DNA of 64,000 nt from Leucoraja erinacea (lineage: Eukaryota): positions 14,074,001 to 14,138,000 of the forward strand of contig NC_073411.1 in assembly GCF_028641065.1 (NCBI RefSeq), read 5' to 3'. The notes beneath the pieces were generated by a model that saw only the letters and a program-made list of their open reading frames with translations, made no database searches and was not told where the DNA came from. Within the stretch, counting starts at the first letter, position 1; each line of letters begins with the position of its first letter. The position numbers and the translations under genes are program-made. Positions 1 through 64,000 of the stretch are shown piece by piece.

Positions 1-991
1 GACCAATCTTTGGACACGATAACCTTCGACGACAACACGGTGAGGGAAGCTTTAAGACATAAACACTCGAGGCGAGACATCTATCGTGTACACCTTCCTC
101 ATCTGAGGACTGATAAATCTTTTTTTAAGGAAATCTTTGAGGAACCAGCAGACAAGGTCTTGGCTAAACATTTCATACTGAAGTCTGCATTCCTGTCTTT
201 GGAATCATTCCTCAGCATGGTCCTGGTCCATCAGAGTATTATTTCGTGCTAAAATCTCTGGACCAGAAATTGAACTATAATCATCTGAAACAAAGGCATG
301 AGTGACACTGACTGCCAAATGATTTTAAAGGGTCTCAACTCACTTATCAATTCCTTCTTTTCTGTCGAACTTATCAGGCTTACAAAATGTGGACTTTTGC
401 TAACCCCATCCCTGTCAAACCAAATTCTGAAAATCTGCTCAGATCTTACTTTACACATTTGTTGCTATTTATGACACAGATTTATGTCACAAAGTTTTAA
501 ATTGTACTTTGAGTCTAGCAGTCTATCAATCTTACAGTCAGGTTTGAAGAAATTGCATCTCAAATGGTTCATTTTGGTTAGGATCAACTGCAGAGACTGG
601 TAGCAAAGATGAAAAAGTAAGATGAAACGTGGAAAAATAAAACAGTGGATAAGAATAGCCCACTAATTTGAAAATTTAATACCTTAAAATATCAGTCTGT
701 ATGAGCAGGATAAAATAACGTAGTAGCAACTTGGTTGTTACATTACTGCATTTAGTAACCCAGAAAATTATAGTCATCAGTTGACCCTCAGCAATATGGG
801 AGCTGGATGCAGATATTTTTGTAAATCATCCACAAGTTGATCAGCACATCAAGTCACGTCAGCCTGGCAATCCACCAGACAAAAAACTCCAATGTGACTT
901 ATAAATGAAGGACATTGTTACTTTTACAAAATCTATAGTCGATGTTGGAAGTGCTGTATTGGCAGGGGATATTAAATCCAGAAAATGGTTT

Positions 992-1147
992 TCACGTTAA
1001 CTTCCTGGGCTGCAGATGTTCCTTCAAAGTTGGATGGTCTGTCACCAGATCATGAGGTGCTCTGGACCTTCTGTCCTTTATTGTCCTTAGAGCAGGATTC
1101 TCCTTGAGCAAAACATCGCACACCTCCTGATGACCCCTTTCTGCAGC
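992..1147 (-). CDS. ANKRD39: ANKRD39 terminal coding exon
   Basis: ttttatccacag|GCT GCA GAA AGG GGT CAT; encodes [29 protein letters not shown]; stop at 992-994. Confidence 0.92.
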   Translation of the reverse strand, partial: AAERGHQEVCDVLLKENPALRTIKDRRSRAPHDLVTDHPTLKEHLQPRKLT

Positions 1148-4100
1148 CTGTGGATAAAAGACATATTGCTTGTAAAGATAAGTTTAATTTCACTCAAAAA
1201 GCCACCTTCTATGCATGGACTTGGCTAATGTAAATTGATGATCTGGGGAAGCAGAGTGGGAGATTTGCTAAAACAGATCAAGAAGAATATTCCCTGAAGT
1301 ACACAGACCTCCATTAATATCCAAGATGTTTCTTGCATCTGATGAAAGATTTTGAATCTGAAGCTTTAACTGTTTCTCTTTCCCCATTTATTCTTATTTC
1401 AGATTTTCCAGCACCTACAAATCTTTGATTTTCATGTCTTCCACATGCTCTTCTAAATTAGCACAAAGCTCAAATTAGCCCTATAACCCAAGCAGCATTC
1501 TAGTAAATCTCCTCTGCACCCTCTCGAAAGCCTCCATATCTTTCCTGTGTAATGGGACAAATCGAACTGCATGCAATATTCCAAATGCGGCCTAACCAAA
1601 GTCCGATAGAGCTGCATCATATTATTGGATGTGCATACTTTGTTTTAACCAGTATAAAGATCTGCTTACTGAATCCCTTATGTTGCAATAAGGATAAACA
1701 AAAAGCTTGCATGTTTGCCTATTATTAAAATATGCTATTGCGGCAAGAAACAGCTTGCAGCTCCACCAAGTGGCCGTATCCATGACATTCAGAATTATAT
1801 TGCACATTTAACAGACAAAAACATCCTAAGTCACAAACGGAAACATATTCAACAAAATCTGACATTGATCTATGCAAGGAACCTTCAGGGCATATTACAT
1901 GTAAGTTGGTTAAAGAGGTAGATTTGGAAAAACATCTTGGGAGGAAAAAGACAAAAGGTCTAGGGAGGGAATTCCAGAGCTTGGGCCTTGGACATTTAAA
2001 TATATCAAAGCAGCCAGCATCATTATTACCCCATCAGGATAGAGGAATTTGCAGATATAGAGAGAGACTAGGCCGCAAAGCGATGTGAAAACATGGTTGG
2101 CAACTTGAGGTACTGCATAACTAGGAGCCAATAAATGGCAGCAATGAGTGAGTCAAGCCTAGAGGCAGCACTCTAGGGGGGTGGGGAAGAGGACCAAAAT
2201 TAATTAACCTCGACCACAACGTCTGCTGTAACTCTAAACATGACACTGCTTTAAAAAAAGACTAACGAATGACAGCAGAATATGGGCTGACAGTAGCATC
2301 ACCGTATGTACCTTGTGTAGAGGAGTTGCGCCGTCATCATCTGTGATAGCAGGGGTGGCTCCATAGGACAGCAGCAGCTTGAGCACAGGGAGGTGGCCAC
2401 AGTAGGCAGCTCTGTGAAGTGGAGTTGCCCCTCCTTTAGTCTGAGCATTACTGTTTGCTCCATTCTTCAGCAGATACTCGCAGATCTTATAATCACCACG
2501 GCGACTGGCATAGTGCTTTGAATAAAAGTACAGAGATAATTTGGACGGAGTATTCAGTGGAAATATAAATCTTCCTGCCCATAATTATCTTCCCCTTTCT
2601 ACTGAATCTACTAGTTTTTTAAATAAATGATAAACCCACATGACCTATCCTTCCCATGATGTCTCCATGAAAGAGACCAATAGTTGGTTGTTCCAACTGT
2701 TCCACAGACTATGGTAAATGTATCCAATACAGGAATTATCATTCCCTTTTGAAAGTGACTTGTTTAGCTTCCCCCATGCCTGCAATCCAGACACTTACAT
2801 TCTTCTTTAAAACCTTCCAACTTGCATTAGTTCAGAGAAAAATCTTTCTTCCCTACAACTGCACTCTGTGCCATGTGCAAAATGTATGTCATTTTCTCAT
2901 CTAACCTATCGTGAGAGCACTTCTCAGGCACCAAGGGGGCAAGGACAGCAGGCTGATGGGAATATCGTGAGTTATATAGTATGGAACAGGCCATTCAGCC
3001 CAACACATCCATACTAACCAATGGAAATATCTGGACTTGAAAAATAAATTGCTGTTCCTTCTCCATTGCACAGCGTAAATACTGGAACACACTACCCAAA
3101 GCATTGCCCACATCCTGAACAAAACAAAAGGAAAAACTAGATAGACACAAAATGCTGGAGTACCTCAGCGGGACATACAACATCTCTGGAAAGAAGGAAT
3201 GGGTCGAGAGCCTCCTTCAGACCCGAAATTGCAGACCTGAAACATCACTCATTCCTCTCCAGCGATGCTGTCCGTCCTGCTGAGTTACTCCAGCATTTTG
3301 TGTCTATCTTCAGTGTTAACCAGCATCTTCAGTTCCTTCTTACAAAAGAAAAAACGTACATTCTTAATTCTATTGAAGCCTCCTGTTAACTGGTCCGCAG
3401 TGCTCGAAGGGGAACTCTAGCTTCTCTTCCTGGATAACTTCACTTCCTCATCTCTGAAACCATAGTGCAAAATCTTCACATGGTCCTCTAATGCCAATAA
3501 CATGCTTCCAATAGCGCGATGTGTGGAATTAGTAACAATATTTCATCTCAAAGCTTTTTTTTTTAAATAAAAGTTGAGGATAACCTTTTTGCTGTCATAC
3601 TCAATGATTTCATTAATAAAACAAGGGCTGCAAATGCTTTTCTGAACAATCTTCTTATCCTTTCTCGTCCTTTTGCAGAGATTCAAGTAAAAGCCCTGGG
3701 ACATGATCACAGTGAATGGTGATGCTGGCTCGAAGGGCTGAATGGCCTACTCCTGCACCAATTGTCTATTGACAGACATTCAGCTGGTTTTTCATGTCTT
3801 TGAGTGATCAATTTAAAAATAGCATGGAAAGGTTAACCTGGATGAAAAATACCTTCAAAGAAAACTTGAGGAACAAATGTTTACCCTGCCAAAATAATAA
3901 TGAAAGAGCAATTTGCAAAACATTCTGGGGGAGCTCCACCAGGTGACTCATGGAATTTCTATTCTAAATGGATTATATATTTAAAAATCATGATATAAAT
4001 TGGATGCAAATGTGTTGTTTTTTTACATCACATCCCCAAGATCAGAATTGCTCTGACTTTCCTCAATTACTTTTTTAACTGTCTGTCCAAAGATAATACT

Positions 4101-5581
4101 TCACATCCCCTCCACCATCAAATCACTCGACTGTGAGTTAAATTAGTTTACAATGAAGATCACCTTGTAAAGTATTAGCTCACCAACGCTGTGTAGCCCG
4201 ATCGATCAGGTGAATTTGGATCGGTCCCTTTTTCCAGAAAATTCTGCACCCTGCCGAGTTCACCATTACAGGCTGCTGACCAGATGCCTACATCAAGGGA
4301 AGAGGAAATATTCAGGCAGGTAATTTCCCAGTTGTATATCGAATAGAACTTACTCCATGTAACTCTCCCATTGAACAATGTACACTTCCTGCCCAATTGC
4401 AAATTAGCTACAACCACATGCAACAAACTCCACGACCTAAACAGCCTGCTCCTAGACTGCTGAGGACCATACAATCTCCCCTCACCCATGATGCCTGTAA
4501 AGTTGCTTTATATTTATATTGCTGACTAGAGCCTTGATAGAGAGAACTTTGGCCTGGGAGAGTGTGAAACAGTCGTTTTACTCATCTTGACAATGGATTT
4601 ACAGCATTATTGGTATCTCTCCAGCGCTTTGAGGTGTCTGTTGTTTGAAGGACGATCACTGCTGCCTAGTGAACCATGGGCTAGTGAAAGCTGTGGGCTT
4701 TGGATTAGAGGCCTTGATCTTGGCAATTCTCTTTTTCAGTAAAACTATGTTTTCTCAGGCGGATAATCGCTTACTCAAGTGGACACAGAAGATTCCAAAG
4801 AACTATTAGGTAGACACAAAATGCTGGAGTAACTCAGCAGGACAGGCAGCATCTCTGGAGAGAAGGAATGTGTGACCTTTTGGGTCGAGACCCTTATTCA
4901 GACTGATGTCTCGACCCAAAACCATCCCCAACCCGTCTCCCATTACTTCTCTCCAGAGATGCTGCCTGACCCGCTGAGTAACTCCAGCATTGTATGTCTA
5001 CCTTCGATTTAAACCAGCATCTGCAGTTCTTTCCTACACAAAAAAAAACATTAGATGAGAAAGAGGGGATTTGGTGCTGCCGTGGCCAATATTTATCTCT
5101 CTAATATCCTCAGAGGTACAGCATGCCTATGAAACAGCCAGGAATATTCTGTGATTCACAAAATGAAAGTGAAAGTTCTACCTTTAATTCAACATGCATA
5201 TGTAACCGTGTAGATACGCTGCCCACCCACAGAGGGAATGTTGAGGAGAAATCAATGCAATGTTTGACGCTGTCAACATTACTGATATACTGGGCGAGGT
5301 GGGAGATTGTAACCTTCATGTTGACCGCCCTGTTTTGACGAACGCAACCAACCCGGCGTGCACAATCAAATAAGATCAAATAGAACAAGTTGTCCTACAA
5401 CTTTAGGCTGTGCACGCCATGCGCAAGAAGAAGATATACTGGACCACTGGGGGAGTCAAAGCTTGAATGGTTTTGTACCTCTGTCAAAATCCATTTCCTC
5501 TAATGTCTGCTGTACACTTCTTGGGACTGAGGAGTCAATAGAACAGCAGGTACAATCCAGACTATGGCTAGCCGAGGCCAT
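992..5581 (-). CDS. ANKRD39: Ankyrin repeat domain-containing protein 39; exons 5479-5581, 4184-4287, 2312-2515, 992-1147; 188 aa
   Basis: Spliced translation [92 protein letters not shown].. matches recalled vertebrate ANKRD39. All introns are GT-AG; 103+104+204+156 = 567 nt, ending in TGA. Confidence 0.95.
2312..2515 (-). CDS. ANKRD39: ANKRD39 coding exon 3 (ankyrin repeats)
   Basis: aag|CAC TAT GCC ... CAC AAG|gtacat; two ankyrin TPLH motifs. Confidence 0.95.
3141..3345. mobile_element. Inverted pair of Penelope-derived short repeats
   Basis: agacacaaaatgctggagta.. and its reverse complement ..tactccagcattttgtgtct flank a short spacer. Confidence 0.75.
4184..4287 (-). CDS. ANKRD39: ANKRD39 coding exon 2
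   Basis: tag|GC ATC TGG ... GCG TTG|gtgagc; encodes [35 protein letters not shown]. Confidence 0.93.
4808..5040. mobile_element. Inverted pair of Penelope-derived short repeats
   Basis: Same family in head-to-head arrangement, forming a ~200-nt hairpin. Confidence 0.75.
5290..5432 (+). mobile_element. 3' end of RTEX-like LINE with (AGA)n tail
   Basis: Ends ..gcgcaagaagaaga, the same tail type as the 57334-57985 element. Confidence 0.5.
5479..5581 (-). CDS. ANKRD39: ANKRD39 coding exon 1
   Basis: ATG at 5581; encodes ..[13 protein letters not shown]; donor G|gtac; upstream acceptor ctcttgcag near 5615. Confidence 0.92.
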
Positions 5582-6282
5582 GCTTCTGGTTGGAAGTAGA
5601 CCAGCAAAGACGAGCTGCAAGAGAAATTTACTATTACTATTTAAGCTCCACCCAGGTCCCTTCCAATCTTTCTGTAGCTGTTCCATCGCTCTTCGGCTCC
5701 TCATTAAAACCATCTATACTTACACCCTCTGGTAGACAGTTCTAAATCTCTGTTGGTGAAGATATTTTATGAAATCCCATTTTTATTTATTTGAGATCAC
5801 CTTTAAGCTCGTTATTCGCCACAATCGAGGAAAGGTTACGGAAGGAGAGTGCTTACCCCTTTCAATTGGCTCGTTCAAAACCCCGCGCCGATCTTTTCCC
5901 CGCAACCTGGTCGCTCGCATTCCCTCCGGTAAATTCATCTTCTCGACCGGTGACCCCAAAAACAAAGCGGAGTAAAAAGGTTCTACCTCTGGCCACGACT
6001 GACTGGGTCTTCAATAGTTGACCATATCCAGACTTTAAACGTTTTCACCATTGATACTGACCGGTCTATAGTGTCCTTTCGCTTGCATTTTCTGTTGTTT
6101 TTAAATTATTTCGACACAATCTTTAAAAAGACTGGGTCGATGGACTTGCCAGGGGACTCGTCTGATAGTTCCTCGCCAACATTTCCACTCTTAGATTCTA
6201 GATCTTCTACACGTCACCACTTTGAAACCAAAGCTAACTGGTAGTGCAAACCTGTGAAACTATATACCTAACCGCTGACTGG

Positions 6283-6323
6283 GTCGTTACCAACGATTAT
6301 AATCTATAATCTTTGGTCGTTAC
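6283..6323. mobile_element. 25-bp hAT-like micro-element with 8-bp TSD
   Basis: GTCGTTAC-caacgattataatctataatctttg-GTCGTTAC. Confidence 0.7.
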
Positions 6324-6467
6324 TCAAACCCTAGAAGCAATATTAAAATTTAAGGACTGGAAAGACGTGCAATAAACTAAAGATGGCCGCAAAAACAGTG
6401 TGCACTCATGCAGACAAACCCTGGTGAGTCAGCACTCCCTATACCACCAATGTCAGCAATAACAGCC

Positions 6468-6514
6468 GTTTGAACCAAAGATCTTAGAGCTGCTCCAGGA
6501 TCTTTGGTTTGAAC
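6468..6514. mobile_element. 31-bp hAT-like micro-element with 8-bp TSD
   Basis: GTTTGAAC-caaagatcttagagctgctccaggatctttg-GTTTGAAC. Confidence 0.75.
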
Positions 6515-6554
6515 TCGGACTATTTCTCAGGACAAACACCTCCATTTCACTCAC

Positions 6555-6730
6555 CTCTTGAAAACACAAAGGTTCACGATGTAACTAACAGTAAAGATAC
6601 AACCAGGTCGGCAGCCAATCCGAGCGGAGGGGGAAGGAACCGAAGTGTATCCAAATTGAAATGTCTGGATTGCTCCAGAGGCGAAATTCGTGATCACGTT
6701 TCCTTGCGGTCGCGACGAATTGTTTTTGAT
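6555..6730 (-). promoter_or_regulatory. Probable ANKRD39 non-coding first exon and promoter
   Basis: Strong minus-strand donor GAG|GTGAGT at 6555/6554; local CpG enrichment (6600-6720), a CCAAT near 6615 and a TCGCGA palindrome near 6710. TSS not determinable. Confidence 0.5.
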
Positions 6731-7285
6731 TAAATGTATCTCAATTAAAAAAATAAAAGTTCACCAATCAATACTTTCCATGTCAATCTTGTATGTGAAC
6801 ACCAGATGGCGTAAAACATTGGTATTTGGTTAGGGTTCAAACATAAATCACAATTTCAATGGTCTCGACCCAAAACATCACCCATTCAATTAACTTCTAA
6901 TAGGCAGAGTCGATCTTTTATCAGTCCGGTTGAATCTCAATCTCCCACCAAGTCAGTTTGCTGACAAACGTTCAATCCGGCTTCTTCTCGAAATACTTAA
7001 AGGATTTCTGTTTTTAAATGGTTAGATCTCAGGTATTATTTCATGCTCTTATCTTCAACAATGCAGTTCTGACAGCAGTTCTGACAGCATTGCAATTGTA
7101 GTGGTTGCTAGACCAATATAATTACTGATGAGGTGAACTTGGTGGAAAGCCACAAATGTATTTCTGGCCGTGACAGAGATCATGTGAAGAGGAGTAATGC
7201 TAGAATAATCTGGGTGGCTTTCAACAACCCATTGTATTTGCCACCACCGCATAATACCATAAAAAGAGGTGGCAGGAGATGACAC

Positions 7286-7705
7286 TAGTTCAGTTTATTG
7301 TCACGTGTACCAAGGTACAGTGAAAAGCTTTTTGTTGCATGTTGACCAGTCAGCAGAAAGACTATATGGTTACAATTAGGCCATGCAAAGCGTACAGATG
7401 CATGATAAAGGGAATAACACTTAGTGCAGGATAAAGTCCCTCAAAGTCCGATTATAGAAACATAGAATAATAGGTGCAGGAAAAGGCCATTCGGCCCTTC
7501 ATCAGTACCTGTTCCTGCTATCTTCCCATATCCCTTGATTCCTTTAGCCCTAGGAGCTAAATCTAACTCTCAGAGGGTCAGAGGGTGCTGGTGGCCTTGC
7601 CAAGGCAGCTTGAGGAGTAGATGGAGTCAATGGAAGGGAGATTGGTTTGTGTGATGGTCTGGGCTGTGTCCACAACTCCCTGCGATTTCTTATCGTCTTG
7701 GATGC
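7286..7705 (-). mobile_element. LINE 3' fragment with nested CR1 tail
   Basis: gtttattgtcacgtgtacc.. end also seen at ~47233; CR1 tail atagaaacatagaa at ~7453. Confidence 0.55.
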
Positions 7706-9786
7706 GCAAGGAGTTCAGACTTGGGTTGTGGTAACATGCTCATTAGAGCGAGGTGGGAGGGTGCGGGTGATGGAGAGGTTGGGACGTTTGGGAGTTCAAA
7801 GTTTACATGAGCACGTAATCTAGGCTGACATTTCAATGTAGTGCTGAGGGAGTGCTTCCCTGTTAAATATAATCTGTTTAATTAGTTATTAAAATTTCCC
7901 TCTAAAGTAATTGTAGATAATTCCATGGCACTAGTTTGAATCAAATGGATGTTCCCGTTGGCTTGGCTAAATTTGAATCTCCTAACCAACATGACAGTAC
8001 TCAGATTATTTGATCATTATCTCATTGCTGTTCACAAAATGACTGCCCTCCAATTCTAAAGTGTCTAGATTTCTAAAATACTTAATTGGTTTTAGAGCAC
8101 TTTCAGATGTCCCGAGTTTGTGAAAGATGCTATATTAAAATTCAAGCACAAGAGAAAATTCTGTATTTAAAAGGTGCTGCTGTAAAACCAGCAGAGACGA
8201 AACAAAGCAAAACATGGACATTCCCTTTTCCTTTATACTCACACCCTTTAGTTAGAAGGTTCCAGGTTGAAGCTCGACTCTGGTATGTGATCGAGTGACT
8301 GTGGTTGACCAGCATTGGGGAAAGGGGGTTATTGTTACATAGTTGTAATTGAGACATTAAACAAAGACCGCAGATACTACTATCAGGTTGATATATTAGA
8401 TTCTGCATCACAATTCAAAAAACAGTAGATTGTCCTGGTCAACAACCCATCCTTGATTATTACCACACAAAAAACTGCCACTTGTTTCATTTACAGTTAA
8501 GTGGGACTTTGCTCATTTATTTTCCTGTTCAATAGGTATTGCACTTTAGAAATAATTAGTTGTAAAGCGTTCTGGGCTGTCCAAGGACCCAACTATAGAA
8601 ACAATTAATCATAGAGACACAAGAGACTGCAGAGACTGGAATCTTGACCAAACACAAAGTGCTGGAAGAACTCAGTGGGTCAGGCAGCATCTCGGAGGAA
8701 ATGGACAGTGTTTTAGGTCTCCCAACCAGAAATGTCATCTGTCGCCTGTCCATTCCTTCCAACAATGCTGCCTGAGAAAATATTCTTCCAGCACTTTGAG
8801 TTTTGCTAAATTCAGAATGGCTCTGTCCCCACTGCCTGCTGTTCAGATACTGTATGCTATGACTAGAACCACTCACAAGAAATAATACAAAGGATTTAAC
8901 TTTTATAATTTTACTGTAAAATTTAAATTTCCTAATTTTACTGTTCGGACAGTAACATTTTAGAAAACGAAGCAAAATAAAAAGCTGCAAATGTTGGAAA
9001 ATTAAAATGTGAACAATTCTGAAAATACGCAGCAAGTCAGATTCTCACTGAACAGGTAGCATCAATGGAGTTAAAAAAAAAAAGTTTCTCTTCCCACCGA
9101 TGCTGCCTAACCTACTGAGATTTTATTAGTATTTTCAGCTTTTATTTTACATTTCAGAATCTGTCCTTCCCTGCCAACAATGATTCATGGCAAACTCCAA
9201 CTTGAGAGTGCCAAATGGCTGCCAGTGTGTCCAGAATGATGGTCTCTGCTCAGATAAGGGCTCCTGCAATTCGATCTGTGTCCTTGCAAACTATGCAGCA
9301 AATGTGATGCGAGGTATATTTTTCTTTGGATCTTTATCACAAGCATGTAAGCCACCACCAGTCAATCTTGAGCTGAGAAAATGGAAGCCAAATAAATAAG
9401 GCATGTTTCCAGTTTACAATGATCCTTGGAAGTTCTCCTCAATCTGTGCAAGTTGTTGACAGCCTCCCAGGCAATTGGGAAAATGCTAATTCAAATGTTT
9501 ATATGATTAATCTTTTAAATACTGTGATGCGTTTTCATAGTCAAAATTGAACACTGCGTTGAGCTGAAATTGCACAGGGTTTAACACGTCAAGAAGTTTG
9601 AAACTTAGGTCCACAAGTCTTCTGTCCAAGGGTTCCAAATCTGTGGCGTTTCAGCCACTCTCATTCACCTTTAAAACAGACCTTCCAGGGTCTCCTTTGC
9701 GTTCCCTTTGAACGCTGCCACCGAACCTTCGTTTTGCTCTCTACCTGCACAGGAGGTAGAGGTGGAGACTGCATGAAGTCGGGATA

Positions 9787-9995
9787 TCAATGTACATTGA
9801 TGGTGGCTAGGGAGGGACTGAGTTCCATAGTCTGTTCCAGAGAGGATTGCTGTTCTCTATATTCAATGTGTCCATTCCGGTGGTGACCATACTCAAACTT
9901 AATCCTCATTTCTCCAATCTTTGATTTAGGCAAAATATCTGGGATCCATTCAATTATAAAAGGAGTAGGTGCTTTCTGGTCGGGAGACATATTCC
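9787..9995 (-). CDS. C2orf42: C2orf42 terminal coding exon
   Basis: cag|GG AAT ATG TCT; encodes [27 protein letters not shown]. Confidence 0.94.
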
Positions 9996-12900
9996 CTGGA
10001 TGAGAATAAAAGTTTCACAGTGAAATTCACAAAAAGGACAAATTAACATAGCTTTAATCAAAAATCTGTTCCACATCTTATTTTATCCTCAGGCATACAC
10101 TGGCCAAAAAGGTTTTTAACAAGCTTTTATTAAGTTCTATTTATTTGATTTCTCCTGGAGGAATGACAAGAAAGAGTAGTCCAGATATGCCAATAGACTC
10201 TCCGAATAGAACTAATTCACAAAAAAAAAAAATTAACAGCAGTCATGAATTAAGGAACAACGGCAGCATTAATATTCACCTTCAGATATTAAATGTAGAA
10301 GCACCCGAACATCAGTCACCAGCAGATATACTCACCTACTCTCAGGAAGGTCTTAAGTTCCAGTGGTCGAATAGTTGGCTGCTTTTCCATCCGACTGTAA
10401 GCCTCAGCAATACTTTCAACCTGAACCTTTGGGCACTTGAACAACTCATAAGTGCCATCACGGTTTTCAACAAAACTGCGGGTTATCTCCAATGGCATCT
10501 GTAAGACAGAAAGATTGGAAGAATTGTTAGCAGTCTCGAGAGCCATTTTCTGCTGTGCACAACTTTAATTAGATTAATACAATGTTAGCAAACTAAAATG
10601 TTTGTCTCCCAAACTTTCGAGTGGGTGATTTAAAAAAAATGTAATTTACCTAAGGCAGTGTTTTTGTTTTGCATTTCATTTGCATGATCACCTGTTTCAG
10701 ATATTCTGAAGAAGGGTCTCGACCCGAAATGTCGCCTATTCCTTCGCTCCATAGATGCTGCCTCACCCACTGAGTTTCTCGCCTTTTTGTCTACCTTTAA
10801 TCTCATTACTACTGTGCAGTGCAGAAAATGGCACTTGGGACTGGTCAGTTAGAAGTTTATGATTCAACTTTTATTTGAGTGACTCGAGTACAAAAACCTA
10901 TTCTGACACACCAAACCAATACCGAGGGCTGCCAGAAATAAAGATTGGATACAAAATCACGAGAGAGTTATATCTCTGTGTCGTGGCAATATTTACCCTT
11001 CCAAAATCACAAATGACTCTTTGATTGTTGCCACATTGTGTTTCATGGATCTTGCTGTGTACATATTGGCCAAAACATTTTCTACATTACAACAACGCCC
11101 ACACTTCAAAAATACTTTGTTGGCTGCATTGCATTATATAAATACGTCTTTTTTTCCAAAATTTGTCATCATATGGAATGTACTTCCAATTTTTTCCCCA
11201 CACGTAATAGAAACAGATTCAGTAGTTACTTTCAACAGTGAGTTGGATAGATACTTGAACAGAAAACCTGCAAAACCTGCAAAGAGGGAAAGATCTTTGC
11301 TTTCACAGAATCCGCACAGACCAAAATGGGCCGAATGGCCTCTTCTATGCAGTATGATTCCATGACCAGTACATAGACCATGACAGCTCAATCAGTAAAT
11401 AATTAAGCTATGTAAGATATACATTCTTATCTCCTCAGAAAGTGAAAATTCAAGGAACGGCATTCACTCCTGAGATCAAGGTTTGTTTTTGTTCAGGGCG
11501 GTTATTGTTAGCACAAGAAGACACCAAAATGCTGGAGTAACTCAGCGGGACAGGCAGCATCTCTGGAGACAAGGAATGGGTGCGTTTCGGGTCGAGTCCT
11601 TCAGACTTTGAACCAGCATCTGCAGTTCTTTGCCGCACATATTGTTAGCACAATGCAGATTTCAACCATCTCTCTTTTTCAATTCCCCCCTCCCCCACGA
11701 TCCCATTTTTAGAACCACTTCTGAGAGATGTAATACCTACCTCGGGGATATCAAATATCTGTTTGATATGAAGAACATTTGTGATCTGCCAGGTGTACTT
11801 GGAGAACGTTCCCAGAGGTAATGCATCCTTACGAACAAAACCTGAATTCAGGTTACAAACAGACAAAGGGAAAGGAAAGATAGTTAATTTCTCCTGCTAT
11901 TTCCTGAGCCCCCACCAAACCAACCTCACCCCATGGCAGAAGTTAGTGATTTAAAACCAACTGTTCAATATGTAACTTCAAATAAGTAAAGGTCTCAGTG
12001 GTTGGTCTATTTCTCCCTTTACCCTTCTCAAATCTATTTTGTTCTATTACAAGTTCTATGTTTTCCCCGCATACTATAACCAAGATATAGTCCTGGGGTC
12101 TGGTCTATTTTCAAGCTAGTATTCCACAATTGTCTCTAATGCATGATAGAGCATTTTGCATTACCTGTGGTGGAGTTAGGAAGGCGTTTCTTTTTACTTC
12201 CCATGGAAATTCTCTGCTGCAGAGCATCGAAGAAAGCCTGAGGGACGTGGAACACCAACGGCTCAGGTTTGCCTGCATTAACAACAACCTGCATTGAAAT
12301 TACACCCTTGATAACGTGAACTACAGCTTTCAATCATGCAGCACCTGAAACAACAACTTGCATGTATAGTTCTCCTTAATGGCGTAATGTGTTTGCAAGG
12401 TTTAACAGAAATTTAATCAATCCAAATAAATCTTTTGACATCAACCCAAAGGAAGGCACCTTAGCGTAAGTGACTGACAGTATGGTCAATGAACAAATGG
12501 CTTGAGAGACAGCTCCCGAAGTGAGTGAAAATTATTGCTGTAAACACACAAAAGAGAAAAAGAGTCAGAGTTTTTTTTAAATTGTGTGTTGATGTAGAAA
12601 ACGTTTAAAACACATCCCTTTCCTTCGCTCCATAGATGCTGCCTCACCCGCTGAGTTTCTCCAGCACTTTTGTCTCCTGTCCTTAGAATCTCTGAATGAT
12701 CTCTGAGTGAATGATATATGAAACCAACATGCACATAATTTTGTGCAGCTTGGAAAGATCATGTTATGAAAAAGAATATTGGTGAATCACATCGGGTGCT
12801 GGTTAACACTGTCAAGGTTACTACTAAAATGCAGGAGCATTTTGAGAGGATACTTGTTGAAGACAATATTCCCCAAATGTTCTGATATATAATGAACTTT

Positions 12901-15900
12901 ATGTCCACTATTTTAGTGGATTTGAATGCGATTCTAACTTCAGCAGGGCAGCCAACATCCTAAAGGACCCTTCCCACCCTGGACACAACCTGTTCCACCT
13001 GCTGCCCTCTGGCAGAAGGTACAGGTCTTTCAAAACTCGCACAAACAGACTCAGAGATAGCTTCTACCCCGTAGCCATACGTGAACTTAACAATGCAAAA
13101 TAAGAAATAACACTCACATTCAACTGAATGGTTCTACCTCAGCTGCTATTGTTATTTATCTGTATTTTTTTTTAAATATGTATATATTTTTACCTTTTCT
13201 TATATATTTAAAATTGCTCTTGTGAATCGCACCGTGGGATTGACTTTTAAATTTCGTTGTACCATGTGCAATGACAATAAAGAGATTCATTCATTCATTC
13301 ATTCATTCATTCATGTGATTCCAATATTTATTATGGGAACAAGCACAAAGTTTTTTTTCCTCAGCCACAGATTATAGTGATGAAAGTAACTGGTGCCTTA
13401 ATGCACCATGTGGTCATCATTCAAATAAAATGGACGTGAAAATGGCATTGGTAATTTCTCCTAATAAACGTCACCACCAAGTAATGCAGCATTAAATTTT
13501 ATTATTACAAAGTACGACTATGATAAAATAAAAAGTTGTTGGTAGTACTGTATTATCAGCAACAATTAGAAGACAATTCTACAATGCAAGAACCTTTGAT
13601 TTAGTTATAGAGTTTATAAAAGCATATTGCTCACCATCGAATTGGTAATGCATAGTTTGATTGATCCGTTCAGTGACACCAGCAAGCCAATCTTGAAATG
13701 ACAAGTTCACTTGTGATTCATCTATGGGTTGGCTCACAGCTGAAAGAAGGAAGAAAGGTCTACAGTCTACATGAGCTGCTGCACCAAAGACAAGAACATT
13801 TATATGTTGGGTGGTTGGTACCTTTTCTTTAGGCATCAGCCATTATCACTGTGGAACTCTTTCACACTGTTGGAAAGCAAACCATATTCTACCCTAATGT
13901 TGGAAAGTGAGAAATAACCGGCAAAGGAATTTGGACAGGAACTTGCTTAGTAACTAATCCACAGCATAATATCTTAGTGTTCCACCACACCAAACTGCTG
14001 ACTATTTTTTTTTCTTTAAACCATTTTCAATGCAAACAGGAAAACCACAGCAAGTGGTTGCTACTGAGAGGGTGCCTTCTCATGTTAGAATTCCACAAAT
14101 GCATTGTTGCCCACAATCGAACATCATTAACTTTACACCTACATATGTAGTAGGGCCATTCTTGGGAAAGTGAACCAGACTGTCACACACGTGACCAGGT
14201 GGCATCACATAAAGTAATACATTTAAAAACCCATTTATGTAATACATATAGATAGACAGATGGTTTGCTGATGACCTGCATGGATTTGGTGGACTGAAGG
14301 GCTGTTTCAGTGCTGTATCTATAACTGTGTTCTGATTTTGGGACAGAAGCTAAACGACAATGATAGAGAAAACTGGTTGATTAAAAGGAACAATTTGTAG
14401 GTGTGCAATGTCAGTCTATTACTGGACTATGCTGTTCCGTAGATTTGAGTCCAGTGGCTGAACAGCAAAGTCTGAACAGAGTTTCATTTCCTGATGGGCA
14501 ATAAGATGCAATAATCTGCACTTAACTGATGGCTTAACATAATGAAATGTGCTAATGCACTTTGCAAGAGCATTAATGTAATAAATCTTGATACCAAGTC
14601 ACATAAGGACAGCTGAATACCTAGCTACTACTGGTGGAGTGATGAAATCAGTTGTTTTTTTGAAATAGAATAAAATGGCAGACTTATGCATTATGCAACA
14701 ATATAGGGTTTCAATTCCACAGCAGGACAGAACCATGGCCGGGAGGAGGAATCTAAACCGTTACTGACGTCAGTGAAGTCTGAAATGGTTTATGTGCTCC
14801 CATTAGTGATTTGACCTTGTTAATTGTGATGTTACCCAGGGGGAAATGTAGTGGTGTAAGTGCTTACCTGTTAAATCATCCTTTTTCCTCTTTTTTGTTT
14901 TTGAAATGGCATTGGCTGCAGCCTGAGCTGTGAAGTCCTGGGGGTAAATTGCCAGCAGTCGCCTCTCAGAATTCGGCTGAAGCCCTAATTAAAGTTGTAA
15001 TCAATATTAGGTCAGCATCTCATAAGTAATATTCATAAATTCAATAGTGAATTAAGGAGTAAAATATTAATCCACAAAGAAGGCGAAAGATAACATTGAT
15101 AGTTCAAAAAGCTATGTAGGTACAAGGTGCAGAAAGGAATGCATGTTTATGAACATGGAACTTGGAACAGTACAGCACAAGAACGGGCCCTTTGGCCCAC
15201 AATGTCTGTGCCGAACGTGATGCCAAAACCATCACTTATTTACCTGCACATAATCTATATCGCTCCATTCCCTGCATTTAGCATTTGCTGATCCAAAAGT
15301 CTTTTAAATGCCTGCTTCAACCACCACCTCCAGCAGAGCATTCCAGGCACTCACCACCTTCTGTGTAAACTTGCCCCGCACATCTCCTTTAAACTTTTCC
15401 CCTCTCACGTTAAAGCTATCCTCTTCAGTATATGAATTTTCCATCCTCTAAAAAAGATTCTGTAAACTGCTCAAGCAAAATATGAGATGCTGCTCCTCCA
15501 ATTTGTGTTTAGCCTCACTCTGACAATGGAGGAGACCAAGCACATAAAGGTCTGTACAGGAATGGGAAGGAGAATTAAAGAGTTCAGCAGCTGGGAGATC
15601 AGGTTGGTTCACATGGGCTGAGCGAATACCACATGCTTTCTTTACCACTCTGCCTATCATTGTTACCACTTTCAGGAAGTTATAGACTTGGATACCAAGA
15701 TCCATCTACACATCAATACCGTTAAGGGTAATGCCATTCATTAATTGTGTATTTTCCCCCTTACATTTGCCCTCCCAAAGTGCAACACCTCACACTTGCT
15801 TGATAGAAACTGTCTGCCATTTCTGAACCCATTTCTGTAGCTAATCTATGTCCCATTGTATACTTTGACAGCCTTCCTCACAAAGCCACAATCTTGGTAT

Positions 15901-17547
15901 CATAAGAAACTTACTAACCAACCCGTCTATATTTACATCCAAATTATTTAGCACAGATCTCTGCGGAACACCACTGGTCGCATACATCCAGCCTGAATGT
16001 TGTCCCTCCACCAAAACCCTCAGTCTTCTATCATTAAGCCGGTTCTGAATCCATATGATCTAGTCATTATTTATCCCATGCATCTTAATCTTCTGGATCA
16101 ACCAACAATGGGGGATTTTATCAAATTCCTTACTAAAATCCATGTAGGTAACATCCACCGTCCTACCCTCATCGATCACCTTCACCACCTCTTCAAAATC
16201 CTCGATCAAATTGGTAAAACATGACCTGCCATGTGCAAAGCCGTGCTGGCTGTCCGTAATTAACACATTCTCATCCAATTGGGAGTGAATCCCATCCCAA
16301 AGTACCCTTTCCAATAGCTTCCCAACCACTAACGTGAGGCTCACTGGCCTATAAATCCCTGGGTTCATTCTACTTCTTAAATAGAGGAACAACATTAGCT
16401 ATTCTCCAGTCCTCCAGGACCTCGCCCGTGGTTAAAGAAGATGCAAAGATGTTCTTCAAGATTGCTTACCCAATCTTCTCACTTGCCTCCCTCAATAGCC
16501 CTCTCAAATCCCATCAAGTCCTGAGAATTTATCCACCCTAATGCTCTCCAAGAGCCCCAACACCTCCTTCTTAATCTCAAATTAGTATTCTCAATTTGCA
16601 CATTAGTATTTCCAAAGTTGATGAGGTTAGAAGATGGAAGTCTGTGTTGAACTTCAAGTCATTCCAACATTATTTGGAAATTCAGTATTTAATGCAGTTT
16701 AATTTATATTCATATCTTTGCACCTACCAGTAGAATCAAAATTGATGAAATATGAGAACTCTTGCCCTAACTTCTCATCGCTAGCAAAAGCACAAATGCA
16801 TGCATAGAAGTGGATGCAATGTTTTGATGTCTCCTTTTTGTTGCTGCTGGATTTGCTGGCTTTGAAGGCCTGGCAAGAACAGTAGAACTTGTGCTCCATA
16901 ACACCTTTAGTCCTAGTTTTCTCATGGAAGGAAACGTGCAGAAATCCTAAACTGTGCTTCTGGCTAGCTTTGCACTTCACCACCATGATAGTTTTAGTGA
17001 TCCGCTGCACCAGGGGCCCACTCGATTCAGTCGCCAAGTTCCAGATAGCCTGCTTTATTTCAGTGGTCACTTGAAGAGAGTTCAACACAGAGCTCTTAAG
17101 CGTATGTGGTGTGGCTTCCATATGACATTCGACGGAAAGCTTAATATGCTGACATTGGTTCTCAGCACCTCCTTGAGAAGATACTTTGAAACACGTGGGG
17201 ACCAAGCATCGGCCTGTTATATGGGTAATAATGGTTCCCTCCACTGTCTGAATTGCCTCAGTTGTGCCCAGTTCCACAAAGCCTCTGTAGTCAGGTCCTC
17301 GATCTCGAAGTCTCACTGAGTACACCTGCGAAGAAGATCCGGTGACAATGCGGACAGCATCGACGCTGGGTTGTTGCTTTCGAGCTCCATCTCTGAAGAC
17401 AGCACCACAACTTTTGTTCTTGCAGCTCAAACCACGAGTACCATTGAATGTGCCGCACTTTGGGCACTTCTTAATTCCCCGTAAAGTAGGTTTGCCCAAA
17501 TCAGCTAAAAAAGCCGGAGTTTTCATCTTGTCTGCATGTTGTTCCAT
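9787..17547 (-). CDS. C2orf42: C2orf42 homolog (uncharacterised zinc-binding protein); exons 16728-17547, 14868-14984, 13635-13739, 12165-12272, 11741-11841, 10336-10498, 9787-9995; 540 aa
   Basis: [35 protein letters not shown].., [31 protein letters not shown].., [17 protein letters not shown].. and [32 protein letters not shown] match recalled human C2orf42. Phases are consistent; 1623 nt including stop. Confidence 0.95.
10336..10498 (-). CDS. C2orf42: C2orf42 coding exon 6
   Basis: cag|[34 protein letters not shown]|gtgagt. Confidence 0.94.
11741..11841 (-). CDS. C2orf42: C2orf42 coding exon 5
   Basis: Encodes [33 protein letters not shown]; donor |gtaggt. Confidence 0.94.
12165..12272 (-). 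CDS. C2orf42: C2orf42 coding exon 4
   Basis: Encodes [36 protein letters not shown]; GT-AG bounded. Confidence 0.94.
12945..13313 (+). mobile_element. Rex1/Babar-type LINE 3' end with (ATTC)n tail
   Basis: Encodes ..[42 protein letters not shown], then AATAAA and a microsatellite tail. Confidence 0.8.
13635..13739 (-). CDS. C2orf42: C2orf42 coding exon 3
   Basis: ttctttcag|CT GTG ... GAT G|gtgagc; encodes [34 protein letters not shown]. Confidence 0.94.
14868..14984 (-). CDS. C2orf42: C2orf42 coding exon 2
   Basis: tag|GG CTT CAG ... ACA G|gtaagc; ends [12 protein letters not shown] (basic, NLS-like, as recalled for human SKSKKRRKDE). Confidence 0.85.
15150..16580 (-). mobile_element. Degenerate CR1 LINE (RT) with embedded Penelope endonuclease fragment (~15455-15625)
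   Basis: [45 protein letters not shown] (CR1 RT); [22 protein letters not shown] (Penelope GIY-YIG C-terminus). Confidence 0.85.
16728..17547 (-). CDS. C2orf42: C2orf42 first (large) coding exon
   Basis: ORF 16699..17547; acceptor cttgtag before 17568; donor G|gtaggt after ..NFDST. Confidence 0.95.
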
Positions 17548-18436
17548 TTTTCTTATCAGATTAAAACCCTACAAGAGAACAGAGATTAAACTTGGCAAAG
17601 AAAACAAAGTAAGGCCTTAAAATAATTACACTGAAGCACACATATAAATCGGAAAAACTGGCCTCCATCAACAATAAGAACTACAATGATGGGGTAGCTA
17701 CCAGATACCAGGACAAGCTGATAATGGTTTAAAAAACGTACATGTTGCTATTAAGTAGGAGGATGGTGATGCAAGAGTTCACACAATACTTTACAGCTCG
17801 TGTAGTTTCATATAGCTACTATGTACGATACGAATTGCTTCATAGGGGCTAAGCGCCAGAATTCCTTCCCTAAACCACCTTGCCTTTTGTTTTATTTCTT
17901 AAATTGTTGCTTAAGACTTTTCGATCACTTGTCCTGATTTCTTCTCCTTGTGCTGTATAATTTTTAACATACTTTCTCCCGATTACTGACTGAATTATTG
18001 AATGAAACATCCTGGTGGTCTTGAAGGGTGCAATATAAATATGTTCCTTTTTCTTTCACCTCCTCTCATCCTTCACCTACAAACTGCATCCTGTAATATC
18101 ACCGAAAATCTAATATTTTATTGCCTTTCACATTTCCAATCTTTTTAAAGTTAAACACCATGAAATGTGCATTAAAATAAAATCAGCTAATGTATCACAT
18201 TTTCTTGTGTAAATATTTGTAATTAATATTGCTAAGCCCTGCCATAAAACTGCATTAGCAATGTGAAATACTGGTCTTCACCAGTAAGTTGTATTAATCA
18301 CAACAGAAATGCTTGAAATAGTGTTTAAAACTAAAGGATCTTTACCTATCACCTTTCATGGTCTTGAAACAACCTATAAGGTCAGTGTAGCAACTCCAGC
18401 ACTTCATAAAAAACATTTACTCAATAATGATGAGCA

Positions 18437-18910
18437 ACACCTAACATGCTCTGTAATATTTTTATTTCTCTAGTCTCCCTCTCTTCTGCTTCAGTCTGAA
18501 GAAGGGTCTCTACCTGAACCATCACCCATTCCTTCTCTCCACAGACCCACTGAGTAACTCCAGCAGTTTGTGTATGGCTGCTTTGATTTGTCGTTTACAC
18601 ATCTAACATGCTCTTAGTACCATTTCTGTGTCACTAGTCTCCCTCTCCTGTGATTCACAGTCTGAAAAAGAGTCTGGAGCCGAACCATCAGCTTTTCACA
18701 GATGCTGCCTGACCCACTGAGTAACTCCAGCAGTTTGTGTCTGTCTATTTCGATTTGTCGTTTTCACACCTTACATGCTCTTTGTACCATATATGTGTCT
18801 CTAGTCTCCTTCTCCTGTGATTCACAGTCTGAAGAAGAGTCTGGAGATAAACCAACACATTCCTTCTCTCCACAGATGCTGCCTGACCCACTGAGTAACT
18901 CCAGCACTTT
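18437..18910 (+). repeat. Three ~165-bp tandem copies of a Penelope-derived short repeat
   Basis: Units restart at ~18437, 18599 and 18766 (..acatgctct..); CTGAA(G/A)A cores at 18496, 18662 and 18829. Confidence 0.75.
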
Positions 18911-18929
18911 TGAGTCGAGCTGCTGTTGA

Positions 18930-19325
18930 GTGAGTGACCCGCCTCCGTCGGGTTGTGATTGGCCCGGAGCCCGGGCGGGACCGGGAAGGCCGCGATCTGA
19001 TTGGCGATCCCGGTTGTCAATCATCCCCGGTGGGGTGGGGTGTGGGTGCGCACCCCCAGCAGAGCCGGCGACAGCAGCCGTGATGGCGGCGCCGCGTCAC
19101 TCGGGCCGTGGTCTGCCAACACAATGACATGTAGAATAAAGTACACGTACCTTGCTGTGGAGGTGCTTTAGCCTTCCCTCCCCCTTCTCTTCCATGTAAA
19201 CGCCCGCTCAGGGCCGGGCTCCCCTCAGACGCGCCGCCATTTCGCCTTACAAACCCGCTCGGCGCTGCGCTGTAACGACAGCGGCGATTGGCTGCCCGTG
19301 GTCACATGGGCTCAGCCCGGCCCGC
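18930..19325 (-). promoter_or_regulatory. CpG-island promoter and non-coding exon 1 of C2orf42
   Basis: GC/CpG-rich; donor AAG|GTACGT at 19151/19150; YY1-type GCCGCCATTT at ~19233; ATTGG (CCAAT) boxes near 18958, 19000 and 19287. Confidence 0.75.
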
Positions 19326-19607
19326 AGCGCCTTCTGGGATATGTAGTCCTCAACTCAGTTGGTGTCAGCCCGCCCCCAGTGCCTTCTGGGACATGTAGTC
19401 CCAACTCTTGGTCTCAGCCCGCCCCCCAGTGCCTTCTGGGACATGTAGTCCTCATCTCTGTTGGTCTCAGCCCGGCCCCCAGTGCCTTCTGGGACATGTA
19501 GTCCTCATCTGTTGGTCTCAGCCCGGCCCGCAACGCCTTCTGGGATATGTAGTCCTCAACTCAGTTGGTGTCAGCCCGCCCCCAGTGCCTTCTGGGACAT
19601 GTAGTCC
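19313..19607 (-). repeat. ~52-bp promoter minisatellite (6 units), each with a ZNF143/THAP11-type ACTACAnnTCCCA motif and a GC-box-like segment
   Basis: GCCTTCTGGGA(C/T)ATGTAGTCC starts at 19329, 19381, 19431, 19484, 19535 and 19587; further copies at 20146 and 20829. Confidence 0.9.
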
Positions 19608-20285
19608 TGTTTAAGAGGGAACTGCAGATGCTGGAGAATCGAAGGTTACACAAAAAAGCTGGAGAAACTCAGCGGGTGCAGCAGCATCTATGGAGCGAAG
19701 GAAATAGGCAACGTTTCGGGCCGAAACCCTTCTTCAGACTGATCGGGGGCGGGGGTAGGTGGGGACAAGAAAGGGAAAAGGAGGAGTAGCCCGAAGGCTG
19801 GGGGATGGGAGGAGACAGCAGGGGGGCTGAGGAAGGGGAGGAGACAGCAAGGACTAACAGAATTGGGAGAATTCGATGTTCATGCCCCCGGGGTGCAGAC
19901 TCCCCAAACGGAATATGAGGTGCTGTTCCTCCAATTTCCGGTGCTGCTCGCTGTGGCCATGGAGGAGACCCAGGACAGAGAGGTCGGGGACGGAGTGGGA
20001 GGGGGAGTTGAAGTGCTGAGCCACCGGGAGGTCAGCTTGGTTATTGCGGACCGAGCGGAGGTGTTCGGCGAAACGATCGCCCAACCTCCGCTTGGTCTCA
20101 CCGATATAGATCCTCATCTCAGTTGGTCTCAGCCTGCCCCCCAGTGCCTTCTGGGACATGTAGTCCTCATCTCTGTTGGTCTGAGTGCAGTGGAGATACA
20201 GGTGAACCTTTGTCGCACCTGGAACGACTGCTTGGGTCCTTGAATGGAGTCGAGGGGGGAGGTGAAGGGACAGGTGTTGCATCGT
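19608..20285 (-). mobile_element. Penelope-like element 3' part (GIY-YIG endonuclease + terminal repeat with hammerhead core), interrupted at ~20111-20185
   Basis: [55 protein letters not shown]; upstream CNTCPF..RFTCIS; CTGAAGA-GGGT-TTCG-GCCC-GAAACGTT at 19710-19737 (-). Confidence 0.9.
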
Positions 20286-20334
20286 TTCGCCAAACACCTC
20301 CGCTCAGTCCGCAAGAACCTACCTGAACTCCCGG

Positions 20335-20790
20335 TACATTGTTGAGTAGTGTGACATCCGCAGGGAAGAAGCTGTTCCTGGACCTCCTGGTCCAGCAACA
20401 GAGGGACCTGTAGCGCCTCCCGGATGGTAGGAGGGTAAACAGTCCATGGTTGGGGTGAGAGCAGTCCTTGGCGATGCTGAGCGCCCTTGGCAGACAACGC
20501 TTGCTTTGGACAGACTCAATGGAGGGGAGCGAGGAACCGGTGATGCGTTGGGCAATTTTCACCACTCTCTGCAGTGCTTTCCGGTCGGAGACAGAGCAGT
20601 TGCCATACCATACTGTGATGCAGTTGGTAAGGATGCTCTCGATGGTGCAGCAGTAGAAGTTCACCAGAATCTGAGGAGACAGATGGACCATTTTCAGTCT
20701 CCTCAGGAAGAAGAGACGCTGATGAGCCTTCTTGATCAGAGTTGATGTATTGTGGGTCCAAGAGAGGTAATCGGAGATGTTGACCCCTGA
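20335..20790 (-). mobile_element. Rex1/Babar-type LINE RT C-terminal fragment
   Basis: [60 protein letters not shown]. Confidence 0.85.
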
Positions 20791-21129
20791 TGTTGACCTC
20801 AGTCCGTCCCCCCCCCCCCCCCCCCAGTGGCTTCTGGGACATGTAGTCCCCATCTCTGTTGGATCCAGTGAAGATCCCACACCCTGGTTCTCCAACTAGT
20901 TTCACTGTTCATAAGATAAACATTGTCCGTAATAGTAGGTCTATCTTCGGTGAAAACCAGCATCTGCAGTTCCTCCCGCCACACTACTCGTTTCACTGTC
21001 CGTGAAAAGACACAGTCCATAAGATTGTTTATCTTCGGTGTAAACCAGAATCTGCAGTCCTCCCTACACACCACTAGTTTTACTATCCATAAGATAGACT
21101 ATCTTATGGACAGTGTCTATCTTTGGTGT

Positions 21130-21535
21130 AGAGGTCCTTCTCAGATGTACAGGGCCCTTGTGAGACCACACCTGGAGTATTGTGTGCAGTTTTGGTCTTC
21201 AAATTTGAAGGACATTCTTGCTATTGAGGGAGTGCAGCGTAGGTTCACAAGGTAAATTCCCGGGATGGCGGGACTGTCATATGTTGATAGAATGGAGCGG
21301 CTGGGCTTGTATACTCTGGAAATTAGGATGAAAGGGTTTCTTATTGAAACATTAAGGGTTTGGACACGCTAGTGGCAGGAAACATATTCCCAATGTTGAG
21401 GGAGCCCAGAACCAGGGGCCACCGTTTAAGAATAAGGGGTAAGCCATTTAGAATGGAGATGAGGAAACACCTTTTCAGAGTTGTGAGTCTGGAATTCTTT
21501 GCCTCAGAGGGTGGTTCTCTGGATGCTTTCAAGTG
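21130..21535 (+). mobile_element. CR1 LINE fragment
   Basis: [31 protein letters not shown]. Confidence 0.85.
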
Positions 21536-22657
21536 AGGCAGCATCCGTGGAGGAAGATGGACAGTATGATGAAGGGCCCCAACCCAAAGCAGGGCTTGTT
21601 TTGTTTTCCTCCACAGATATTGCCTGACTTGCTGATTTCTTTCAGCTTTTATCTTTTGAATAAAATTTCAGAGTAATAAGAGGTAGCAGATATAGGCACC
21701 TTCTGCAGTGCAGCCACTGAAACATTTTATTTTACACTCAAGTCCAAAGCCAGCGGTGACTGGGGGCAATATGACTGCTTCCAAAGTTAAGGTGGCTGAG
21801 GAATAGAGCTTGCAACCATTCAACACAGCTGTGCATCCCACAAAGGAGTTTTTGTGTGCTTTTTAGCTGGAAAAATGGGTTGGAAAGGACAGCTGCCTCA
21901 GTGAGCATAACTTAAGTTTTGCTGCACTTAGTTTAAAAATATATTTCTAGCACTCCAGCCCTATTTAAAGGCTGTGACTCTAGCTATGTATGTCCTTCCA
22001 CTTCAAAGATTTTAACATTTGTAAGGCTCAAGATAATTTTTCCAATTACCCAGTAAAACTCTGTGACATGAAAATAACATTGTTTCAGAGCTTCGAGAAA
22101 CATTGCTATAATTCATTCCAATTTATGCTATGTAATTCATACCATAACTCTACCATTAGAATTCTTTGTTGACATCATATAGTCAAAACTGATCCACATC
22201 AACATGTCCACAAAGGCAAAAGGTGGTGCATTTGAGAATGCATTTGTATTAAAATATATTGTTATCAATTGTACTCATCCATATATTTATCAATCCTTGC
22301 TATATTGAATCTGATTCAATATTGTTTGGCATAATACTGTGGATTGAGAGCAAAGGTAACTGGAATATCCCTGGATTGAAGGAACTGTCTCTGTGAAAGG
22401 TACTACATTAATGCAGGCTGAAAGCATTCTCATCTGAGTAATAATTACAACAACTGTTGCTGTTGACTAGTGTGTAATGCACTTTGCTGTTGTCAAGACA
22501 GTGTTAATTTGCATTCACTTCTTATATCTAACCCATGACCATTTTAGCTACAATCAGGTACGTTTGGATTATTAAAGATAGACACGATCAAATAGAAATC
22601 TATTGTAGCCAATAAACAGAATGATATATACAGTTCAATACGATGGCCCAATGGCCG

Positions 22658-23131
22658 TTTTATTTATTGACCATTAATAACTGCTACATTTTTAATACCA
22701 ACAAGGCCGTGCAGTTAACAAACCCAAATGCAAGTCAATTGGTCCTTCACAAACCTAGTTCATGTGATTTTTGCCTGGAATAGATATCCCCTGAGGTGAA
22801 GTTTTTATTTTAATGCTGATGTAGTTTAAACAGAATCCCTTTGTGGCCTGTTTAGCCTGCATTTATTCTCAACTTCGATCTGATAACCCGCTTACCCATC
22901 TGCTGCTCATTCCACCGTGTCTGTAGCTACACGTTAGTCTGTCACCCATTCCAATGATAACCAGGGAAGCTGCTGGACACAAATATTCGACAATTCTCAC
23001 CGCCCCACCCCCCTCCCAGAATACAGCATTAAATCTGCAAAAGGTGCAGACAAAAAAAAAAGTCCCATCCCATGATCAGTACCACTTCCTGCATTCCTTG
23101 GCAGATGGGACCATTGCAAGTGGAGAGAAAA

Positions 23132-23163
<32 letters not shown>

Positions 23164-25839
23164 GGGCATGTGGGCTGAGGAAGGACCTGAATGAGCACAT
23201 GAAATTGAAAAATTTCTAACACGTTGGAAAGATCTTTGTTCGATTTGTTTCAACTGCTTCAACATTCAATTAACTTTAATACAGGTAAAGACAGAAGTAG
23301 TTAAAAGTTCCACATCAAAAATTTAACCAAATGAAAGCATAGGATTAACAGAATTTGACTTTGTATTTTTCAAGTGCCAGCCCTTGTATGTTAACAAAAA
23401 CGAATACAGTTTCCAGCGCTTTCTAAATTAGGATTTTAAAAATAAAATGATCCAGCAGTTCTGTATGGTTAATCTGCAGTGTATCACACCACTCCAACAA
23501 CAATTTACTTGAACTCCTGGGGCTGTGCCAACAAGCTTTGCATTTTGATAACTAAATGCTATATTAGAAAAAAAACTTGCAATTCCAACAGATTTAAAAA
23601 ATCATTAACACATTTAAAGGTACATACAATTATTCTGGCAAAAATTTGCAAACATATCATCTTGGGGCATGTCACTGACAGCCCAGTTACTATTTCTGTC
23701 CAACCAATACACAGGCAAGTTGTTATGTGAACATATTTTAAAGAGGAAACATTTTCACATTCGATTTAATGCGGCAACCATTTGTATTCTACCGACGAGG
23801 ATCAGAATTACCAGATCCTGTATGTACACTGCACCAACCAGCCATGTACCAATTGATTTATTGACAAGTCAGTTGTCTCTAGTTTCATCAATTAGAATGT
23901 TCACATCAGTAGAATTGGCACAGCCTTATTTGATCCAGAAGCCCAGGCAAACGTGACAATCACATTAAGACGATATTGAAGAAAGCTTGTGAGGTTGGCA
24001 GTCTCTCAGTTTGGTGACTGCAGAAAATTTCAACTGGAAGGCCTTCCAGGACATTGTGCTGCCTGGGAGACAATTGGTGGAAAACACACATTTTCCCCCG
24101 GAAACCTAGGAAAGAGCATTTAAAAACCAATGTACAACTGATATGCAATAAAATACATTTACAGTACCTCTTATGCATATGTAATCAATATTGCGACCAT
24201 AGTTGATCATTTACACTAGAATATACTACATTCTGAACACCCTCCGAAGAGACACGTCAAGAGATTTTATCTTTTTAAAAATTACTTATTTTTTTCTGAG
24301 GTGCTTCAAATAGTGACTTAGCCAAGAACCGACAAAACATATCAACTGTGGCAGATGGGCTTGTTGCATGGTGTGGGCATCCCTGCCCATGGAACAGAAC
24401 CCACAACTACCAGGTGAAGAAGCCAGTGGTGCAATTGCCATACTGGCATATCACTGACAATATTTAAATTTGACCTCCCACAACAACATTGCCCCCCACC
24501 CTCACCCCCTTCCCCATCTCTCCCAATTACCATTCATGTGCAATGGTTTTTAGGGGAAGATGCAGAACGAACTCCAGTAATAAAATGTAGCCTCAAGACA
24601 CTGCAGCGACAACTGCCTGAAGTGTTTGCAACATGCCAGTCGTCACGCACGACAGTGAAATGATTCCTACCGTCAGCCTCTTGAAATCAGTAAAAACACA
24701 CCAAGAGAAAACAAAAGTAGAATTGCCATGTGTTAACGGTGGAGGTTGTGAATATTTTAATCTACATGGGGGGGGGGAACTGGTAACAACCACATTTCTG
24801 AGTGCACCAGGATTTTCCTCGTCCTGGGTCCCTGTGCACCCGCCACCTTCAATCAAACACAACTTGGCAGAAATGGTGCTAGTTTTATTTTACCAATGGC
24901 TGCAATATTTTTTTAAAAATGAACGTGTATTATTTAAAAATGGAAACTCATATTCAGATTTTGGGAGTGAGCCGATATGCTCGCCTTCACATCTGGAAAT
25001 TTCAGTTTTAACCAACGCCTGAGGAAAATGCCGTGCAGTGTCAAGTGTAACACTGTGGTTATTTGCACTGTTGAGATCAGGGAATAATGTTCCCAGAAGA
25101 TGGATGCTTCAGAGATATTAGAGCAGCCCATATCCAGGTCAATACCCAGAAGTGCTTTCGCTATCTCACCACTATGTTTTATACTTGGTTTCTTTAATTA
25201 AATGATTAAAACACTACTTCAAAATAACAAAAGAACACATAAATAAACATCTCACTATAGTATTTCATTGCTTTAAACTATGCTGTGTACATGCTGAGAG
25301 CTCAAGGGACTCTAGTTTATCATGTTCTGATGGATCATAATATCTTTGAACACCTCCTACATTTACAAAGTATGGCCTTGTACAATAAAAATGTGGAAAA
25401 CAGGATTATTTAATTTTACAGTTTGAAATCAAATTTGTGGAATGCAAAACTAAACTGCCCAGTGTCTGTATAGAAACACAGCATCTAATATTATGCAATT
25501 TATCTGCCTCATTTTATAAAAGTGGCAGCATTATGTAGAAATCCCTGCTTTTATGTATTCATTCCGATGGCTATAGGAAATAGATTGTAATTTTTTTTTT
25601 TTTAAAACACTGGACACAAAAATTGGCAGGCATCCAGCATCTTTAGACAGAAGCTCGATTGAGACAGATTTCCATGATTTCTAAAAATGAATTACTTTCC
25701 TTTTAAAATAAATACAATGCAGTTGACATCTTTCATTGATCTGGCTTTGAAAAAAAATTATTTAAGTAAACAAAGGCTTGACGTGTCCGCTGTGGCAGGA
25801 AACCACTGGCTAAAGGTAGGAAGAGAGAGTCCTTTCTGC
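22658..25839 (-). other. Probable long AU-rich TIA1 3' UTR
   Basis: About 3.2 kb with no recognisable TE downstream of the stop; overlapping AATAAA pair on the minus strand at 22658-22668. The true 3' end is uncertain. Confidence 0.55.
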
Positions 25840-48499
<22,660 letters not shown>

Positions 48500-48800
48500 G
48501 GTGGTGGGAGCGTCGTGTGAGCGCTGAGGATTCAAGGTTCTCTTCTACTGGTTAAACTAACACGGTCCTGCCTGGGGGGGGGAGAGGGTTTTAATTAAGA
48601 GGAGAGGCGGCGGAGCAGGAGCAGGAGCGGCGGGCGGAGCAGGAGCAGGAGCAGCAGCCGGAGAAACAAAGCCAGAGGAAGAAGAAGTAATAATAACTCC
48701 ACACAAGACACAGGCAGAGAAGATGGCGGCCTGGCCTGGCGTGCCACACTGCGCCTGCGCGGGCTCGCCAACCAGCGCGGCGCGCGGCCCGTCACTCAAC
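48500..48800 (-). promoter_or_regulatory. TIA1 5' UTR and CpG-island promoter
   Basis: CpG-rich; YY1 motif AAGATGGCGGC at 48720-48730; NRF1-type GCGCCTGCGC at 48751-48760; (CTCCTG)-like pyrimidine repeats in the UTR. Confidence 0.8.
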
Positions 48801-48855
48801 ACCCACAAGTTGGGCAAAACTTTGTGCAGAAAGTTTCAACGCAAGATGCCTAGAC

Positions 48856-51047
48856 ATAGAAATATGTCAATTATTGTGGCATGCAGTTGAAGCAGAACAT
48901 ATTGCGTTATGTTTCCCCATTGTATTGTCACCCAGAGATCACTTTATTTATTTTTTATTAATTATTACTGTGACGTACTGTATTATATTCTGTGGCAGTT
49001 CAAGTGAGTTTATTGTCATGTGTCCCTGTATAGGACAATGAAATTCTTGCTTTGCTTCAGCACACAGAACATAGTAGGCATTTACTACAAAACAGATACA
49101 TGTGTCCATATACCATAAATAAATTTAACAGATATAAATGAATAGGTTACACAAAAAAGCTGGAGAAACTCAGCGGGTGCAGCAGCATCTATGGAGCGAA
49201 ATAGGCAACGTTTTGGGCCGAAAAACCCTTCTTCAGACGCCTACCTTGAAGTCTCTTAAAAACTAAATTAATAAATATACAGGTAAAGTACAAATAACAG
49301 AAAATGGTTATTAATAATCAGAGTTTTGTCCGAGCCAGGTTTAATAGCCTGATGGCTGTGGGGAAGTAGCTATTCCTGAACCTGGTTGTTGCAGACTTCG
49401 GGCTCCTGTACCTTCTACCTGAAGGTAGCAGGGAGATGAGTGTGTGGCCAGGATGGTGTGGGATAGAAATATGTCAATTATTGTGGCATGCAGTTGAAGC
49501 AGAACATATTGCGTTATGTTTCCCCATTGTATTGTCACCCAGAGATCACTTTATTTATTTTTTTTTTTATTAATTATTACTGTGACGTACAATAAATGGT
49601 ATTATATTCTGTGGCAGTACCAGGAAGGAAGCAAGTTCAAGTTCAAGTGAGTTTATTGTCCTGTGTCCCTGTATAGGACAATGAAATTCTTGCTTTGCTT
49701 CAGCACACAGAACATAGTAGGCATTTACTACAAAACAGATAAATGTGTCCATATACCATAAATAAATGAAACAGATATAAATGAATAAATATACTGGTAA
49801 AGTACAAATAACAGAAAATGGTTATTAATAATCAGAGTTTTGTCCGAGCCAAGTTTAATAGCCTGATGGCTGTGGGGAAGTAGCTATTCCTGAACCTGGT
49901 TGTTGCAGACTTCGGGCTCCTGTACCTTCTACCTGAAGATAGCAGGGAGATGAGTGTGTGGCCAGGATGGTGTGGGATAGAAATATGTCAATTATTGTGG
50001 CATGCAGTTGAAGCAGAACATATTGCGTTATGTTTCCCCATTGTATTGTCACCCAGAGATCACTTTATTTATTTTTTTATTAATTATTACTGTGACGTAC
50101 TGTATTATATTCTGTGGCAGTACCAGGAAGGAAGCAAGTTCAAGTGAGTTTAAGTTCAAGTGAGTTTATTGTCATGTGTCCCTGTATAGGACAATGAAAT
50201 TCTTGCTTTGATTCAGCACACAGAACATAGGCATTTACTACAAAACAGATAAATGTGTCCATATACCATAAATAAATGAAACAGATGTAAATGAATAAAT
50301 ATACTGGTAAATTTTTCTGAACCTGGTTGTTGCAGACTTCGGGCTCCTGTACCTTCTACCTGAAGGTAGCAGGGAGATGAGTGTGTGGCCAGGATGGTGT
50401 GGGATAGAAATATGTCAATTATTGTGGCATTCAGTTGAAGCAGAACTTATTGCGTTATGTTTCCCCATTGTATTGTCACCCAGAGATCGCTTTATTTATT
50501 TTTTTATTAATTATTACTGTGGCGTACTGTATTATATTCTGTGGCAGTACCAGGAAGGAAGCAAGTTCAAGTTCAAGTGAGTTTATTGTCATGTGTCCCT
50601 GTATAGGACAATTAAATTCTTGCTTTGCTTCAGCACACAGAACATAGTAGGCATTTACTACAAAAAAGATAAATGTGTCCATATACCGTGATATAAATGA
50701 ATAAATATACTGGTAAAGTACAAATAACAGAAAGTGGTTATTAATAATCAGAGTTTTGTCCAAGCCAGGTTTAATAGCCTGATGGCTGTGGGGAAGTAGC
50801 TATTCCTGAACCTGGTTGTTGCAGATTTCAGGCTCCTGTACCTTCTACCTGAAGGTAGCAGGGAGATGAGTGTGTGGCCAGGATGGTATGGGATAGAAAT
50901 ATGTCAATTATTGTGGCATGCAGTTGAAGCAGAATATATTGCGTTATGTTTCTCCATTGTATTGTAACCCAGAGATCACTTTATTTTTTTATTAATTATT
51001 ACTGTGACGTACTGTATTATGTTCTGTGACAGTACCAGGAAGGAAGC
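48856..51047. repeat. Tandem array A-(L-A)x4: ~155-bp unique segment alternating with a Rex1-type LINE 3' fragment
   Basis: A units (atagaaatatgtcaattattgtggcat..) start at ~48856, 49463, 49977, 50404 and 50893. L encodes [32 protein letters not shown] on the minus strand with a (GAACTT)n tail. Confidence 0.9.
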
Positions 51048-51409
51048 AGAGAAAATTGATGGAAAAACCCTGCAGTCATAACTAAAAATGAAAATACTTG
51101 CCATCTAAAATCTTTTATTAGATCAAGTGTTCACGAAGGAACTGCAGATGCTGGAAAATCGAAATCAGTCAGAAGAAGGGTTTCGGCCCGAAACGGTGCC
51201 TATTTCCTTCGCTTCATAGATGCTGCTGCACCCGCTGAGTTTCTCCAGCATTTTTGTGTACCTTTTATTAGATAAGTCAGGTGTTTACTTACTTCCTCAT
51301 TTACTGTCGGTGACTATACAATAAAATCTCTGGGGTACAAATCTAGACAACGGTGTCTGTGTTTTTATTAGATTCAATATGAGCTTTTAATCCTTATTAC
51401 TCAGTGTAC

Positions 51410-51640
51410 AGCACAGTGGCATCGCCATCAGAGCTGCTGTCTATGAGCACCAGGGGCCCAGGTTCAATTCTCACCCCTGGATCTGTCTGTTTGGAGTTTG
51501 CATGTTCACCCTGTGATGCTATAATTTCCTTCAGGTGATCCCGCTTCCTCCTACATTCTATGAAAATGTTCAAGTTTTCCGTTTATTGGTCACTAACACC
51601 ACTGTGTAAGTAAATGGTTGAATCTAGGCGAGTTTATGGG
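51410..51640 (+). mobile_element. Older V-SINE copy
   Basis: tRNA-like head (ccaggttcaattc) and ggagtttgcatgttc core. Confidence 0.6.
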
Positions 51641-53159
51641 AAGATAAGAAACAAAAAGCTGAAGTAACTCAGCAGGTCAGGCAGCATCTCTGGAGAAAAG
51701 GAATAGGTGACGTTTCGGGTCAGGACCCTTCTTGAGACAAGAGTTTATGGGAATGTGGGCAGAATAAAATGGGATTGATGTTACTGGGTGTGATGGAATG
51801 GGTTTGTTGGGTTCAAAGACCTGTTTCTCTGATGTATGACTTTGACATGAGAGAAATATTTACAGTAGCAGTTTGTCTGCCATATACCAATGGATCCTCG
51901 ATGATGCCACATGGATTCAGAGACAAGATACTGTAACACAAGATTTGCATCTGATCTAACATTTATTACTTTACTCTTCCAGTTGTGGACAATGCCTTTT
52001 ACAGACCATGACTTTTAAAGTTTAAATGGGCTAGAAGACTTGGTACTTGAAGATGGAAGCATTTTGTGAGAATTGCTCACAGCCTGCAAATGGAGGAACA
52101 AAAATCATGTGTTAATCAACATCTCTTCTGAAGGACAAATTGACCTGAGCTTTTTGATCGAAGTCTCATAATTTTGTTGAATATCCACAGCCGGAAAACA
52201 AAATTACATTTCCTGAGTGGATGTGTGGCCTCGAATTAAAAAGGGAGGAATAGGGCATTATTTACCTCATTGAAATGCCAAGCACTTAGACGAGTTCAAA
52301 TATCAACAAGGACCTGTTGAATAGAGAAAGGTTGATAACAGTTTTTTAATTCAGTTGTTTTCAATTTGCCAATGTTTAAGTGACTAGAGTCTATGATATA
52401 AGCTATAATTTTAATTTGCATAAAACCATCCAACACTATCCCTGTACAAGTGACAAGGAAATCAGTGAATAGAAATTGTAATTACCTAACTCCAATTATC
52501 TCTTTTCAAATACACCTCGTGGTTTCTATGTTAACTCCATGTAGCTGAAATATGGTGCCTTCTGGCCTGTTGTGGCTACTGGCTCCCACATTCCCACCAT
52601 CAATGCTGCCTGACCTGCTGAGGTCCTCCAGCTCATTTGTGTTTTGCCACGATAAATTCAGCAGGCTTTCTTAAATTGTCAAATAAATTTGTGGAAAATA
52701 TTTTTGTTCCACAGAACGACTTTTATTTAGATAAATGTGCCTGCAGACCCATGATAATGTATATTTAATCATGTATATTTCTGATTAATGATGCTCCCCA
52801 GAGTCCCACATTGAGCATTGATGGAGGCACATCTGTATCATACACGGTTAATGGAGGCAGCTGCTCCAGGTATCAATGAAATAGTTTGAAATCTGAACAC
52901 TAGAACATTGCCTTGAAGCAAAGATCCTTTAATCAATTATTTTACAACCGAGAAGTTTCAAAAATATTCATTTTTTTCTAACATTCAACCTACATTAATT
53001 CCTCTTTTTCATTTCCTTTAGAGTGATTTTGAAATTTATCACGGTGGAAACTAATGATGACTTCAGCATTTACGCTGGAACATAGAGCTGTTTTTACAAG
53101 GGATATCAGTTACAGCATCCTGTTTCTACCCACACTAGAACTTAGCACTTGAAGGAATC

Positions 53160-53345
53160 CTCAGATCACTACCCTGGCGGTCCTCTGTTTAAGATATTTA
53201 CCTAACTCCCTGTAGCCATATTGCAGAATCTCCTTCCTTTTCCTACCAATGTCATTTGCACCAACATGCACAACAACTTCTGGCTGCTCCCCCTCCCCCT
53301 TGAGGCTGTCATGCAGCCACTCCGAAACATCCTGGACCAAGTGTC
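53160..53345 (-). mobile_element. CR1 ORF1 esterase-domain fragment
   Basis: VQDVSEWL..LKGEGEQPEVVVHVGANDIGRKR..YRELGKYLKQRTARVVI. Confidence 0.75.
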
Positions 53346-53789
53346 TATCCCCAGATTCAATCCTGCCACACACTGGGCTGGAAAGGCTGAAATTGTTGAT
53401 TAACGATATTACTTAAAATAACTTTTTTTGGACAGAGGCAGAGTGTGAGGTGCACTTAGTGGACATGGTAGTGTGGAGGGGAGTGATGAAAGGGGGCGAT
53501 AACAGGCACCACACCTCCCTCCTCCTTCTCAACCCCACCCCCCCAAAAAGAAAACCAAATTCTTGTCTCACCTCGTCAGGATTCAGTGCCTACGCCCCAG
53601 TTACACCGTGACCAGATTTCTTAGCTTTTGTGAGATGTATTGAGAGACACAAAATAAAAAGAGACCAATATACAAGATCACGGCTCTTTATTAGTGGCTT
53701 TTTCAATGACCTTTGAAAGGGTGGGTGGGATTTGAGTTGCCTGCTGTAAAAGAAAGGGAGGTCAGGACTTCAGAACAACTCCTTGGTTG

Positions 53790-54524
53790 GACAATACACC
53801 CACTGGTCCTCATGACCCCAACAGGTTAAGTCTTGCTGTCTACAGACACCCTTTGGAAGGGTACGTACTGAGTAACGTCCTGCACCCTGGAAGAGCAGTG
53901 TCCAGAGTGGTTACAGTGGGTTTCTGGTGGAGGAGCAGGCAGAACATTAGGGGTTCGAGTCCAACCCCTGGGGCCCCTGTATCACATTTAGTTCAGAGAT
54001 ACAGTGCCCTTCGGCCCATCGAGTCCGCACTGACCAGCGATCCCACGCACAATAATCCCGCACACGTTTGGGACAATTTATACATGTACCAAGCCTATCA
54101 ACCTAGAGTTAGTGTTAGGGCTAGTGTTAGGGTTAGGGTTAGTGTTAGGGTTAGGGCTAGTGTTAGGGTTATGGTTAGTGTTAGGGTTTGTATAAATTGT
54201 CCCCTAGCGTGTGTGAAATAGTGTGCGGATATTCGCTGGTCACAGGCTGGGTCCACAAATGGGGGGCATCGGGGAAAGTGTGTGGGGGTGGGGGTTTGGA
54301 GAATGGGAGAAGGGGATAGAAACATAGAAATTAGGTGCAGGAGTAGGCCATTCGGCCCTTCGAGCCTGCACCGCCATTCAATATGACAATACACCCACTG
54401 GTCCTCATGACCCCAACAGGTTAAGTCTTGCTGTCTACAGACACCCTTTGGAAGGGTACGTACTGAGTAACGTCCTGCACCCTGGAAGAGCAGTGTCCAG
54501 AGTGGTTACAGTGGGTTTCTGGTG
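53790..54524. repeat. 140-bp direct duplication (53790-53929 = 54385-54524) flanking a composite insert
   Basis: Both copies read gacaatacacccactggtcc...gggtttctggtg. Confidence 0.9.
54105..54188 (+). repeat. Degenerate interstitial telomeric repeat (TTAGGG/TTAGTG/CTAGTG), ~14 hexamers
   Basis: Read directly: ttagtgttagggctagtgttagggttagggttagtg... Confidence 0.85.
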
Positions 54525-54724
54525 ACATCTGACCCCTCTGTTTGGAACCGGTTGCAGTCCGTAGTGACGAGGCTTCAATGGGCTTCTGCTCGATATTTCC
54601 CTCTGGCTCTGTGCAGCAAAATGTTGGAGGTAGATCACCAGCCGTGGACTTGAAGGGCAGGGCAACGCTGAAGATCCCAAAGGCCCACTGTTTCTCCAAA
54701 TACTGAGCGATCCTGCACATACAA

Positions 54725-56260
54725 ATAACAAGGCAAATGTAATGTTAGCATTCATTTCAAGACAACTGGAATATAAACTCAAAAAGCTGGAGTAACTCTA
54801 AAATATATAAGAAGAGATGTAATGCTGAGGCTTTGGTCAACCCCACATGTGGAATATTGTGAACAGTTTTGGGACCCATATCTGAAGAGGGATATGTGCT
54901 GGTATTGGAGAGGTTGTAGAGGAGGTTTATGAGAATGATTGGATTAACATATGATGAATGTTTGACCGCTCTGGACCTGTACTCGCTGGAGTTTAGAAGG
55001 ATGAGCGGGCGACCTCATTGAATAGTGAAAGTGTGGATGTGAGAGGATGTTTCCACTAGTGGGAGAGTGTCTAGGACAAGAGGGCACAGCTTCAGAATTA
55101 AAGGATGTATCTTTAGAAAGGAGACAAGGGGGAATAAAATTAAAGAGAAGGCATATAACATTGCAAAGGTTAGTGGGGTAGCTGGAGAATTGGGAAACTT
55201 TTGAAAAAACAACAGAAGGTAACTAAATGTTGAGAGAGTGGGCTGAGAAGTGGCAAATGGAATACAGCATAGCAATATGTGGAGTCGAAGGCGAAGGCTA
55301 TTTTCTAAATGTGGTGAGAATTCAGGATTTGGAGGTGCAAAGGGAGTGCTGCTGCTGCAGGATTCCTAAAAAGTTAATTTACAAGTTGAATTGGTGGTAA
55401 GGAAGGCAAATGCAAAGCTGGCAGTTATTGTGAGAGGGCTAGAATACAAATGCAGGGATATAATGCTGAGGAGTTCCCAGAGCACTGGGTCAGACCACAT
55501 GTGGAATATTGTGAGCAGTTTTGGGCACCAAATCTCAAGAAAGATGTGTTGGTCCAGAGAACATTTACGAGAATGATCTCAGGAATGATTGGGGTTAAGA
55601 TATGATGGCATTTGGCATCACTGGGCCTGTACGTGCTGGGGTTTAGAAGGATGAGAGGGTAACTCATTTAAACTTACCAAATAGTAAGAGTGGATGTGGA
55701 GAAGATGTTTCCATCAGTCGGAGTCTTCGACGACGCCATAGCCTCAGAATAAAAGGACGTACCTTTAGAAAGATGATAAGGAATTTCTTTAGTCAGAGAG
55801 TGGTGAAGCTGTGGAATTCATTGCCACAGATGGAGATGGAGGCCAAGTCAATGGATATTTTTGAGGCAGAGATTGACAGATTTTTTATTAGTACGTGTAT
55901 CGGGTTATGGGGCGACAGCAGGAGAATGGGGTTGAGAGGGAAAGAGAGATCAGCACTGATTGAATGGCAGAGTAGACTTGATGGGTTGAATGGCCTTATT
56001 CTACTCCTGTAACTTATGAATTTCTTTAGAGAGGGCGGTGAATCTGTGGAATTATTTGCCACAAACGGCAGCAGAGGCCAAGTCATTGGGAATTTTTAAA
56101 GCGGAGATTGACAGGTTCTTGATTAGTAAAGGGGTCAAATGTTACAGGGAGAAGGCAGGAGAATGGGGTCGAGAGGGTGAAATAGATCAGCCATGGTTGA
56201 ATGGTGGAGTAGACTCGATGGGCTGAATGGCCTAATTTTGGTCCTATGACCAATGAACTT
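54725..56260 (+). mobile_element. Cluster of degenerate CR1 LINE fragments
   Basis: Repeated CR1 motifs (KANAKLA..RGLEYK; FFSQRVVKLWNSLPQ; CR1 3' UTR). Confidence 0.8.
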
Positions 56261-56734
56261 ATGACAAGTGGCAGTTTCAAGACCGACAGCTGTCTACATT
56301 GTTGGTGACACAGGAGCTGCTTCAGACGGGGAGACATCGGGAGCCATGAATATGCTGCCAGTGAGTGTTCTCCAACTGTTTGTAAGGTCTATCTCGTGGG
56401 GAATTGCAGGGCAAGGATACCCAAGTAAATGTCTTACCTGAAGTCCCGAGCGATGTCCCAGACCAGGCACGGGAAGGCAGTTCCGCGGAGAAGCAGCTCA
56501 GTCTATTCCTAGTAGCACCACATCCTCAGGAGCACAGAAGAGTCGGGAGCGATGAAGCTTCTACGTTTCCCTTGGTCCATGGCCATCTCCTCAGATCTTG
56601 TCCTTTGGTCAATCTCAGGTCAATCAGATGCTGATGATCACACTGATGAGCCCAGCCTGTGAATGCAGAGAACAACAGCCAGCCAACCATGTCATCTCTA
56701 CCACCCACCAAATGGAGCTCAGGGTCTGGCAGGC

Positions 56735-57197
56735 ACTGATCCCCTGACTCCACTATTTTTAAGAGCCCTATCAAGCTCTCTCTCTTGAAAGCATCCAGAG
56801 AACCGGCCTCCACCGCCCTCTGAGGCAGATAATTCCACAGACTCACCATTCTGTGTGGGGAAAAAAAGTATTTCCTCGTCTCCGTTCTAAATGGCTTACC
56901 CCCTTATTCTTAAACTGTGGCTCCCTGGTTCGGGACTCCCCCAACATCAGGAACATGTTTCCTGCCTCTAGCGTGTCCAAACCCTTAACAATCTTTTATG
57001 TTTCAATGAGATATCCTCTCATCCTTCTAAACTCCAGAGTGTAGAAGCCCAGCCGCTCCATTCTCTCAGCATATGACAGTCCCGCCATCCCGGGAATTAA
57101 CCTTGTAAATCTACTCTGCACTCTCTCAATAGCAAGAATGTCCTTCCTCAAATTAGGGGACCAAAACTACACACAATACTCCTGGTGTGGTCTCACT
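56735..57197 (-). mobile_element. CR1 LINE fragment
   Basis: Reverse complement of the same family as 21130-21535. Confidence 0.8.
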
Positions 57198-57333
57198 TGA
57201 TGTTAAAATACGTAGGCAGTGGTTGGAGTGTCGATCCCAGGCAAGGGCTCAGATGGTAAGTCCACGGGGCTCAAAGTCAGTCTCGAGCAAGGTCTCCAGC
57301 TCAGCACAAATTGGCAACACCCCCTCCTCTATA

Positions 57334-57985
57334 CTTCTTCTTGCGTCTGAGGAAGCAGAGGTTATGTAACGGCCATCAGGCGCTGTAGCCAGTTCAAGAT
57401 GCTGTTGTCAAGGGCTGTGAGGTCCAGCCCTCCACCAGGGGGGAACGGAGGACAGCGCTGTTGAAAATGTCGTGCTGCGCTGTTTGCTGGTCTGCTCCAC
57501 ACACGCAGGCTGCTGATCACACAGCCCCCAGTGATGCATGTTGGCGTTGAACCGGCCGACCCCTGTACGGAGCTGGTTCAGGGCGACCCACTCCTTACGG
57601 GGCAGGTTGGAGCCGAGTGGGGCTGTGGTGTTTGGAGCAACAGTGAGCTGAGGAGGTCGTGAAGTCTGTTCCCAGCTGGTTCTCCGTGCTCCTAGTGTGT
57701 TGAAACGAGCCACACAGGGTCGCTGTGTGACGGGAGAAGAGGCGATGAGATGACAGGCGTTGAGGTCCCAGTTGCTGTGAGTCCTGGGCGAGGTGGTGCA
57801 GAGGATGTTTGGCGTCCGATGGGGCCTTGCATACCAGCCTGTGGGTGAAATACTCTCTGTGATGCTAGGGGGTGCAATACCTGCGAACACCAGAAGAAGA
57901 TTCATCGGAGTAGGACGTAGGCAGCCGGTGATGATATGCATGGTGTTGGTGAGGATGGCGTCAAGATTGCTCATATGAGCGCTGT
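57334..57985 (-). mobile_element. RTEX-like non-LTR retrotransposon 3' fragment
   Basis: ITGCLRPTP..AGIAPP..WVALNQLRTGVGRFNANMHHWGL; (AGA)n tail. Clade assignment from memory. Confidence 0.65.
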
Positions 57986-58044
57986 TGTCGATCTCCCCAT
58001 GGTGAGTCCTGTCAACTGACCTCAGTCAGGTGAACGACAACATT

Positions 58045-58375
58045 GTTCCCGATGTTGGGAAAAATCCAGAACAAGGGGTCACAGTTTAAGGATAAGGGGG
58101 AAGTCTTTTAGGACCGAGATGAGAACATTCTTTTTCACACAGAGAGTGGTGAATCTGTGGAATCCTCTGCCACAGAAAGAATAGTTGAGGCCAGTTCATT
58201 GGCTATATTTAAGAGGGCGTTAGATGTGGCCCTTGTGGCTAAAGGGATCAGGGGGTATGGAGAGAAGGCAGGTACAGGATACTGAGTTGGATGATCAGCC
58301 ATTATCACATTGAATGGCAATGCAGGCTCGAAGGGCCGAATGGCCTCTACTCCTGCACCTATTTTCTATGTTTCT
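58045..58375 (+). mobile_element. Young CR1 3' end
   Basis: Near-identical to the 42281-42610 copy in reverse orientation. Confidence 0.85.
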
Positions 58376-59299
58376 AAAGACAGCAGCAGAAATAACAATG
58401 AACAACAGCTTGCAGCCCTAATGCAACACCTCCTTCTATATCCAACACAGGACCAGCTCAAGGCTGTGTGCTCAGTCCCCTGCTCTATCACCAGGACTGC
58501 ATAGCCAGACCATTCCAATGCCATCTTTAAATTTCACAGATGGTACCACCAATGTTGGGCAAATAATGGGTAATGACAAGTCAGAGTGCAGGAGAGAGAT
58601 TGATAATCTGAGGGAATGCTGCCAATAGGACATTATTACTCCTGGAAGGAATCGACTATGAATATTACAACTAGCACAGCAATTGGCAGAGCAGCAGCCC
58701 CGGCAGGACATAAGCTACGAAGCTGCATCTGTGGCTGGGAAAAGTTAACATCCTAGAAGGGTCTCGAGATCCACCAGGGCCTGAGAGAGTTTGGTGAGAG
58801 GCCTCGCAATGACCATTACTTTCTAAGCGGTAGGTCAAACCAGTCGAGTGAAGCCCAGTGGCAGGTTGACCACAGGGTATCAGCACCCCAGGAAAAGCTC
58901 AACCAAGTACTGTCCCACCAAATGACACGAGTCCAGAGCCCAACCAGCCACAGGTAGCGGAACAGAGGAAGATGGAAGGAAAAAAGCCGAATGGAGCAGT
59001 CACTGGCTGTGTGGCTGAAGAGAAAAGATGCTGTCAGGGCTGCCACGTGACTGACCATCTAGAGGCTAAGCATAAGACACACACCCAGGTCTGATCACCC
59101 TGCGGTGGGCCTGCCTCGACTGAGGGTGTCTTGTGATAAAAGGCCGAAACGCCCAGTGTCATTGAGGTACACAACTGAAGATGTGTCTGATTGGTAGCAA
59201 AATGACCTGGTGGTCATCCCCAAGAATGTCAATTGTAGTGAAACCTTAGGGATTGTAACATCGTCCTACTAATCAATCTGTTCTTCCATATCTGCTTGG

Positions 59300-60985
59300 A
59301 TATCCTCCAGAATGTGGTTACTGTAGAGGAAGGAGGTTTACTGTAGATTAATTGATTTCCTCATCCAGAGAGTGGCTATCAGTCACCATTGATCCTCGGT
59401 AGGTGAATTAGATGACAGTTTCCAGCTGAGTGGTGTTTAGGATCATTACAGAGGGGAGTGGAGTTCCTTGATCCATGACAACAGTTGTATTAATACTGAT
59501 TGCCAGTCGGTAACCATTGCAAGCATGAGACAGTCTGTCCATCAGCCCCTGAAGTCCTTCTTCTGTTGGGGTGATGAGTGACCAATATGATCCCGATGGT
59601 TCCTCTTCCTTCTCCGCGGCGGGCCATTCCATGAGCAGTCTGACCTCCGGCATCTACCGAGGGCCCGTACTTGACCCTTGTCTCGGCGGTCACTTCGGTT
59701 GCCGGGTTCGTCCTTCTTCGTGGCCAAAGCAGGCCAAGTCCGGTCTTGAGTGGCTTCAATCTTCTGTCATTCAAGTCCACGGTGATCATCAATCTTGGTC
59801 ATTTCCTGTTATCAGAAACCGACCTGGTAAATGGAGACAAGAATGGAGTCTTGAAGATTCCTGATCCAAACCGTTGTCTGTCCAATCCCTCCACAGATGA
59901 AATGTCCTCTCGGAGTCGTGTCCTCGACCGACCTGCGGCATCCACCTTCAAACAATCTGGAAGAGATCCAGCGCCCTATGAAATCCCACCAAGTTGTTCC
60001 CCAACAGCTTCTCCAGTGCCAGGTGTGGAAGTTCGCAGAGAACATCGAGCAAGATTGGGTCTCCAGGATCTTCAAGCATCTGACATGCAAGTCCATGATG
60101 ATCATCAACCTTGGCCATTTACGGTCATCAGAAACCGACCTGGTAATTGGAGACGAGAATGGCGTCTTGATCCAAATGTCATCTGTCCATTTCCTCCGCA
60201 GATGCTGCCTGACCCGCTGAGTTTCTCCAGCAGTTTTCTGCTCCACCTTCGCTGACAGCCAAGCTCTAAAAACACATCTCCATCACGGTCTTCCACTGAG
60301 GGCAGTTTACAGAAGATCAGCTCCAAATTCCCAGTGACACCAGATATTCCTCAGCAACACAGCAGGGTCAGGTGTGATGAAGCTTCTGCGTGACAGCCCT
60401 GGTCCATGGCCGTCTCTTCAGATATTGTCCTCTGGTCAATCACAGGAAACATGGCAGATGGTCGATGACCTCAGGAGGGGAAAGCCGATGATCCACAAAC
60501 TTGTCTCCATTAATGGGACAGTGGTGGAGAACGTTATGTTGCAAGTTCCTGGATGTCCATGTCTCTGAAGGTCTGTCCTGGTTCCGACGCAGGTCACTCC
60601 TTGACGTTTCTTGATGGAGGTAAGTCGCCCAAGCTTCACTGCTGTACAGTAACGTGTTCAACACTCACGCGTTGTAGACAGTTGCCTTGGTCTTCATTGT
60701 GAGTTTCCTGTTCTTCCATGTCAACTTGCTTAGTCTCCCGAACCTGGGTGCTGTAGGAAGGTGGTTTACTGTACGTGAAGTGGTTTCCTCATCCATGAGT
60801 TGCTGTCGGTCACCGTAGATCCTAGGTTGGTGAATTTAAGACATTTTCCAGCGGAGTGGCGTTTATGGTGATTTCAGAGGGGGGCAGAGTGCCCTGACCC
60901 ATGACAACAGTCATCTTAACGCTGATTGCCGGTCTGTCCATCAGTCCTGAAGTCCTTCTTCTGTTGGGGTGATGAGTGACCAGTG
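59300..60985 (-). mobile_element. Two RTE (BovB-like) RT fragments (~59300-59575, ~60590-60985) within a duplicated mosaic
   Basis: TEEGLQGLMDRLSHAC..LAISI; LNTLLYSSEAWATY. Confidence 0.65.
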
Positions 60986-63494
60986 TGGTCCCAATGGTCC
61001 CTCTTCCTTCTTGGGCCCCCCCCCCTCATTCCAACGCATGGTCACTCTTTGTTCTCTCGGCCGCGCGACCTCGACTGACCTCCGACACCCACCGCGGGCC
61101 CGTCCTTGACCCTTGTTCTTGGCAGTCACTTCAGACGCCGGGCTGATCCTTGTTCGTGGTCACTGCCGGCCGAGTCTGGTCTTGACCGGCTCCATGCCGA
61201 CTGCCCGGTGGTGCTCACCAGGATGTTCCCTCAGCAACACAGCAGGGTCAGGTGTGATGCTCCTGCGTGCCACCCCTGGACCGTGGCCGTCTCTTCACAT
61301 CTTGTCCTCTGGTCAATCTCAGGAACATGGCAAAAGTTGATGATCACTGTGGGCTTGATGGTGTGAAGGGAAAAACATCAAACATGTGCCGACTGATGTG
61401 GTCGGCAGCTGTTTGCGAGGAACGTTTCCTCCAAAGACTTGCAGGAAAATGCTACTGAGGCAGATGATGAGCCCGAGCCAGATGAGTTTGACAAATTTCT
61501 TAAATGGCGTGCAACAGTTCGCTGCCAGTTGTACTGTGAAATGTTGATGATGAAATCCCAAATGTAGACGAGAGTGCGTGCGGGGAATAGGTTGTAGCTC
61601 TTTCTAGAAATGGCTCTTAAAAGGGCCTTTGTTGGACGTAGTGAGAAATTCCAGTGCGGTCCCCTCCGATGTGGCTTCATATCCGATGGTTTTTCACGAA
61701 CGGCACTCGGGTTCCTGACATCCATTCTCTCCGAAGGCTTTTGTTCCGTGCTATCCAATCCCTCTTGGGGTTGCACGGGAGAATCCATGGCATTTAAGAA
61801 ATTTGTCAAACTTGTCGATCATCTGCCCCAGTGGCATTTTCCTGCAAGTCTTCGGAGGGAAAGTTCCTCGCAAACAGTTGGCGATCACATCAGTCAGCAG
61901 ATGTTTCATGCTTTCCACTTCACTGTCTGGAGGAGATCTGGGGCAACAAGAAATCGCTCCAAGTTGTTCCTCAACAGTTTCTCCAGCGCCAGGTGTGGAA
62001 GGTCGCGTAGAACGTGGCCTTTGGCATCTTCAATGTTCTGCCATTCAAGTAGACCTGGTAAATGGAGACAAGAATGGAATCTTGAAGGATCCCGATCCAA
62101 ACATAGTCTGTTCATTCCCTCCACAGATGCTGCCTGACCCGCTGAGTTCTTCCAGCAATTTTCTGCTCCAACTTCGCTGACAGCCGAGCTCTAAAAACAC
62201 CCTCATGGTCTTCCACCGAGGGCAGTTTCCAGAGGATCAGTTGCATATTCCCAGTAACGCCAGATGTTCCTTAGCAACACATCACGGTCAGGTGTGATGA
62301 AGCTTCTGCGTGCCAGCCCTGGTCCATGGCCTTCTCTTCAGATATTGTCCTCTGGTCAATCACATGAAACATGGCAGATGGTCAATGACCTCAGGAGGGG
62401 AAAGCTGATGATCCACAAACTTGTCTCCATTCATGGGGCAGTGGTGGAGAACGTTATGTTGCAAGTTCCTGGTTGTGCATGTCTCTGAAGGTCTGTCCTG
62501 GGTCCAGCACATCAATGCAATCACACACAAAACTTATGACCACCTCTAAGCTTTCGTAACATCCACAAAGGCGATGAACAATGGGGTTTGCTGCTCTTGA
62601 CATTTTCCTTGTATTTGACACGGGGAGAAGATCATGTCCATTGTGGATCTACCTCCATGGAAACCGCATTGTGCCTCAGGTCAGAGAGTGCCTAAGGTCA
62701 GCAGTCTTTGCAGGATCACTCTGGCAAAGGCCTTTCCTGTAACACTCAGAAGTGAGATGTCCCTGTAGTTGGTGCAGTCACTGTGATCTTGTACAGTGTG
62801 ATGATGTTGGTGTTACGCATGTGTTACGCAGAAACTGCTCAATCCATCACAGGTGATGATCTCTTCACCATCAAAGGGATCTACAAGAGATGCTACCTGC
62901 AAAAGGCAGCTAATATCAAAGACCCACACAAACCTACCAGTGTGAAAAGCCAACAGAAGCAGGGAAACTGACCACCATGTTTAAGATCAACTTCTTCCCA
63001 GCAATTACAAGCCTCTCGAACACTGCACAACATGAACCACAACAATGAGATATTATGGACTGTGTCTTTCGCTGCCCGACAGATGTTTTTTACACTAGAA
63101 TTTAATTATTAATTTCCTGGATTTTTATTTTATTAGTTACCTGTGTGTCGTTGCACTACGCTCCCATTATTTTGTTCAGAAGCCCAAAAAACGTGACCTC
63201 CAGGTTCAGGAACAGCTTCTTCCCAGCAACCACCAGGCTCTTGAACACTACCCAACACAAACCACATCTATGAATGAACTGTGAAGAACTGTGGACTGAG
63301 GTTTTGGTTGCATTACAGACATGTTTACAGTAGTATCGTGAGTATAAATTTACTGAAATGTAATTTAATGCATTTTTGTGTTGTTGCAATTACAGGCTTA
63401 TTAATCTGCACAAGATCAGCCATGATCATATTGAATGGCAGTGCAGGCTCGCAGGGCCGAATGGCCTACTCCTGCACCTATTTTCTATGTTTCT

Positions 63495-63805
63495 ACCCCT
63501 TCCCCCCCCTCCCTCTCCGGCTCCACAAAGCTCACTGCCCCCTCCCCCTCGACCTCCCCGCCCACACCCCCTCCCACACCTCCCTCCCTTCCCCACACCC
63601 CCCCACCCACACCCCCCCCCACACCACACATCCCCCCCCCCCCCCCACACCCTCCCCCTCCCCCACACCCCCCCCTACACACACACACACACACCCCCTC
63701 CCCACACCCCCCCCCTCCCTCCCACATCCCCCCCCCCTCCCACATACCCCCCCCCACCCACCCCTCCCCACACACACACCCCCCCCCCCCCCCCCCACCT
63801 ACACC
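63495..63805. repeat. C-rich / (CA) low-complexity tract between CR1 fragments
   Basis: Runs of C interspersed with CA; G-rich on the minus strand. Confidence 0.9.
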
Positions 63806-64000
63806 CCTATATGGCTTATTTTTAAACTGTGGCCCCTGGTTCTGGACTCTCCCAACATTGGGAACATGTTTCCCATCTCTAGAGTGTCCAAACTCTTAAT
63901 AATCTTATATGTTTCAATAAGATCCCCTCTCATCTTTCTAAATTCTAGCGTATATACAGCAGCTCCATTCTCTCAGCATGACAGTCCCGCCATCCCGGGA
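63806..64000 (-). mobile_element. CR1 LINE fragment (runs off window)
   Basis: Same family as 56890-57095. Confidence 0.8.

Follow-up and report, generated by a model that had tools for sequence, protein, structure and literature searches.

Directly upstream of C2orf42, the skate Leucoraja erinacea carries a tandem array in which every unit repeats the same transcription factor motif. Such an array could be a dial whose copy number tunes expression of the gene, as an initial annotation of this DNA proposed, or a by-product of minisatellite turnover, and the locus raises the question of where the repeated sites came from and what, if anything, the additional copies do. The window analysed here is the whole stretch of 64 kb.

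Organisation of the array and identity of its motif

Positions 19307–19608 form a minisatellite, called by TRF at period 53 (5.8 copies, 87% matches, 5% indels, score 457) and also at period 104. The units are 50–53 bp long, within the range of about 10–100 bp that defines minisatellites, and are arranged head-to-tail. All six carry GGACTACAT(G/A)TCCCAGAAGGC on the minus strand, which bears out the six consecutive ~52-bp units of the initial annotation. The motifs start, on that strand, at 19347, 19399, 19449, 19502, 19553 and 19605, with gaps of 52, 50, 53, 51 and 52 from U1, the promoter-proximal unit, to U6. The number of six motif copies holds for the array but not for the window, where the total is eight exact copies; the extra two, at 20152–20164 and 20835–20847, lie in detached units, U7 and U8, described below.

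From the distal to the proximal end the units fall into the types B-A-C-C′-B-A, and they diverge from one another by up to 12–13 aligned columns. U5 is of the same type as U1 and U6 is identical to U2; five distinct unit types occur among the six units. A 95-bp stretch recurs at a spacing of 206 bp with two differences, and this higher-order repeat may reflect unequal exchange or conversion. The GC-box-like element described beside each unit proved less regular, its GGGCGG core being found in only three of the six (U2, U3 and U6). No match to a G-quadruplex regular expression was found within the array. Helical phasing was considered and rejected: the spacings correspond to 4.76–5.05 turns, and about half of all unit lengths lie equally near an integer. 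A coding role was likewise rejected, the plus-strand ORF across the array giving only a sub-cutoff Pfam Sushi match (E 0.008).

ACTACAnnTCCCAGAAGGC, present on the minus strand of every array unit, is the ZNF143/THAP11 SBS2 motif. The 25-mers, all on the minus strand, lie at 19323–19347 (U1), 19375–19399 (U2) and 19425–19449 (U3), the last two overlapping the GGGCGG core, and at 19478–19502 (U4), 19529–19553 (U5) and 19581–19605 (U6). As defined in PMC3627581, the TBS is ACTACANNTCCCA, and SBS2 is a 25-bp motif that includes it. The TBS core ACTACAnnTCCCA is exact in 6/6 array units and 2/2 detached units; the 3′ SBS1 half that completes the 25-bp motif is present, as judged by string comparison only; and all eight units agree with the EMSA SBS2 probe of PMC3627581 at 17–18 of 25 positions. 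When at most one mismatch was allowed, ACTACANNTCCCA gave 10 matches in the 64 kb, 8 of them exact, where shuffled sequences averaged 1.07 and never exceeded 4; because the copies share one ancestor, this count demonstrates amplification and not eight independent matches. In the ZNF143 peak tables of PMC3627581, where one site may be counted several times (24/28 places among the matches listed), text occurrences in human and mouse respectively were 117 and 161 for TCCCAGAAGGC, 117 and 132 for the canonical 13-mer, 10 and 8 for ACTACATGTCCCA, and 6 and 26 for ACTACATATCCCA. Both ACTACAT(G/A)TCCCA forms are found among the FIMO calls of the human and the mouse tables. At the level of strings, the assignment to the ZNF143 SBS motif thus agrees with the SBS2/TBS definition of PMC3627581; the skate sites read (G/A)TCCCA, as against the TTCCCA given there for RBPJ. 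ZNF143 was absent from the cartilaginous-fish literature listings searched.

ZNF143 and THAP11 have been placed in a joint complex with HCFC1. The statement that this motif is bound by ZNF143 together with THAP11 is nevertheless disputed, as PMC3627581 describes mutually exclusive binding, with activation by ZNF143 and repression by THAP11. Given these opposite effects, even the sign of any copy-number dial is uncertain.

The C2orf42 promoter in skate and mouse

The ORF at 16699–17568 has a Pfam zf-tcix match and is 95% identical to the Pristis C2orf42 homolog. The coding part of exon 1 (19151–19195, minus strand) comprises 15 codons, followed by a GT donor, and encodes residues 1–15 of the L. 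erinacea model with 100% identity; exon 2 (16726–17568, minus strand), which contains the zf-tcix domain, encodes residues 16–296, also with 100% identity. With exon 1 mapped at 19195–19151, the array does lie directly upstream of the first exon, U1–U6 being 152–410 bp upstream of the exon-1 ATG. In the RefSeq C2orf42 models of L. erinacea and Amblyraja radiata, an in-frame upstream ATG lengthens the N-terminus by 22 residues (19151–19195 and 17548–17568, minus strand). The extension is lacking in the Rhinoraja, Pristis, Mobula and shark models compared and may be an annotation choice.

Transfer of the mouse RefSeq transcription start site would place the skate TSS at approximately 19262 and give U1 and U6 positions of about −85 and −343, respectively. 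U1–U6 then fall within 500 bp upstream of the inferred TSS, and U7 and U8 beyond it. According to PMC11754675, ZNF143 activates initiation from sites no more than 500 bases from the TSS, and such a site, at most 500 bases away, is present at 95% of the genes whose expression drops when ZNF143 is lost. The main text of PMC3627581, that of PMC11687419 and one supplement of PMC11754675 contain no mention of C2orf42 in connection with ZNF143 loss; differential-expression tables may still speak to this point. No divergent gene was found within ~1 kb, where the upstream DNA consists of retroelement pieces (Pfam on 34 of the 87 ORFs of at least 90 aa), and a coding bidirectional promoter was rejected, the next identified upstream gene being TIA1-like and on the same strand as C2orf42. 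A divergent non-coding RNA may arise at the promoter. A Staf promoter of the snRNA/tRNA-Sec type was also rejected, the window containing no Rfam match at gathering score and no tRNAs; between 18400 and 21000 Rfam gave six sub-threshold matches only. Downstream of exon 1, the CpG-rich start of intron 1 (18930–19150) contains two further CCAAT boxes (19004 and 18962, minus strand) and a GC box, and could serve as a second start region. In human, too, the ZNF143 peak is downstream of the annotated TSS.

Immediately proximal to the array, on the minus strand, lies an E-box-like CATGTG (19303–19308), at which the repeat ends. It is followed by a CCAAT box (19287–19291), GTCGTTACA (19271–19279), GTTTGTAA (19247–19254) and, just downstream of the inferred TSS, a 10-nt element (19233–19242) that we take to be YY1-like. 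YY1 is enriched downstream of the TSS (PMC11754675). The combined E-box/CCAAT/GTCGTTACA pattern, picked post hoc after the skate and mouse sequences had been viewed, has a single exact match in the window (19271–19308), compared with a mean of 0.01 in shuffled sequence at up to three mismatches. The gap of 11 nt between E-box and CCAAT box fits the preferred distance of 10–12 bp (PMC4889920).

The mouse ortholog, C87436, has a ZNF143 peak in 3/3 cell types with one SBS2 call (PMC3627581, Table S5). Compared by eye with the 401 characters of one cell of that table, the mouse promoter appears to share with skate the order SBS2, E-box, CCAAT, GTCGTTACA, GTTTGTAA, with GTCGTTACA identical. Start-to-start distances along this series are 50, 17, 12 and 27 nt in mouse and 39, 17, 12 and 25 nt in skate; E-box–CCAAT and CCAAT–GTCGTTACA spacings are thus the same, with CCAAT 11 nt past the E-box and GTCGTTACA 7 nt past the CCAAT box in both. 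Unlike skate, mouse has a canonical CACGTG at the E-box position, a single SBS2 call and no tandem array within the 401 characters. U1 occupies the position of the single mouse SBS2 and is probably the ancestral site of the array. Since the mouse ortholog has one ZNF143-bound SBS2, skate has amplified an ancestral site, and since the repeats end at the E-box, amplification was limited to the SBS2 module. In human the C2orf42 peak, found in 4/4 lines, sits 259 bp past the annotated TSS and has an SBS1 call and no SBS2 call (PMC3627581), a placement which indicates that the SBS2 site is not positionally fixed across all mammals.

We consider it likely that the array arose when the ancestral C2orf42 SBS2 was amplified locally and in tandem, with U1 the working site and U2–U6 predicted to add occupancy and redundancy with diminishing effect. 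Starting from a core of SBS2, E-box, CCAAT, GTCGTTACA and GTTTGTAA apparently common to skate and mouse, and ZNF143-bound in mouse, the skate lineage duplicated a segment of ~52 bp that reaches as far as the E-box, and then expanded it. The array would then have grown to about eight units, two of which were displaced by retroelement insertions. ZNF143 on U1, with NF-Y and an E-box factor, would promote initiation; U2–U6 would raise occupancy and provide redundancy, with a diminishing effect on output, and the array itself would be a tolerated, mildly constrained by-product of minisatellite turnover. Against this, the skate E-box reads CATGTG and not CACGTG. The earlier proposal of tandem amplification of a complete transcription factor module thus stands as to amplification, in view of the single ZNF143-bound SBS2 of mouse, but not as to completeness: besides SBS2 the unit contains just a GC-rich spacer, there is only one E-box/CCAAT core, and GGGCGG is kept in only half of the units.

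Other SBS2/TBS promoters (PMC3627581; PMC11754675; PMC11687419) resemble the skate promoter in that ACTACAnnTCCCA, with the 3′ part of the SBS, precedes a housekeeping TSS rich in CpG and adjoins GC-box and CCAAT elements. Among the rows listed in PMC3627581 some promoters have 2–4 SBS2 calls, but these sites are dissimilar and non-tandem, unlike the 6–8 near-identical head-to-tail sites of skate.

Constraint, neutrality and copy number

Among U1–U7, 0 of 14 specified motif positions vary, compared with 13 changes elsewhere (p ~0.02, with change events counted by hand and the motif defined post hoc). Over the whole 25-mer, 4 of 13 changes fall inside the motif and the difference is not significant (p 0.18). 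The sole change inside ACTACAnnTCCCA among these units affects an n position, and indels are confined to the spacer. The G-rich, CpG-bearing spacer mutates faster anyway, and the signal of selective constraint on the motif cores is therefore weak; the contrast between core and spacer could be due to slippage and CpG decay in the latter.

These data bear on a neutral reading, in which U1 is functional and U2–U8 are an unselected, possibly methylated expansion without effect. CpG o/e is 0.37 in the array compared with 0.95 at 18930–19306, a value compatible with past germline methylation; CpG-to-TpG-type changes occur in U7 and in the B and C units, retroelement insertions have been tolerated, and the constraint over the 25-mer falls short of significance. 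However, the CpG-free core motif is intact in all seven of U1–U7 with indels confined to the spacer, and intact sites 50–260 bp from an open promoter would probably be bound. We regard neutrality as possible but less likely. It overlaps with amplification of the ancestral site as favoured here, the sole difference being whether U2–U6 do anything.

The expression dial, in which the copy number of the array is polymorphic and C2orf42 transcription scales with unit number, would resemble human TRIB3. The TRIB3 promoter has a 33-bp VNTR in which, as in skate, a conserved single-copy transcription factor element has become tandem in the proximal promoter of one lineage (PMC7425993), and by its anatomy the skate array matches this design. 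In the TRIB3 case alleles of 1–5 copies are proven, effects are known from reporters and as eQTLs, with about a 5-fold gain in activity between one copy and five, and the site is a stress-inducible C/EBP-ATF element (PMC7425993). The skate array differs in its 52-bp unit, housekeeping SBS2, diverged units and higher-order structure, and is known from the sequence of one haplotype. As for the element being single-copy elsewhere, mouse has one SBS2 (by eye) and human has an SBS1 at another position. Recent turnover, as suggested by the identity of U6 with U2 and in the 95-bp repeat, would suit a dial, as would the rise of ChIP signal with SBS2 number (PMC3627581) and the L. erinacea heterozygosity of 1.6% (PMC10115646). 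Against it, one site is enough for a ZNF143 peak in mouse, and ZNF143 degradation lowered only 365 of 13,276 genes despite 4,682 peaks (PMC11754675). In human, 35,638 of 184,315 genotyped minisatellites are variable, 5,676 of them commonly, and eQTLs were found for 193 of 1,071 tested gene-VNTR pairs (PMC8096271); the figure in PMC8024321 is 163 of 10,264. These human base rates and the single sufficient mouse site make the dial plausible but unlikely. The divergence of the units also tells against it. Divergence between repeat units lowers exchange rates.

In its furthest form the proposal would be that in skates the ancestral site has become an array polymorphic in length, with as many as eight ZNF143/THAP11 sites whose cores are selected, and that this array sets C2orf42 expression by copy number and keeps the CpG island open against retroelements invading its distal end. 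This we also judge improbable. If true, it would be a natural titration series showing whether the effects of several SBS2 are additive, reach saturation, or change over from activation by ZNF143 to repression by THAP11 or back, and polymorphism would provide a ready allelic series for SBS2 dose effects. Amplification of the ancestral site offers a clean case in which a promoter site common to skate and mouse multiplied in one lineage and the E-box/CCAAT core, which is sensitive to spacing, did not. Literature listings that covered subscription journals only in small part contained no ZNF143-site VNTR, and the available portion of a preprint on CpG islands (bioRxiv 10.64898/2026.05.04.722487) holds nothing on motif number. 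The concept of promoter repeats is already established by TRIB3 and human eVNTR surveys, and the function of C2orf42 is poorly known, so the finding would be more than modest only if both variation and an effect were demonstrated.

Detached units, retroelement blocks and neighbouring features

U7, together with the tail of the next unit, lies at 20111–20185 (minus strand; SBS2 at 20140–20164) and is 96.8% identical over 63 nt to 19408–19470. U8 (20798 to ~20866, minus strand; SBS2 at 20823–20847) is more diverged, with an expanded G run and a change at one specified motif position, in the final GC. Two retroelement blocks separate these units from the array and from each other. Block 1 (19609–20110, minus strand) contains a 3′ piece of a GIY-YIG-type ORF, which we take to be Penelope-like, and a terminal repeat that recurs elsewhere in the window, and is flanked by TCCT/TCCT. 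Block 2 (20186–20797), flanked by CTGAG/CTCAG, contains an upstream piece of the same ORF type, an inverted piece (20281–20335) and a LINE-like piece with Pfam PF09004. Removal of both blocks in silico, with cut points one base off, spaced the motifs 54 and 65 apart and yielded an array that TRF called at 7.4 copies, the C run of U8 adding ~12 nt and stopping TRF. By a rough estimate, two in-register junctions would arise by chance with a probability of ~1–9%, depending on the overlap allowed. Because U7 and U8 are in register with the array and the blocks are bounded by direct repeats, there was probably an older array of about eight units, later split by retroelement insertions.

The GIY-YIG-type ORF is collinear across U7, which replaces ~11–14 of its codons. 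This arrangement is unexplained: either one complex insertion enclosed U7, or later repair copied U7 into the element. It could be taken to mean that the site arrived with a mobile element or dispersed repeat to which the unit belongs, U7 and U8 being parts of such elements, and a retroelement origin of SBS2 sites has been proposed for MLT1J in mammals (PMC3627581). In both cases SBS2 has been multiplied via repetitive DNA, but MLT1J has spread single sites genome-wide by retrotransposition (PMC3627581), whereas the skate amplification is local and tandem. The 52-bp unit was found nowhere in the 64 kb outside 19.3–20.9 kb, six aligned named relatives of the ORF have ordinary coding sequence at the U7 point, U1 runs on into the core common to mouse, and short direct repeats delimit each block in register with the array, all of which make such an origin very improbable. 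Mis-assembly of the copy number or of the B-A duplication, to which the identity of U6 and U2 might point, is barely credible against five unit types in six units, two differences within the duplicated 95 bp and 0 N in the window.

Several further features were observed in the window. A 167-bp tandem repeat of 2.2 copies at 18544–18910 includes SINE or terminal-repeat-like sequence that is also present at 19640–19745 and in many other places. This sequence presumably resembles a hammerhead core; the terminal repeat gave no Rfam hammerhead match. Downstream of C2orf42, exons of an ankyrin-repeat gene with Pfam Ank matches lie at 2234–4507 (minus strand), presumably ANKRD39. Upstream, the TIA1/TIAR-like gene occupies 25800–48500 (minus strand), an arrangement that we assume corresponds to the TIA1–C2orf42 neighbourhood in human. 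Its start has a CpG island (48500–48800) with a GGAGCA/24-bp repeat (48600–48663) and a YY1-type motif (48729). A short interstitial telomere-like (TTAGGG) array of 14 imperfect copies is present at 54103–54188.
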